64,000 nt of DNA from a virus. The stretch's first letter is position 1, and every line of letters starts with the position of its first letter. The translations under genes and the position numbers were made by a program. The stretch spans positions 15,030 to 79,029 of IMG/VR virus record IMGVR_UViG_3300045918_000146; one strand, 5' to 3'. The notes below the pieces were generated by a model. It ran no database searches and was not told where the DNA came from. It saw nothing but the letters and a program-made list of their open reading frames with translations. Shown piece after piece: positions 1 through 64,000 of this stretch.

Positions 1-1
1 T

Positions 2-367
2 TTAGAAATTTTAAGTCAATATAAAGATACTATAATTTCTGTACATCGTCCTGTATCTGACCATGTTAAATTAAAATTAGAGAATAATGTTATCTTCATA
101 AAATATCCTAAGTTTAACTTTAGAGTTCATGTTAAAAGTGAATCATATTCGTTAACCACTAGAAAACAAATTTTAAATTACATAAGTAATTTCCCAGATA
201 GTATATCTGTATCTGGAAAAATAGAAAAGCAACTTAATTCAACGAAAGAGAAAGAATATATACGTGGTTACTATTATACTAACGATACAGAAAATTTAAT
301 TTTTCTTAGGTTAATATCTCATCAATTTGTAGGGAAAATATTTCGCCTGGAGTCGAGCAACGAATAA
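2..367 (+). CDS. Hypothetical protein, 5'-truncated by window edge
   Basis: Frame open from base 2 (LEILSQYKDT...) to TAA at 365-367; not in ORF track because it lacks a start. Confidence 0.7.
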   Translation, partial: LEILSQYKDTIISVHRPVSDHVKLKLENNVIFIKYPKFNFRVHVKSESYSLTTRKQILNYISNFPDSISVSGKIEKQLNSTKEKEYIRGYYYTNDTENLIFLRLISHQFVGKIFRLESSNE

Positions 368-370
368 ATA
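364..370 (+). promoter_or_regulatory. Putative T4-type late promoter (ATAAATA); similar motifs at 3954-3960, 5439-5445, 13609-13615, 41372-41378 and on the minus strand at 15101-15107 and 53365-53370
   Basis: TAAATA core of the T4 TATAAATA late promoter recurs shortly upstream of virion-type genes; chance hits are common in AT-rich DNA. Confidence 0.5.
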
Positions 371-395
371 TATACATATATTTAAGGATACGTAT

Positions 396-569
396 ATGGC
401 ACAAATAATTGAAGAAAATATTATTATTAAAATTAGTCAGATTGCTAAAGATGGTATAAAAGCACAAACGGTTGTTAGTGACGAGTTACTATCTACACTT
501 GAATCTGTAACGCAAGAATTACTAGGAAATAGTGCAGTGGTTGAAGTTGAACAGGTACCGTTGCAATAA
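396..569 (+). CDS. Small hypothetical protein (57 aa, MAQIIEENIIIKIS...)
   Basis: AAGGA RBS, ATG at 396, TAA overlapping next ATG. Confidence 0.7.
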   Translation: MAQIIEENIIIKISQIAKDGIKAQTVVSDELLSTLESVTQELLGNSAVVEVEQVPLQ

Positions 570-949
570 TGGCTAATATTGCTCTAACACTAATACCAAG
601 TTTAACTCCTGTATCGACAATATCTACCGGACAAACTATTACTTTTCCATATTATGGGGATAAAGTTAAGGGATCTGGTTATTATGGTCAAACAGACCCG
701 GTTCATACTGTACAATATTCGTCTAGTAACAATTTTACCGGGATGATTAATATTCAAGGTACATTGGAAAGAGAGCCAACAGATGCAGATTGGTATAATA
801 TTCAAGGTACATCATTAGGCAATGGTATTACGCCGGTATTTAACCAAACATTATCTGCAAATTTTTATGGTAACCATGTATGGGTTAGAGCAGTAATTAA
901 TTCGTTTATCTCTGGTGCTATAAATTCAGTACTACTCACACACAATTAA
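569..949 (+). CDS. Hypothetical, probably virion structural protein
   Basis: Beta-rich T/S/G/N composition, late-type operon. Confidence 0.5.
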   Translation: MANIALTLIPSLTPVSTISTGQTITFPYYGDKVKGSGYYGQTDPVHTVQYSSSNNFTGMINIQGTLEREPTDADWYNIQGTSLGNGITPVFNQTLSANFYGNHVWVRAVINSFISGAINSVLLTHN

Positions 950-967
950 TTTACAAAAGAGGGAACT

Positions 968-1861
968 ATGTCAACAAAAAAGAAGTCAAAAGGAAACAAC
1001 GCGGCAGCAACACAAAATACAGCACCAATAGTATTACCTAAATCTGATTACCGGTTAAGTGGGGAATCGAAGACGCATACTGACGTAGTAGGCGAAATTA
1101 GAAAAATCCAAGCAGAACAAGCGGTAGCAAGTGCTAATGCTGCTCCGGGAGTACCATTTGATTTTTCAAAAGTTCATCTTCATCTTGGAATGCCGTGTTA
1201 TGGCGGGTTAGTACTCGAATCTACTATGACTTCGTTCATTAAATTTATACTAATGGCAAATAAGATTGGACTCTCCTGGTCATTTGATACTATGGTAAAT
1301 GAGAGTCTTATTACACGTGGTCGTAATAACTTAATGGCAAAGATGATATATAATAAAGCTGCTACGCACTTTATGTTCATTGATGCAGATATAAAATTCG
1401 ATCCGGAATCAATATTTCATATGATTGCCGCAGATAAGGATATCATAGCCGGAGCTTATCCTAAAAAGTCATTGCCGATCCAAGTGAACCTAAACTTAAA
1501 GCAACAAACAAAAATTCAAGGTCCACTATTTACAGTAGATACAGCAGCCACAGGGTTCCTACTTTTCAAACGTAAAGTATACGAAGACCTAATCGCTGCA
1601 CATCCAAATACAAAATATGTAGACGACATTGGTCTCGGCAAACAATACGAACCTTTTATGTATGCAATTTTCGATTGTTATATCGACGAGAAAGGTCATT
1701 ATTTGTCGGAGGATTGGGCTTTCTGTCGTAGAGCAGATAAGTTAGGCTATGACATTTGGATGGATAGTCGAGTTAAACTTGATCATGTAGGAACCTATAC
1801 ATTCTGTGGTGATCTAGATTTAATAGGAAGTCAATTAGGAGGAGCAATACCTAAAGTTTAA
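968..1861 (+). CDS. GT-A fold glycosyltransferase-like protein
   Basis: MPCYGG, ESLITRGRN, FMFIDADI (DxD), YLSEDWAFC, HVG motifs. Confidence 0.7.
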   Translation: MSTKKKSKGNNAAATQNTAPIVLPKSDYRLSGESKTHTDVVGEIRKIQAEQAVASANAAPGVPFDFSKVHLHLGMPCYGGLVLESTMTSFIKFILMANKIGLSWSFDTMVNESLITRGRNNLMAKMIYNKAATHFMFIDADIKFDPESIFHMIAADKDIIAGAYPKKSLPIQVNLNLKQQTKIQGPLFTVDTAATGFLLFKRKVYEDLIAAHPNTKYVDDIGLGKQYEPFMYAIFDCYIDEKGHYLSEDWAFCRRADKLGYDIWMDSRVKLDHVGTYTFCGDLDLIGSQLGGAIPKV

Positions 1862-1874
1862 AGAGTAATTAGTT

Positions 1875-1901
1875 AAATGCGGGTTTGAAATCCCGCATTT
1901 T
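1875..1901 (+). terminator. Intrinsic terminator (possibly bidirectional)
   Basis: AAATGCGGG-loop-CCCGCATTTT just after the ORF stop. Confidence 0.7.
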
Positions 1902-1943
1902 CACGTCGAGAAGAAATATAATGTTAAAGAATGAAAATAAGAC

Positions 1944-1972
1944 TTGACTTTTGCTAGCAACTAATGTATTAT
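1944..1972 (+). promoter_or_regulatory. sigma70-type early promoter
   Basis: TTGACT-17 nt-TATTAT with extended TG. Confidence 0.65.
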
Positions 1973-2027
1973 AACTATATTAATTACGTTTGGGTTTAAA
2001 GATGTCACAACAGTATTTTCAGAATAA

Positions 2028-2810
2028 ATGAGCCTACAATACTTACATAAACCAGCTTATAGTAATTGGTTAATGCTAGACCCTAATGGTATAGAAATGT
2101 GCCGTTGTGCAGATAAACGAGCAAAATGGTACTTGGATCGAAATCTTGCAGATATAGTAAATGAAGATCCCCCAACCTTTAAACTTAAATTTGCACCAAA
2201 TGGAAATGGGAATAAAGACGATGCTTATAGTTTGGCTCAAAAGTTTAATAGATGTGCAGTCTGTGGTACAGAGGACGAATTAACTAAGCATCATATCGTT
2301 CCGTATATGTATAGGAAGTGGTTTCCTACTAAATTAAAAGGACGATCAGCACATGATGTAGTCGTTATATGTGTAACATGTCATGAGAATTACGAAACTA
2401 GTGCAATGATATTAAAGAAGCAGATTAGTTTAGAAATCACAAATAACACACAATTAACTACTAAATTAACAGCTATACAATCACATAATAAGCGTATAGC
2501 ACGTTTATGCTCTGCACTGTTAAAAGATAGCGGTTCTATTCCAAACAGTAGAAAAGATGAAATTATTTCAAATATAACAGAACATTTAGGTTATAAGCCA
2601 TCTATAACAGATCTTAATAATCTTATAGAAATAAGTAAAGCTCATACTAAATGTAATCAAGATCCAGGTAAAGAGATTGTTGAATGTGTGATAAAAGATA
2701 ATAATCTTGACTGTTTCATACGAAGATGGAGACAGCATTTTATTGACATTGCATGTCCAATGTTCATGCCGGAACATTGGAGTATAGAAAGGAGAAGTAA
2801 AATTGAGTAA
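2028..2810 (+). CDS. HNH-like nuclease resembling the C-terminal domain of eukaryotic EXD2
   Basis: KRAKWYLDRNLA, CAVCG...HHIVP, HDVVVICVTCH, RWRQHFID, PEHWS. Confidence 0.7.
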   Translation: MSLQYLHKPAYSNWLMLDPNGIEMCRCADKRAKWYLDRNLADIVNEDPPTFKLKFAPNGNGNKDDAYSLAQKFNRCAVCGTEDELTKHHIVPYMYRKWFPTKLKGRSAHDVVVICVTCHENYETSAMILKKQISLEITNNTQLTTKLTAIQSHNKRIARLCSALLKDSGSIPNSRKDEIISNITEHLGYKPSITDLNNLIEISKAHTKCNQDPGKEIVECVIKDNNLDCFIRRWRQHFIDIACPMFMPEHWSIERRSKIE

Positions 2811-3279
2811 ATATGTATTGTTTTGGGGTGGTAATTTCAGCAATTGGGCAAAGAGCGAGTTCACCTATAAAGGTATAAAGTTCTATACAGCAGAAGGTGC
2901 ATTTATGTGGGAGAAATCTGTCTGTTTTGGCGATGTTGAAAACGCAAATGCAATATTAAAGATAAAGCAACCAGATGTTCAAAAACAACTAGGTAGATGT
3001 ATATCTGGCTATAACGAAGAAGTTTGGGCAAATGTTAGGTATAGAGTAATGTTAGACGTATGCCGGGAGAAATTTACACAGAATAGAAAATTACTAACTG
3101 AATTACTTAATACAGGAAGTAAAATTATCGTTGAAGCGAGTCCATATGATACAATCTGGGGAATAGGACTTGGTGTAGAAGATCCGCGTGCATTAGACGA
3201 AACACAATGGCTGGGTCAAAACCTATTAGGTAAGGTTTTAATGGAACTAAGATCTGAATTTGTTACTAGCTTAGAGTGA
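2803..3279 (+). CDS. NADAR (YbiA-like) family hydrolase
   Basis: FSNW, VEASPYDTIWGIG, GQNLLGKVLMELR. Confidence 0.9.
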   Translation: MSKYVLFWGGNFSNWAKSEFTYKGIKFYTAEGAFMWEKSVCFGDVENANAILKIKQPDVQKQLGRCISGYNEEVWANVRYRVMLDVCREKFTQNRKLLTELLNTGSKIIVEASPYDTIWGIGLGVEDPRALDETQWLGQNLLGKVLMELRSEFVTSLE

Positions 3280-3298
3280 TTAATATTTAGGATCAACA

Positions 3299-3511
3299 AT
3301 GAAAAAAATTAATGAATTAAACCTTAAAAAAAGTAATGAAGTCAATTTAACTGATTGCTCTAAAGGGCAAATCATTGATTGGTATCATACTCATACATCA
3401 GGGTCACATATACCTAATGAGATATTGGCTCCAAGCCATGCTGCTTTTAAAGAATGGTTCAATGATGTGCATACTCTCGCGACAGAAATTTTAGAGTCTG
3501 TTAAACAATGA
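3299..3511 (+). CDS. Hypothetical protein
   Basis: ORF with RBS, overlaps next start. Confidence 0.5.
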   Translation: MKKINELNLKKSNEVNLTDCSKGQIIDWYHTHTSGSHIPNEILAPSHAAFKEWFNDVHTLATEILESVKQ

Positions 3512-3852
3512 GAATTTCCGATATAACGAATGAAAAATCTATAGACGAGGTTAATAACGATCTTAATAACGATCTTAATATCTTAATTAAAGACTTAACA
3601 GATATTAAACAGCATATACCAGAACTTATTAAAGTACATGGCTACGAAGAAGCAAGAGAAATGATTCTATTATTAACCAATAAAGTACCTGATCCAATAA
3701 CTCATTATTATGTATTTTGGTACAAAACAACAGCGAAATTATTAAATAAGTATAGAAACCTTAAAGATCAAATAGAAAATAAGATTAATTCTGGCGTCAA
3801 TGAAGGAATAAACCTCGCACAAGTCAAATATGACGCTCTACAGTGTATTTGA
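3508..3852 (+). CDS. Hypothetical protein with capsid-targeting-like N-terminus; probable paralog of 49399..49692
   Basis: MRISDITNE start; shared KxHGY and KIxSGV motifs. Confidence 0.55.
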   Translation: MRISDITNEKSIDEVNNDLNNDLNILIKDLTDIKQHIPELIKVHGYEEAREMILLLTNKVPDPITHYYVFWYKTTAKLLNKYRNLKDQIENKINSGVNEGINLAQVKYDALQCI

Positions 3853-3876
3853 TGTACAGTTAATCTCTACATATTA

Positions 3877-3913
3877 GTGAACTACTACGGCCCTAAAGGG
3901 TACTGCGGGCTTG
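3877..3913 (-). mobile_element. Remnant IS200/IS605-type element end
   Basis: Minus strand reads CAAGCCCGCAGTACCCTTTAGGGCCGTAGTAGTTCAC, the hairpin-then-TCAC pattern of tnpB-element right ends; no transposase nearby. Confidence 0.45.
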
Positions 3914-3918
3914 CCGCC

Positions 3919-3959
3919 TAAATGACTAAATTCGCATAAATGACTAAATTCGCATAAAT
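3919..3959 (+). repeat. 18-bp tandem duplication TAAATGACTAAATTCGCA x2 plus partial copy
   Basis: Read directly from sequence. Confidence 0.9.
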
Positions 3960-3981
3960 AACTAATATGTAGGGGTTATAT

Positions 3982-5430
3982 ATGCGAATTAAGGAAATAT
4001 ACGAAGCTGTTAGTAAGAAAATATTAGTTATCTACCCTGGGAGATTCCAACCGTTTCATAAAGGACACTATGCGGTATATCAACATCTGTGTGAGAAATA
4101 CGGAGAGGGTAACGTAGTTGTAGTAACATCAAATAAAGTAGATCCACCTAGATCACCGTTTGATTTTGGTGAGAAAATGACTATGATGACACTAACTGGT
4201 GTAAATTCAAATGCTATAGTACAAGATGCACAACCATACCAGGCTAAAGAATTAGTTGCTAAATACGATCCAGATTCTACGATTTTAATATTTGCTGTAT
4301 CAGAAAAAGATATGGCCGAAGATCCTAGATTTCAATTTAAACCAAAAAAAGATGGCTCTCCTAGTTATTTCCAACGTTTACCTGACCAACTTAACAAAGC
4401 CAAGCCACTAAAATATCACGGGTACATTGCTACGGTCCCAACATTTAATTTCGAAGTATTGGGTCAACCTGCTAATAGTGCAACACAAATACGTGCCCAA
4501 TTTGCTAATGCAGATGAAGCTACACAAAAAGCAATAGTAACTGACTTATTTGGAAAATTTAGTACTAGTGTATTAAATATAATGCAACGTAAATTAATTA
4601 TTCAAATTGAATCTATTTACACAGACTTAGTCACAATGCCCGCTTCGGATCTGCAACAAATTAACAAAACATTAACAGAAATAAATAATGTCGCATTGAC
4701 AGGTAATAATAAAAAACCATATGAATTACTAAAACAGTTAAACACGTATATTAATATCATACCTAATCAAAGATCTGACCAGTTAACTGAATCAATACTA
4801 ACTATATTTAATAGAGCTATTAAATGTGCAGCACAACTACAGGTTGAGAATTTTGAAAAAGCAGTATTGCTAAGTGATAATAGTCAAGTATTTCATCCAA
4901 CTAATGCACAAAAAGCTCATCATACAGTTAAAGAAGCAATAGACGCAGAAACTAATGATAAACGTCAATTATTATATCGTACTAATACAGTTATATCAGG
5001 ATTCCCTAAAGGTACTAAAGTTAGGCGTGTATCAGGATCAAATCGTATGTATGAAGTAATGCAAGATGGTAAAGTTATAAAGGTTATTCCATTAAGTTTA
5101 ACTCAGATAACTCCTATATTAATAAGCGGAAATTTAATTGATGGAGAAGTGAAAAACACAAATATCACGTTACCTATAAACAGTGTTCGTGAATCCACTA
5201 CATCCAGTAAAGTATATTACTTCATTAATGTAGATAACTTATTAACAAAGGATCCAAACTTATCATCGGCGCATCTTAAAGCAAAAGGACTAAGATGTAC
5301 ACAAACTGGGGAATGGTTTTTACCTACAGATACCGAAAACGAAAATAAAACCCTGTTTTTAAGTCAGTTAAAGCACATAGAAAATATATGTCAAACAAAA
5401 GCAAAAAGATGGCATCCAAAAGCTAAATAA
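3982..5430 (+). CDS. HIGH-family cytidylyl/nucleotidyltransferase domain protein with long C-terminal extension
   Basis: YPGRFQPFHKGH, SPFDFGEK, SATQIR; N-terminus MRIKEIYE. Confidence 0.8.
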   Translation: MRIKEIYEAVSKKILVIYPGRFQPFHKGHYAVYQHLCEKYGEGNVVVVTSNKVDPPRSPFDFGEKMTMMTLTGVNSNAIVQDAQPYQAKELVAKYDPDSTILIFAVSEKDMAEDPRFQFKPKKDGSPSYFQRLPDQLNKAKPLKYHGYIATVPTFNFEVLGQPANSATQIRAQFANADEATQKAIVTDLFGKFSTSVLNIMQRKLIIQIESIYTDLVTMPASDLQQINKTLTEINNVALTGNNKKPYELLKQLNTYINIIPNQRSDQLTESILTIFNRAIKCAAQLQVENFEKAVLLSDNSQVFHPTNAQKAHHTVKEAIDAETNDKRQLLYRTNTVISGFPKGTKVRRVSGSNRMYEVMQDGKVIKVIPLSLTQITPILISGNLIDGEVKNTNITLPINSVRESTTSSKVYYFINVDNLLTKDPNLSSAHLKAKGLRCTQTGEWFLPTDTENENKTLFLSQLKHIENICQTKAKRWHPKAK

Positions 5431-5475
5431 GATTAAGACTAAATACATATACATTATTAAGGATCTAATAGAATT

Positions 5476-8400
5476 ATGAAGTTTACAGATATAATACCCG
5501 AAACACAACAACTAGATGAATTAACCGATGCACAAAAGTATCGTATAGCCCAACTTAATGATGTGGGACAGAGAATGATAGACGTAAATACCACATTTAA
5601 TGATGCTAAGAAATTTAACGACAAGGATACGCTATTAGCCGCTAAAAGTAAGTTGGCACAGCTTGCAAAATTAAAAGCTAGCATAGAATCACAACCAGTT
5701 GACGAAGATATAGAAGAAGTAGTAACATTGGATATATATGATCAAAAGATTGATTCTTTAGAAACAGCAATAGTTAAAATGAAAAACCAATTAGCAAATC
5801 TACAATCTCCGGTGACCGAAGGAATTAACATGACAAGCAAGCAACTATCAGAAGAACTTACACGTATTAAGTTAACAATGCTGGATTGTAATAAGATAAT
5901 TATGCAAGCTAAAAAGGATCTAGATGAGAGTTTAGAATTAGAGGCTCGCGAAAAATTAGAAGAATTAACACATGTAAAAAATCAACTAGAAGCAAGTATT
6001 ACTAATGAATCTGTGGGGCTTACTGGTCCGGTTGATCGTAAGGCCGGCGCAAAGGCATTTGAGAAGCTAATTAAAAAATTCCCTAGTTTAGCTCCTATAT
6101 ATAAAAAACAAGCCGCTAATTTAGGTATACAATTAAAAACACCACGTGTCACAGAAGTTAATGCAAAGGCAGCAAAGAAAGCAGTTTTGGAATATATCAC
6201 ACGATATCCTAAATTGCGAGAAAAGGTTTTAGCTGAAGAAGGTGGACGTTGGGCATATAATCAGTTTGGGGAACCAAAAGAAGTTCCTGTACATGCAGAA
6301 GTTGCTCGTATAGCTGCAAATAAAAACAAGTATAATAACAACGTATTTAACACCGGTGACGAAGATACAAACGTATTCTCTCCTAATAGAGAAGAATCGG
6401 AAATTGACGAAAACACCGATATTATTAATCAATATTCAACATTTGCTGCATGGAATTTAGCTGTAAAGCATAAAGGATTACGTATTGAAGTACATGCAAA
6501 TTCATATGGTCCAGACGAGTCAGATCCATATAAAACAGCTTATGCTGTAAATAAAGCTGACGATGTACTTGGATGCTGCACTGTTCACGAAAACGGCGAA
6601 ACAGAAGCAGTACTATTTGAGTCGCCGAGCGAATTCGAATCATGGATGCATCAAAATGATAACCAGGTTGACGAAGGATCAGACGAAGATGTAATGTCAT
6701 CAGCTAACTTAGTGTCTGGTCCAGGTGCTCGTGCAGATGAGCCAAAATCACGCGATGATCAAATGATGGACCAACATTTTAAACATTCGTATCCTGGTAA
6801 ATGGAATAAAGAAAACAGTGTAGATCAAGAGACCAAAATTACAGAAGGCGAAAATACCAGAGCACAACTCGATGTTACTCGACTTGATCGACGCGAATTA
6901 GCTCGATTACAAGACGAGTTAGAAAATGTCGGATTAGTAATAGGAAAAGATTTCTTTATTAAATCGGGTGGCCCAGCTTGGATTACTTATGCTGCATATG
7001 ATAGAGAACCATTAGAAATTCTAATGGACTATGGGGTTGGAGAGGAAGAATTAAACGAAGCACCCCGAGACCACGCAGTGTCATTTAACGATGATCCTTT
7101 AAAAACTGATATTAAATGGTCTATTGATCACGCAAAGTCTAAATTATCATCGAGCATAACTTACGAAGATGTTAAAACAGCATGGTTACGTGTATTCCCT
7201 AATAGTTCTGTTCAAGTTAACAAAGCTGCTTTAAGTAAAGATGCTTATACTTTTAAATTCCGTTTAGCTAAAGATAAAACAGAAGTTTCTAGTCAAATTA
7301 TGGATAATGATCCATTAAATTATACTGGAATATTAGAAAATAATACATTTAAAGAATGGTCTGGTTCAATGCTGGTCAAGCCTCCAGTAGGATCCTATTT
7401 AGCGTTTGGTAGTGCTAAGTTTATGAAGAAAACTATTAAGGATGTAACAGTAGAAAAATTACTAAAACGTTTCGAACAAGTGAAAAAATTTGTATCTGAT
7501 CATGCCGATGAATTACATAATATAAAGTTTGACATTAACGATAAATTAGATAGTATAAACGAGAGTAAAATAGATAATCCGTGGATAGGAATAGGATTTG
7601 ACATAAGATCAACTAAGTTATGGCCAGCGGAAATATTCGAATCTAAACATCCAGACTTTGCTCGGTGGATTTCAGCTTATAGAAAAAATTTAACAATGCC
7701 AACGGCAGGAAAAAAATGTATTCTTGCAATAGCAATTTGTGATACTTCTGATATCACAGTATTACATGGCGTTGCAGAATATGTAGGAGAAACTAATACA
7801 GATTATATATTAATAAATAGCACTGGAGAACACGAGTACTCTAAAAAGGATCAACTAGTATTTAACTCAAAGAAGGCGTTTGAACATTTTACAACAATGA
7901 TTGCTCTAAAATTTGGAGAAAGTACATTAGCTGTTAAACAACAACCTGTAATGGAAGCCTATGGTAAACCAAACAAAGAAGCCGCAAAAGCAAAGTGGAT
8001 GACAGAATTTGAGAAGAGTGTAACACGCCTTAATTCAAAATTATCAGGTAAGATAGAATGGGATTCTGCAACTTATTTCTTTAACAGTGGTAAAAATCCA
8101 ACTGATGCTGCCGAGCAATATGTAAACAGTAGATTAGATGAATCTATACCAGAAGAAGATTTTCTTGGCCCAGATATGACAGTCGACAACGACCCGGTAA
8201 CTTCTTATCCTAGAAAAACCGTCGAGAATTACAGTGATGAGGAATTAGCGATAGAATGGGATAAACCAAGTTTTCCTAAAAAGTCCGGAGAGCGTAACAC
8301 ATATCGTAACATAGACGACGATGGCGACGATTATACTGAGTGGTCAATGCGTCAGGGAGAAATGGGGCGTATAGGCGTTATTGATGAATATACTGCACAG

Positions 8401-9105
8401 CCTGGCGTATTGAATCCTTCAAGTAAGAAATTAGATGCTATGTTTGCACAACAAGATAAAGATTATAATGAACGTAAAGGTCATAATATGATTCCTAATT
8501 TTAAAAAGGATAATAAGAATTTATCTGACGAAGAGGAAATTTTTTATGAAAATGCAACAAGCGGCGCATGTTCTTCTGGATCAGTTGCTACTGTAGTAGC
8601 TCCATTAGGCGCCACACAACGTAGAACTAAAAAATCTAAGAGCACGTATGCAAATTCAGATTCGAACTATAAATCTAGTGCTATTGGACAAGGTATATAC
8701 GAAAGTAGTGTCGCAGAGGAAGAGACTAATTGCGTAATGATGGATATCGCAGCAGCATGTAGTAGAGCTTACCCAGATATTGAACCAGATACATATTTAA
8801 TTCAGTACACTAATAATAACAGCGAATTAAATATAAGGTTGCTTGATAAAGCATGTCGTATTAACCATAATGTGGACTATCATACATACGTGAATATGTT
8901 TTGGCAAGAACAAACAGCTTCGACTGCATTAGATGAGGGTATTGAAAAATCAGATTACGATAAATATATGGATCATTATAATTACAGTCACGAAACTAAA
9001 TCAAAGAAAAAACCACAGCAAAAGAAGCCATGGGATCAAAAGCAAAAAAGTGAAACAGCATCTGATATTATAGCAAGACGTAATCTAGAAAAGAAATTAA
9101 AGTAG
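5476..9105 (+). CDS. Large mosaic acidic protein, putative head-packaged protease-processed polyprotein
   Basis: MKFTDIIPE start; many [ILV]xE motifs separating unrelated segments. Confidence 0.6.
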   Translation: MKFTDIIPETQQLDELTDAQKYRIAQLNDVGQRMIDVNTTFNDAKKFNDKDTLLAAKSKLAQLAKLKASIESQPVDEDIEEVVTLDIYDQKIDSLETAIVKMKNQLANLQSPVTEGINMTSKQLSEELTRIKLTMLDCNKIIMQAKKDLDESLELEAREKLEELTHVKNQLEASITNESVGLTGPVDRKAGAKAFEKLIKKFPSLAPIYKKQAANLGIQLKTPRVTEVNAKAAKKAVLEYITRYPKLREKVLAEEGGRWAYNQFGEPKEVPVHAEVARIAANKNKYNNNVFNTGDEDTNVFSPNREESEIDENTDIINQYSTFAAWNLAVKHKGLRIEVHANSYGPDESDPYKTAYAVNKADDVLGCCTVHENGETEAVLFESPSEFESWMHQNDNQVDEGSDEDVMSSANLVSGPGARADEPKSRDDQMMDQHFKHSYPGKWNKENSVDQETKITEGENTRAQLDVTRLDRRELARLQDELENVGLVIGKDFFIKSGGPAWITYAAYDREPLEILMDYGVGEEELNEAPRDHAVSFNDDPLKTDIKWSIDHAKSKLSSSITYEDVKTAWLRVFPNSSVQVNKAALSKDAYTFKFRLAKDKTEVSSQIMDNDPLNYTGILENNTFKEWSGSMLVKPPVGSYLAFGSAKFMKKTIKDVTVEKLLKRFEQVKKFVSDHADELHNIKFDINDKLDSINESKIDNPWIGIGFDIRSTKLWPAEIFESKHPDFARWISAYRKNLTMPTAGKKCILAIAICDTSDITVLHGVAEYVGETNTDYILINSTGEHEYSKKDQLVFNSKKAFEHFTTMIALKFGESTLAVKQQPVMEAYGKPNKEAAKAKWMTEFEKSVTRLNSKLSGKIEWDSATYFFNSGKNPTDAAEQYVNSRLDESIPEEDFLGPDMTVDNDPVTSYPRKTVENYSDEELAIEWDKPSFPKKSGERNTYRNIDDDGDDYTEWSMRQGEMGRIGVIDEYTAQPGVLNPSSKKLDAMFAQQDKDYNERKGHNMIPNFKKDNKNLSDEEEIFYENATSGACSSGSVATVVAPLGATQRRTKKSKSTYANSDSNYKSSAIGQGIYESSVAEEETNCVMMDIAAACSRAYPDIEPDTYLIQYTNNNSELNIRLLDKACRINHNVDYHTYVNMFWQEQTASTALDEGIEKSDYDKYMDHYNYSHETKSKKKPQQKKPWDQKQKSETASDIIARRNLEKKLK

Positions 9106-9106
9106 A

Positions 9107-9580
9107 ATGAGATTCTATGAATTTGTAAGTGATATGCCTATATATGATTCTGAATTAGAACATCTTAAAGAATGGTCAGTAGAACATAACAGAAACTTTA
9201 CTGAATCAGTAGATGACGAAAAAGTTACAGAGATAAAGGACTTCTTTAAAAGATACATAATAGACCCAAGTAGTTTAACTATAGGTGAAAAATATTTTCC
9301 AATTGAACTTGTTACTAGGCCATTCGCTAATTTAATTGAGATGACAATATCAAATCATCCACTTACATACTTAGGAGATCACGATGAGAAATTTATCTTT
9401 AAAGGGGAAAAATTACAAATTAAAGTGCCAATCTATAAAGATTTAGTAAGTGATTTTGGACCCTTTTTAATGTTAACTACAATATATACCACCATTGCAG
9501 AATGCGAGCATTTTAACATGATATTCTTAATGCAGTTTAAAGGTAGATGGAAAATACAACAGAAGGAGTTTTTGGTATGA
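9107..9580 (+). CDS. Hypothetical protein with capsid-targeting-like N-terminus
   Basis: MRFYEFVSD; C-terminal half resembles a segment of 5476..9105. Confidence 0.55.
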   Translation: MRFYEFVSDMPIYDSELEHLKEWSVEHNRNFTESVDDEKVTEIKDFFKRYIIDPSSLTIGEKYFPIELVTRPFANLIEMTISNHPLTYLGDHDEKFIFKGEKLQIKVPIYKDLVSDFGPFLMLTTIYTTIAECEHFNMIFLMQFKGRWKIQQKEFLV

Positions 9581-9915
9581 GATCACATGAATTTATTTTT
9601 GAAGATGAAAACGACGAGAACCCGTATGCACGAGTAAACGACGGTCAACCACATTATAAGTTTAATGCTGTTCCGAAGGAAAAGCCGTCAAAACTACAAG
9701 ATTTATGCAGACTAAATAATGTAGCAGTTAGAGATATCGTATATAATCCTGATAAAGAAATGTGCCAAATAATGCAGATTGGCGAAAAAGGGTTTAAAGT
9801 ATTTAATTACGAAATACCTGAAGATAAAGTCGAATGGTACGAATTAAAGATGCTAACTAAGCAAGATAAATACGGAAAACTAGTTCCACTAATAGAGAAA
9901 ACAAATGACAAATAA
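9577..9915 (+). CDS. Hypothetical protein with capsid-targeting-like N-terminus
   Basis: Start moved to MRSHEFIFE after AAGGAG RBS. Confidence 0.55.
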   Translation: MRSHEFIFEDENDENPYARVNDGQPHYKFNAVPKEKPSKLQDLCRLNNVAVRDIVYNPDKEMCQIMQIGEKGFKVFNYEIPEDKVEWYELKMLTKQDKYGKLVPLIEKTNDK

Positions 9916-12900
9916 TACAAATATGAGGAAAATACTTGAGACTATCGACAAGTTTTCTGCTAAGCCAGCTATTAATGAGAATAAAACGCCTAGCACTAAA
10001 CAACTAACTTCTAGGGTTAGTAGGATTAACGAATCCACATCACCACAACTTATAGCAAAATATACAAAAGACGAAGATATATATTATCTATGGAGAACAG
10101 GAGAATACACTTACCAACTGGATACTAAAGACTTTAAGAAAATAGCTAAATGGACAGAAAAAGATTTAGAGGATGTGAAAGCAGAGATCAATTCAAAAGG
10201 GTATAATGAGGATGAGCTCAGCGAAAACGCAGATAATAAGTTTGTTGGGACAGTATACCATTTAGACGAGGAAGATAAATCTAACGGCCATATGGAAGAC
10301 TGCGACTGCGATGAATGTGTACGTAGATACGGATTTAATAGTGAAATAAAAGAAGATCAGACTGATAATATTTTAGAACCGTTATCAAAAGCTATCTACA
10401 TATTAGGTAATAGTAATGCATATTCAAAACAAGCAAAAGATATATTTAGCTTAATTCATCATATGTTAAGAACACGTTTAATGAAGAACGATATGGAAGG
10501 CTTTACACAGGCGTATAATGATTTACAAGGACGGTACCCAGATGAATTTGATGAATTTATAGATACAGCATTTGAAAATGCTGGGCTAACACATCATGCC
10601 ACAATAGAGGATTTTATAGCACTTATGTCTGAAAATAACGGAATAAGTAGTTCTGGAGACGTTAGTATCGAAGAATCTATCGACGATATAAAAGAATCGT
10701 TAGTAGCTGCATTTGAAGATTATGTAAGCAATGAAAAGTACGACTATCAAAAACTGTACCCAAAGAAAGTTACTAAACCGACAACCGATAAGAAAAAACC
10801 TAAAATAGAAAAAGCAGTTGATCCTAAATTAATTCAAGATAACTTAACTGAAAGTAGGTCAGAATTACTAGCTAACTCAATTATTGACCATATTATGGTT
10901 GATCATCCAGATCTTATTTCGTATTACGGCAAAAAATATGTAGATGCAGCTATTAAGCGTATAGCAGATACTTACGCAAACGCATCAAACCAAATATCTA
11001 AAGATATTAATAGTTTAGTAGATCAAGTAAAACATGAACTACAATGTAATATGAAACAAATAGACGAAACGGGTGCATTAACAACACTAACACCGTCAGG
11101 GGAGCGTCCTTGGAAACCATCTTTTGACGTACCTAAAAAGAAAAATCCTGCTATAGGATCTCTTGCGTTTGAAAAATTATCCAAATATGAGCAAGATAAG
11201 TTACGTAAGATAAGTGATGCTCGTGCCGAAAAACGTTATAAAATAAAAGAAGGTGCTGGCGCAAGTACAGAAGCTGTAGCGAATGCTATAGCAGCACGTT
11301 TAGATAGTAGACATCCTGAAATATTCACACGATACGGAGTAGAATATGTTTATACTGCAATTGAAGAAGTAGCATCTTTTCATGCAGGAACAGAAGAATT
11401 AGGTACTAGTGATATTAGCATTATGGTCCGCGAAGTTATTAAAGAGTTAGAGAGTAAGACAGACGCATTAGACGAATCTATTAAGGAATATACTGTATAT
11501 TGTTCGCAGTGCGGTGGGGAATTTAAAAATAATGTACCAACAGGTTTCAGTCACTGTAGAGATCATGCTGGTCAACAAAACTTAGATGGGGGTGTCTATA
11601 AAGGCGACATGGATTTAGATGAGATGTCAATCAATAGAACAAAAAAGCCATCAGAGAATCGCGATCTGTGGGACAAAATAAATCGTAAGGGCGTGGTACC
11701 AAGCATTGATCGTGTCCGCTATACTGATCTATCTCATGAAGGATTAGAAGGTCCGTTCCGCGCAAAGAATGGCCAAGTATTATATTACGATCCAAAAGAA
11801 GGTAAGTATTACGATCGAGATAAAGATATGTATGTTGATCACGGATTAGACGAATCAACAAATAAAAAACCTAAATCAGACATATTTAATTTACCCATTG
11901 CATATACAGAAGATAAAGTTACAGGCGTAAAGCAAACAGATACACCATTTTTCGTTTATCAAAATCGCAAAGTTGGTTTATCTGGAAGATCAACTAAATC
12001 ATTAAAAGAAGCAAAAGAATTTATACAGAATCAAACTACTCCAACTAAACATGCAGCAATACAACGACCAAATAAGCGTTTTGCAACACGAGACATAGTT
12101 GATTCGCGAGAGTTCATTGAATATGTCACCGAATTTCGTAGAAAATTAGGAAACAGTGTTTCTAATAGATATGAATCCACTGACGTTAAAAAAATATGTT
12201 CAAGTATATTTGCTAGGGCAGAACTAAGAGAATCGGCAAATCTAACTACTGCAAGGAAACAATTTATTGACAAATTTACGAGTCGTGATCAATTTGACCA
12301 AATGAATATTGCAAAAGGAAAAATGGCTTCTGTTATCGAAACTATGGTTGTTGGCAATTATATAGAATTATGGGGGTTTGTAAAGCCCAAAAAGATAACT
12401 CAAATTGAATATAAAGATAATGGCGAAATTGAATTTATTATATTTAACAATGATACATCGACTAGATATCCTAGGATTGATGCTGCATCTTACCAAGGAG
12501 AATCGATTGATCATAGTATTTTTCTTAAGGATCAACCTTCTGCAGAGCAAACTATTGTTATGCTCATGCTGGCAATACCGCACGGATTTAAACCAAAATA
12601 TAACATTACCGATTACGCTGATCCAACCGATTATTCTAAAGATAATTCTAAAAAGTTAATTCCATCAAAAATCAATGAAACAAAAAGTTTATCCAAAAAA
12701 GTAAAAATCGTTTCTGGCCAATATTCCGGGCAAACTGGTTGGATAAGAGAAATCAAACACGGCGCCTTTAAAGGCGCACCAAAGAGATATTATGTCGACT
12801 TGGATAACGGAGATCAAGCAAATAACTTGTTAGGAACAGCTCTACGTCTAATTAAAGAGCCTAGCAATGAACCTATTGTCAACGAAGAATCAATTGCTGA

Positions 12901-13600
12901 CGAGTTGTACCGTTTGAAAAGACAATTAAATTCTGCATACGATAAAGCAGTAAGAAGTAAGTTTGAGAACGATGTAGAAAATGAACAAGTTCGTATATTA
13001 AGAAGAAAAATTCAAGAGTTAAAAGGTGATATAGAACTTCGTGCTCGTGACCAAATGCAAGAGGGCGCACGTGATATTATCTCTCAAAAGTTAAAACAAA
13101 TTAATGACAGAAAGAAACCGTGGCCTACACGCCAGCATAGCTCGATGCAATCTGCACTTGATAAACTGGGCGAAAAACTTGCCGATATTAAGATCGACTT
13201 TAATATGGATGATAAAAAGCCAGTTGAAGAAGATGCTCCTATTGATCAGCAAGTTGCACCATTAGTAACTACAGGAGCACCTACGCAAACAACTGCCACT
13301 AAGCCTACAGGAACTATACCGCCAGGGTCTCCGGCTACTACGCAAACCCAACAAAGTAACACGTCTACTCAACCACCGGCAGCAGGATCTACAACACCTA
13401 ACCCAGCAACCAATGCTAGTACTACACCTACAAATGCTCCTGCAGGAACAACGCAAGCTCCTGCATTAACGCCAGGGCAATCTCTAGTAGCAGGATTACA
13501 AAAAGTAGCAAGCACTTATACTGGTGCTGACTCTAGTGCTCTTAAATCAGGCATAAATACGTTAGCAAATCAAGTAAAACTACCGCCAGGAATAAAATGA
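9905..13600 (+). CDS. Large mosaic protein, putative polyprotein (duplicated helical module, Zn-binding and KOW-like modules, T/P/A-rich tail)
   Basis: Two HP[DE]-x4-YG repeats, YCSQCG..HCRDH, KKVKIVSGQYSGQTG, many [ILVM]xE sites. Confidence 0.6.
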   Translation: MTNNTNMRKILETIDKFSAKPAINENKTPSTKQLTSRVSRINESTSPQLIAKYTKDEDIYYLWRTGEYTYQLDTKDFKKIAKWTEKDLEDVKAEINSKGYNEDELSENADNKFVGTVYHLDEEDKSNGHMEDCDCDECVRRYGFNSEIKEDQTDNILEPLSKAIYILGNSNAYSKQAKDIFSLIHHMLRTRLMKNDMEGFTQAYNDLQGRYPDEFDEFIDTAFENAGLTHHATIEDFIALMSENNGISSSGDVSIEESIDDIKESLVAAFEDYVSNEKYDYQKLYPKKVTKPTTDKKKPKIEKAVDPKLIQDNLTESRSELLANSIIDHIMVDHPDLISYYGKKYVDAAIKRIADTYANASNQISKDINSLVDQVKHELQCNMKQIDETGALTTLTPSGERPWKPSFDVPKKKNPAIGSLAFEKLSKYEQDKLRKISDARAEKRYKIKEGAGASTEAVANAIAARLDSRHPEIFTRYGVEYVYTAIEEVASFHAGTEELGTSDISIMVREVIKELESKTDALDESIKEYTVYCSQCGGEFKNNVPTGFSHCRDHAGQQNLDGGVYKGDMDLDEMSINRTKKPSENRDLWDKINRKGVVPSIDRVRYTDLSHEGLEGPFRAKNGQVLYYDPKEGKYYDRDKDMYVDHGLDESTNKKPKSDIFNLPIAYTEDKVTGVKQTDTPFFVYQNRKVGLSGRSTKSLKEAKEFIQNQTTPTKHAAIQRPNKRFATRDIVDSREFIEYVTEFRRKLGNSVSNRYESTDVKKICSSIFARAELRESANLTTARKQFIDKFTSRDQFDQMNIAKGKMASVIETMVVGNYIELWGFVKPKKITQIEYKDNGEIEFIIFNNDTSTRYPRIDAASYQGESIDHSIFLKDQPSAEQTIVMLMLAIPHGFKPKYNITDYADPTDYSKDNSKKLIPSKINETKSLSKKVKIVSGQYSGQTGWIREIKHGAFKGAPKRYYVDLDNGDQANNLLGTALRLIKEPSNEPIVNEESIADELYRLKRQLNSAYDKAVRSKFENDVENEQVRILRRKIQELKGDIELRARDQMQEGARDIISQKLKQINDRKKPWPTRQHSSMQSALDKLGEKLADIKIDFNMDDKKPVEEDAPIDQQVAPLVTTGAPTQTTATKPTGTIPPGSPATTQTQQSNTSTQPPAAGSTTPNPATNASTTPTNAPAGTTQAPALTPGQSLVAGLQKVASTYTGADSSALKSGINTLANQVKLPPGIK

Positions 13601-13634
13601 AAAAAATAATAAATACACAACAAGGAGTTAAATA

Positions 13635-14273
13635 ATGTTTCTTTTTGAACTGTTTGAGACACAAACTACTAAGAATAATTTTATAAATATTACGCCAAAT
13701 ACGTTGCGTACATATACTCCTCTAATTAATCAATATAAGAAAATGTACGATATTCAAGATGATATTGACTTTGCGTATGATGCAAGCTCTCACCAGTTAA
13801 AAGCCATCACAGACAAGGCAAATCCTTTTATATCAGATTTAAAAATTAGAACATCTCCTGAATATATGAATAGAAGTCGTCTATCCGAAGATGAACCTGT
13901 TGTTTCTTTAGATCCAGCAGTAGATACATTAGTTGATCAATGGATTGCCAAGTTATCTGCACAAACACCAACACCAACAGCTCGTTCAGTGTCTAGTACT
14001 ATAGCAAGTGTATTACATCTGAAAGCTAAAATCTCATATAATTCTGCATTAACTGTTGTTGTACAAAAACTAAGAGATTTAGGAACTGATATATTAGAGG
14101 ACGAATTAAACGAAACAATAGACTACCAAAAATCTTATAGGTCAGCAATAGCACGGGCGTCTGTTGCAAAGTCGGAAGCAGAAAAGATACATTGGCGCAA
14201 ATTAGCTGATAGTTATAAGATGATAGCAACTAAACAGCAACAAAGATTAAAAGAACATTACCTGGACCGTTAG
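13635..14273 (+). CDS. Hypothetical protein with capsid-targeting-like N-terminus
   Basis: MFLFELFE, AAGGAG RBS, upstream ATAAATA. Confidence 0.6.
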   Translation: MFLFELFETQTTKNNFINITPNTLRTYTPLINQYKKMYDIQDDIDFAYDASSHQLKAITDKANPFISDLKIRTSPEYMNRSRLSEDEPVVSLDPAVDTLVDQWIAKLSAQTPTPTARSVSSTIASVLHLKAKISYNSALTVVVQKLRDLGTDILEDELNETIDYQKSYRSAIARASVAKSEAEKIHWRKLADSYKMIATKQQQRLKEHYLDR

Positions 14274-14340
14274 GATACGGTGGTGTAGGCGGCTCCGGCC
14301 TTTGAAACACGATTCGCTACCGTAAATTTCAAAAACCGAG
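14262..14340 (+). ncRNA. Candidate structured RNA element
   Basis: G+C-richer intergenic segment with several alternative helices (see findings). Confidence 0.35.
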
Positions 14341-14358
14341 CAATAATAAGGAACCGTC

Positions 14359-14787
14359 GTGAATGACTATATAGCTCAAGGGAATAATTTGTACGTTAAA
14401 ATTAATTCGGACGGACATATAACGTTGAGTTATGACGGAATTAACTGGCCTACATATACTTGGCCTCAAAATGCACCTGCTCCATTTAAATCTCGAGATG
14501 CACACTGGCAATATTATGGAATCGCTTTTGCACAAGGACACTTTGTAGCGTTTGGCAATCACATCGTTATTACTAGCACTTGTTTACCAGGTAGCGAATG
14601 GTCATCTACACTAACTACTGGTGGAATATGGCAAACAGCCTCATTTAACGGTAGTAATTGGGTATTACAAGATAATGAAGGCAGGATTGCAACCTCGGCT
14701 GGTGCTTATCCTGCTAACTGGTCGATTACAGCAGCAACTATACCAATACAAGATCTATCCGAAACAGACCCATCGACTAATTTCTAA
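14359..14787 (+). CDS. Asp-box/BNR-like beta-repeat protein
   Basis: SYDGINW, GIAFAQGHFVAFG. Confidence 0.45.
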   Translation: MNDYIAQGNNLYVKINSDGHITLSYDGINWPTYTWPQNAPAPFKSRDAHWQYYGIAFAQGHFVAFGNHIVITSTCLPGSEWSSTLTTGGIWQTASFNGSNWVLQDNEGRIATSAGAYPANWSITAATIPIQDLSETDPSTNF

Positions 14788-15101
14788 ATACTTATTCTTG
14801 GATAAAACTGTAATACGTTGTTATCATCAACAATAATAAACTTATCTTGAATTTGTTCATTTAGATATTCAACTATGTCAGATGTTGCTTCAAACCATTC
14901 TCCATTCGACCGAACTTTCTTAAACCGTTTATGTAATTCCGATTCTAACTCAAAGCCGCCAGGAAAGTAACCAAGTAATATCAACTTCTTTGCATTACCA
15001 GTAGACAAATTACTTTTTCTTTTATTTGGTCGAACAGATACCCCTATCTTAATATATTGTCCGTCCGTCATTGCATAAACAAATGGTTTATTCATAATCA
15101 T
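14784..15101 (-). CDS. GIY-YIG-like (T5orf172/MUG113) domain protein
   Basis: VYAM..YIKIGVS..R, ESELHKRF, NGEWF. Confidence 0.75.
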   Translation of the reverse strand: MIMNKPFVYAMTDGQYIKIGVSVRPNKRKSNLSTGNAKKLILLGYFPGGFELESELHKRFKKVRSNGEWFEATSDIVEYLNEQIQDKFIIVDDNNVLQFYPRISI

Positions 15102-15139
15102 ATTTATGATGATTTTGATATAAAGAAAATAATTTAGTC

Positions 15140-15168
15140 TTGATCTAACAGACTAAGTAATATACAAT
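15140..15168 (+). promoter_or_regulatory. sigma70-type promoter for the DNA polymerase operon
   Basis: TTGATC-17 nt-TACAAT. Confidence 0.5.
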
Positions 15169-15192
15169 AATTACTTATTAGGAGAAAAATGT

Positions 15193-15453
15193 ATGTCCAA
15201 TAGAATGTTTTCGGCTGAACAACGTGCTAAATTAACTCAATTATTCAACGAAGGAATTGCCATATCACAGGAAATAGAGGATTTGTCCGGTGGGTTAAAT
15301 GATACGATTGCCGCTGTTGCAGAAGAAATGGAGTTAAAACCAGGCTTGCTTAAAAAGGCAATCAAAATTGCTCAAAAGAGCAAATGGACCGATACACAAT
15401 CAGCACATTCAGATCTTGAAGATATATTAACCTGTGTAAATAGAACACTTTGA
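15193..15453 (+). CDS. Small dsDNA-binding protein (T4 DsbA/GapR-like)
   Basis: 86-aa helical protein, EIEDL..GLNDTI..VAEEMELKPGLLKKAIK. Confidence 0.55.
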   Translation: MSNRMFSAEQRAKLTQLFNEGIAISQEIEDLSGGLNDTIAAVAEEMELKPGLLKKAIKIAQKSKWTDTQSAHSDLEDILTCVNRTL

Positions 15454-15761
15454 TAAAAATTAAAGATGTGCTGTCTAACATCTTTAATTGGATCAAGAAA
15501 GATTATTACTCATACCCGTTACGGTTCACGCTAGAATTAATAGCGTGGATTTTTGGGTTAAGTTGTAGTCTCACTGTAGCATTAACTATACCAACCTCGC
15601 CCTTTGTCATACTTTATCCTATATGGATAATAGTAGATGCCATTTTTTCTTGGTCTGCCTGGTCAAGAAAAAGTTTTGGTATAATGGTTAATTGTTTGGT
15701 ATTAGTATCTATTGACATTATAGGGTTGATTCGCGTAGTATATTTACATACAGTGTTTTAA
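15450..15761 (+). CDS. Membrane protein (about 3 TM helices)
   Basis: Three hydrophobic stretches. Confidence 0.65.
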   Translation: MIKIKDVLSNIFNWIKKDYYSYPLRFTLELIAWIFGLSCSLTVALTIPTSPFVILYPIWIIVDAIFSWSAWSRKSFGIMVNCLVLVSIDIIGLIRVVYLHTVF

Positions 15762-15819
15762 TAGTAATTCACTATTGATAAGAAAGGTTCCCCAGCCATA
15801 AGTGGGATAAGGAGAAGTT

Positions 15820-18570
15820 ATGAGTTATATAGATGCGTTTTTAGAAAAAGATAAAGATGTTATTCACATCGTTGAACGAGATAAAACAGGTAAAAGAATA
15901 TATAAAGATATATCGGCGCTGTATGAATTTTATTACGATGACCCAAAGGGAAAATATCAAACTATTTATAGAACATCAGTAAGCAAAATTACCACTAATA
16001 GTAATAAAGAATTTCGTAAAGAATTAAAGATGCAAGGAAATAAAAAAACATGGGAAGCAGACTGTAATCCTGTGTTTAAGTGTTTAGAAAAAAACTACTT
16101 GGGAGTAGAGTCTCCCAAGTTACATACGTGTTTTCTGGACATTGAAACAGACTGGAACTCTGGAGAAGATACCACGAATCCGATTGGTTATGCCCCAACG
16201 GATAATCCATACAACAAAATTACTGCAATTACCATTTACTTAGATTGGATGGATAAGCTAATTACGCTAGCATTACCTCCCAAATCATTAACCCGGGAAT
16301 CTGCTGCAGAAATAGCAGCTAAATTCGATGATACTTATTTATTCCAAAAAGAATCTGAGATGCTTGATACTTTCTTAACTCTTATTGAGGATGCAGATGT
16401 ATTAAGTGGCTGGAACTCTGGAGGTTACGATATACCATATATAGTAGGGCGTATCATACGTACCTTAGCTAAAAACGATTTACGAAGATTATGTTTATGG
16501 GATCAAATGCCCAGAGAACGGAAATTTGAGAAATATGGTGCAGAACAAATCACATATGACCTAATAGGCCGTGTGCATTTAGACTATATGGACCTTTATA
16601 GAAACTATACATATGAAGAACGTCATAGTTATTCACTAGATGCAATCGGAGAACACGAACTAGATGAACGTAAAGTATCTTATGAAGGATCATTAGATCA
16701 ACTATATAATCAAGATTTTTATAAATTTCTTGATTATAATAGACAAGATGTAGTGTTACTAGCAAAATTAGATAAGAAGTTAAAATTTTTAGATTTAACA
16801 AACGAAGTAGCACATAGTAACACCGTACTATTACCAACTACTATGGGTACTGTTGCGTTAGTAGATCAAGGTATTACCAACGAAGCACATCAACTAGGTT
16901 ATATTGTACCCAATAGACCACAACATAAATCTGTTACGACGTTTGATTCAGACGGTGAAGAAACAACTCAACAAGATCGTGCAGCCGGTGCGTATGTTGC
17001 ATACCCTAAAGTTGGTATGCATGAATATATAGGTGCTATAGACATTAATTCACTATATCCTTCTACTATACGTGCATTAAATATGTCACCTGAAACTATC
17101 GTAGGTCAATTAAGACCTATAATGACAGATCAATATATTGCCAATAAAGTAGATGCTGGTGCATCTTTTTCCGGAGCATGGGAAGGTTTATGGGGGTCGT
17201 TAGAATATACAGCAGTAATGGAAATGGACCGTAATACAGAGGTTACTATAGATTGGGATAATGGAGATAAACCGTCTGTTCATTCAGCTAAAGAGGTATG
17301 GAGCATCATCTTTGAGAGTGGTCAAAAATGGATGCTTAGTGCTAACGGTACTATTTTTAAATATAACTACGAAGGTATTTTACCGTATATGCTTGCTAAG
17401 TGGTATTCAGAAAGAAAAGAACTTCAAGCTAAGAAAAAAGCTGCCACCGAAAAAGAAGAAATATTATTTTGGGACAAAAAACAACACGTAAAAAAAATTC
17501 TATTAAATTCGGCATATGGAGCCGCGTTAAACGCACATTTTAGATACCACGATTTTAGAATTGGGCAAAGTACTACATTAACTGGGCGTATTATTACTAA
17601 ACACATGACGTCCTTTATTAATGAATGTTTAACTGGCGTCTATCAATATGACGGCAACGCCGTCATATATTCGGATACTGACAGTGCATATTTCTCAGTG
17701 TGGCCAATTATTAAAGATGATGTTAAAGCAGATAAAATGGAATGGAATAAAGATATATGTGTTCAACTGTACGATGGAATAGCTGAGCAAGTAAATGAAA
17801 GTTTTCCAGCTATAATGGAAAAACAATGTCATTGTCCAAAAGATCGCGGGTCATTGATTAAGGGTGGACGAGAACTTATTGCAACAAGTGGAATATATGT
17901 AACAAAAAAACGTTATGCTGTGTTAGTATACGATTTAGAAGGTACGCGATTAGATCAACTAGACGAGACAACAGCAAAGAAAAAAGGTATTCATTATGGC
18001 TTAGGAAAAGTAAAAGCTATGGGTCTCGATTTAAAGCGTAGTGATACTCCGAAGGTAGTACAGGAATTTTTAAGTCGCATCTTACTTGATACTCTATTAC
18101 ACAAACCGCGAGAGAAAGTAATAGAACATATTATTGAATTCAAATTATCATTTGCTAAACTCCCAGCGTGGGAAAAAGGTACGCCTAAACGTGTAAATAA
18201 CTTAACTAATTATATCGAAACAGAAGAGCGCGAAGGTAAGTCGGGTATGCCAGGGCATGTCAGGGCAGCATGGAACTGGAATAACTTAAGAAAAATGTAT
18301 AATGATAATTATTCTCTTAAGATAGTAGACGGAATGAAGATCATCGTATGTAAGTTGAAGAATAATCCACTAGGATATACAAGTGTTGCTTACCCAATTG
18401 ATGTCTTGCATATACCAGATTGGTTTAAAGACTTGCCATTTGATAATGCTTTAATGGAAGCAACTATTGTAGATAAAAAAGTGGAAAACTTATTAGGCGT
18501 ATTAAAGTGGGATTTGGCAAATTCAACACAAACGAATTCAACGTTTGATTCTTTATTTAGCTTTGTGTAA
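15820..18570 (+). CDS. Family B DNA polymerase (gp43-like)
   Basis: Exo motifs LDIET, GWNSGGYDIPY, YNRQD; pol motifs DINSLYPS, KILLNSAYG, YSDTDS, KKRY. Confidence 0.97.
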   Translation: MSYIDAFLEKDKDVIHIVERDKTGKRIYKDISALYEFYYDDPKGKYQTIYRTSVSKITTNSNKEFRKELKMQGNKKTWEADCNPVFKCLEKNYLGVESPKLHTCFLDIETDWNSGEDTTNPIGYAPTDNPYNKITAITIYLDWMDKLITLALPPKSLTRESAAEIAAKFDDTYLFQKESEMLDTFLTLIEDADVLSGWNSGGYDIPYIVGRIIRTLAKNDLRRLCLWDQMPRERKFEKYGAEQITYDLIGRVHLDYMDLYRNYTYEERHSYSLDAIGEHELDERKVSYEGSLDQLYNQDFYKFLDYNRQDVVLLAKLDKKLKFLDLTNEVAHSNTVLLPTTMGTVALVDQGITNEAHQLGYIVPNRPQHKSVTTFDSDGEETTQQDRAAGAYVAYPKVGMHEYIGAIDINSLYPSTIRALNMSPETIVGQLRPIMTDQYIANKVDAGASFSGAWEGLWGSLEYTAVMEMDRNTEVTIDWDNGDKPSVHSAKEVWSIIFESGQKWMLSANGTIFKYNYEGILPYMLAKWYSERKELQAKKKAATEKEEILFWDKKQHVKKILLNSAYGAALNAHFRYHDFRIGQSTTLTGRIITKHMTSFINECLTGVYQYDGNAVIYSDTDSAYFSVWPIIKDDVKADKMEWNKDICVQLYDGIAEQVNESFPAIMEKQCHCPKDRGSLIKGGRELIATSGIYVTKKRYAVLVYDLEGTRLDQLDETTAKKKGIHYGLGKVKAMGLDLKRSDTPKVVQEFLSRILLDTLLHKPREKVIEHIIEFKLSFAKLPAWEKGTPKRVNNLTNYIETEEREGKSGMPGHVRAAWNWNNLRKMYNDNYSLKIVDGMKIIVCKLKNNPLGYTSVAYPIDVLHIPDWFKDLPFDNALMEATIVDKKVENLLGVLKWDLANSTQTNSTFDSLFSFV

Positions 18571-18652
18571 AATATTTACCAAAAGTATTGCTTTTACGTA
18601 AGCAAGAAATGTATTATTAACAACATAACATAACATATTTAAGGAGAAGTTA

Positions 18653-19390
18653 ATGAGTATTAGAGATTACTTGCAGGATATAGTTCAACATACGTTTGTA
18701 TTAGGGAATATTGTATTAGTTAAAATAACAGGAGACGAGAATGAAACTGTCATTTCTGCTCTAGCAGACGATCGAAGCGTACTTGTATCTGCAACCACAA
18801 AGAAAGTTGTACCTGAGTTTATTGGGCAATTTGGTATGCCCAATCTCAATAAATTAAATGTTATATTAGGTATTCCGGAATATAAAGAAAATGCCAAAGT
18901 AACAGTAACAAGCCAAGAACGTAACGGAACATCTGTATTATCTGGGTTACATTTTGAGAATAAATCAGGCGACTTTAAGAACGATTATCGTTTTATGAGT
19001 GCGGAATTGGTTAATGAACAACTTAAAACAGTTAAGTTTAAAGGAGTTAAATGGGACGTTGAGTTTGCACCAGCAGTACAAAATATTAATAGACTAAAGT
19101 TCATGTCTTCAGCTAATAGCGAAGAAACTACGTTTATTGCTAAAACAGAGAAAGATCAACTAAAGTTTTACTTTGGTGATCATAGTTCTCATGCTGGCAA
19201 TTTTGTATTTGCAGACGCTGTTTCGGGAGCTGTATCTAAAGGATATCATTGGCCAGTAGCTGTTATACAAAGTATTCTTAACCTCCCTGGAGATAAAGTA
19301 TATCGTATTAGTGACGAAGGTGCAACACAAATAACTGTTGATAGTGGGTTAGTAGATTATTGTTTCACATTACCTGCAATGCAAAAGTAA
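18653..19390 (+). CDS. DNA polymerase sliding clamp (gp45-like)
   Basis: 245 aa, clamp-like alpha/beta pattern, directly after the polymerase. Confidence 0.65.
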   Translation: MSIRDYLQDIVQHTFVLGNIVLVKITGDENETVISALADDRSVLVSATTKKVVPEFIGQFGMPNLNKLNVILGIPEYKENAKVTVTSQERNGTSVLSGLHFENKSGDFKNDYRFMSAELVNEQLKTVKFKGVKWDVEFAPAVQNINRLKFMSSANSEETTFIAKTEKDQLKFYFGDHSSHAGNFVFADAVSGAVSKGYHWPVAVIQSILNLPGDKVYRISDEGATQITVDSGLVDYCFTLPAMQK

Positions 19391-19819
19391 ATCATGATCC
19401 ATATTAAACAATGGGGTAAAGAGTTTGTGCATAACTGTGTATGTCACCCGTTACTACCGTTCCTGCCAAGAAAGTTTGCTTATGAATGGCATGACAGGAA
19501 TGGTAAATGGGCCTTTAATATAAAGGAATAATAAATGAGTAATTTAGATTTGCTTAACCCAATAACCGACTATAACTTCATAGAAAAGAAAAAGACTTAT
19601 ATGATAAGTGGGATATATTTCAAATTATGATAACAGAGTATATTGCTGACAAAAGTTATTGTCAAACGATTATGCTTTGATCGGTGAGATTTATGCTGCA
19701 ATATCGGACTATGTCTTACAAACCCAAGATACTGAAAATATCAAAACTGGTTAGAAGAGCATAGGATACGTATTATGGACGCACATGAATAAGTTACAAA
19801 ACAATAAAGGTAAAGTAAT

Positions 19820-20095
19820 ATGCCAAGTATTTCTACATACGTAGATGTTGAGTTTGAATTACATAATATTGACGTAGATGATTTAATTGATGAGCTTGAA
19901 TCACGTGGGTTTACTGTGATGGATAAAGATGACAAATTAAAACAAAATGTAATTCCTCTTTTTTATGATAAAACCGGTAAACCAATGGGCGACTTACTTG
20001 AGTTATTGTATTATGCTTACACCACCAAAAAACACGACGTAACAGACGAGCTATTAAAACAACTATTTTACGAAACACTAGGACGTATAGCTTAA
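19820..20095 (+). CDS. Hypothetical protein
   Basis: ORF track; DDLIDELESRG. Confidence 0.6.
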   Translation: MPSISTYVDVEFELHNIDVDDLIDELESRGFTVMDKDDKLKQNVIPLFYDKTGKPMGDLLELLYYAYTTKKHDVTDELLKQLFYETLGRIA

Positions 20096-20096
20096 T

Positions 20097-20702
20097 ATGA
20101 TAAGTTATCGAAAAATTTACGAACATCATTTCGGTCATATACCAAAAGAAGCAAACGGAAGAACGTATGAAATACATCATATAGATGGTAATCATTATAA
20201 TGATCTACCTGAGAATTTAATAGCAATGACTATTCAAGAACATTATAACATACATTATGCTCAAGAAGATTGGGCAGCATGTCTTGCCATTTTAATGAGA
20301 ATGGATAAAACACCTGAAGAAATATCAAAAGAGTGTAGTGTTTTATCCAGCAAAAATGCACAAAAAAGAGTTGAAAATGGAACGCATAACTTTTTAAGAG
20401 ACAAAAATCCTAACAGTAGACGTCTTGCAGACGGAACAAGTTATGCTTTTGACAGAGTTAAGAATGGCACTCTTCCTTCGTTACGTAGGGCCGACGGTAC
20501 AAGTTTAACACAAGAACAAGTCGCTAAGGGGATTCATAACTTTCTTGGCGGAGCGTACCAATTAGCTCAATTAGAATCTGGAACACACACAACTCAAATA
20601 ATAAAAACTTGCCCATACCGTAATAGAGAATTTAATGCGCCAATATACGGTCATTTGCACGGCGAAAAATGTAAACTAAAAGGATTAAATAATGGTAAAT
20701 AA
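20097..20702 (+). CDS. HNH homing endonuclease
   Basis: YRKIYE...YEIHHIDGNHYND..ENL..EH; repeated GTHNF-type C-terminal motifs. Confidence 0.85.
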   Translation: MISYRKIYEHHFGHIPKEANGRTYEIHHIDGNHYNDLPENLIAMTIQEHYNIHYAQEDWAACLAILMRMDKTPEEISKECSVLSSKNAQKRVENGTHNFLRDKNPNSRRLADGTSYAFDRVKNGTLPSLRRADGTSLTQEQVAKGIHNFLGGAYQLAQLESGTHTTQIIKTCPYRNREFNAPIYGHLHGEKCKLKGLNNGK

Positions 20703-22326
20703 GAATATTGCACAAGTTGATTTAACAGCAAGACAAGAAAGGCCAGACGGGCTACCAAACACTGCGATTTATCTGCCAGCTTTGAGCTCATTTTTTTCAT
20801 CCACGTTAGCAAAATATACTGATGCTATAAATGCAGATCCAAAAAGGATGCCTATCGCTTTTAATAATGGGTACGAAGGTCTAAATTGGTTAGATAAATC
20901 TCAAGGCTATTTCCATTATAAATGGTTACTTTACAGCGCGGGACATGCCAACATTGATATAACCGAAATAAGCCCAAAAGAAAGTATGATCAGAGATCGT
21001 GATAGACAGCATAGCTTTGTTTTGGGCGATAGTGGGGGATTCCAAATAGGTAAAGGAGTATGGGAAGGTAAATGGAAAGATCCATCTTGCCCTAAAGCAT
21101 TATCTAAACGCCAACAAGTATTATCTTGGTTTGACAAATATATGGATTATGGTATGTGTTTAGATATTCCTGTATGGGCGTGTAACGTACCAGGAGTACC
21201 TGAAAAAATTGGAATTTATTCATATCAAGATGCAGTAGATGCAACTATTATTAACAATGACTATTTTATACAGCATAGGACCGGAGAATGTAAATTACTT
21301 AATGTTATGCAAGGTGAAAGTTTAGATGAAGCCAATGCATGGTATGATACCTTTAAAAAGTACTGTGACCCAATACAATACCCAGAAAAACATTTTAATG
21401 GGTGGGCAATGGGTGGGCAAACTGTAACTGATCCCGAACTAATGTTAACTAGGTTAGTTAACATCGTATATGACGGATTATTACAACAAGGAAAACATAA
21501 TTGGATACACTTTTTGGGTTTAGGTAAATTACCCTGGGCATGTTTTTTAACTGATGTCCAAAATTCATTACGTAAGTACCATAATCCAGATGTTACTATT
21601 AGTTTCGACTCAGCTTCGCCATTCTTAATGGTAGCTAACGGCGGAATTTACATTAACATGGTTACACATGATAGAGGTAAATGGTCAACTATTATGGATA
21701 GATCTATTGATGATCGTAAATTTTCGTCAGATACTAGACTCTTCAGCGAAGTATTAAAGGAAGAGAAAAAATATAAGCAATTTGATGAATCTCCAATTAG
21801 TTTAAGATGTAAGTGTAACGACATCTGTTACTATAAACCAGGAGATGTTAATAAGTTAGGAAAAGTAGGACGAACTAGTTGGGATATGATTAGTTATGCA
21901 GTACAAATGTGTCATAATGTATTTGCACATGTTGACTCTGTACAACGTGCTATCGTAAAATATTTAACCGAAGATATTTACCCATCTCAACTAATGCATG
22001 AAAAATTTCATTCTAAGGAAATGGTATTTAGAGATGTAGTTGATACTATATTTGCGTGTAAAACTAAAGCTGAAGCAATGGCTATTGTTAAACATAATCA
22101 ACCATATTGGATGAAATTGAGTGGTAGCAGAGGGTTTAGGGGTAAAAGGACAATCAACGCCACTACTAAATTTAAAACATTATTTGAAGTAATAGATGAA
22201 TCGCCAAAAGTAAAATCATTATCCTCTGCTGAGGAGTTTGACAATATTGGAGAAGAATCTGATTATAATGGTGTTTTTGATCAGAATTTGGACAAACTAG
22301 AGCATGACTTATTTGAAGAAATGTAG
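20692..22326 (+). CDS. TGT-fold transglycosylase, likely DpdA-type 7-deazaguanine DNA insertase
   Basis: GDSGGFQI, LDIP, LNVMQG, GWAMGG, IHFLG, SFDSASP; neighbours encode preQ0 synthesis. Confidence 0.75.
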   Translation: MVNKNIAQVDLTARQERPDGLPNTAIYLPALSSFFSSTLAKYTDAINADPKRMPIAFNNGYEGLNWLDKSQGYFHYKWLLYSAGHANIDITEISPKESMIRDRDRQHSFVLGDSGGFQIGKGVWEGKWKDPSCPKALSKRQQVLSWFDKYMDYGMCLDIPVWACNVPGVPEKIGIYSYQDAVDATIINNDYFIQHRTGECKLLNVMQGESLDEANAWYDTFKKYCDPIQYPEKHFNGWAMGGQTVTDPELMLTRLVNIVYDGLLQQGKHNWIHFLGLGKLPWACFLTDVQNSLRKYHNPDVTISFDSASPFLMVANGGIYINMVTHDRGKWSTIMDRSIDDRKFSSDTRLFSEVLKEEKKYKQFDESPISLRCKCNDICYYKPGDVNKLGKVGRTSWDMISYAVQMCHNVFAHVDSVQRAIVKYLTEDIYPSQLMHEKFHSKEMVFRDVVDTIFACKTKAEAMAIVKHNQPYWMKLSGSRGFRGKRTINATTKFKTLFEVIDESPKVKSLSSAEEFDNIGEESDYNGVFDQNLDKLEHDLFEEM

Positions 22327-22361
22327 TACAATAATTTAATAACTTTTAAAGGATTAACGTA

Positions 22362-22979
22362 ATGGCAAAACGATTTGAAACAACCATGTTTGGACTCCCT
22401 ATTATTATGCGCCACGATTATGAGGATAAGGTTCTCCAAGAAAAACTTAAAGAATATCAAGGAAAGTCTTATAACGCATTTACACATTTCTTAACCAATG
22501 TACCAAATTTTAAATATGATAGTTTTTTGGATGTGGGTTGCGGAGACGACTGGGTTGTTAATATGGCAAAAAACGAGTTTAAGGTGTCAAAAGGTATTGA
22601 CCTTTTTATCGAAGATAACGAATATGACAACGTAGTGAAGTCGGATTGGAACACTATGTCAAAGGACGTATTCAACAGCAATAGGTTTAATGCTATTTTT
22701 ATTAATCATAGCATGGAACATGCTGCTAATGTATATCAATTAATGGAGCAAGTAACTTCATTACAGAAGAAGGGCGATAGCTTATTTGTTGCAGTACCTG
22801 ATGGTAATACACCATTTGGCTATGCTATTACTAGCTCAACGACACATTTTTCGTGTATTACTGAAGGTTACTTACGCACTACATTGCAACGTTTTGGGTA
22901 TATGGTAGAAGTAGAGGTTAAAGAGCTACGCCCAGGTGCTCGAGAACTTTGGAGTTATGCGATTAAGATGACAGATTAA
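22362..22979 (+). CDS. Class I SAM-dependent methyltransferase
   Basis: FLDVGCG, GID, NHSMEH, LFVAVP. Confidence 0.8.
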   Translation: MAKRFETTMFGLPIIMRHDYEDKVLQEKLKEYQGKSYNAFTHFLTNVPNFKYDSFLDVGCGDDWVVNMAKNEFKVSKGIDLFIEDNEYDNVVKSDWNTMSKDVFNSNRFNAIFINHSMEHAANVYQLMEQVTSLQKKGDSLFVAVPDGNTPFGYAITSSTTHFSCITEGYLRTTLQRFGYMVEVEVKELRPGARELWSYAIKMTD

Positions 22980-23048
22980 TAACCAATTATCTTGTAATTT
23001 AATACTATAAACTTGTAATATTAACTATATAACTAATTGGAGTAACGA

Positions 23049-23798
23049 ATGAGCAACACCACAGTATCTCTTATGTTTTCTGGAGGTTTGGATTCTTTAA
23101 TTTCTTATCATTTTGCGTTAAAAACTGGACATATACCGCAAGCAATACACGTAGATTTAGGGCATCCGTATTCAAGTTTTGAAAATGAAGCTATTAAGGT
23201 AGCAGAAGAGAAATTTAAAATAGATGTCACACGTATTGATATGAAGTCGCTGTATCCTGCTATTGAAAAAAGGTTATCTAATCAAATAATTCCGAGTCGT
23301 AACGTATTACTTGCTACTATAGGATCTATGTTTAATTCTACAGTATGGATTAATGCTCTCGACGGCGAAGCCAATGGTAAGGAGCATGATAAATCTTATC
23401 GTTTTTTTGCAGATAGTTCAGAACTACTTAGCTTTACTAATTCGTTTTTTCAAGATCATACTAATGTAACAAGTCCATTCTTACATCTATCTAAAGCAGA
23501 AACGATTAAGTGGGCTTTAGAAAATAGTTTATCTAAAGAAGATTTATTTAATACCGTAACTTGTTATTCAGGAACACATAAGAAATGTGGACGTTGTCTT
23601 ACTTGCGTAAAACGGTATATGGCATTTAAATTAAATGGTGTTGAAGAACCAGGTTATGATTTTAACCCTTTAGAATCTCCGTATGCAGAAGAACTTGCTA
23701 TAGAAATGCAAAAAGCAATTGATAATAATGACCATAGTAGGTTTAATCAAAAACGTATTGCTGAATGGTTAATGTTAAAAAATAACCAAGTATATTAG
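23049..23798 (+). CDS. queC: 7-cyano-7-deazaguanine synthase
   Basis: MFSGGLDS PP-loop, IPSRN, SKAETI, TCY..CGRCLTC..R. Confidence 0.85.
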   Translation: MSNTTVSLMFSGGLDSLISYHFALKTGHIPQAIHVDLGHPYSSFENEAIKVAEEKFKIDVTRIDMKSLYPAIEKRLSNQIIPSRNVLLATIGSMFNSTVWINALDGEANGKEHDKSYRFFADSSELLSFTNSFFQDHTNVTSPFLHLSKAETIKWALENSLSKEDLFNTVTCYSGTHKKCGRCLTCVKRYMAFKLNGVEEPGYDFNPLESPYAEELAIEMQKAIDNNDHSRFNQKRIAEWLMLKNNQVY

Positions 23799-23799
23799 T

Positions 23800-24018
23800 A
23801 TGGAAAAAGTATTATACATTACTATTCCTTTAGATATTTCACATGCAAATTCAGAAATAATACTTAAATTTACAAAAGAGATAAACGAAGAATATTGGAT
23901 ATGTAAAGCAACCGACGAATGTATAACTGATATGAATAGGTTATTAACTTTTGAAAAACAAAAAAGAGAGATAGAGTTTAATATTAAGAGTGGTCAAAGT
24001 AAAAATAAGTTCATTTAA
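23800..24018 (+). CDS. Hypothetical protein
   Basis: ORF track, operonic spacing. Confidence 0.45.
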   Translation: MEKVLYITIPLDISHANSEIILKFTKEINEEYWICKATDECITDMNRLLTFEKQKREIEFNIKSGQSKNKFI

Positions 24019-24054
24019 CGTGTAATAATTTAACCAAGTAATAGGAGAGTAACA

Positions 24055-24288
24055 ATGAATGACAAAACAGTGCATCGTGCAAAAGTAGCAAGTTATAATG
24101 TGAAGTACTTACGGATGAAACCAGAAGTAAATCAAATTTTTAACGATCTTGAGGAATTTAGAGATTTTGTGCGTATGCAATACCCACAAATTGCATTTAA
24201 CGAAGCAGACTTGTATCGAAATTCAAGTCCGGTTTGGCAGAAGTTTATCCGTCGGAAAAATAAACCAGCTCATCTACTTAGAAAGTAA
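24055..24288 (+). CDS. Conserved-type hypothetical protein
   Basis: AGGAG RBS; MKPEV..IF.DLE.F..F...FNEADLY. Confidence 0.6.
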   Translation: MNDKTVHRAKVASYNVKYLRMKPEVNQIFNDLEEFRDFVRMQYPQIAFNEADLYRNSSPVWQKFIRRKNKPAHLLRK

Positions 24289-24290
24289 GT

Positions 24291-24746
24291 ATGGCAGGAA
24301 CGTATGCTAAAGTTATACCTGATGTAGCAACTACTCATCGAATAGCTGCTATATTAGATCTATTTAATATAGAAAATGCCGCAGCTCCATGCGATCTACA
24401 TGTTACCGTTGTCTATAGTAAACAGGAATGTGCATCAGTTAAAGATATTAGTGTGCCAACACCAATAAAAGCATCTGGTGCATCTCTTCAATTATTTCCA
24501 AATGCTGATGGATCAAAATGTTTAGTGGTGGAATTAGATAGTCCTGCATTGCAGGAATTACATTGGTTATGTAGAAATGAACATAATGCATCGCACGATT
24601 ATCCAACTTATAGGCCACATATTACACTAAGTTATGACTATTCTGGCGAAATAATACCAAATAGTTCTTTACTTGGACACTTTCATACATTATACTTTAA
24701 TCAATATGTAGTAGAACCATTAAATGTAGACTGGGAATCATATTGA
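24291..24746 (+). CDS. acb1: 2H phosphoesterase, anti-CBASS Acb1 (T4 gp57B-like)
   Basis: LHVTVVYS and HDY..YRPHITLSY (two HxT motifs), LVVELDS, EPLNVDW tail as in T4 gp57B. Confidence 0.85.
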   Translation: MAGTYAKVIPDVATTHRIAAILDLFNIENAAAPCDLHVTVVYSKQECASVKDISVPTPIKASGASLQLFPNADGSKCLVVELDSPALQELHWLCRNEHNASHDYPTYRPHITLSYDYSGEIIPNSSLLGHFHTLYFNQYVVEPLNVDWESY

Positions 24747-24823
24747 AGTTATGCGAGGTTCGCCTGTGATGGAGAGAATGACCAACCAAGTGTTTAAGAA
24801 TAATTTTTATACTAAGGAATAAC

Positions 24824-25513
24824 ATGTTAATATCAGATCAAATTAAAAATAGGATTATAGAAGCAGGTGCAGACTTCCATGCTAACAATAACATATCTGC
24901 TTATATTAAAGATGGAGAACTTGATCAACTAAAGCACGAACTAACTGAAAAATTTCAAGCGGTATTAAAAAGTTTGGTTATTGATGTCGAAAATGACCCT
25001 AATTCCAAAGGAACAGCAAAGCGTCTTGCTAAAATGTATGTTGATGAAATTATGTCAGGACGTTATAATGCCCCGCCAAAAGTTACATCATTTCCAAATA
25101 CCGAAAAACTCAAATATGAAGGTATGCTTGTAGTTAGGTCAGAAATAAAATCAATGTGCAGTCATCACCATCAACCAGTAACTGGGATTGCTTATATTGG
25201 AATTATCGCAGCTCATAAGTTAATTGGACTTTCAAAATACACACGACTAGCACAATGGTGTGCAAGACGCGGAACATTACAAGAAGAATTGTGTAATGAT
25301 ATTGCAGATGAGATTGCTAAAGCAACAGGAAGCGAAAATGTTGGGGTATATTTACAACTTCAGCATGGGTGTTGCTCCAATAGAGGAATTATGGCACACG
25401 ATAGTACGACTCAAACAACAGTATTGCGCGGAGATTTTTTTAATAGACCAGAGACACGAAAAGAGTTCTTTGATAATATTCATTTACAAGCAATACATAA
25501 CAACAAATATTAA
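24824..25513 (+). CDS. folE: GTP cyclohydrolase I
   Basis: TAKRLAKMY, SMCSHH, GLSKY.R, LQE, HGC..RG. Confidence 0.95.
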   Translation: MLISDQIKNRIIEAGADFHANNNISAYIKDGELDQLKHELTEKFQAVLKSLVIDVENDPNSKGTAKRLAKMYVDEIMSGRYNAPPKVTSFPNTEKLKYEGMLVVRSEIKSMCSHHHQPVTGIAYIGIIAAHKLIGLSKYTRLAQWCARRGTLQEELCNDIADEIAKATGSENVGVYLQLQHGCCSNRGIMAHDSTTQTTVLRGDFFNRPETRKEFFDNIHLQAIHNNKY

Positions 25514-25521
25514 GGAGCATA

Positions 25522-26805
25522 ATGTTTATTAAGTTACGAAAGAAATTTATTAATTGGTTACGTATATCAGATGAATATAACGAGGAAGGATATCGTTATA
25601 ATATTCGTTCACTTGATGAAGACACTATAAAGAAAGTATCTAAATATAATGTCAAAGTTAAAACTAGATCATCGACTCATGGTATGGTTAGTAAGACACA
25701 GTCTGACACAGATCAAGTAAACATAGACTCACGAGGCATTACTTTTTCAGTGTATCCTGGAATAGGAGGCATTGCAGTTGAATCTAAGACATATAACACA
25801 CATAGTGATGAATGGGAAACTTCTTTGCATATAGTACCCGACGGTGCAGAATTAAGTGATACACTAGCACATATTATTACTATGCAAGCTTTAAGACACA
25901 AATGAGTTGTTACACTGTAACTATGTTTGAATCGATAAAGTTTGATCAAGGCACCGTATTTTGGTTAATTAACTCTGGTGCAAAGTTTGATGTAGACAAA
26001 GGTAAACTAGAATCTATACCAATATGTACAGGATATGCAACTACCTACGTTTGCGGGAAAGTAAATCCAACCCGCGTAACTATATACGATGAACAAGTTT
26101 CTCTATTATTCCGTTTGAAATATACAGAAGCAATAGTAACAGCTATTCACATTTTTGACGAAAAGATATGTTATGACCTTTGAAGAGTTCGAGAAAATAG
26201 TAACAATATGTTATGCCTGTAGTGTAGAGGTTGAGATGAGAAGAAAAAAACGTGTATTGGTAGAAAAACCAATAACAGCAGAACAGGCTTTGCATCTTAT
26301 TGCTGCAGAGTTTGGTTTTGAACTCGTACCCGTTCCAACAGAGGCAGACAAATAATGCACCATCATAGTCTACATAACATACCAAAGGACGGCGAATGGC
26401 ATCATTTTGTTACAACTGTTAATACCACATTTGTACGTTGGGATCTAAAATTATCATCTTGGATTGTTAAAGAAGTGGATGAGGATAGCAAATTACCATT
26501 AATAGCTCAATACTTAGATAAGGAAATATATGCCAAAAAGTAAACTAATAGATAATAGTATTGACGACGACGATGATAAAAATGAAGATTCAACACCAAA
26601 GAAAGTTATTTTTGCACCCAATTGTTTTGATGAGTTTGAAGGAACGCAGGAAGAATTAGATAGTTTAATAGCTCATATTACTCAATTAGCAGAAAGCGGG
26701 GAATTAGAAGCTAATTTAGATGAAGTATCAGATGATGTTATAAACGATTTACGTGAGCTCATAGACCAAAAGTCTTCACTTGATAATAAACGTACAGTAC
26801 ATTAA
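25522..26805 (+). CDS. Run of five small hypothetical ORFs (25522-25905, 25902-26183, 26173-26355, 26355-26543, 26530-26805)
   Basis: Abutting or overlapping start-stop junctions. Confidence 0.55.
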
Positions 26806-26820
26806 GAAAGGAACACAAGC

Positions 26821-27333
26821 ATGAATGTTAAAAAAGAATATATTTCATTTGATGAAGTAAAAGGTTACTGCCTTGATATCGCAGTACAAATGATTGAGGA
26901 CAACTGGAAACCAGAACTCATTATTGGTATAACTAGAGGGGGAGCATTACCGGCTGTTTTACTTAGTCAGTTTTTTAAGTGTAAAATGATAGGACTCGAT
27001 GTTTGTTTAAGAGATAATGCAGACTTTGATATGGGTCCTGAATCAAATTGCTGGGCAGCAGAATTAGCTATGGATAGCAAGAAAATACTTATCGTCGACG
27101 ACATAAACGATACTGGGGCAACTATTAATTGGATTATCAACGACTGGGATTACGATAAATCGTATAATGCCATGTGGGGAGACAATGTTCGTTTTTCTAC
27201 TATTGTACAAAACGAGAGTAGTAAAGCAATGGTTACTCCGCAATATTACGGGTACGAGGTTAATAAAGCAGAAAATGATGTTTGGATTGAATTTCCTTGG
27301 GAAAATTGGTGGAGAGTAGATCAAAAAGTATGA
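26821..27333 (+). CDS. Purine (xanthine-guanine type) phosphoribosyltransferase
   Basis: IGITRGG, ILIVDDINDTGAT PRPP-binding motif, WIEFPWE. Confidence 0.9.
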   Translation: MNVKKEYISFDEVKGYCLDIAVQMIEDNWKPELIIGITRGGALPAVLLSQFFKCKMIGLDVCLRDNADFDMGPESNCWAAELAMDSKKILIVDDINDTGATINWIINDWDYDKSYNAMWGDNVRFSTIVQNESSKAMVTPQYYGYEVNKAENDVWIEFPWENWWRVDQKV

Positions 27334-27524
27334 TTTCCGCAGATTATTATGCTAAACGGCTAATGTGTGCAGTAAATAAAACATTAACACCCACAAAACA
27401 AGAACAAATGTGGTTAGTGTTAAATGGAAAATGCCCGCATAATAAAGGTTGGAAGTATGAAGGTCATAGCCATAACGACGATGCATATAGATGTAATAGA
27501 TGTGGCGAAATAGAATGGTATTAA
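27330..27524 (+). CDS. Small Zn-ribbon protein
   Basis: CPH...CNRCG. Confidence 0.5.
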   Translation: MISADYYAKRLMCAVNKTLTPTKQEQMWLVLNGKCPHNKGWKYEGHSHNDDAYRCNRCGEIEWY

Positions 27525-27546
27525 AAGTATATCGAGGAGTTAATAT

Positions 27547-28143
27547 ATGTCAAATAGAATAGTTGTGGGTAAAGAAGTATCTAAATTAACAACAGAACAA
27601 AAAAAAGCAAAAACATTTATACAAAAGGTTATAGGAAGTGCCAAAGAAGAACTCTGTGGCGATGAATATAGTGCAGTATATAAAATGCTTGAATTAATAG
27701 AACCAATAGAAGTATCTAATAATCAACGAAATATAACATCAAAGTACCGTATAGGAGATATTGAATACCATTTATACGATTTATCCGACGGCAGTAAAGA
27801 AATATATAAGATTATCTCAGAAGAAGCTAAAGAAGAACGAGAAGATGAATTACCTAGAACACTAGCTGATGCTATAGAAAACAACTTAGTGCCGTGGACA
27901 GAGTACTTACGTAAAGACTTTCATGTAGCAGTCTTCATAGATAATAAAAAAAATAATAAACTTATCTTTGCACCGCAATATAATACGTATGGTGTATTAC
28001 GTGACTGCTTTAGTGATGCTACTAATATGGGTCAAGCCAAAGTTGAAAGTAAAGAATGGAAGTCATTTAAGATTAAACATGGGGTTACTCCAGGGAAAAA
28101 GAATATTGATTGGCCACATGTTGTATTGACATGGAAAGATTAG
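27547..28143 (+). CDS. Hypothetical protein with degenerate HIT-like C-terminal domain
   Basis: FHVAVF.D..LIFAPQ...IDWPHVVL, but no HxHxH triad. Confidence 0.45.
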   Translation: MSNRIVVGKEVSKLTTEQKKAKTFIQKVIGSAKEELCGDEYSAVYKMLELIEPIEVSNNQRNITSKYRIGDIEYHLYDLSDGSKEIYKIISEEAKEEREDELPRTLADAIENNLVPWTEYLRKDFHVAVFIDNKKNNKLIFAPQYNTYGVLRDCFSDATNMGQAKVESKEWKSFKIKHGVTPGKKNIDWPHVVLTWKD

Positions 28144-28144
28144 T

Positions 28145-28441
28145 ATGATTACACCTTATCAAGATGAAGTTCTAACTATATTAACAGAAGAGTGTGGAGA
28201 AACTATTCAAGAAATATGTAAAATTAAACGTTTTGGTTTATCTAATCATAGTCATCATGTAGAAGGAAAAACTCATTTAGAGTGTCTCACACAGGAATTG
28301 GGAGATCTACTAGCAATGATACAGATGATTAAGGAATCAAATATTGGCATAACAGACGAAGGACTAGCAATATGTAAACAGAAGAAATTAGATAAAGTAG
28401 TTAAATGGATGACGCATAAAAACCAATTAATCCAATTTTAG
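28145..28441 (+). CDS. MazG-like nucleotide pyrophosphohydrolase
   Basis: EECGE...ELGDLL. Confidence 0.75.
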   Translation: MITPYQDEVLTILTEECGETIQEICKIKRFGLSNHSHHVEGKTHLECLTQELGDLLAMIQMIKESNIGITDEGLAICKQKKLDKVVKWMTHKNQLIQF

Positions 28442-28483
28442 ACGAAATACATCGATCAAAGGTACATTACGGTGAAAATAAAG

Positions 28484-28512
28484 TTGCATTGGCCATAGAA
28501 AAACGTTATACT
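28484..28512 (+). promoter_or_regulatory. sigma70-type promoter for denV
   Basis: TTGCAT-17 nt-TATACT. Confidence 0.55.
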
Positions 28513-28544
28513 TAGCACAACAACAGTTAGGTAACTACAAAATT

Positions 28545-28946
28545 ATGACAAGAATAAACGCTGATATAGATCCAACCACATTAAAACGCCCACATTTGTT
28601 AGCAGAGTTGCGTGAAATAACTATGATCCCTGCTTCGTTACGTAGAAGTTTAAGGACAAAAACTATACAAAAAATATTGATTAGTATTCCCGATAAATTC
28701 ACACTAGGAAGTGGGCATGTCCTTTATTTCTATAATAAATTAAAATTTTTACAGAAAAGATTTAATAGATTAGCAGATGAAATGGAACGTAGAGGCTATA
28801 ATCCGGATAGATCTCGCATTGCTGCTTTCGATGGGTTTGATAAAATTTGGTATGGTGTGTGGATCGCAACAGATGAGGATAATGCTATAATTGTAAAACG
28901 TATAGCCGAAAGAATAGCTGCAAAACCTCATCTATATAAAGACTAA
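28545..28946 (+). CDS. denV: Pyrimidine-dimer DNA glycosylase, endonuclease V
   Basis: MTRIN, HLLAELREI, FTLGSGHVLYFYNKL, EMERRGY. Confidence 0.93.
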   Translation: MTRINADIDPTTLKRPHLLAELREITMIPASLRRSLRTKTIQKILISIPDKFTLGSGHVLYFYNKLKFLQKRFNRLADEMERRGYNPDRSRIAAFDGFDKIWYGVWIATDEDNAIIVKRIAERIAAKPHLYKD

Positions 28947-29065
28947 ATAATGATTTCTTCAGAAAACATACATAAGTTCTGTCGGAACTACTATGTTGCG
29001 ACGTTCGATATAGATTATTCAACCTATAAACAAAGCCAAGTCTCATATCAATGAGAAGCGAAGGT

Positions 29066-29224
29066 ATGGATAAGCTTATTAACCAATTAACGACGGTAGA
29101 TCTAGTGCTAGCGAAAAAAGAAAAAGAAAAAGAAAAAGAATTAAGGAACTTATATACTGCGGTGCAAAAAGCGTATGACGAGTATCAATTATTATTAGCA
29201 ATTACAATTAAGGAGAATATATGA
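29066..29224 (+). CDS. Small hypothetical protein with KE tandem repeat
   Basis: MDKLINQ...KKEKEKEKE...AVQKAYDEYQLL; AAAAAG tandem. Confidence 0.45.
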   Translation: MDKLINQLTTVDLVLAKKEKEKEKELRNLYTAVQKAYDEYQLLLAITIKENI

Positions 29225-29772
29225 GTTACAAATGGGTTATTGATAAATCATTTACGTTTGAGGCCGGACACAGAGTTTGGAGCCAACAGCTAAATAATCC
29301 CGAGTTAAGTATTAGTACAGAATGTGCCTGTAAACATTTGCATGGACATTCGTATGTGATTAAGGTATTCTTAGGTGCAAATAGACTTGATGATAGTCAA
29401 ATGGTTACAGATTTCAAAAACTTAAACTTTATGAAAGAATTTTTAGATGACGTATTGGATCATAAATTTATAATTGATGTGAACGACCCACTTTTTAAGA
29501 GGATAACTGGTAAGATAGCACCAAGTAGTATTAAAGACTTTACAAATTTTGGCTCTTTCTTAAGAGGTAGTATAGATGAAGATGGTACTATATGCTTACT
29601 CAATGAAGATCAACTATTAGATAGTTTTGTATTAGTAAATTTTGTACCCACCTCTGAAAATATTTGCAAATACCTGTTTGACTATGCACGCGATATTATT
29701 GGTAATGTAGCTACAGTAACAGCAGTTGAATTATGGGAAACCAAAAAATCGCATTGCAGATACGAAGTGTAA
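29221..29772 (+). CDS. queD: 6-carboxytetrahydropterin synthase
   Basis: FEAGHR, CKHLHGHSY, DF, LDHKF, PTSEN, LWET. Confidence 0.92.
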   Translation: MSYKWVIDKSFTFEAGHRVWSQQLNNPELSISTECACKHLHGHSYVIKVFLGANRLDDSQMVTDFKNLNFMKEFLDDVLDHKFIIDVNDPLFKRITGKIAPSSIKDFTNFGSFLRGSIDEDGTICLLNEDQLLDSFVLVNFVPTSENICKYLFDYARDIIGNVATVTAVELWETKKSHCRYEV

Positions 29773-29814
29773 TTGTGAACAAGTATATTAACACATACGA
29801 AACCTTTTATCGTA

Positions 29815-30111
29815 CTTTCTTAGTGGCGATGATACATTAAGTAATGACGGTGAGCGTTTATGGCAAGGGTTAGTGAACAGAGGAAACACTGTATCTGTAT
29901 TTGATACCATGCAGAACCAATACGTATTAGATTATGTAAAAGATAAACAAGAACTAGAACAGTATTTAGGCAATGCTGATAAAAGAGGTACGTATTTGTA
30001 TTATCAGAAACAGTATTATCGTCTAGAGAAATATTTACAACCTTTGGAATAATGGAAATTAAGCGTAAAGCAAATTGGCCGTTATTTGATCATCTGTTAG
30101 AAAGGAAATAA
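29815..30111 (+). pseudogene. Start-less, apparently frameshifted gene fragment (possibly GNAT-like)
   Basis: SGDDTLSNDGERLWQGL... appears to continue in another frame as VFVLSE...HLLERK*. Confidence 0.4.
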
Positions 30112-30112
30112 A

Positions 30113-30352
30113 ATGTTTGGATTAAGAATAACAATATCTGGACCCGGGCAAACGTTTGATGTTGAAATAGAATACATTAAACGTGTGCTAGAAGAAATGG
30201 GTTGGGAAGTAAGTGTAAAAGATGAATTTAGAAAATCTTTGTCTGATGTAGAATTCGAACACGGAATTTCACTTAGAAAAGACATTAACGTAAATTCAAC
30301 AATAGAGCATCATGCAGAGATTATAGCAGATCATTGCTGCTGGGGAGGATAA
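30113..30352 (+). CDS. Hypothetical protein (degenerate mini P-loop-like)
   Basis: ITISGPG...IKRVLEEMGWEV. Confidence 0.5.
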   Translation: MFGLRITISGPGQTFDVEIEYIKRVLEEMGWEVSVKDEFRKSLSDVEFEHGISLRKDINVNSTIEHHAEIIADHCCWGG

Positions 30353-30355
30353 CTA

Positions 30356-31237
30356 ATGAGTAAAATAAAAGTATCAGAAATTTTTCGTGCACTTCAGGGT
30401 GAAGGCAAATATATGGGGGTTCCAAGTGTATTTGTACGAACGTTTGGATGTAACTTTCGATGTAGGAACTTTGGAAGATCAGGTGTAGATTACTTAGATG
30501 ATACAGTTAAACGGAATCCAGAAGTAAACAACATAATAAAGAATATTAATATATATAAGTCATATAGTGATCTACCTTTAGTTAAGTCGGGATGCGATTC
30601 TTACCCTGCTGTATATCCAGAATTTAAGAATCTAAGTCCGTCTTTTACAACAACAGAATTATCGGAGAAGATAGTTGATATACTTCCAAATAAACAATGG
30701 AAAGACGAGCATTTAGTTATTACCGGAGGAGAACCATTACTTGCAGGATGGCAGAACTCTTATATAGATTTACTAGAAGAGAAGACGATGCTATCTTTAA
30801 AGGAACTCACATTTGAAACTAACGGAACACAGGGTTTATCAACAAACCTACGTGACTATTTAATTAACTGGGGTAGAGATAACGAGTATAGAGGTATCAA
30901 TGCTATGACCTTTTCGGTAAGTCCAAAACTAAGTTGTAGCGGCGAAAGTAAGATAGAAGCTATAAATCCGGATATCGTATGTTCTTATGAAGAAGTTGGT
31001 GCTACTTACTTAAAGTTTGTTATTGCCACTAATTTAGACGCGGAAGAAGCATTAGAAGCAGTTTATATGTATAGACAAGCAGGTTTTGAAGGTCCGGTAT
31101 ATTTTATGGCTGTGGGCGGAGTAACAGACGTATATAACTTAAATAATAAAAATGTTGCAGAGTTAGCATTGAAACTTGGAATTAGATATAGTTCTAGAAT
31201 TCAAGTTGAGCTATTCAAGAATGCATGGGCAACTTAA
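30356..31237 (+). CDS. queE: 7-carboxy-7-deazaguanine synthase, radical SAM
   Basis: EIF..LQGEG, FVRTFGCNFRC...CDS, ITGGEPL, ETNGT, VSPK. Confidence 0.92.
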   Translation: MSKIKVSEIFRALQGEGKYMGVPSVFVRTFGCNFRCRNFGRSGVDYLDDTVKRNPEVNNIIKNINIYKSYSDLPLVKSGCDSYPAVYPEFKNLSPSFTTTELSEKIVDILPNKQWKDEHLVITGGEPLLAGWQNSYIDLLEEKTMLSLKELTFETNGTQGLSTNLRDYLINWGRDNEYRGINAMTFSVSPKLSCSGESKIEAINPDIVCSYEEVGATYLKFVIATNLDAEEALEAVYMYRQAGFEGPVYFMAVGGVTDVYNLNNKNVAELALKLGIRYSSRIQVELFKNAWAT

Positions 31238-31430
31238 TTTAATACAAGGAGTTAATCAAAGTGCTTAAATTATCATATGACGAATGGCGTAAACATTATA
31301 CTGTCGATATAACAGAGGATGCTATTGAAGACTTGCAACGTCTACATAAAGTCGACGCAAAATTTGAAATAGAAAAAGCAATGCAATTTGAGTATGACTT
31401 ATATCTAAGTAAACAACAAAAGGATTCTAA

Positions 31431-31667
31431 ATGAAAACACTAAAGTTTGTAAAACCAGAGTTAGTTACAACAGAGTTTCGATGGCCAAACGACGTAACAC
31501 GTATCGTAAATATATGTGCTAACCAGGGATATATTATCTCACGTGCAGATGCACAAGCAGCATGGGAAGAATACTCAGATGGATTAGCGGCATGTTGGCT
31601 TATGTTAGACGATAGCGACAATGCTGTTTTAACTACTGTAATGGAATACTGTAAGGCGGAGGGATAA
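31431..31667 (+). CDS. Hypothetical protein
   Basis: ORF with AAGGA RBS. Confidence 0.6.
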   Translation: MKTLKFVKPELVTTEFRWPNDVTRIVNICANQGYIISRADAQAAWEEYSDGLAACWLMLDDSDNAVLTTVMEYCKAEG

Positions 31668-31668
31668 A

Positions 31669-32136
31669 ATGGGTTTATTTGATAAAATTTTTAAAAAGAA
31701 AAATGTAACTCCTATCATACAAACGGAGCCTATATTACCTGTACCAATAAAAAAACCTCGGGCTAAAAAGAAAAAAGTTTCTACCGAAACTACTGCTAAG
31801 GCTAATAACAAGCAAAAGAAAAAAGTAGAGTTTGATCCTATACCAAAGCTAACAAGCAAGGAAATTGAAAAAGCAGAAGCTACACAAAAAGGGGAACCGT
31901 GGGTAAGTGTATTGGACTTTGAAATTAACATAGATAATTTATCAGACGGGTCATTTGAGCTTGATTGGAATGAAATTTTTATTGCAAAGTTGATTAGAGC
32001 AGGATATGCAGGAAAAACTGATCACGATATTGTTGACCTTTGGTTTTCTGACGTATGCCGTAATATAATTCAAGAGAATTTCGAACAAGCAATGAGCGAC
32101 CCACTTAATCGGTCCGAAAAAGGGCGCGAATACTAA
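31669..32136 (+). CDS. Conserved T4-like-phage hypothetical protein
   Basis: KGEPWV, FELDWN..F...L..AGY. Confidence 0.6.
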   Translation: MGLFDKIFKKKNVTPIIQTEPILPVPIKKPRAKKKKVSTETTAKANNKQKKKVEFDPIPKLTSKEIEKAEATQKGEPWVSVLDFEINIDNLSDGSFELDWNEIFIAKLIRAGYAGKTDHDIVDLWFSDVCRNIIQENFEQAMSDPLNRSEKGREY

Positions 32137-32140
32137 CAGA

Positions 32141-32520
32141 ATGAGAGCGCACGAATTTATTGACCCATACGACTTCCGACAACGTATCAAAGATAACTGG
32201 AAATTCCTCACTGCACCCCAAATTGGATCTGTCATCTATGGGCAATGATCCGGTCTAACTGTTTATGATACTAGTGTGCGAACAAGAAAGAAATGGGTCA
32301 AATAAGTAAGATGTGGAGCGATCATCGTCACGAATATGTATTTGTTGCATTAAATGGGGATGTGTCCACAAACCGAAAAGCAGAAGGCCGAACGTATCGT
32401 GAAGTGTTGGACGAAGCGATAAGTGAATACCCATGAGGGAACGACCCCAAGGGGGAGGTTGCGCCGTACTACCTGACAACGGTACCGCCGAAAGAATGCA
32501 GTATTTAGATACCGAGACAT
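32141..32520 (+). pseudogene. Decayed gene beginning MRAHEFID
   Basis: Capsid-targeting-like start then early stop; remainder is broken coding-like sequence. Confidence 0.35.
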
Positions 32521-32537
32521 ATTAATAACCAATCCGC

Positions 32538-32566
32538 TTGCCCTTTACCTGATTTCTTACTACAAT
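32538..32566 (+). promoter_or_regulatory. sigma70-type promoter
   Basis: TTGCCC-17 nt-TACAAT. Confidence 0.5.
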
Positions 32567-32572
32567 TATAAT

Positions 32573-33571
32573 ATGACACAACGATACTTACTCATCGACA
32601 CGATGAACACTTATTTTCGCTGCCTCCACATATCAAATCATTCAACTGATATTGAAGAGCGCGTAGCTTACGCGATACATTCTATGTTGCAATCTATAGC
32701 AGCAGCATGGCGTGACCAAAACGCAAACCACATAATTTGCTGTTTGGAGGGACACAGTTGGCGTAAAGGTTTTTATCCTAGATATAAAGCACATCGAGAA
32801 GTTGCAAGACAAGCTACTACGGTCAAGGAACAACAAGAAATGAGGGCTTTTCTCGACGGATACGCAACACTTGTAACTTTTCTAGAACAAAAAACTAATG
32901 TATCTATGTTACAACATGATCAATTAGAAGCAGACGATCTTATTGCAGGTTGGATACAAAACCATTTAGATGACCATCATACTATCGTAAGTTCAGATTC
33001 CGATTATCATCAGTTACTAGCAGATAATGTCAATCAATATAATGGTGTTGCGAGCGAACTTCATACTATTACTGGTATTTACGACAAGAAAGGTAAGTTA
33101 GTTATTGACAAGAAGACGAAACTACCTAAAAAAGTACCTAACCCTAAGTTTATACTGTTCGAAAAACTGGTTAGGGGAGATCCAGGAGACAATGTGTTTG
33201 CTGCTTATCCTGGTGCTAGGATAAAAGGTTCTAAGAATAAGATAGGTATCACAGAAGCATTTGAAGATAGAGATAATAAGGGTTTTAATTTCAACAACTT
33301 TATGTTACAACGTTGGGTAGATCACGAGGGTAACGAGCATAAAGTAATTGATGATTTTTATCGTAATGAAATTCTTATTGATTTAACAAAACAACCAATT
33401 GAAATAAGAAAAATTATCGACGATACAGTATTATCAGTGAGATCAAAGAGTAACCCCATGATAGGAGCACAGTTTCTTAAATTTTGCGGAACACATAATT
33501 TAACAAAGTTGTCAGAGCAAGCAACTACTTATGCTACGATATTAGGATCTCCATATCTAGGGAATAGATAA
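32573..33571 (+). CDS. T4 RNase H-like 5'-3' exonuclease / flap endonuclease
   Basis: LLID, SWRK.FYP.YK..R, EADD, SSDSD, GDPGDNV. Confidence 0.9.
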   Translation: MTQRYLLIDTMNTYFRCLHISNHSTDIEERVAYAIHSMLQSIAAAWRDQNANHIICCLEGHSWRKGFYPRYKAHREVARQATTVKEQQEMRAFLDGYATLVTFLEQKTNVSMLQHDQLEADDLIAGWIQNHLDDHHTIVSSDSDYHQLLADNVNQYNGVASELHTITGIYDKKGKLVIDKKTKLPKKVPNPKFILFEKLVRGDPGDNVFAAYPGARIKGSKNKIGITEAFEDRDNKGFNFNNFMLQRWVDHEGNEHKVIDDFYRNEILIDLTKQPIEIRKIIDDTVLSVRSKSNPMIGAQFLKFCGTHNLTKLSEQATTYATILGSPYLGNR

Positions 33572-34267
33572 CTATAATGATTAGAGCTTTTCTCTTAGGT
33601 AGTGAAGATTATTTAGGTTTCATTTGTTCGAAAAGCAAGATAAAAGGAGTTCAATATGAGAGTAAATGAAATAGTTCAACCGTTAGACGAGTATAAAATA
33701 GTTGTTACGCTAGAAAAACCTTAGAAGAAAAAATTTATCATTGCGGGAAATATCCCGTAAAGTCGAAACTGGAGAAATAGTGTTATCTGAAGAAGATATA
33801 AAAGAAGGACAAAAATCATTAGGTGAATTAAATCAAGCACTATATAGCGATATGTGAAAGCCTTTATCATAAGATTGATACCCTTAAACGACAATTAGAC
33901 AACGATAATATTGCTTTGGTTGAAATGTATTTAGGAAACCTGTTACTTACCGCTACCGAAGATGAAATAATACGAGATGCAAACTCAAGTGATGCTGAGA
34001 CTATTATTAATTTGAGAAAATATCACAGTAGAATGAAAGCAAACGTAAAAGATGTTCGCTTATATGTTTTAAAAAAGAAAGAATGTAGCGGATTATCAAA
34101 TGTCGATCTGTTAAAAAGACTTAGTCATATTGAAGCTAAAATACTACAAATGTGTGAACAAGCATGTGTTCAGCATTACCAAGATATGACCGGAAGGGTT
34201 AGTTTTCCAGGAAAGAAACAAGGATGAAAATAGTGCGTAATTAGTTGACTTACGCTAACCAAAATAA

Positions 34268-34296
34268 TTGACATACAATAACATTAGTGTTAATAT
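34268..34296 (+). promoter_or_regulatory. sigma70-type promoter
   Basis: TTGACA-17 nt-TAATAT. Confidence 0.6.
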
Positions 34297-34339
34297 ATTA
34301 TTATCAAATTTAACAGTAACTTTAAGAAAGGATTTTAAA

Positions 34340-35035
34340 ATGAAACTTAACGAGTTTTTGTCTGTGTCAAATAGTCAAGTGTGCGGCGGCTCTGATTATT
34401 TATGGAATTGCTACCCAAATGCACGTTATATGGATATTGCCGATATCGATGGTGCCGAGATTGGATCTTGTGTGTTTAATACCAACACACAAGAAGTATA
34501 CGAAGCAGAAGCCTATGTATATAACGACGATATTGCATTTAGGTGGCAAAATGCAGCGTATACTAATGCTTATTTTGAAGAATCTAACAAAAGAGAATTA
34601 GATCCGGACAACGCATACGACGATGTACAATTTACAGATATTGATGATGAACAAGACTTCTTAGCTGTTTTATTTAAAATCGTACATAAATCGTATGTAC
34701 ATACACATTATCACGACGTAGAGACAACGGATACATGTTGCGGGTCATGTACTGGTAAATGTGATAATTCAAAAAAGGATTCCAACGAAGCAGACGCTAT
34801 CCCAGTAGTATTAAAAGACGTTACTAATTATACAAAATACGAAGTTAAGTTATCCGTTACACATCGTTTTAGTATTCTCGCATGTAATATGGAAGAAGCT
34901 CTTATTAAAGCTAGAACATTTACAAATAGTATGTCTCCTGCTAAAGATTGGGGTTCCAGAGTATGTTGGGAAGATAAATACATATCAAAAGAAGAAGTAG
35001 CTCGTACTTTAGCATACGATCATATTGAGGAATAA
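34340..35035 (+). CDS. Hypothetical protein
   Basis: Start reassigned to MKLNEF after AAGGA RBS. Confidence 0.65.
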   Translation: MKLNEFLSVSNSQVCGGSDYLWNCYPNARYMDIADIDGAEIGSCVFNTNTQEVYEAEAYVYNDDIAFRWQNAAYTNAYFEESNKRELDPDNAYDDVQFTDIDDEQDFLAVLFKIVHKSYVHTHYHDVETTDTCCGSCTGKCDNSKKDSNEADAIPVVLKDVTNYTKYEVKLSVTHRFSILACNMEEALIKARTFTNSMSPAKDWGSRVCWEDKYISKEEVARTLAYDHIEE

Positions 35036-35466
35036 GATATGGATAGGCGTAAAGGTCCATGTTCAACGTTATTTTATATAATAATCGCTATAATTGGTCT
35101 AGTAGTTGCTTTAGCAGCAAGTTTTATTCGTAATGGGATAGTATGTAATTAACAAAACACGGAGATGAACATTGGGGAATATTTTTATTCAAGTAATGGC
35201 AATGATTCAGTTTATCAGCGTCGTAGTAATATTATTAATATTTGTTAGGGGAAATAAGCGATGAATATAAAAGATGCAAGTAAGATACTAGGATTTGCAA
35301 TAGTATTTATTTTGTTTATTGAACCGAGAATTATTGTATCCTCGTTTGCGTTAGATTAGCATGATACGAAAATATACAAAACAACAAGCATTACGAGAAT
35401 GCTACCTCAAATGAAAACGCAAATTTCTAATATGGCGTATATCAAAGAAATAATTACGAGGACATA

Positions 35467-35706
35467 ATGAATACCTTTAAGGTTGATATTGTAGTTACTG
35501 GTTTAGCAGGATCAGGCAAGTCACGTATTGCACAACTTATTGCAAATACGTTACGAGAACACAAAGTTAGAGTATTAGTTAACCACGAAGACGGGGAAAC
35601 TGAAGATATATATTCTGATGGATTAGCTAATAGTGTAAAAAACATTGCAAAACATTCAGTTGTTACTATATCAGAACAATCCAAAATTCCTAGGAGAAGA
35701 TCATGA
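35467..35706 (+). CDS. Mini P-loop protein (79 aa)
   Basis: VVTGLAGSGKS Walker A. Confidence 0.55.
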   Translation: MNTFKVDIVVTGLAGSGKSRIAQLIANTLREHKVRVLVNHEDGETEDIYSDGLANSVKNIAKHSVVTISEQSKIPRRRS

Positions 35707-36863
35707 CTACAGAGACATTCTATAAAAAGATTGGTGGGAAATATATCCCGTGCAAATATTATGACGATGTTGTGATGAATGCTTTTCCAATGGGCGCTAC
35801 GTTAGTAGTAGTCGACAAAAACACATCTAGTAGACGCTACGGTATTAGGCCAGAATTTGCTGCTACACTTGCGGCTTCAATAGTAATAGAAGATGCCATA
35901 ACAAAAGTTATACACGATGCCAGTGCGGCTCGTCCAAAAACAACACCGGTTACACAGGAACAACGTGATGCATGGGACAAGTGCGAAGAAGCATGGGGCG
36001 ACGATAGATTTTATGTGGAATATCCAGCATCTGTTGATTCTGCTCATGCCGCGTCAAATGCATTATCAAAAGAAGTTGAAAAAATGATGTTAAACGAAAC
36101 AGTGCGAGACGCATACCAGCAGTTTTTAATGGTCTACCAATTATCTAAGAAGCACGAATTATGAGACGTTGTAATGGCGAAACTTGGCTATTAGGTACTA
36201 CGTTCGCATACTTCTTTATCGGGTGCTTCGATCTTTTTGTATATAGATTCACTGATCCTGATTATATATTAGCTGCTTGGCTAGTAATACTCGGTTTGCC
36301 ATTATGGATTAACCCGTTAGCACAATATTTAGGTATGAGAACATTTCGGGAGAAATAATTTGAAAAAAGAATATGACGAATATTTATGTAGCACTTACCC
36401 TAAGCTATATAAAAACAGGAACCTAACTCCTCAACAATCGTGCTTTAGCGTTGGATTTGAGATTGGGAATGGGTGGTACAACATCATTAAAGGGCTATCT
36501 TTATGTATACAGGGAACGATAGACGCTAACACCAAAGAAAGGTGGCGTATTCGTAAAGAGAAACGCTTATGGGAGAAAATGCCACACGATGATCAAGCTA
36601 AAAACCATTGGCTCAATAGAGTAATGCCAGAAAAAATTCCACAAGTAACTGTTGATCAAGTTAAAGAGAAATTTGGAACTCTACGCTTTTATTATTCTGG
36701 CGGTAACGATGCAATAGAACACTTTGTAAGCTATGCCGATGTTATGAGTTCTCTTACGTGCGAGCGTTGTGGTGGTGTTGCAGAAACTGACTATAGTAAA
36801 AATTGGGTATCTACTATTTGTCCAGGTTGTAAAGATAAACGTCAAGAGGATTACAACTCATGA
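35703..36863 (+). CDS. Three hypothetical ORFs (35703-36164; 36161-36358 membrane; 36360-36863 with [12 protein letters not shown] and Zn ribbon)
   Basis: ORF track; coupled junctions. Confidence 0.6.
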
Positions 36864-37711
36864 AAGAATATTTAGATTTATGTCAGCGAGTTATAAATGA
36901 GGGAGAATGGATAGAAAATACTCGAACAAAGAAGCGTTGCCTTACTGTCATTAATGCAGATTTAACCTACGATATGACAAAAATAAAGTTACCAGTACTT
37001 ACTACAAAGCAACTCTATTGGAAACCAGCTATTGCAGAAATGTTAGGTTATCTACGAGGTTATAATAGCGCAGCACAATTCCGATCTATTGGATGTAATA
37101 CATGGAATGATAACGCAAACAAAAACGAAGCATGGTTGAACAATCCATATCGGTCTGGGTTGGACGATATGGGGCGTGTATACGGAGTACAAGGGCGTAG
37201 ATGGGCGAGTCCAGAAGGTGCAATAATAGACCAACTTAAAAAAATCGTAAATGATTTAAGCAAAGGGATTGACGATAGACGTGAGATATTAACGTTCTGG
37301 AATCCTGGAGAATCAGATAGAATGTGTTTGGCAGCATGTATGCATACACATACCTTCAGTATTCTCAATGGTAAATTATATTTAACAAGTTATCAAAGAT
37401 CTGACGACTTACCACTTGGGCATGGATTCAACCAAGTTCAAGTAGCATGGTTACTAGCAATTATGGCACAAATTACTGGGTTAGCACCAGGTAAAGCATA
37501 CCATAAGATAGTAAATGCCCATATTTACGAAGATCAATTAGATTTAATGCGCGATATACAATTAACACGTACACCATACGAGTTACCTACATTGGTCATA
37601 AACCCAGATATTAAGACACTAGAAGATTTAGAAACTTGGGTAACAGTTGACGATTTTGAGTTACACAATTATATCCATCATCCTGCAATTAAATACCCAT
37701 TCTCGGTGTAA
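36860..37711 (+). CDS. thyA: Thymidylate synthase
   Basis: GRVYGVQ, RR, LAACMH, YQRSDD..LG..FN, HIYEDQ. Confidence 0.96.
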
Positions 37712-37733
37712 TCTATACAAAGGAAAATTAGAA

Positions 37734-37997
37734 ATGTGCAAAGTTCGATATTTATTAAACGACGAAGAAAAAGCAATAGTAGATACGCATACGGGGAAAT
37801 TGTCTAGACCAAGTTGCTATGATACATTGGCGCCATACCATTGTTACTTATATGGTTTAAAGGGACATAAAAAAGATGCTCAACACTTATTACGTGATAT
37901 ATTTAATGGTGAACAAGTCATCTCCAACATGATTAGAGATTCGCAACAATTAAATCAAGAAGGCTACATATCAACACGCGAGGATAACGATGAATAA
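37734..37997 (+). CDS. Hypothetical protein
   Basis: Start reassigned to MCKVRY after AAGGA. Confidence 0.5.
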   Translation: MCKVRYLLNDEEKAIVDTHTGKLSRPSCYDTLAPYHCYLYGLKGHKKDAQHLLRDIFNGEQVISNMIRDSQQLNQEGYISTREDNDE

Positions 37998-38622
37998 AAC
38001 CAATATATTTGTACTATTACTAGTATCTACTGTATTATCAAGTTGTGCTTATGTTAATAACTTAAAGATGCCTAATAGAACATATGACCCCGTTGAGTAT
38101 AATTACGCAATTCAGCTTACAGTAAATGCAACTCATGCCGTACATAGATGTAATGCTATGGAAACTACAGAATTTGATAATTATGTACAAAAATTGAACT
38201 CAGACAGTTTTACGTTAGTTGAATATGTTAGTAATAAATCTAACGCTGGGCAAATTCTGCCAGAGGCAAAACAATTACGTATGTTAGTTGAAGAATTTAC
38301 AAGTAAAGATGCAAAAAGCGAAATGTATTGTAAGCATAAGTTAAGTAACATTCAAGCTGGTTCTAGAATATTTGCAAGAGTAGATAATAACAATACTGGG
38401 GGTTTTAATTACTGTCAAGATGACCTAAAGAATAGGTATGTTTTATTTGAACAAAGTTTTAATAAACAACTAATAAGTCAAACTGAATTTAAAGAATTAT
38501 CCGACGATTTACTTAAACTGAAAACAGTAGATACTAGAGGCTGTGTTATTCAAATACGTAACAAAATGCAAGAAGATATTAAATATATAGAAAAAGCATT
38601 ATCAATAATTAAATTACTTTAA
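37990..38622 (+). CDS. Lipoprotein
   Basis: Signal peptide with lipobox LSSC. Confidence 0.7.
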   Translation: MNKTNIFVLLLVSTVLSSCAYVNNLKMPNRTYDPVEYNYAIQLTVNATHAVHRCNAMETTEFDNYVQKLNSDSFTLVEYVSNKSNAGQILPEAKQLRMLVEEFTSKDAKSEMYCKHKLSNIQAGSRIFARVDNNNTGGFNYCQDDLKNRYVLFEQSFNKQLISQTEFKELSDDLLKLKTVDTRGCVIQIRNKMQEDIKYIEKALSIIKLL

Positions 38623-38637
38623 AACATAAGGAGTGGT

Positions 38638-39000
38638 ATGGATACATTAGACTTAGAACATAATGAAATGGTTAAAGCTTTGGCAAAGCCTGGCGATGAT
38701 ATACTAGTGTCATTGACAGCTTCGCAGTGTCATTTATTACATATGGCTATTGGTGTTAGCGGAGAAGCGGGAGAGTTGATTGACGCCATAAAGAAAAATG
38801 CAATATATGAAAAGCCGCTCGATTTAGAAAACGTAATCGAAGAATTGGGGGATTTAGAATTTTATATGGCAGGTTTGAGACACGGGCTTGGTATCACTCG
38901 AGAGCAATGTCTTAACGCTAATATAGAAAAATTAGCAAAGCGTTACTCAGATAAAAAATATAGTAACGCACAAGCACAAGATAGAGCAGATAAACAATAA
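38638..39000 (+). CDS. MazG-like nucleotide pyrophosphohydrolase
   Basis: GEAGELIDAIKK, EELGDL, NIEKLAKRY. Confidence 0.85.
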   Translation: MDTLDLEHNEMVKALAKPGDDILVSLTASQCHLLHMAIGVSGEAGELIDAIKKNAIYEKPLDLENVIEELGDLEFYMAGLRHGLGITREQCLNANIEKLAKRYSDKKYSNAQAQDRADKQ

Positions 39001-42000
39001 TGAACATTAATGAGCCAGTAGAAATTGAAATCAACAATAAGAATCTTATTGTATCTATTACAGACGAAGATGTTGCTAACGTAATTAAGAATCACAAACA
39101 AGCAACGTTAGATTCTATGTCTGATGCAATTGATCGTGTAAAGGTTGATACAATTAAAAACGACATGCTTGATAAAATTCAAGATATGTTTAATAAACGT
39201 ACTGAGGTAGATACAGTAAAAGTTCCTGAAGTTATACCTCCTCTTGAAGAAGCATTAATACGAGCATTGTATACATTAAATGAAATTGTTATATATGCAT
39301 CATATAATAGAACAGAAGACGTACAACGCGAAGCTAAGGAAGCGTTTGATGTTCTATGTGAACTAAAAACTAAACACGACAATCAAGTTAAAATGTGGGA
39401 TGCACTTAAAAATACACCTAACGAAGAGGTAAAACCATGAATACTGACGGCATGAGTTATACGTTTATACTTAAAGATATAGATCCTTTGGAATCAGACC
39501 CTGATATTGCTGTTAGGAGAGAAATCAAGCATGTTGTTTCTAATGAGCAAACGTGGGACGAGTTATTATGTCACTTTGAGGAATGGCTAACAAGTTGCGG
39601 ATACATCTTACCGGAAGGTCATCTAAAATTTGTTGAAGGAGAACAAACAATAACATGTATAACAGGACACCATGAGTAACTTATATTCATTAAATCCAGA
39701 ATTTGTCGTGTGTAGTAATGTGTCAAATTGTTATGTTCCTGCGGGTTCTTCAAATACAACAGGGTCTGTACGTTATAATTTTAACTATCAAGCATTTGAG
39801 GTTGATAACGGGTGTTCATGGACAGTGTGTTATCCTACAGTGCAGAATATCTCATTAACTACGGAGGCCCAAAATATATTATATTGGGCACGCACCAAAA
39901 TGGTAGAAGAAGCACGTGACGAACTATTATGTTCAACTAATCCAGAACTAAAATCTGCAAAAGAACAATATGATGCTATTAGGTTGCTTGCTATTCGTAA
40001 CGAAGAAGACAGATGTAAATATGTCGAAAAACTAAAAGTAGAACAAAGCTTCGTTAAATCGTTAACTACAGAGTTAGAAAAAGTCAAAGTTGAGTGTTTG
40101 GATGCTAAAAATAAACTTAATATGTGGGGCATATTAGCTACAGAATAACTATGACATTTAATAATTTCGCAACTTACATGGGACAACAATTTACTTATTG
40201 TATCTCAAAACCAACAAACCCAACTATAGGGATGTGTTATGTTGATTCTGTCGATTATATACCATACATATTTACTGCGTCGGGCTGGACTACTTTATCT
40301 TCGGTATCAACGCATATACCTCCATTACCGTACAGTACAGTTAGTAATATAAGAGAAGAAGAGTTATGTAAGCAACATCCAGGCCTAGCAGATCTTAAAA
40401 AGGAATTAGACAAAGCAAAAGAAAGATTTGATATGTATAAGGAGTTATGCAATACATATTATGATATACGATAGCACGCCTAAAAGGGGAAAGAATTTAT
40501 GAGTAACTTATTAGCAAAACCCATTGTTAAAAATAAATATTGGATTGTTGAACAAGATGGAGAACAAGTAGGCACACTACAGGCATCTCCATCCGGAATT
40601 TCATTTGTTAAAGGTAACGACCGGGAGAAGTTTGTGAGTATTAAATTATTAAGAACTAAGTATAATATTACATTTGCAAAAGAACAAAGATTAAAGAAAA
40701 TTTCGGATATATCGTTTGATGTATATGGGTTTCCGTGTGATCATAAGCCGTTCAACGTGTTAATAGATATTATTAAAAAAATACCAATTTATACAAAAGC
40801 TAATAGAAGTAAGAGTTTTTTTTGTGCTGGACATTATTTAGTTCATAATGGTGTTAATTACGCATACACATTTTGTCCTAAATTAATAACACTAAATAGG
40901 TACGACTTCTTTGGACCTTTTCAAACAAAGGTTGCAACAAAATCATACGAAAAAACTCTAAAGAATATTAAAGTATGATATCTTCAACTGCTATATTTCT
41001 AACAGGTATGGTATGCGGTTATGCCTGGTATTCGGTTTGGGGAGTTATTTGCAAAATCTATACTAGTGCGTATAACAAAACTTACGGAAAGCCTCCTACT
41101 TATGACTTATAATATTACAGCATTTGCTGAAAAAGTTCGTGTAATGAACCAATCTAATAGTAAATCTCTTACATTAAAAGCAGAAGAAGCACGTAACTTA
41201 GAATCGGATATATTAGAGTTATTAGCTAAATCTTTTGAATTATCCACTAAAATTATCGAATCTACGCTAATACAGTCACAAACACCATCTAACATAGAGG
41301 TCGATGGCGGTACATTTTAACGAAACGGCAACATTAAATATATAGTTAATTCTTATTTTCTTGCATAAAGGATAAATAAAGTATAACTATATCGTAGGAG
41401 TATTAAAATGAGTCGACCTAAACCACAAATTTTATTAGAGCACATTAATAAGACGACTTATGTCTCAGAACAAGTTTTGGCCTCCGAAGGTGTTTGGGCT
41501 ATATTATATGACAACAAACCTATAAATCTACGTACACAAAATATACTAGTTAGTTATCCTGGACCTAAATATAAATCAAGTAGCTATGCAAATATTGGAC
41601 ATGCTATTAATCATTGTAAGAAATTAAACGCATTGTATAAAACTGATAAGTTTACTGTGGTTAAATTCTCTGAAAGCATCATAGTCTATCCATAAATTAT
41701 GTTCGGTAAGAGAGAATTAACGGCTTTATTTCTTACTCAAGCAGGTATTGATACATCAGAGTTAAATATTAAAACTCATATGCAACAATTATGGGCAACT
41801 CCTTACAGTCCAATTGGTTATCGCCTTAGTTCAGAAGGTAACCATTTCTTACATGATATACTTAAACTTAAACGCTATACATATAAAGTAAAAGTAGATA
41901 CAACAAGAAGCTTAAAGTTATATTTACAACTTAACCAAAACATACAGTATCCATATTATCTTCAAGGGCAAAATAGCATTGTGCTATATGGCGAACAAGA

Positions 42001-42067
42001 AGCAATGATGATCGCTTTAATGGATGGAGATATCCAACAATATATGAATAACTTTTGTCGAAGCTAA
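39000..42067 (+). CDS. Run of hypothetical ORFs (39000-39440, 39437-39679, 39672-40148, 40151-40474, 40499-40978, 41102-41320, 41408-41695, 41699-42067)
   Basis: ORF track with RBSs; 39672 and 40151 share a EE/DE-LxxxxPxL..KExxD tail. Confidence 0.6.
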
Positions 42068-42104
42068 TCAAACAGTTACATACTTCTAAAAATCATAATA
42101 TACC

Positions 42105-42133
42105 TTGACTTTTGGTTAAAATACATGTATAAT
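42105..42133 (+). promoter_or_regulatory. Early promoter, conserved module
   Basis: TTGACT-17 nt-TATAAT followed by GCATTTATTAAAT. Confidence 0.8.
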
Positions 42134-42701
42134 GCATTTATTAAATAACATTACGGAGTAAGCTAAGATGGACGCAGACAAAATAAATAAACTTGACAAG
42201 CAAGCCGGATGCTATCAAAATCAAAAATTTGACGGTACAAGTTTTTTATCAATAGGTGCAAGAAAACCCACGTGATCTTTAGACGTGCGGCAGTTGACTG
42301 TACAGGAATGCAATAAAGTTTTAGATCGTGAACAATGGAATAAAGGCCAAGATTGGGTTTGCGAGGACGGCACTAGAATTATTGCGAAGATTAACGAACA
42401 CTTTGGAACAGGGGATTAAAGTGACACAGGAAAGATGTTTGACATTAATTTTTCCAAAGATGTAAAATAATACTAAATTAGGGGAACTGATGAAAAAAGA
42501 TACTATGCTAGTTAAAATGAACAAGAAAGCAATGATTGCACGTAAAAAGGCTTTAGCTCATGACATACGTAATCTAAAAGACGATTATAGCGGAGTATTG
42601 CTAGAAGATTTGCCACAGGACGTGATAGACGAAGTAAATATTATGATGACAGAGTTAAAAGAACTACGCGAACTATTAGGCAATGTTTAACATGGTGGAT
42701 T

Positions 42702-42909
42702 ATGCAGTTAGACTACACAGCTATCAATACAGACTGGTCTAAAAGAACCGAGGCTGTTAATTGGTGCAAAGACACATTTGGAGAACCACAACAGCCTGTG
42801 GTATTTCCTAGAGGGTCAGGGCGCTGGTGTTTTAGCTTGAACGAATTTTCGGTTCAAAGATAACAAAGATGCCATCTTATTTGCATTGAGGTGTTATGAT
42901 GGGCATTAG
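42702..42909 (+). pseudogene. Frameshifted member of the DA..FAL small-protein family
   Basis: ...WCKDTFG...RWCFSLNE then FRFKDNKDAILFALRC in a shifted frame at a T run (about 42846-42849). Confidence 0.5.
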
Positions 42910-44380
42910 AGTTGATGTCTTACAAAAACATGAGATTTTCACATTATCAAGACATACTAATGTTAAAACAGATAAGAAGCATTACAGTATTAAACTTACC
43001 GTTTGGAGTAATACTACGATACTAATAGAAACTCGAAATCTTATGGACCCATTTAGAAAATGTAAAAGTATGTATTATATCACTACGTGGAAATTCAAAA
43101 CACGAAAAGAAGCTGTACAGATGCTAACAATGACAACATTAAATGTTGTTGAAGTTACAACCTCAAGAAAGAGGCAAAACAATGTTAAATAGTGATGATC
43201 AATCTCCAGCAAATAACTTTATTATAATGTTTTGCTGCGAAGGTTTAGAAAGTATAGTTCATGTAACCGAACTAGAACACCAAAGAATATTAAATATTTT
43301 AGCTGGTAAACCTGCATCACAAACAGTACCCAGAATAGTACATTTTTTAGAACTACGAGCAAGATATAATCCTCAACGTTTCTATGAAATTTGGGCTATA
43401 AATGCAGTTGAAGGAATCACTACAGAAGATATTTCTGAAATGTTTGAGAACTGTCCACAAACTGCCGCTGATACTATACGAGGAATTGGGACACTAATAT
43501 TCGGCGAGAAAAGATCCAAAAAGAATGCCATAGTATGATGTGGGCAGTATGTGATAATAGAAGTAACAAAATAGTCGGCAAATATTGTTTAACAAGACAT
43601 GCTATAGATTCCACATATGGAGTAAGTAAGAAAACGTTCACTATAGATAAGATTGATGTTAATAAGATCGATGAATATAATGTGAAAAATTCTACAGACA
43701 AAGGATCCGGTATAACACAAATTATTGCATGGGAATGTAATTTAACCGGCGAAATATTTAAATCCAAAGAAAAATACAAGAGGCATTTGTGCGGAATCGC
43801 TTCAAAAAGAAGACAAGATAAGGTACTTATAGAACATGCACGCCAAAGAGATGTATTCTTCGCTACTATGCGAGAAACGTGTCGTTCTACAGACGATATC
43901 ACGCAGTTTATTATTAATAACTGGACGAAATTTTGCAACAATGCAATTGACAACAGTTGGCAAGCTAATGCATATACAAAACCCTACCCTACTTTAGAGG
44001 CAATTGAAATAAATGCTAGATGGAGGGAAAATGTAAGTAATTCTCATTGTTCTCCATTAACCGGTGTTACTAACTGGTCAGGAGAAGTTAAATCAGCACC
44101 CACATCATACTCTGGGTGGTATGGTAAAATCACGTATCAAACATCCGATACTAATACTTATGAATATGAATTCGATAGCAAGATGTGGAAACACACTGGA
44201 ATAAATACTGGTACTGGAGGTTATGCTGGGGGTTATTATTACGAGTTTAGCATATTTGAGGATGACTGGCCTGCTATGGCAGAGATTAACAACAAAGCAC
44301 GAGTATGGAAACAGTTAAAGAATGATACCCGCAGTATTGAAGAGATAGCAAGAGACTTAATTAAGGAAGAAAATGAATAA
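42896..44380 (+). CDS. Three hypothetical ORFs (42896-43192, 43182-43538, 43535-44380)
   Basis: ORF track; coupled junctions. Confidence 0.55.
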
Positions 44381-44975
44381 GAAAGGAAATAGACGAGAGT
44401 ATTACTTTACATCAGATCTTCACCTGAGTCACAGAAATATTATCAAATACTCAAATAGACCGTTTGCCAACGCCGCCGAAATGAATGAGGTTCTAATTAA
44501 AAATTGGAACAGTGTAGTCTCTCCAGATGACATAATTTATATACTAGGGGATGTAGCTTTTGAAAAAGATATTGAAAAACTTGATTGGTATTTATCTAGA
44601 CTTCAAGGAGAAAAACATATAGTTTGGGGTAATCACGACACCTTATTACAAAATAACATTCCTCTTCGTAAGAAACACTTCAAGACAACACATGACTTAG
44701 TAAGGATTTTTGTTCCTCCAGAATCCAATAATGACAAAGGTCAAGGTATTACATTATGTCATTATGCTATGCGCACCTGGCCTAGTTCGCATTGGGGGGA
44801 ATTTGCGCTTCACGGGCATTCGCATGGTACATTACTAGATGATCCGAATCTATTAAGTGTAGACGTAGGGGTTGATTGTTGGAACTACACGCCAGTATCA
44901 ATGAAACAGATCAATGAAGTAATGAGTAAGAAAACATTTAAACCTATAGATCACCCTGTTAATTCTAGAGAGTGA
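44373..44975 (+). CDS. Calcineurin-like metallophosphoesterase
   Basis: SDLHLSH, LGD, GNHD, CHY, LHGHSH. Confidence 0.9.
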   Translation: MNKKGNRREYYFTSDLHLSHRNIIKYSNRPFANAAEMNEVLIKNWNSVVSPDDIIYILGDVAFEKDIEKLDWYLSRLQGEKHIVWGNHDTLLQNNIPLRKKHFKTTHDLVRIFVPPESNNDKGQGITLCHYAMRTWPSSHWGEFALHGHSHGTLLDDPNLLSVDVGVDCWNYTPVSMKQINEVMSKKTFKPIDHPVNSRE

Positions 44976-44981
44976 TACTTA

Positions 44982-46274
44982 CTATTTTAAGTCATGTAAG
45001 TACATCTTTTGAGCTGACATTTTATCAAGTTCAACTATCTTAGCTTCTATCTTAACAATTTCATTCTCTAAATCTTGTATTTCTTCAAACTGTAAATTAT
45101 AGATCCGTATAGATAATAAATCTGTAATATTTACAAATTTTTCTTTCTCTAATCGTAAAATAATATCTGCCTTTTTAGTCTCACTAAACCATTTAGTGTT
45201 CTTCAAGAAAAATTTAATAAACCTAATTTTTTCTTCGGCCCACGCATACTCTTCTGCTAATATATCAAGCTGTTTTAATCTACGATCTTCATATTTAGCT
45301 AAACGAACAGCAACAAAATGTTCTATTAATTCTTCTGGCTGTTCAAAATATTTAATCTTGTTATTCTCTGTCCATACTGTTATGTTTTCTGACTCTCTCG
45401 TTACTAACTTTAATTTGTCAAGTAAAGTATCGTCGTCTTGTGCAATCCATGCTCTAGATGCATAAATTAATATCTCCCATCCCTGATCTGTTGAGTTATC
45501 GTCGTAGTCTTTAATTTCATCCTTATCGATTAACTTAGCTAATTCTACTTTATACGACTCAATGTTGTGTCCTATAGGTAATGCTGTTATTTTAATAGTA
45601 GTTGAACTATTACGAATAAATTTTCCTATAAAGGTAGTTTGACAGTTTTCTTTACTTACGGTGCCCGTGTAACCGTTATACCAAGGAGTCATCTTCTTTT
45701 GTTTCTTATTAGCTAACACTAATTTTACGTTAGCTACTATATCGTCTGGATTATAGTTTAGTATTTTACATGCGTATCCCGTAGCAATACCTGATATGCC
45801 ATTAAATAGAATAGTAGGTACTATAGGAATATAAAACTTCGGTTCTATTTTTTCTCCATCTTCGTATTCATATTCAAGTATTAGATCATCTTCTTTCTTA
45901 AACCATTTACGAAAATTTGGGTTTGACTCAACAGAAATGTAACGTCCTGATGCTGCCGAAGCATTTAATAAGTTTCCAAACTGCCCAATAGGTGTAATAA
46001 AATTTACGTTATTTGATGTAGGAAAATCCTGTGCTAACCCAACTAATACTCCTTCTAAATTCACCGATCCATGATGGAAACAAGTAAACCCTGCTATCTC
46101 ACTTGCGTAACGTTCAACGGTATTTTTCTTATTCTTAACAATAAGAGTATATATTGCTTTGCGCTGACTTATTTTAAATCCATCCATAAGGTTTGGTATA
46201 TTAATTTTACAGTCATACGTTGAAAATGACTTAAACCCTGTATTTAAAAAATTCTTAATCTGTAACTTATTCAA
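44982..46274 (-). CDS. Type II DNA topoisomerase, breakage-reunion subunit (gp52/GyrA-like)
   Basis: DGFKISQRK, HHGS, GQFG, SGRYI catalytic Tyr, NGISGIATGY. Confidence 0.93.
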   Translation of the reverse strand: MNKLQIKNFLNTGFKSFSTYDCKINIPNLMDGFKISQRKAIYTLIVKNKKNTVERYASEIAGFTCFHHGSVNLEGVLVGLAQDFPTSNNVNFITPIGQFGNLLNASAASGRYISVESNPNFRKWFKKEDDLILEYEYEDGEKIEPKFYIPIVPTILFNGISGIATGYACKILNYNPDDIVANVKLVLANKKQKKMTPWYNGYTGTVSKENCQTTFIGKFIRNSSTTIKITALPIGHNIESYKVELAKLIDKDEIKDYDDNSTDQGWEILIYASRAWIAQDDDTLLDKLKLVTRESENITVWTENNKIKYFEQPEELIEHFVAVRLAKYEDRRLKQLDILAEEYAWAEEKIRFIKFFLKNTKWFSETKKADIILRLEKEKFVNITDLLSIRIYNLQFEEIQDLENEIVKIEAKIVELDKMSAQKMYLHDLK

Positions 46275-46290
46275 AATTAGTTCTCCAATA

Positions 46291-48156
46291 TTATTCTAAA
46301 TCTAACCATACCTTACGTTTATCGCTAAATCCCGTATCTTTAAGGAAACACAAATCTAAAGTTTCCCCGTCTTGATCATCTTTATATTCAAACTGTACTA
46401 AATATTGATCAATATTTTTCATGTAATTTTTAAACATAGCTGTAGTAGATGAACCCAATCCTTTCAAAAAAGCATATTCGTATTTTTCTCCTGGATGCTT
46501 ATTGCGCCATTCTTCAAACTCATGTTCTGTGAAAAACTCAAGATTTTGTTTTTTATACTGCACCGAGACTACAGGTGTAATTAACCTATATAGTTTACCG
46601 GACGATATTATTTCAGGCCATAGACGATAAAACATATTAATAATTAACCCTGCAATAGAATGCCCAAATTCGTCTGCATCAGACGCAATAACAATAGCAC
46701 CAAAGTTTAAATTATTAACATCTGCCTTCTCTCCATACTTTAGGCCAATTAACATTCTTACGTTCTCAAATTCTTCGTTTTCTTTAACTTTTGCAAAGGT
46801 AGTCGCTGATACGTTAATTGGTCTACCACGTAAAGGAAACGCTGCATGTAACTTTGGATCTCTTGCACCTAGTATAGAACTACACGCCGAGTCTCCTTCT
46901 GCAAGTAATAACATAGTTTTACTGCGATCTTTCTCTGTTGCATCATGAAACTTCTTAACTTTCTTAAGATTAATCTTGTCTGTATCTTTGTTTAGTTTCC
47001 TCATATCGGCTAATTGTACGGCATGTTGTTTAGCTTCTACCCAGTCTAATACGGATTGTATTATTGGGGATTTAATAATCTTATTGACGATACGCTCAGA
47101 TACTTCATATGTAGTACCAAATGATTTTGATTCAGTAATTAGATCTTCTTTTGTTTGCGAAGAATATCTAGGTCTAATGATAGTTGCATTAATAAACAGC
47201 ATAAAATGTTGACGAATTTGACTTGGCGTAATATCAATTTTATTCTTTTTCTTAAAATACTCACGTAATTTAAGAGTAATTTGATCTGAGATATACGATA
47301 CATGATTACCGCCTATGCTTGTTTCCGTCCCATTTACAAATGACACATGCTCGAACCCATCTGACGCATGTGAAATACCAATCTTCCAATTATCATTCTC
47401 GTCATATACGAACTCGTTAGTATACATAGAAATATAATCTTCAAATGCTTTAATTTTAATATGTGTACCATTCAAATATACTTTGAGATTAGGATTACAT
47501 CCCGCAACATCATATACACGCTTAACTAATTTGTCATAATTTCCAGTATCTAACTTAGTTAGGCCAAATTTAGAATAATCGGGGGTCCAAGTAATCTCTG
47601 TATAATGTTTATCAGACAGTTTAATTTTTGGTGTAGTCTTTTTACGTGAATTTTCTAAATGTACTTGATCAAATGAATTCTTTCCGTCTGCTGTTTTAAC
47701 ATGGAACGACGTACTAAAAATACAAGTAAGTCCTGCACCCTCCCCGTTCTGACCCGTGGTAACTGAATCTTCATCGTCGTTAAAATTAGAGCCTGCACGT
47801 AGCTCAAATATCATCTCTGGAATCCATTGATCGTGTTCTTTATGTTTCACAACATGTATTCCACCATTATCCCATATAGACATTTCACCAGTTGCTTGGT
47901 TTAATGTTACTTTAATAGTATTTAGATGTTTACCGTCTGTTGTTTTTGCGAAGTCAACTGAATTAGAAATGATTTCGTCAAACGTTTTAATTAATGCAGG
48001 ACACCAAGTAGCATCGCGCTTTGAGATTGTGTTATCTGAATTCACCAAATAAGTATTAGCTGTATGCGGGGCAATAGACCCTAGATACCTGCCTGGTCGT
48101 AATAAGCAATGTTCTATTTCGTCTAATTTTTGGAAACGTTCTTCTATAGTTTTCAT
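46291..48156 (-). CDS. Type II DNA topoisomerase, ATPase+TOPRIM subunit (gp39/60, GyrB-like)
   Basis: EHCLLRP..Y.GS, FDEIISNSVD, GQNGEG, EGDSA, PLRG, DADEFG, KGLG. Confidence 0.95.
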   Translation of the reverse strand: MKTIEERFQKLDEIEHCLLRPGRYLGSIAPHTANTYLVNSDNTISKRDATWCPALIKTFDEIISNSVDFAKTTDGKHLNTIKVTLNQATGEMSIWDNGGIHVVKHKEHDQWIPEMIFELRAGSNFNDDEDSVTTGQNGEGAGLTCIFSTSFHVKTADGKNSFDQVHLENSRKKTTPKIKLSDKHYTEITWTPDYSKFGLTKLDTGNYDKLVKRVYDVAGCNPNLKVYLNGTHIKIKAFEDYISMYTNEFVYDENDNWKIGISHASDGFEHVSFVNGTETSIGGNHVSYISDQITLKLREYFKKKNKIDITPSQIRQHFMLFINATIIRPRYSSQTKEDLITESKSFGTTYEVSERIVNKIIKSPIIQSVLDWVEAKQHAVQLADMRKLNKDTDKINLKKVKKFHDATEKDRSKTMLLLAEGDSACSSILGARDPKLHAAFPLRGRPINVSATTFAKVKENEEFENVRMLIGLKYGEKADVNNLNFGAIVIASDADEFGHSIAGLIINMFYRLWPEIISSGKLYRLITPVVSVQYKKQNLEFFTEHEFEEWRNKHPGEKYEYAFLKGLGSSTTAMFKNYMKNIDQYLVQFEYKDDQDGETLDLCFLKDTGFSDKRKVWLDLE

Positions 48157-48200
48157 TCGTCGTTAATCCTTTAATGCTAATATATATTATTTACTCGAAA

Positions 48201-48245
48201 GAGCAGAAAGCCCAAATAATCTTTAGTCCTTGGGATGAATGCGAC
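48201..48245 (+). mobile_element. Possible IS200/IS605-type end remnant
   Basis: GAAAGCCCAA..CTTTAG..TTGGGATGAATGCG hairpin pattern; no transposase. Confidence 0.3.
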
Positions 48246-48333
48246 AGGTTTTTTAATCAAATTATCTCACAATTGAATTGTTAACCATTTGAGTTGATTA
48301 TTACGGTAACCAGTAGTAATATAATACTACTTA

Positions 48334-48559
48334 GGGATAGTTACAGCAATTAAAAACCTACTCAAATGCTATAGACGGTAGATAGAGATATCGTGTAATC
48401 TACCAATAGAATAGCTATTGTTAGCCAGAAGAACTAGCGGTGTGGGTGACTCAAACCCAATAGTGTTCAGGCGAAAACTGAACTATAGCGGCAGGGATGA
48501 TGAAAGCCGCAAGAAACAATAATTAAAACATTTACCCTAACCTAACCTATCCTATCCCG
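48334..48559 (+). ncRNA. Structured RNA unit 1 of CAGCA-motif array
   Basis: GGGATAG(48334-40)/CTATCCC(48552-58) closing stem, TTACAGCAA, five internal hairpins. Confidence 0.7.
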
Positions 48560-48614
48560 CACATTATGATTTAGAAAGGCCTACTATGTTTCAATGGGTT
48601 AAAAAACTTATACC

Positions 48615-48659
48615 ATCAAAGAGATCAAAGAGATCAAAGAGATCAAAGAGATCAACGAG
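48615..48659 (+). repeat. 9-bp tandem repeat ATCAAAGAG x5 (last copy imperfect) in a disrupted ORF
   Basis: Read directly from sequence. Confidence 0.9.
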
Positions 48660-48874
48660 TTAGCGTTAGGCAAAAACGAGATACACGTAATTAAACTTAA
48701 AAGTAATAACATGCCAAACAGCACATGGCAGGAACATGCAACCGATGTTAAAAATATGTTCCAACTATTACTGTTGTCATAACAAATAATAGTTATTAGC
48801 GAAGATGTGGAATTATCAACAATTAAGAAAGATAAGTTACCAGGTAATTTACATCCAATTGGTTAATTAATGTA

Positions 48875-48903
48875 TTGACACACAGACATTATTAATGTAC
48901 TAT
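48875..48903 (+). promoter_or_regulatory. sigma70-type promoter upstream of RNA units 2-4
   Basis: TTGACA-17 nt-TACTAT with extended TG; no ORF follows for about 300 nt. Confidence 0.75.
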
Positions 48904-48934
48904 TAATACACTTAAACAACAGCTTTAAGTTTTA

Positions 48935-49011
48935 AGAGTGGTTACAGCAACAAATACATATTAGAGTCAGCAGACGATCTGACATAAATAAACGGGTCAA
49001 ACCCCACTCTG
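48935..49011 (+). ncRNA. Structured RNA unit 2
   Basis: AGAGTGG/CCACTCT stem, TTACAGCAA, hairpins GTCAG/CTGAC and GGG-TCAAA-CCC. Confidence 0.75.
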
Positions 49012-49020
49012 TTAGTATTT

Positions 49021-49124
49021 AGGATAGATTCAGCAAACAAACTACTATAGAAAAAGATAAGTACGTGATTATCTTAACTTGAGACAACGTTCCTCAAGCA
49101 AAATCAATCGGAACAGCTATCCTG
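49021..49124 (+). ncRNA. Structured RNA unit 3
   Basis: AGGATAG/CTATCCT stem, ATTCAGCAA, hairpins AAGATAA/TTATCTT and CTTGAG/CTCAAG. Confidence 0.75.
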
Positions 49125-49132
49125 CTTAATTA

Positions 49133-49196
49133 AGGTTGCATTCAGCATTTAAAAACTATTGAAAGACTGTACGGTCACAAAGCGTATAGCAACCTG
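49133..49196 (+). ncRNA. Structured RNA unit 4
   Basis: AGGTTGC/GCAACCT stem, ATTCAGCAT, small GACT/GGTC hairpin. Confidence 0.7.
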
Positions 49197-49210
49197 ATAA
49201 GGAATTTGGT

Positions 49211-49402
49211 ATGACACGAGAGAACATAACAGAATACAAATATCCACCGATTTCAGATCAAGAATTCGAAGTTTGGAAAAAAGGTTGGGACGAAAAAAAT
49301 CCTATTCCTGAACAAATACGCGATTATATGACTCGTGTAGTTTTTAAAAGAATTAATAGATCGCTAGACGATTTAGATGACTTAATTCGAAGTAGTAAAT
49401 GA
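49211..49402 (+). CDS. Hypothetical protein directly downstream of the RNA array
   Basis: AAGGA RBS, 63 aa. Confidence 0.55.
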   Translation: MTRENITEYKYPPISDQEFEVWKKGWDEKNPIPEQIRDYMTRVVFKRINRSLDDLDDLIRSSK

Positions 49403-49692
49403 GATATCAAGAAATTTTAGAAGCAACGGCTGACCAAGGAGCAATGGAGATAATTAGTCGTACTATTAACTCTTTAATAAATGCGTTAGATAATTTTGAT
49501 TTTACAGTTAAAGCGCACGGTTATGATAAAGCGGTTAGAACTATATCAACCGCTTTAAACGAGTCATATAGTTTAGATTGGTATATTAAATTTTTAACTA
49601 CTGAATCAGAAAATATAAAAGTAACTAAGTCTCTTATTAAGTTAGATACAATAAGAAATACTATTAAACAAAAGATTAAATCGGGAGTATGA
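49399..49692 (+). CDS. Hypothetical protein with capsid-targeting-like N-terminus; probable paralog of 3508..3852
   Basis: MRYQEILE; KAHGY, KIKSGV. Confidence 0.55.
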   Translation: MRYQEILEATADQGAMEIISRTINSLINALDNFDFTVKAHGYDKAVRTISTALNESYSLDWYIKFLTTESENIKVTKSLIKLDTIRNTIKQKIKSGV

Positions 49693-50351
49693 CGAAGTAT
49701 ATTATATCAATTAAAGACACCCTGTTAAAATGTTCATACAGTCCTGTAACTTTAACTGTTGGCGATTTTAAAGAAATGTACAAAGAGGTATTTTGAGAAC
49801 GAATCAGAGCCACTGAGTCAACACGGGGGAATATAGATGACAAAAACTTATAGAATTAGACAACTATGCTCATCTCTCAAAAGAGGACCAAGCATTGCGT
49901 AAACAGATTGATGCAGGAGATGACATTAATCAAAACAATTTATAAAACCTATTCCCACAGAGGGAGAAGCACTAAGATTAAAGGATTTGAAAGAAATAAA
50001 TGCAGGGTTAATTGAATTATGCAATTTCTTAAAGAACCATCTGATAAAACATGGTAAGATTTAAAGTTAATGCAAAAAGTCATGTAATTGATAGTAATAT
50101 ATGTACTCATGCATTACAATTATTAGATTTCTATGAGAAATCAGCTACAACGTTAGATAATTTAGAGAAGCATTATCTAAGAATCAAAATAGATAAGTTA
50201 CTTGTTATAACTGAAGAAAAATTTTATCCAGAGTCTCGAACATATCAGATATTATGTTATTTACGAAATAGGTTACTAATACAAACGAAGATAAACTATT
50301 AGTAGATATTAAGAAATTAGCAGGAATTATAACTCACAACGGAGAAGAGAA

Positions 50352-51764
50352 ATGACAACTTTTGCACAAGCAACCACACAAACACCAGTAATCCGCGAAA
50401 CCAATAACGGCATGAAAACATTGTTATCAAGTCTCAGTGAATGTGTTAACCTCTTTTTTGCAATTGGCGCAAGCCGCGGAAAAGATATTACTGCTATGTT
50501 CGAACGTGCATATCAAGAAGATCGTGTAACAGCATTACGTATTTTAGCTTGGAGTCGCGATGTTAGGGGAGGTGCAGGGGAGCGTAGTACTTATAGAGCA
50601 TTACTAAAATTTATCGAATCCAATCATCCGCAAGAAATTAGACAAATGGTTAACATTACTCCGGTAATTGGGCGCGCCGATGATTTGTTGGTGTTTAATA
50701 CGCCTGCTGCTAAAACTGCCGCATATGATGTTTTCAAAGACGAGATTATGATTAAGCACTCACAATTATTTGCGAAATGGGCTCCTCGAGAAAAATCGTC
50801 TAAAGGTGCTATTGCATCTGAATTACGTAAGCACATGGGCCTAGACGCAAAAGCTTATCGTAAGCTATTGTCAAGTTTAACAAAGGTTGTAGAGAATAAA
50901 ATGTGTGCTGGGCAATGGACAGACATTGAGTATTCTCATGTACCATCGGTTGCAGGGGCGAGACTTCAAAAAGCTTTTGGCAAACATGACCCAGATGGTT
51001 ATTCTTCTTTTAAAGAAAAGCTTGTAACTGGCGAAGTAAAAATCAACTCAAAAGCACTGTATCCATATGATGTATTAAAGTCTATTCGTTCAGGGGATCA
51101 AGATGTTGCTAAAGCACAATGGGATGCACTTGAGAATTTTATCGGAGATGCAAAAGTGTTGCCAGTAGTAGACGTGTCTGGTAGTATGTGTATACTAGTT
51201 GGAGGGAACAAAAATCTAACTTGTTTAGACGTATCTATATCATTGGGTCTATATTGCGCAGATAAGAATACTGGGCCATTTAAGGATTGTTTTTTGACCT
51301 TTAGTACTCGTAGTAAGATCGAGGTTTTACGCGGCGATATACTTGCTAAGTATACACAATTAATTGATGCAGACTGGGATATGACCACTAATCTAAACTC
51401 AGCATTTGAAGAAATTCTACGTGTTGGTAAGACTAATAGTGTGTTAGAAGCTGATATGCCAAAGATTGTACTGATTCTTTCAGATATGGAATTTGATAGA
51501 TGTGTCACAAATGCAGACAATACGGCGTATGACATGATTACTTCTAAGTACAATGAGTCTGGTTACGAGTTACCAAAAGTTGTTTTTTGGAACTTAAATG
51601 CTAGAAGCGAGAACGTTCCTGTAAGGTTTGATACACGAGGAACAGCGTTAGTATCTGGTTTTAGTCCTTCGATCTTAAAGTCGATACTCGGAGCAAAAGA
51701 GTTTACGCCAGCATCAATTATGTTAGATACTGTAAATGTTTCGCGTTATGAGGTAATTGTATGA
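50352..51764 (+). CDS. DUF2828-type Ro60/TROVE-like protein with C-terminal vWA domain
   Basis: RDVRGGAGER, AKWAPRE, YSHVPS, LYPYDV, MIDAS DVSGS, LSDMEFD, FWNL, VSGFSP. Confidence 0.85.
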   Translation: MTTFAQATTQTPVIRETNNGMKTLLSSLSECVNLFFAIGASRGKDITAMFERAYQEDRVTALRILAWSRDVRGGAGERSTYRALLKFIESNHPQEIRQMVNITPVIGRADDLLVFNTPAAKTAAYDVFKDEIMIKHSQLFAKWAPREKSSKGAIASELRKHMGLDAKAYRKLLSSLTKVVENKMCAGQWTDIEYSHVPSVAGARLQKAFGKHDPDGYSSFKEKLVTGEVKINSKALYPYDVLKSIRSGDQDVAKAQWDALENFIGDAKVLPVVDVSGSMCILVGGNKNLTCLDVSISLGLYCADKNTGPFKDCFLTFSTRSKIEVLRGDILAKYTQLIDADWDMTTNLNSAFEEILRVGKTNSVLEADMPKIVLILSDMEFDRCVTNADNTAYDMITSKYNESGYELPKVVFWNLNARSENVPVRFDTRGTALVSGFSPSILKSILGAKEFTPASIMLDTVNVSRYEVIV

Positions 51765-52018
51765 GTTACAATTATAGTCAAATAAACTTATTAAGTGAAG
51801 AGCTTGCTACTTATGCTAAACTTGACGGGACAGAAATCGGAGAGGCGTGTGATATTCTTTGTCGTTTATCTCATTATCCAGATTACATTAGTGAAGAGTT
51901 TTTAACGTCATTAGTAAAAGAAATGCGTACAGCGTTAGATATGTTTAAGACACAAACTGTTATTGTAGAAAAAGAAGAAACTTATACTAGAAAGACCGTT
52001 GTGTTGGATTGGCTTTAA
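51761..52018 (+). CDS. Hypothetical protein
   Basis: Coupled to upstream stop. Confidence 0.6.
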   Translation: MSYNYSQINLLSEELATYAKLDGTEIGEACDILCRLSHYPDYISEEFLTSLVKEMRTALDMFKTQTVIVEKEETYTRKTVVLDWL

Positions 52019-52040
52019 TACTTTTTAATTAGGAGGAACT

Positions 52041-52268
52041 ATGTCTTTAAATCATGATTTAAAAATTGAAATATCAGGAGCAGATAAGTCAGGTAAGGGG
52101 CATTTGATTGCTTTAATTGCCAATTATTTAACTGATGTAGGATGTGTTGTTACTGTACAAGGAGCAACCGGCCATAATGCACCAAAGTTAGCCAAAGAAA
52201 AGCAAGAATTGCTTAACCGATTGCAAAATTCTAAAATAGTAATAACAGAAATGCAAACGTCGAAATAA
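52041..52268 (+). CDS. Mini P-loop protein (75 aa)
   Basis: IEISGADKSGKG; AGGAGG RBS. Confidence 0.55.
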   Translation: MSLNHDLKIEISGADKSGKGHLIALIANYLTDVGCVVTVQGATGHNAPKLAKEKQELLNRLQNSKIVITEMQTSK

Positions 52269-52302
52269 AACCGTAGTAAATTTTAACTTAAAGGAGAAGT
52301 AA

Positions 52303-52875
52303 ATGAAGAAAGTACTTATGTCAGTAATCGTAGCAATCGTAGCAAGTATTAGTAGTATGGCACACGCAAGTGAATATATGGGTATTGACTTAGGAAATAG
52401 CAAAAACAAAGCTATTAACTCACAGACAACGCATTATGGTACTGTGACATACGGCCAAAGTCTAGGTCATATTGATGTAGAAGGACGTTTGGGTGTTGGA
52501 CGTACTACCGATACTTTTGTAGATAGTAACTTTGCAGATGTTCGTGGACGTGTAAACTTTGACCCTATTGTTGGATTGAATCCTTGGTTACGAGGTACAA
52601 TTGGAGAAACATTTAGCAATGGAACTAACGCTGGATATTGGGCTTTTGAACCAGGTGTTACATATAAGGTAACACCTTCACTTAATGCAGAGCTTAGTGT
52701 TCAACGTACTGAGTTGTTTAATCGTAACTGGAGTGCCGCAGACCAATCTACTTATACACTAGGTGCTGTATATTCTGTGAACGCTAAAAATAGTGTATCG
52801 CTTAGGTATCTTAAATCTGTAGATGGGACACAACCTACAGCATATGAGTTTGGATACGTCCGTAGTTTTCAATAA
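52303..52875 (+). CDS. Outer-membrane beta-barrel protein
   Basis: Signal peptide ending AHA, alternating amphipathic strands, terminal YEFGYVRSF signature. Confidence 0.8.
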   Translation: MKKVLMSVIVAIVASISSMAHASEYMGIDLGNSKNKAINSQTTHYGTVTYGQSLGHIDVEGRLGVGRTTDTFVDSNFADVRGRVNFDPIVGLNPWLRGTIGETFSNGTNAGYWAFEPGVTYKVTPSLNAELSVQRTELFNRNWSAADQSTYTLGAVYSVNAKNSVSLRYLKSVDGTQPTAYEFGYVRSFQ

Positions 52876-52890
52876 TAGTTAGCAACCAAT

Positions 52891-52918
52891 AGAAATAGGG
52901 CCTATAGGCCCTATTTCT
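52891..52918. terminator. Bidirectional terminator, perfect 28-bp palindrome
   Basis: AGAAATAGGGCCTATAGGCCCTATTTCT between convergent ORFs. Confidence 0.8.
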
Positions 52919-52938
52919 TCATCTGCTATAATAAATTA

Positions 52939-53365
52939 TTAATATTCTAACCTACCGGATGTCGCTGTAGTAAGTAACCCGGAGCTTCCTATTAATGCCC
53001 ATGTAATAGATAGATCAGAATGTAATATAAACAAACCACACCCATCGGGTGTACCTTTTATTGCATATGGCTGTTGTCCCAGTAAGTTCCAAGCTAGAAT
53101 TGACGTTAAGTATGGAGCTACAGAATACCTATTGTAAACATTTAGTGTGCAGTTATTATAATTTATCATATATACATTTGCTGAATTAGGTGTAATATAT
53201 GAATCTATTAAGGGCGTAATTAACTCCGAACTTGTATAAGCAACGTAACTTAATCCTGTTAATTGATTAATAGCAAACTCCTGTATACAGTCAGTTCTTG
53301 TTACGATTAACGCTGAACTATCCGATGTAACATCTAATTCGCCCGCAAAGATGTGTAGTAAACAT
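52939..53365 (-). CDS. Hypothetical late gene; frame is open well upstream of the annotated ATG
   Basis: Frame open from about 53364 (LLHIFAGELDV...) to 52939; the ATG next to TAAATA is one base out of frame. Confidence 0.45.
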
Positions 53366-53446
53366 ATTTACCCACAATAATGTACATTAAATACGTATAG
53401 TTAATTTCTTCATCTATATCAACAACTTACCTTCTGAATAAAGATC

Positions 53447-53475
53447 TTGACCTTTACATAAAGTTCATGTATAAT
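53447..53475 (+). promoter_or_regulatory. Early promoter
   Basis: TTGACC-17 nt-TATAAT with extended TG. Confidence 0.75.
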
Positions 53476-54180
53476 CTTAACTATAGTAAACAATTGTAAC
53501 GGAGATCTACATTATGTATGCTTATTCGAGAACAGTATATAACATGCCAATACTTAATATTATTCCTATTACGGTAATAGGTCCAGTTGAACTTGGGTCT
53601 GGTATGATAGTTGACGATACTATGTACTATGTTGTGAACGAAGAACTAACTGCAAAGTTAAGCCAAGAATTTAAAGAACTAATGCATTAATGAGGAGTAG
53701 GTGTGAATACAGATAGCACAAAGTCTTATCAGCAGACTATTGAAATGTTAGCACAATGGAAGTGTCAAATGACGTCTATTGGTAGAAATGTCGAAGTAGA
53801 TGCTCGAGCAATAGCAGTCGTATCTTTCATATATAATGTGGGAGAAAAAGAAATAAGTCGTGCAATCTCCGACAAGGTATTGATGATATCTAAGCGTGCA
53901 GGTTAAAGTGGATAATAACTTTATTACAATATGCGAACTTATATTCATTGTAGCTATATTTGCATACATTGGATCTTACGAAAAACGCCGTATGTTGATG
54001 TTAAAGCGAGAAAATAGATGGAGAAAACGATGAACGAATTCAAAAAAATTGCTTATAGGTGGATACAGTATGATAAGGTTCATGAGATTAGTCATGTAAT
54101 AAAGTCTAACAAAGAAATTGCACGTATGCAAACAGAAGACCTAATCGCACGGTTAATGTTACCAAAAAAGGAAAATACAA

Positions 54181-54630
54181 ATGTTAATTGAAAGACTGAA
54201 AACAGCTCAAGTATTTGCACGTAAAGCTCGTGTTACAGACGTAGCCTCCTTACTTACAACTATTATTGGCGAAGCAGAAATGGTTGGTAAGTCTGCAGGT
54301 AATCGCGCATCAACTGATGCTGAAGTTTTAACTACTTTGAAAAAGTTTGAAAAAGGGCAAGTAGAAAATCTAAAACTTTTTACTGACCGCAACGACTACG
54401 CAAAAGCACAGATAGCAAAGTCTGAACTAACTATTATTCGTAGTTTTTTACCAGCTAAGATTTCCGATGAAGAAATTGCTGCTGATATTGCAATTATTGT
54501 CGAAACCAACAATTTACCTAAAGAACAAAAGTCGATGGGCGTGGTTACTAAAGCACTTAAAACTAAATATGCAGATCAATTTGACGGCGCACAAATCTCT
54601 GCTACGTTTAAACAAATGTATCTCAGCTAA
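54181..54630 (+). CDS. GatB/YqeY domain protein
   Basis: 149-aa helical protein: ERLKT...ARKAR, ELTIIRSFLP, KSMGVV. Confidence 0.8.
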   Translation: MLIERLKTAQVFARKARVTDVASLLTTIIGEAEMVGKSAGNRASTDAEVLTTLKKFEKGQVENLKLFTDRNDYAKAQIAKSELTIIRSFLPAKISDEEIAADIAIIVETNNLPKEQKSMGVVTKALKTKYADQFDGAQISATFKQMYLS

Positions 54631-54765
54631 TGTACAGCTTGCAATCTGAATATTTTTCTATTCTAATATCTAAGTTTCAGAGTCAACGCTTAGAAGTTGG
54701 GTATAGGGTATTCAAAACATAGGGACTATGGCACACATTGCATTAACATGGAGTTAGAAAAACAG

Positions 54766-55536
54766 ATGAAATTACATATAATGTCCGATTTACACCTCGA
54801 GTTTTTTAAACATACAGAAAGTTATCCTACTATTCCTGTCAACGATGCTGATGTAATTATTTTAGCAGGAGATATACATAAAGGGAATAAAGGAGTTTAT
54901 TGGGCTCGCGATAAATGGCCAACACAGACAATTATATATGTTCCAGGAAACCACGAATATTACGGCACACAACGAGCAGAAACCTTGTCACTGCTGTATA
55001 TTGCAGGTAAACAGTGTAACGTTAATGTATTAGATAACAACGAGTTAATTTTACCAGGTGTTCGTTTTCTTGGTACTACACTATGGACAGATTTTAAATT
55101 ATATGGAGATGGTGTAACAAAACAAATGGCAATGAATGTTGGACAACGTAGTCTTAATGATTTTCGTGTAATACATGAAGGCGCACGTGGTCATTTTAGT
55201 GCAGAACATTCTATTGAGATGCACGAGAAGTCGGTTGACTGGCTAACGTCTAAGATTGACGAACCTTTTGAAGGTAAAACTGTAGTAGTTACTCATCATT
55301 TACCTAGCATGTCTTCTGTTGCTGTAAAATATAAAAACGACCCAGTAACAGCATGTTTTGCTAGTAATTTAGAACGTTTATTTGGCATACCTAATCTCTT
55401 TATACATGGACATACCCATGTTTCTTGCGACTACGTTGAGAATTGTACTCGTGTTATTTGCAATCCACGAGGGTATGAATCATACGGCGGCATTGAGAAC
55501 CCAGAATTTAACCACTCATTAGTTGTAGAACTATAG
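54766..55536 (+). CDS. Metallophosphoesterase
   Basis: SDLHLE, LAGDI, PGNHEYY, GTTLWTDF, THHLP, HGHTH, CNPRGY. Confidence 0.9.
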   Translation: MKLHIMSDLHLEFFKHTESYPTIPVNDADVIILAGDIHKGNKGVYWARDKWPTQTIIYVPGNHEYYGTQRAETLSLLYIAGKQCNVNVLDNNELILPGVRFLGTTLWTDFKLYGDGVTKQMAMNVGQRSLNDFRVIHEGARGHFSAEHSIEMHEKSVDWLTSKIDEPFEGKTVVVTHHLPSMSSVAVKYKNDPVTACFASNLERLFGIPNLFIHGHTHVSCDYVENCTRVICNPRGYESYGGIENPEFNHSLVVEL

Positions 55537-55657
55537 TGCAAGCTATCACTAGACGTGATAGATACGAAATTTACATTTCTCCGCAAGATGAGAAATGGTA
55601 CTCGTGTGGTGGAATTTTCTCTTTCAACCATGAAGATATAGTACTAGTCCTATTAAG

Positions 55658-56031
55658 GTGATCATAATGCCTATGATATTAACTCCGCGACAACGTAATA
55701 AACAGCCGTTAGCAGAAGTACAATGGGTGAAAGATAACCTTATATGTACAGAAGTATTACGGAACAAATATGACGAAACACATTGGATATGGTGGATACC
55801 CGAAGAAGAGGATGCTGTAATTTTCGCATTGAGATGGTCATAGTGTCCAAACAATTATTCTTTGAGGCAGGATGGATATATTATGTTGATATTAGTCCAA
55901 AGTATGCTTCACACGAACAAGCTGTTACTTGGGCAAAAGATAACTTCAGTAAGAATGTAACTTGGGTTGGAACTGAATCTTGGTTTAAGTATGAGCAAGA
56001 TGCGATGTTTTTCGCTCTAAAATGGAAATAA
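55658..56031 (+). CDS. Two tandem small paralogs (55658-55843, 55834-56031)
   Basis: End in EDAVIFALRW and QDAMFFALKW. Confidence 0.6.
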
Positions 56032-56071
56032 TACTTGACTTTTTCTTTAAAAGCTGTATAATAGCTTTATT
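56032..56071 (+). repeat. 40-bp early-promoter module, identical copy at 57878-57917
   Basis: TACTTGACTTTTTCTTTAAAAGCTGTATAATAGCTTTATT at both sites. Confidence 0.9.
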
Positions 56072-56093
56072 AAATAACAAAACGGAGTTGAAA

Positions 56094-56276
56094 ATGAACG
56101 CAGAAATGAAAGCAAAACTGGAAAAGCTGGCGGCGCGCGATTGCTGGATTGACGATGACGATTTCATGGTGGACGACTACGCCGGAGGAAACATAGACGA
56201 TGCGTACTACGGCGGAAATGCAGATGGAGAGGCAGGTTTAGCACGGGCGTTACTCGCTGAATTTGGTGGGGCATAA
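56094..56276 (+). CDS. Small G+C-richer hypothetical protein ending in an attC-like site
   Basis: GGAG RBS, MNAEMKAKLEKLA; stop TAA lies in GCATAAC. Confidence 0.65.
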   Translation: MNAEMKAKLEKLAARDCWIDDDDFMVDDYAGGNIDDAYYGGNADGEAGLARALLAEFGGA

Positions 56277-56393
56277 CGTAGAGTTGAGCGGCGCGCCGAC
56301 AGGAACACTTGATAAAGGAAATGCACCATGAATACCAACACAGCTAAAAACGAAGAGAATATCGGCGTGTCCGACTCGAACGGCGGGTTAGAC
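56271..56393 (+). mobile_element. Integron attC-like recombination site 1
   Basis: GCATAAC-GTAGA-GTTGAGCGGCGCGCCGA...TCGGCGTGTCCGACTCGAAC-GGCGG-GTTAGAC. Confidence 0.75.
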
Positions 56394-56567
56394 GCCGACT
56401 CTAAGCGTATGCTGGAATTGCTGGGTAGCATATTTTATTGCGGAAGCTTTGTAGCAGAGACACACAACGAGCGTGAACTGGAAATGCTGATGCGGAAACA
56501 CGGCTATTTCATCGAGACATCCGACCAGTTTGATAACTACTGCGAGAAAGTACATATAGGCGGCTAA
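56328..56567 (+). CDS. Cassette-like small hypothetical protein
   Basis: Starts inside attC1, stops in GGCTAAC of attC2. Confidence 0.6.
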   Translation: MNTNTAKNEENIGVSDSNGGLDADSKRMLELLGSIFYCGSFVAETHNERELEMLMRKHGYFIETSDQFDNYCEKVHIGG

Positions 56568-56608
56568 CGTAGAGTTGAGCGGCACGCTTTAGCGTGACCG
56601 AGTTGAAC
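56562..56608 (+). mobile_element. attC-like site 2, right end truncated
   Basis: GGCTAAC-GTAGA-GTTGAGCGG-CACGCT-TT-AGCGTG-ACCGAGTTGAAC, no GTTRRRY. Confidence 0.65.
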
Positions 56609-56833
56609 GGGATAAAAGTCGTGAAAGAAGATGCATTATCTTTTCACTACGGAAACAATGCTAAACTAGTTCAGTTATTGCGAGAACAACATCGTAAAGA
56701 CGGCGAAGATCCTGCTACCTTTCCACAATTTCTAGAGGAAAATGGAGTAAAGATGGTCGGACCGTTGATAGTAATAGATGACAAGTTCGATCTAATGGCT
56801 CGTTTAAAATTCAGTAATACAGGGAGAAATTAA
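56594..56833 (+). CDS. Hypothetical protein
   Basis: GTG start inside attC2; true start uncertain. Confidence 0.45.
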   Translation: MTELNGIKVVKEDALSFHYGNNAKLVQLLREQHRKDGEDPATFPQFLEENGVKMVGPLIVIDDKFDLMARLKFSNTGRN

Positions 56834-56834
56834 T

Positions 56835-57848
56835 ATGAGGAAAATGGCTTCAATACAAAAGATTATAGATATTCAACCAATCGACGGTGCCGACTTGATT
56901 CAAGTTGCTACAATTAATGGTTGGAAAGTTGTTGTTAAAAAAGACGAGTTTAAAATTGGCGACTTAGTAACATACTTTGAAATTGATTCGTGGATTCCAA
57001 CTGCCTTAGCTCCTTTCTTATCTAAAGGAAAAGAACCGCGCGAATATATCAGCATTAAAGGCGAAAGACTGAGAACCGTACGTTTGAAAGGGCAATTATC
57101 TCAGGGTCTAATTCTACCGTTATCAATTGTTAGCGGAGGTGATGAAATAGGCTCTTTTAAAGAAGACGACGATGTATCTGAGCTAGTAGGTGTTGTTAAG
57201 TATGACCCGCCAGTAGCAGCTAACTTAGCAGGAGTTGCAAGAGGTAACTTTCCTATACAAGTACCTAAAACCGACGAAATTCGTGTCCAAAACTTAACAA
57301 AAGAATGGGATGAATTACGTACATATACTTATGAAGTTACAGAAAAAATCGAAGGCCAAAGCCTATCATTAATTATGGTTGATGGAGAATTTCATGTCTG
57401 CTCTAGGAATCTTAGTCTAAAATGCACTGAGGATAATCCATTATGGGGGATCGCAAGACGTTATAACGTTGAGGATAATATGCGTACACATAATCTAACT
57501 AATTTTGCAATACAGGGAGAATTGTACGGGGAGTCTGTTCAAGGTAACCACTATTCCATTAAAGGTACTGACTTTATGGTTTATTCAATGTACGATGTAA
57601 CAAAAGGCGAATATGTATCTCCAGAGGCTCGTCTCAATATATGTGAAATGTTAGGATTAAAGCATGTACCTATTATTGCAAACACATATACTCCGGACAA
57701 CATGTCCATTGATAACATTCTTGCTATAGCTAATGGTAAATCGTTAGTTAATCTAGAGAAACTTCGTGAAGGTATAGTATTTAAGCGTATAAATGGTCAA
57801 GAACACTGGAAAGCTGTATCTAACGAGTACTTGCTTAAACATGGTTGA
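56835..57848 (+). CDS. RNA ligase, DRB0094/Rnl5 family
   Basis: N-terminal OB domain (MRKMASIQ..I.GAD.I, YFEIDS, SQGL), TEKIEG, QGELYG, EGIVFK, KAVS. Confidence 0.9.
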   Translation: MRKMASIQKIIDIQPIDGADLIQVATINGWKVVVKKDEFKIGDLVTYFEIDSWIPTALAPFLSKGKEPREYISIKGERLRTVRLKGQLSQGLILPLSIVSGGDEIGSFKEDDDVSELVGVVKYDPPVAANLAGVARGNFPIQVPKTDEIRVQNLTKEWDELRTYTYEVTEKIEGQSLSLIMVDGEFHVCSRNLSLKCTEDNPLWGIARRYNVEDNMRTHNLTNFAIQGELYGESVQGNHYSIKGTDFMVYSMYDVTKGEYVSPEARLNICEMLGLKHVPIIANTYTPDNMSIDNILAIANGKSLVNLEKLREGIVFKRINGQEHWKAVSNEYLLKHG

Positions 57849-57953
57849 TATTATGATCAAGAATATCAACGAAATTGTACTTGACTTTTTCTTTAAAAGC
57901 TGTATAATAGCTTTATTGAAGTAACAAATTTTAATAAATGGAGTTTACACATA

Positions 57954-58964
57954 ATGAAGTCCACAACTGAAGACAAAATAATTGCTGCTGAACGTGCTGC
58001 AAAAAAAGAAGCTAAGACGTTAGAACTGGCTGAACGTGCTAAGAAAGTAGCTGCTAGGAAAGCTATAGCTATTGCAAAAAAGGAAGCACAAGAAAAAGCT
58101 AGAGCAAAAAGAGCTGTTGCTCGCGCAATAAAGGCAGAAGCACTTGAAAAACAATTGCAAGCTCGAAAAGAAGCTGAAATTGCTAAGTCTAACTCACTTA
58201 GCGAACAACGAAAAGCTACCCAACGTCCTAGTAAAGTAATTATTTTAGTTAAGAATGGTGTGGCGATTGAGCCTAAAACAACATAATACATATCTATGCC
58301 AAAGGTAAATTCTAAATTCGTTATGTATACTACAGAACACGGAGAAATTATGTCTATTAGAGATTTTATTCGTAAAGCACAAGCATTCTACCCTACATCA
58401 AAACCCATGCGGAAACAGTGGGTAAGAAAAACAATTAAATTGATGTCTGAAGGGAAACACATTGATTACGGCGCAAAGGTAAAATGGGGGACACAGAACC
58501 CCGCACAAGTATGAATCAAATGTTAGCAACAAGTTCCGAAGAAGGCTTAATAGTATTTTTGGTTACTAGTATTTGTGTTATTATGTTAATCAGTATAGGG
58601 TGGGCGATAACACAGCTACATAAGGAAAATGTCAATGACAAAACAAATTAATCCAATAGTGGTAATACCTTTATTAGATTCAGTAACAGAAACTAGTGCT
58701 GTATCTAAACCCAAAAAACCACGTCAAAAAAGTATTAAGAAAGCTAAAGTTACAGATCAATCTATACCCGTAAAGAAACAAGCAAAACAATCTACTAAGA
58801 ATTGGGTATGTGTACCAACAGAAGCAAATGACGTTATGGTTACAACGGTAATCGAACTACTAACAGCAATGACCGACGGTAGAATTAAAATTAAAAGCGA
58901 CGAAGATGCAATTAAACAATTATATAAGTCGTTTCTAAACTCAGCGTCGCGCCAAAGGACATAG
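57954..58964 (+). CDS. Basic hypothetical proteins (57954-58286 Ala/Lys-rich, 58296-58514, 58629-58964)
   Basis: ORF track; downstream of promoter module. Confidence 0.55.
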
Positions 58965-58969
58965 TTGTA

Positions 58970-59538
58970 ATGTACAAAATTAGAAACACTACAACCGGGT
59001 TTTTCTCTCACGGGATAGTGAGTATGTGGCGATCAAACGTATATGGCGAAACATCTGTGAAATGGTCTCGATCCGGTAAAACTTGGCTTACCGAAGAAGG
59101 TATCAAGAGTCATCTGTTAAAGTGCTATGCTGCATATGGAATACCAAGTACATGGGAAATTGTAGAGGTGGAATATAAACCTACAAAACCCGTAAATGAA
59201 TGGGTTGATGCAAAAATGTTACTGAAAATTCTTAAGTTAAATCATTCAAAATGACAACAGATACCTACTTCAAAATCCGTAGTAAACAATCTAAGTTGTA
59301 CTGCAAAGGCACACGCTATGCTAGACATTCCAATACCGGATATTACTGGAGTGAAAAAGGTAAGATATGGCCCACTATTGGAGATTTGCGACGTTATTTA
59401 AAGTCTATGGTTAATGCCGGCGGAATACCCAACGACTGGGAAGTAGTTGAATTAAAAATTACAATAGAATCAGTTAAATCCCCCTTTGACTGGGTTGACC
59501 CTAGACTACTGATAGATATACTTAAGAAGACTTATTAG
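58970..59538 (+). CDS. Tandem paralog pair (58970-59254, 59251-59538)
   Basis: Both [YF]KIR...G...WS..GK.W...GIP..WE.VE...WVD...L..IL. Confidence 0.7.
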
Positions 59539-59549
59539 CTTTATTCTCC

Positions 59550-59578
59550 TTGACAATGGTACTTATTTAATGTATAAT
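59550..59578 (+). promoter_or_regulatory. Consensus sigma70 early promoter
   Basis: TTGACA-17 nt-TATAAT with extended TG. Confidence 0.85.
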
Positions 59579-59609
59579 GCTTACTATTAAATAAGTATTG
59601 GAGAATAAC

Positions 59610-60650
59610 ATGGGTGGAAACGCACTTAACTTTGAGACACGTAGAGCTAGCAGAAATGAGTATGACGTAATTCGTTCTTATGTATTATTAGCCTTACGCA
59701 CCTTTTTTAACGATTCCTCTCGTAGAATTGAAGAAATACCTGCGTATCGTCAAAAGCCAGACTTTGGCGATTTAGATGTACTACTAGAAACACGTACAGG
59801 AGACTTGTACCATTACAAAACAATCATCACTGAATTGTTTAATCCGAAACAAGTTGTCCAAAACGGTCATATATATTCATTTGATTACGACAACTTCCAA
59901 GTTGATTTAATTCTTACCCCAACAGATATTTTTCAAACGTCTATTGATTATTTCTCAAATAATGACGCCGGCAATCTTGCAGGTCGATTGGCCAAAAAAT
60001 TAGGTTTTAAATACGGGCATGACGGCCTTACTTACATGTTCCGCGGGGAAGATCAAACTCATAGTGTTTATGACGAAACTATTGTTAGTAAAGATACAGC
60101 AGCAATTCATAAGTTTCTCGATCTAGACCATCAACGATTTATTGAAGGTTTTGACACTTTAGAAGAAATGTTTATTTGGATTGCTTCAAGTAAATATTTT
60201 CATTCTGATATTTACTTATTCCACAACAGAAATTATACTTCCCGTATCCGTGATCAGAAACGTAAAACGTATAACCAATTCTTAACTTGGTGTGCTGTTA
60301 CTCCGGTCCTTAATGCTTACCCTTGGACTCAAATGCGTGAGCAAGACGGTTATGCAGGTAAGCCTGAATTTCTTAAACTAGCACTTGACACTTTTCCAGA
60401 CTTTGCAACACGTCATGCGGAGATTGTTAAGAAACATGCTAATCATAAGATTGTTACGGGTAAGTTTAACGGCAACATTGTTCGCGAGCTCACCGGGTTT
60501 GAAGGTAGACAATTAGGCGAGTTTATGCAACATTTGCTTAATAATAACGGCGGTAAGGAACATGTATACAAATCTTTATTGCTAGCAACTAATTTCGATG
60601 TAAATAGTTTTATTATGTTGAACGTAAAAACATTTAACGTTCAACAATAG
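59610..60650 (+). CDS. Pol-beta-superfamily nucleotidyltransferase-like protein
   Basis: MGGNAL, KPDFGDLDVL, FQVDLI. Confidence 0.6.
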   Translation: MGGNALNFETRRASRNEYDVIRSYVLLALRTFFNDSSRRIEEIPAYRQKPDFGDLDVLLETRTGDLYHYKTIITELFNPKQVVQNGHIYSFDYDNFQVDLILTPTDIFQTSIDYFSNNDAGNLAGRLAKKLGFKYGHDGLTYMFRGEDQTHSVYDETIVSKDTAAIHKFLDLDHQRFIEGFDTLEEMFIWIASSKYFHSDIYLFHNRNYTSRIRDQKRKTYNQFLTWCAVTPVLNAYPWTQMREQDGYAGKPEFLKLALDTFPDFATRHAEIVKKHANHKIVTGKFNGNIVRELTGFEGRQLGEFMQHLLNNNGGKEHVYKSLLLATNFDVNSFIMLNVKTFNVQQ

Positions 60651-60833
60651 ATCATGTAAAAGGAGCCAATAATGAAACTAGCAAAAATAACAGATACCAT
60701 AAGCAACAAATAACAGAATTAAAAAAGAATAGTAATAACTTATATTTAATAGCACAGCAACTTGAATCTGGTACTCTTGCGCAGAAGAACAGAAATTAGG
60801 GAGAGCATTAGTTAATCAAATGATGAAAGATAT

Positions 60834-61163
60834 ATGGTAACAAATGAGAGTCTATCTTCTAGATTATCTGATCTTGGTGGTACTATATTAAATGCAGATT
60901 TGGCAATAATTGAAATGTATCTCCGAGAACTTATGAGGCTACAATCAAAAAGTCGTGTTCACGCTGACAGAGATGCAAGTAGCAATGACTCAATAATAAC
61001 TTTGAGAAAGTTTAAAACTAGGATTGAAAATAGTGAACTGTTAGAACTACCGTACAAAGTTTTAATTTTAGACTATGTTGATTTAAAAGAAAATAGACTA
61101 CAACGTATACCGAATATATCAAATGCCATTAATTATTTGTACGAAAACTGTAGGTATGATTAA
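60834..61163 (+). CDS. Hypothetical protein
   Basis: ORF track. Confidence 0.45.
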   Translation: MVTNESLSSRLSDLGGTILNADLAIIEMYLRELMRLQSKSRVHADRDASSNDSIITLRKFKTRIENSELLELPYKVLILDYVDLKENRLQRIPNISNAINYLYENCRYD

Positions 61164-62091
61164 AATATTTGATTGTTCTAACTCAAACAGTAGACATCAA
61201 GATCATAGAGGCTTTGGTGGACCTGTAGAAAATACCATTGTGACAGACCTAAAGAAGTATGCATATGACTATAATTTCGTATTTGTTGATAACATACTTA
61301 ATGCAGATGTTGTTTTCACTAACGATATTTTCACACCTGAATCTATTGCTAGTGGCTTACCATTAGTAAAACGTATGGATGGGATATTCTTCCAAGATAC
61401 TTTATTGAAGCGGAATGACAAATTAAACGATGCTGCAAGGCAAGCAGACCTAGTGATCTTTATTTCGGAGTTCAGTAAGGAAGCATTACACATCTTATAT
61501 CAAATAACGTTGCTGAAGGAAACAGTAATATTAAACTGGGTTGAACAAAGTACTTTCGCATATAATCATCGTACCGGAATACCTAAAATCTTTATTGCTT
61601 CTGCCACATCATGGAGAAGAGCGGAAAAAAGACTAAATGGAATTCTAAGTTTAGCTATTGCCAACCCAAACAAACAGTTTCGTTTAATAGGTAAGCTTGA
61701 CAAAATTCAACTCCCAAATAACGTAGTGTCTTTAGGTTATCTACATAACGATGTAGACATAGCATCTGCACTATGTAACGCAGATGCTATGATATGCACT
61801 GCATTTAGAGACGCGGCACCAAAAACTGTAGCTCAGGGATTAGCTACTGGTCTTCCGGTGTTCTATGCCGACTCGGGGGGTGTGGCAGAGTTAGTAGGAG
61901 GTAATGGATTAGGATTTACTGATAATAATAAACACACGTTTTACAGTGAGACGCCAAATATACAAATAGATCAGATGATAAAAGCATTTGATATTTTTTG
62001 TAATACACAGTATAATGTATCATATGACCCGTTACGTTACCAAAACGTAATTTCGAGTTATTTTAGCGAAATATCAAAATTAATAAGGTGA
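61156..62091 (+). CDS. GT-B (GT4-like) glycosyltransferase
   Basis: GGPVE, KRMDG, IFISEFS, EKRL, DAAPKTVAQGLATGLPVFYADSGGVAELV. Confidence 0.8.
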   Translation: MIKIFDCSNSNSRHQDHRGFGGPVENTIVTDLKKYAYDYNFVFVDNILNADVVFTNDIFTPESIASGLPLVKRMDGIFFQDTLLKRNDKLNDAARQADLVIFISEFSKEALHILYQITLLKETVILNWVEQSTFAYNHRTGIPKIFIASATSWRRAEKRLNGILSLAIANPNKQFRLIGKLDKIQLPNNVVSLGYLHNDVDIASALCNADAMICTAFRDAAPKTVAQGLATGLPVFYADSGGVAELVGGNGLGFTDNNKHTFYSETPNIQIDQMIKAFDIFCNTQYNVSYDPLRYQNVISSYFSEISKLIR

Positions 62092-62095
62092 GAAC

Positions 62096-63061
62096 ATGGA
62101 ACAAGATCTAACAACAATTGGATTTTACACTTTGTCGGACTCTCGCGCAAAGCAATCAAATGTGAATTCTCCTCTATGGAGATGTGAACTTATTCTTACA
62201 AGTAGATGTAATTTTAAGTGTCCATATTGTCGATCTGTTGGTGGAGATGATCTATCGTTAGAACAAGCCAAAAATACAGTATCTTTATGGGCTGAACAAG
62301 GGTTGAAGAATATTAGATTCTCTGGTGGCGAACCAACTATGTATAAAGGTATAGTTGAACTTGTTGCGTTTGCAAAATCTCTTGGCATAGGACGTATAGC
62401 ATTGTCTACAAATGGTTCTGCTTCTATGAAGTTATATTATGAGTTATTTAACGCTGGCGTAAATGACTTTTCTATATCACTTGATGCTTGCTGTGCAGAA
62501 GACGGCGATAAAATGGCAGGTAATCGTAGTGGAGCCTTTGCTCGTGTTGTTAACGCAATTACCGAATTATCTAAAATAACTTATGTTACTGTGGGTGTTG
62601 TATTGACAGCCGATAATGTTGGAAATACAGAAAAAATTGTTATGTTTGCTGATTCACTTAGCGTTAGTGATATTCGTGTAATTCCCGCTGCACAAGAAGG
62701 TCAACGTTTACCAAAATTAGATTTACCTATTGATATCTTAAATAAGTATCCTATCTTAAAATATCGTGCAGACAATCTATCGTGTGGTATTCCAGTTCGC
62801 GGGTTAAACGGCGGTACAGCTAAATGTGGCTTAGTTCTTGATGATATGGCTGTAATGGGTGACTCTCATTATCCATGTATTATTTACATGAGGGAAGATG
62901 GTAAACCAATTGGCAAAGTTGGTCCTAACATGAGACATGAAAGAGAAACATGGTATTTAACACATGATAACTATGCCGACCCAATTTGTAGTAAGAATTG
63001 TTTGGATGTATGTGTGAGCTACAATCAAAAACATGCAGATGCACAAAGCAATTTAACATGA
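62096..63061 (+). CDS. Radical SAM enzyme with Cys-rich C-terminus
   Basis: CNFKCPYC, FSGGEPT, STNG, SISLD; C-terminal C...C...CSKNCLDVC. Confidence 0.88.
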   Translation: MEQDLTTIGFYTLSDSRAKQSNVNSPLWRCELILTSRCNFKCPYCRSVGGDDLSLEQAKNTVSLWAEQGLKNIRFSGGEPTMYKGIVELVAFAKSLGIGRIALSTNGSASMKLYYELFNAGVNDFSISLDACCAEDGDKMAGNRSGAFARVVNAITELSKITYVTVGVVLTADNVGNTEKIVMFADSLSVSDIRVIPAAQEGQRLPKLDLPIDILNKYPILKYRADNLSCGIPVRGLNGGTAKCGLVLDDMAVMGDSHYPCIIYMREDGKPIGKVGPNMRHERETWYLTHDNYADPICSKNCLDVCVSYNQKHADAQSNLT

Positions 63062-63172
63062 GGAATAGAAATATGTCAAAAAGTGGAATATTTGAAGGAA
63101 TAGAAATAAGTAAACTAACAATACGCAAACAACAAGAATGGATAATTACTAAAAACCGAAACCAAAACTGAA

Positions 63173-63298
63173 GCATACTCAACAGACTGGTCACAAGGTG
63201 GTCCGATTATTGAGATGATAGAAAACGCTAGTGATGCGTACCACCATACTAGCCAATGGTCAGATGATGAATTTGGGAGTCTTATATTGACCAAATAA
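63173..63298 (+). pseudogene. Fragment of a NinX/DUF2591-like gene
   Basis: YSTDWSQGGPIIE motif without intact ORF. Confidence 0.5.
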
Positions 63299-63335
63299 AC
63301 AATAAAATTCGTATTGCCGCCGATTCTCTTAATGT

Positions 63336-63395
63336 GCCTAACGTAGAGTTAACCAACACCGCTTCTCGGTGTCCGCGTTGAACGACAGGTTGTAC
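63336..63395 (+). mobile_element. attC-like site 3 (60 bp)
   Basis: GCCTAAC-GTAGA-GTTAACC-A-ACACCG-loop-CGGTGT-CCGCGTTGAAC-GACAG-GTTGTAC. Confidence 0.7.
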
Positions 63396-63432
63396 CCCCC
63401 ACGCTGATTTTTTGCCTTTTTGATTAAAGATC

Positions 63433-63460
63433 TTGACTTTTTGGTTAAATGCTGTATAAT
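63433..63460 (+). promoter_or_regulatory. Early promoter, conserved module
   Basis: TTGACT-16 nt-TATAAT then AGCTTTATTAA. Confidence 0.8.
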
Positions 63461-63490
63461 AGCTTTATTAAGTACACAAGGAGCAACAAA

Positions 63491-63646
63491 ATGAATGCAA
63501 ATATCCGTAAAGTAGCAAGCGATTTGTTTGAGATAATTTTTACCGTGCGCGGCAAGGTCGTTGGTTTGGAATACAGGGAAACAGAGAAGTTGGCAAGAGG
63601 TTATGCGCTGACCATGAATGCAGATAAAGTTTTGATAGTGGCCTAA
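63491..63646 (+). CDS. Small hypothetical protein
   Basis: AAGGAG RBS, MNANIRKV. Confidence 0.6.
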   Translation: MNANIRKVASDLFEIIFTVRGKVVGLEYRETEKLARGYALTMNADKVLIVA

Positions 63647-63883
63647 TCATGTTGCGGAGGAATGGGCTGCAAGGCTCACCACTACGCAAGGCTGCGACGA
63701 AAAAGAAATGGACATTCGAGATCAGCCAGAACAGATGGGAATACACCGGATTGCTAATGGTAAAACTGCATTCACGGTTGAGGAAACAGGGAGGAATTCT
63801 ATTATCGCTGATGGCACGGAAATAGAGTTTGATGTGAAAAGTAGTTGACACGAATTAGAGGAATTAAAATGAAAGGAATTAAA

Positions 63884-64000
63884 ATGAAAACAGCCATTAT
63901 TTGTGTTGGTATTAGTGCAAGTGGAAAATCAACATTCGCTAAGTCATGGGTTAATAGCGTAGACCAACTAGCTATTGGAGTAGATCGTGTTGAAATTAAT
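63884..64000 (+). CDS. P-loop kinase, polynucleotide-kinase (PseT)-like, truncated by window end
   Basis: MKTAIICVGISASGKSTFAKSW...RVEIN. Confidence 0.6.
   Translation, partial: MKTAIICVGISASGKSTFAKSWVNSVDQLAIGVDRVEIN

What the first reader, a model, noticed from the sequence alone, without database searches (positions are those of the whole stretch)
48334..49196. Array of four covarying structured RNAs with a shared CAGCA motif
Seen in sequence: four units share the layout TTW-[7-nt arm]-WTWCAGCAW-A-rich linker-variable hairpins-[complementary 7-nt arm]-G. The closing stems are GGGATAG/CTATCCC (48334-40/48552-58), AGAGTGG/CCACTCT (48935-41/49004-10), AGGATAG/CTATCCT (49021-27/49117-23) and AGGTTGC/GCAACCT (49133-39/49189-95). 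All are perfect Watson-Crick despite different sequences, and each is followed by a G. Stem-to-stem lengths are 225, 76, 103 and 63 nt, with unrelated interiors. Units 2-4 lie 9-10 nt apart behind a TTGACA-17-TACTAT promoter. Unit 1 has a weaker candidate promoter (TTGATT 48294-99, TAATAT 48317-22). Inference: a family of processed small RNAs with a constant protein-binding handle (7-bp stem plus one extra base, like a tRNA acceptor stem and discriminator) and variable cargo. They are neither tRNAs nor a CRISPR array, and I cannot assign them to a named family.
Basis: partly seen in the sequence, partly recalled or inferred. Interest (0 to 1): 0.92.

Follow-up and report, generated by a model that had tools for sequence, protein, structure and literature searches.

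The report
Partner RNAs of phage Ro60-like protein
Four small RNA genes in this wetland phage share one short "handle" that, in very different phages, sits beside the gene for a ring protein shaped like the RNA-surveillance protein Ro60. They are therefore most likely that protein's partner RNAs, in a family I found in neither Rfam nor the papers I could search.

Summary
There are four units at 48334-48559, 48935-49011, 49021-49124 and 49133-49196 (+). Each is a perfect 7-bp terminal helix, a 3-nt spacer, CAGCA(A/T), a G-free linker, variable hairpins, the complementary arm and an unpaired G. They are the only such units on the 79-kb phage contig.

They belong to a large family. In 80 viral contigs that encode the same protein, 225 of 1767 CAGCA sites on the gene strand have this design, against 1-18 at other offsets or on the other strand. 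Of those contigs, 77 carry a unit, at a median of 52 nt upstream of the gene. The design also occurs in Ralstonia RSP15, Cronobacter S13, a Vibrio T4-like phage, Felix O1-like coliphage, mycobacteriophage LeBron and Listeria LMSP-25.

A covariance model built without any window sequence ranks units 2-4 as the top three window hits (30-36 bits).

The linked protein (50352-51764; Pfam DUF2828+DUF7788) has a full-length Ro60 fold (Z 21 to 1yvp).

Best reading: these are Y-RNA-like partner RNAs of a divergent phage Ro60, excised like tRNAs. Binding itself is inferred, not shown.

Unlike most relatives, this phage has no tRNA genes nearby and no tRNA-like cargo.

Rfam 15 and the papers searched hold no description. 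Earlier runs of this scan noted the same family in at least 9 other genomes.

The parts
48334..48559 (+). Handle RNA unit 1 (226 nt with the 3' G): GGGATAG / TTA CAGCAA / G-free linker / about 200-nt multi-hairpin cargo / CTATCCC / G
   Evidence: Its cargo is homologous to L078:8191-8401 and L077:8602-8791, with covarying hairpins and a compensatory A-U to G-C change at stem pair 1. Model R1 finds only its 5' part (18.1 bits, E 0.095) because the cargo is long.
48935..49011 (+). Handle RNA unit 2 (77 nt): AGAGTGG / TTA CAGCAA / ... / CCACTCT / G
   Evidence: It is the best hit in the window for model R1, which was built only from other phages (36.0 bits, E 7e-6).
49021..49124 (+). Handle RNA unit 3 (104 nt): AGGATAG / ATT CAGCAA / two hairpins / CTATCCT / G
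   Evidence: R1 gives 30.0 bits, E 1.6e-4. It is partly homologous to L078:9822-9933, whose arms are AGAATAG/CTATTCT, a compensatory change at pair 3.
49133..49196 (+). Handle RNA unit 4 (64 nt): AGGTTGC / ATT CAGCAT / ... / GCAACCT / G
   Evidence: R1 gives 33.6 bits, E 2.5e-5.
48875..48903 (+). Sigma-70-like promoter TTGACA-17-TACTAT. The predicted start lies about 25 nt before unit 2.
   Evidence: 10 of 12 matches. This is a consensus match only; function is not shown.
48294..48325 (+). Weaker candidate promoter for unit 1: TTGATT, 17 nt, TAATAT, with an overlapping TATAAT at 48320-25. Either would start transcription at or a few nt before the 5' arm.
   Evidence: Read from the sequence. 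It falls below the scan's threshold.
49211..50302 (+). Four small ORFs (63, 97, 49 and 83 aa) between the array and the Ro60-like gene, on the same strand with no terminator-like site. They are probably one operon with units 2-4 as its leader.
   Evidence: No family matches.
50352..51764 (+). Ro60-like ring protein (470 aa; Pfam DUF2828 + DUF7788, phrog_850 'RNA-binding protein'), the presumed binding partner
   Evidence: AF2 model: pLDDT 83, pTM 0.83. Foldseek top hits are Ro60 1yvr, 2nvo, 9kop and 9l5y, at E about 5e-8 to 1e-6. VIA-align gives Z 21.0, rmsd 3.9 A over 406 residues to 1yvp_A. The MIDAS DxSxS motif (D274, S276, S278) is invariant in 26 homologues.
54181..57848 (+). Context only: YqeY-like protein (54181-54630), calcineurin-like phosphoesterase (54697-55536) and RNA ligase (56835-57848)
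   Evidence: An RNA-repair-type gene set lies 2.4-6 kb downstream of the Ro60-like gene. A link to the RNAs has not been tested.

Best explanation
The four units are genes for small noncoding RNAs of a widespread phage family that I call handle RNAs.

Shown:
- Each RNA closes its two ends into a 7-bp helix: a weak first pair, G2-C as the second pair, and free variation at pairs 6-7.
- Three nucleotides after the 5' arm comes the invariant CAGCA(A).
- A G-free linker follows on the 5' side, and in the wider family an A-rich stretch lies on the 3' side.
- One unpaired G follows the 3' arm.
- Between these ends sits an interchangeable cargo.

Inferred:
- The units are transcribed from their own promoters. 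Units 2-4 form the leader of the operon that contains the Ro60-like gene.
- They are cut out by the host's tRNA-processing enzymes. RNase P would cut at the 5' end of the acceptor-like helix, and the 3' end would be trimmed to the discriminator-like G.
- The helix plus CAGCAA is the binding site for the phage's Ro60-like ring protein (50352-51764). This mirrors the way the terminal stem of a Y RNA binds Ro60.
- The cargo then decides what the particle meets. In many relatives the cargo is a tRNA part: a T arm, an anticodon-stem-loop look-alike, or a whole YrlA-type tRNA-like module. That points to tRNA-directed enzymes or nucleases as the targets.
- In this phage the cargo is non-tRNA hairpins, so the target here is open.
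For: - The design is exact and unique to this intergenic region of the contig.
- Family membership was tested independently. Covariance model R1 was built from 71 units of other phages. It ranks units 2, 4 and 3 as the three best hits in 64 kb on both strands (36.0, 33.6 and 30.0 bits), and the 5' part of unit 1 ranks fourth.
- Link to the protein gene:
  - 225 of 1767 CAGCA sites on the gene strand of 80 DUF2828 loci have a perfect 7-mer complement plus G at offset 3, against 1-18 at nine other offsets and on the opposite strand.
  - 77 of 80 loci hold a unit, and 75 hold one within 500 nt of the gene; the median gap is 52 nt upstream.
  - 73 loci (880 kb) anchored on the topoisomerase gene hold neither the protein nor units of the main AGG..CCT stem type. 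One conserved 146-nt CAGCAA element with a different stem, in seven of them, is unresolved.
- Breadth: the same design flanks the gene in RSP15 (six units among tRNAs), Cronobacter S13, a Vibrio T4-like phage, Felix O1-like radambza, mycobacteriophage LeBron and Listeria LMSP-25, where protein identity to the window is only 31-47%.
- Covariation: six of the seven stem pairs show changes on both sides, 98.8% of cells are paired against 32-44% when the partner is slid, and G2-C is invariant. These rows were chosen for pairing, so the unbiased test is. Homologous units in the nearest relatives differ by compensatory changes at pairs 1 and 3.
- The protein has a full-length Ro60 fold.
- Bridge to Y RNAs: LeBron unit 2 carries T-arm, acceptor-hairpin and D-arm modules and matches Rfam YrlA at 39.8 bits. 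Its terminal helix, however, is the handle and not YrlA's.
- tRNA-like processing is suggested by several features. Spacers to neighbouring tRNAs and units are 6-13 nt in RSP15, and 8-9 nt between units here. The leader is T-rich, with T at -1 in 70% of units.
- tRNA-part cargo is enriched: 30 of 215 units have a T-arm-like hairpin (0.25 in shuffles) and 51 of 215 have a hairpin shaped like an anticodon loop (7 in shuffles). At least 17 of those hairpins have T-loop sequence rather than an anticodon.
- A preprint reports that the Ro60-like gp130 of phage Bas63, which lies directly upstream of tRNA genes, counters the ppl defence (10.1101/2024.10.10.617714).
Against: - There are no expression, end-mapping or binding data for any member.
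- The association with the protein is genomic only. Linkage would also fit a cis-regulatory leader or a shared dependence on some third factor.
- In this window the nearest unit is 1156 nt from the gene rather than about 50 nt. There are no tRNA genes on the contig, and none of the four cargoes has a T-arm or a hairpin shaped like an anticodon loop. The tRNA-related part of the model therefore rests on relatives.
- The protein has no sequence-level match to TROVE/Ro60, either in Pfam or in PDB chain sequences searched with the single protein and with a profile. Homology rests on fold.
- The Ro60-binding motif of known Y RNAs (GNCGAAN0-1G) is absent from the handle.
- That Bas63 gp130 is an orthologue is my inference from the Felix O1-like gene layout. 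I did not check it on the Bas63 sequence.
Confidence: 0.7

Rival explanations
1. The units are cis-acting leader elements of the mRNA. They would be autoregulatory binding sites or attenuators that control expression of the Ro60-like operon, and not free-standing RNAs.
For: Units usually lie a median of 52 nt upstream of the gene on the same strand. Units 2-4 here sit between a promoter-like site and the first ORF of the operon, with no terminator-like site.
Against: - Units also lie downstream of the gene (LeBron, radambza and 14 IMG/VR loci) and kilobases away between tRNA genes, with tRNA-like spacers.
- There are up to seven per locus, with different cargoes.
- Unit 1 here lies about 375 nt upstream of unit 2, with a small ORF and the promoter-like site of units 2-4 between them, and it has its own candidate promoter.
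- One member carries a complete YrlA-type tRNA-like module.
Confidence: 0.1
2. The units are tRNA-cluster RNAs that work without the Ro60-like protein. One version is decoys for host tRNA-cleaving defence nucleases. Another is substrates or guides for the phage RNA-repair enzymes. In both, the terminal helix serves only as an RNase P processing signal.
For: - The helix is acceptor-like, with a discriminator-like G and T at -1.
- Cargo derived from tRNA parts is enriched in relatives.
- RNA ligase, phosphoesterase and YqeY-like genes are nearby here, and an RtcB gene is nearby in Listeria LMSP-25.
Against: - A processing signal alone does not explain the invariant CAGCAA at a fixed 3-nt distance.
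- It does not explain the near-obligate position right beside the Ro60-like gene in six very different phage groups.
- It does not explain the absence of units of the main stem type from 880 kb of related phage DNA that lacks the gene.
Confidence: 0.13
3. The units are elements that act at the DNA level: miniature mobile elements with 7-bp terminal inverted repeats, recombination sites, or decayed tRNA pseudogenes with no RNA function.
For: They are multi-copy, have short inverted terminal repeats, are often found in tRNA clusters, and some contain tRNA fragments.
Against: - There is strong strand bias relative to the gene: 291 against 25 hits.
- Arms differ between copies in one genome but always stay complementary, which is selection on pairing and not on a repeat sequence.
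- The G-free linker and the T-rich leader are strand-specific.
- The family is conserved from Gram-positive to Gram-negative and actinobacterial phages while the cargo turns over.
- No part of the window units looks like tRNA.
Confidence: 0.04

Closest known systems
Ro60 (Rsr, TROVE + vWA) with Y RNAs, especially bacterial and mycobacteriophage YrlA/YrlB (Rfam RF02553; Chen et al. 2014, PMC4201824) and Thermus phage phiLo Ro60 with Yrl1/Yrl2 (PMC12135203)
   Same: - The RNA ends pair into a terminal helix with a conserved motif beside it, and a variable module lies beyond it.
- The genes lie next to, and on the same strand as, a ring protein with the Ro60 fold (HEAT-repeat ring plus vWA with an intact MIDAS motif).
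- There are several different RNAs per genome.
- In relatives, the module is a tRNA mimic in the same permuted order: T arm, closed acceptor, D arm.
   Different: - The conserved motif is CAGCAA, 3 nt after a 7-bp helix, with an unpaired 3' G. It is not the bulged helix with GNCGAAN0-1G / CGAA.
- Rfam YrlA does not match the window (E up to 10) or the RSP15, radambza and LMSP-25 loci (E up to 1). In LeBron it matches only below threshold, through the cargo.
- The protein belongs to DUF2828/DUF7788 and has no sequence-level match to TROVE.
- Copy number is higher, up to seven in a locus here.
- The window's four units have no tRNA-like module at all.
tRNA genes and tRNA-cluster transcripts processed by RNase P
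   Same: - A 7-bp terminal helix is followed by one unpaired base, like an acceptor stem with its discriminator.
- T is the commonest base at -1.
- Spacers of 6-13 nt separate units from neighbouring tRNAs or units.
- The end signature (A/U first pair, G2-C71, G73) is shared with 14 of 609 phage tRNAs in the same loci, mostly tRNA-Gln and tRNA-Trp.
   Different: There is no cloverleaf, anticodon arm or T loop in the window units. ARAGORN finds none, and no Rfam tRNA match appears even at E up to 10. Lengths are 64-226 nt.
Phage T4 stable RNAs rnaC and rnaD (species 1 and 2) in the tRNA cluster
   Same: They are small stable RNAs of unknown function encoded among phage tRNA genes and released from the same transcripts. 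rnaC ends in a T arm and an acceptor-like strand.
   Different: Neither has the handle. Model R1 gives no hit at E up to 0.1 in the 5 kb of T4 fetched around rnaC, rnaD and the eight tRNA genes. I did not test whether T4 encodes a Ro60-like protein.

Membership tests
Handle RNAs beside DUF2828 (Ro60-like) genes; an unnamed family defined here | 7-bp terminal helix formed by the two ends, with G-C at pair 2 | tested here: met
   All four units have perfect helices with G2-C. Family profile.
Handle RNAs beside DUF2828 (Ro60-like) genes; an unnamed family defined here | CAGCA(A) exactly 3 nt after the 5' arm, followed by a G-poor linker | tested here: met
   The motifs are TTACAGCAA (units 1 and 2), ATTCAGCAA (unit 3) and ATTCAGCAT (unit 4). 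The next 13-18 nt contain no G in any of the four units. In the family, G is at most 5% over those positions.
Handle RNAs beside DUF2828 (Ro60-like) genes; an unnamed family defined here | One unpaired G directly after the 3' arm | tested here: met
   All four units.
Handle RNAs beside DUF2828 (Ro60-like) genes; an unnamed family defined here | Same strand as a DUF2828/DUF7788 gene and close to it | tested here: met
   The gene is at 50352-51764 (+), 1156 nt after unit 4, in an apparent operon. This is further than the family median of 52 nt.
Handle RNAs beside DUF2828 (Ro60-like) genes; an unnamed family defined here | Significant score to a covariance model built from other phages' units | tested here: met
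   R1 gives 36.0, 33.6 and 30.0 bits (E 7e-6 to 1.6e-4) for units 2, 4 and 3. Unit 1 matches only in part (18.1 bits, E 0.095) because of its 200-nt cargo.
Y RNA / YrlA (Rfam RF02553) | Terminal stem formed by the 5' and 3' ends, next to a Ro60 gene | tested here: met
   The protein is Ro60-like by fold only.
Y RNA / YrlA (Rfam RF02553) | Ro60-binding helix with the GNCGAAN0-1G (CGAA) motif | tested here: not met
   The handle holds CAGCAA instead. The only CGAA in the units is in a hairpin loop of unit 1 (GGCGAAAAC) and is not kept in the homologue from L078 (GGCGACAAC).
Y RNA / YrlA (Rfam RF02553) | tRNA-like module (T arm, closed acceptor, D arm) and a score above Rfam's gathering threshold | tested here: not met
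   No YrlA or tRNA match in 48000-49500 at E up to 10. There is no T-arm-like hairpin in any window unit. A relative, LeBron unit 2, has the module at 39.8 bits against a gathering score of 69.
tRNA | Cloverleaf with anticodon arm and T loop | tested here: not met
   ARAGORN finds 0 genes in the window and in the whole contig. Relaxed settings give only noise. Rfam tRNA has no match.
CRISPR array | Near-identical direct repeats of 25-40 nt that alternate with unique spacers | tested here: not met
   The shared part is only about 9 nt plus arms that differ between units. Unit lengths are 64-226 nt.
Ro60 / TROVE protein family (for the neighbouring gene) | Ring of HEAT-like repeats closed by a vWA domain with a MIDAS motif | tested here: met
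   Z 21.0, rmsd 3.9 A, with 406 residues aligned to 1yvp_A across both domains. DxSxS is invariant.
Ro60 / TROVE protein family (for the neighbouring gene) | Sequence match to Pfam TROVE or to solved Ro60 chains | tested here: not met
   Pfam gives only DUF2828 and DUF7788. Neither phmmer nor a 26-sequence profile finds any Ro60 chain.

The most novel reading that the evidence does not exclude
The handle is a universal adaptor. It lets a phage Ro60-like ring carry a changeable set of RNA cargoes, and the particles act as decoys or traps for host defence nucleases and other RNA-directed enzymes. The cargoes would be tRNA arms, anticodon-loop look-alikes, whole tRNA mimics or, as in this phage, non-tRNA hairpins. 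Each phage lineage would swap cargo to match its host's weapons, so the set forms a programmable RNA counter-defence rack.

A bolder sub-reading is that the acceptor-like end (weak first pair, G2-C71, G73, as in tRNA-Gln/Trp) is CCA-tailed or even charged.
Probability: 0.25. Interest if true: 0.9.

Novelty: new variant of a known kind. Interest (0 to 1): 0.8.

Why it matters
Ro60 with Y RNA is a classic RNA-surveillance particle. It is known in animals, in some bacteria and in a few phages. Here a second, sequence-unrelated RNA handle is paired with a divergent Ro60-fold protein.

That protein gene occurs in 711 deposited phage genomes, among them Felix O1-like coliphages, Listeria, Staphylococcus, Enterococcus and Campylobacter phages and mycobacteriophages. 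In every lineage I sampled, the handle RNAs lie beside it.

If the pairing holds, several things follow:
- Hundreds of "hypothetical" intergenic stretches in well-studied phages become RNA genes.
- The function of DUF2828 becomes testable in laboratory phage-host pairs.
- The modular cargo gives a direct read-out of what each phage aims the particle at.

This window adds that the system also exists without any tRNA cluster or tRNA-like cargo. The handle and the protein are therefore the core, and tRNA mimicry is optional.

Tried and rejected
- **Rfam:** gathering and E up to 10 on the window, and E up to 1 on four relatives' loci, gave no family for the units.
- **ARAGORN:** relaxed or mitochondrial settings gave only overlapping noise.
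- **DNA similarity:** blastn of the region against 50,697 phage records gave no match.
- **Related loci:** a single-protein search with the topoisomerase found nothing. An alignment was needed, and those loci turned out to lack both the protein and units of the main stem type, so they served as a control.
- **Sequencing runs:** no RNA holder was listed; three DNA runs from wetland and pond metagenomes hold the stretch. Laying their contigs gave identical sequence over partial cover, so no micro-variation in the arms could be read.
- **Sequence searches for Ro60:** the single protein and a profile against PDB chains gave no Ro60. Only the fold comparison shows the relation.
- **Permuted-tRNA gene reading:** I considered this for RSP15 unit 5 (T arm, acceptor 3' strand, GCCA, linker, acceptor 5' strand, D arm). 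I replaced it with a YrlA-type closed tRNA mimic once LeBron unit 2 matched YrlA.
- **T4 rnaC/rnaD** as known members: rejected, no R1 hit.
- **ACG in the loops:** the hairpin loops of units 2-4 all contain ACG. My rough estimate from base composition is that four occurrences in 173 nt is only about twice the expectation, so I make no claim.
- **Bas63 accession:** guessing the accession gave another phage. The link to Bas63 gp130 therefore stays an inference from the Felix O1-like layout.
- **Papers:** searches for DUF2828, Ro60-like, Ro-like RNA binding protein, and tRNA cluster with small RNA found no description of the handle. Supplements of Chen et al. 2014 are not held, so I could not check whether LeBron-type RNAs were in their tables.
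Full report
**Observation.** The arms are:
- unit 1: GGGATAG at 48334-40 and CTATCCC at 48552-58;
- unit 2: AGAGTGG at 48935-41 and CCACTCT at 49004-10;
- unit 3: AGGATAG at 49021-27 and CTATCCT at 49117-23;
- unit 4: AGGTTGC at 49133-39 and GCAACCT at 49189-95.

Each 5' arm is followed by WTWCAGCA(A/T), and each 3' arm by G. My scan asked for a 7-mer three nt before CAGCA, its complement within 350 nt, and then a G. It finds these four and nothing else on either strand of the window or of the whole 79-kb contig, even with one mismatch allowed. The region has no ORF of 40 aa or more, no tRNA and no Rfam match at E up to 10. The 13-18 nt after CAGCAA contain no G in any unit. TTGACA-17-TACTAT (48875-48903) is the best plus-strand promoter-like site. 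Before unit 1 the weaker TTGATT/TAATAT pair is present, with a perfect TATAAT overlapping it at 48320-25.

**What lies around it.** The contig is an uncultured phage found in wetland and pond metagenomes. It carries T4-type topoisomerase subunits, thymidylate synthase and similar genes. Unit 4 is followed on the same strand by four small ORFs, with no terminator-like site. A 470-aa protein follows at 50352-51764. It matches Pfam DUF2828 plus DUF7788 and phrog_850, "RNA-binding protein".

An AlphaFold2 model from 26 homologues has pLDDT 83 and pTM 0.83. Its best structural matches are all Ro60:
- Foldseek E 5e-8 to 1e-6 for 1yvr, 2nvo, 9kop and 9l5y;
- VIA-align Z 21.0, rmsd 3.9 A over 406 residues to 1yvp_A, covering both the helical ring and the vWA domain; the first unrelated rows, which match the vWA domain only, stand at Z about 10.

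The MIDAS DxSxS motif (D274, S276, S278) is invariant. No sequence method links the protein to TROVE/Ro60. A YqeY-like protein, a calcineurin-like phosphoesterase and an RNA ligase lie 2.4-6 kb further downstream.

**The units belong to a large family tied to that gene.** The first clue was Ralstonia phage RSP15. Its DUF2828 gene sits inside a tRNA cluster. Six units of the same design fill unannotated gaps there, 6-13 nt from the neighbouring tRNAs or units.

I then fetched 80 IMG/VR loci that encode the protein at 47-63% identity.
- On the gene strand, 225 of 1767 CAGCA sites have a perfect complementary 7-mer plus G at offset 3. Nine other offsets give 1-18, and the opposite strand gives 2-17. 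This test does not select on pairing, so it is the unbiased one.
- 77 of 80 loci hold at least one unit, and 75 hold one within 500 nt of the gene. The median gap is 52 nt upstream. The mean is 2.7 units per locus and the maximum is 7.
- 73 loci (880 kb) anchored on the topoisomerase gene hold no DUF2828 homologue and no unit of the main AGG..CCT stem type. One conserved 146-nt CAGCAA element with a different stem, in seven of them, is unresolved.

The consensus of 215 distinct units has these parts:
- a T-rich leader, with T at -1 in 70%;
- A1 G2 G3 W4 T5 N6 N7;
- N T W CAGCAA;
- about 10 nt with at most 5% G;
- the cargo;
- an A-rich stretch;
- N N A W C C T, then G, then TT.

The design also flanks the gene in much more distant phages. 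Their protein identities to the window come, and the units.
- Cronobacter S13 and a Vibrio T4-like phage.
- Felix O1-like radambza: 39% protein identity, stems AGACCNN, four units among the tRNAs just after the gene.
- Mycobacteriophage LeBron: 35% identity, stems UGNNCNN, three units in the 360-nt gap after gp53.
- Listeria LMSP-25: 31% identity, three units just before the gene.

Across all of them the constant features are the helix length, G2-C, the 3-nt spacer, CAGCAA and the 3' G.

**Independent membership test.** I aligned 71 short units from other phages, with no window sequence among them. I gave only the 7-bp helix as structure and built covariance model R1. On that alignment six of the seven pairs show changes on both sides. 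98.8% of cells pair, against 32-44% when the partner is slid. This is descriptive only, because the rows were picked for pairing. With filters off, over the whole window and both strands, R1 ranks unit 2 (36.0 bits, E 7e-6), unit 4 (33.6) and unit 3 (30.0) first. The 5' part of unit 1 comes next (18.1 bits, E 0.095). Nothing else scores below E 1. Unit 1 is homologous along its cargo to a unit in the two nearest relatives (L078:8191-8401 and L077:8602-8791). The cargo hairpins covary, and stem pair 1 shows a compensatory A-U to G-C change. Unit 3 and L078:9822-9933 differ by a compensatory change at pair 3.

**Relation to Y RNAs.** Known bacterial and phage Y RNAs (YrlA) have three features (Chen et al. 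2014). Their ends pair into a stem that carries the Ro60 site GNCGAAN0-1G. They hold a tRNA-like module. They lie next to the Ro60 gene on the same strand. The phiLo phage Yrl1 and Yrl2 were likewise found through a CGAA motif.

LeBron unit 2 is a bridge. Rfam YrlA matches it at 39.8 bits (gathering score 69) through a T arm, a closed acceptor hairpin and a D arm. Its true terminal helix, however, is the handle UGGACUC/GAGUCCA with UAG-CAGCAA, which lies outside the part the model can pair. RSP15 unit 5 has the same permuted tRNA order.

Over all 215 units, 30 carry a T-arm-like hairpin (0.25 expected from shuffles). 51 carry a 5-bp stem with a 7-nt loop of anticodon-loop shape (7 expected), and at least 17 of those hairpins have T-loop sequence. 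Many short units show loops such as CUUUUAA, CUUGUAA or CUGUUAA.

None of the four window units has either feature, and the contig and its two nearest relatives have no tRNA genes. The handle plus the protein is therefore the conserved core, and tRNA mimicry is a common but optional cargo.

**How it most likely works.**

*Shown:* the anatomy, the covariation, and the strand-specific linkage to a Ro60-fold gene across phage groups that are only distantly related.

*Inferred:*
- The units are transcribed with their neighbours. Here that means a promoter-like site about 25 nt before unit 2 and a weaker one at unit 1.
- They are released by tRNA-processing enzymes. The grounds are the acceptor-like 7-bp helix with a discriminator-like G, T at -1, and tRNA-type spacers of 8-9 nt between units 2, 3 and 4.
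- They are bound through helix plus CAGCAA by the Ro60-like ring, as Y RNAs are bound by Ro60.
- The cargo would then tether or present the particle to other factors.

The one piece of experimental evidence is indirect. A preprint reports that the Ro60-like gp130 of the coliphage Bas63, which lies directly upstream of its tRNA genes, counters the ppl defence. The same preprint guesses that some "tRNAs" there may be Y RNAs. The Felix O1-like layout in radambza fits that description, but I did not check Bas63 itself.

My odds are about 0.95 that these are true members of the family and about 0.7 that they are the protein's partner RNAs. A counter-defence or tRNA-directed role is much less certain.

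**Rivals.** I considered three: cis-regulatory leaders of the operon, tRNA-cluster RNAs that work without the protein, and DNA-level repeats or tRNA pseudogenes. They are set out with their evidence in the Rival explanations section. None explains all three of the following together: the fixed CAGCAA, the free variation of the arms, and the position beside the gene in unrelated phage groups.

**Novelty.** Rfam 15 has no model that finds the handle. The papers I could search describe Ro60 with CGAA-type Y RNAs in bacteria and a few phages, and note "Ro-like" or DUF2828 genes in phage genomes. They do not describe this RNA family. T4's rnaC and rnaD are not members. I rate it a new variant of a known kind: a Ro60/Y-RNA-type particle with a different RNA handle and a divergent protein.

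Earlier runs of this scan recorded the same family in at least nine other genomes, with the same reading. Those are unchecked AI notes. I reached the reading, before I looked, and I tested each point here.

**Limits.** There are no RNA data. The complex-prediction tool takes proteins only, so binding could not be modelled.

Noticed in passing
window 48586-48663 (+): A 25-aa ORF (MFQWVKKLIPSKRSKRSKRSKRSTS) lies between unit 1 and the promoter of units 2-4. It has an AGAAAGG ribosome-binding site upstream and is built on four tandem copies of AAGAGATCA. Contigs from other runs show small insertions inside the repeat, and assemblies break there.
   Followed up: partly
window 48350-48550; L078:8191-8401; L077:8602-8791: The roughly 200-nt cargo of unit 1 is a conserved multi-hairpin domain shared with the two nearest relatives. 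Its stems covary, for example GUUCAG/CUGAAC against GCGUAG/CCACGC and GCGGC/GCCGC against GCAGC/GCUGC. It matches no Rfam family.
   Followed up: partly
window 48966-48985, 49054-49075, 49078-49098, 49166-49188: All four cargo hairpins of units 2-4 have 8-9-nt loops that contain ACG (CAGACGAU, GUACGUGA, ACAACGUUC, GUCACAAAG next to UGUACG). By my rough estimate from base composition the count is only about twice the expectation, so this may be chance.
   Followed up: partly
family-wide; window arms: The handle's end signature (A or U at position 1 in a weak first pair, G2-C71, unpaired G73) is rare among real tRNAs of the same loci: 14 of 609, of which nine are tRNA-Gln and two tRNA-Trp. It could be a mimic of those acceptor ends, or simply what the binding protein needs.
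   Followed up: partly
L159:1470-2021 (Listeria phage LMSP-25): A near-threshold ROOL RNA match (88.5 bits, gathering score 99.1) lies about 640 nt upstream of the three handle units and the DUF2828 gene. An RtcB-type 'tRNA-splicing ligase' gene lies 1.3 kb downstream of the gene.
   Followed up: no
L075:13896-14289 (Cronobacter phage S13): Right after the DUF2828 gene the record annotates a 121-nt 'tRNA-Ser' and a 113-nt 'tRNA-OTHER'. A 135-nt handle unit follows at 14154-14289. The over-long 'tRNAs' may be mis-called tRNA-like cargo.
   Followed up: no
L025-L028, L030 and L044, e.g. L026:4368-4223 (-): A conserved 146-nt element, ATCGACA-TAT-CAGCAA...TGTCGAT-G, lies upstream of and divergent from the topoisomerase gene, as the array does in the window. 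These loci have no DUF2828 homologue within the DNA fetched, and pair 2 is U-A, not G-C. It is either a handle RNA whose protein gene lies further away or a look-alike.
   Followed up: partly
window 54181-57848 (+): YqeY-like, calcineurin-like phosphoesterase and RNA ligase genes sit together downstream of the Ro60-like gene, on a contig without tRNA genes. RSP15 also has a phrog_1460-type 'tRNA amidotransferase' next to its cluster.
   Followed up: partly
window 52303-52875 (+): A 190-aa ORF has a sub-threshold match to outer-membrane beta-barrel proteins (PF13505, 25.7 bits against a cut-off of 28.7), which is unusual for a phage gene.
   Followed up: no
L076:2326-2390 and L075:1666-1738: Model R1 finds further units that my strict pattern scan had not picked out as units (43.1 and 30.7 bits). 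Pattern counts therefore understate the family.
   Followed up: no
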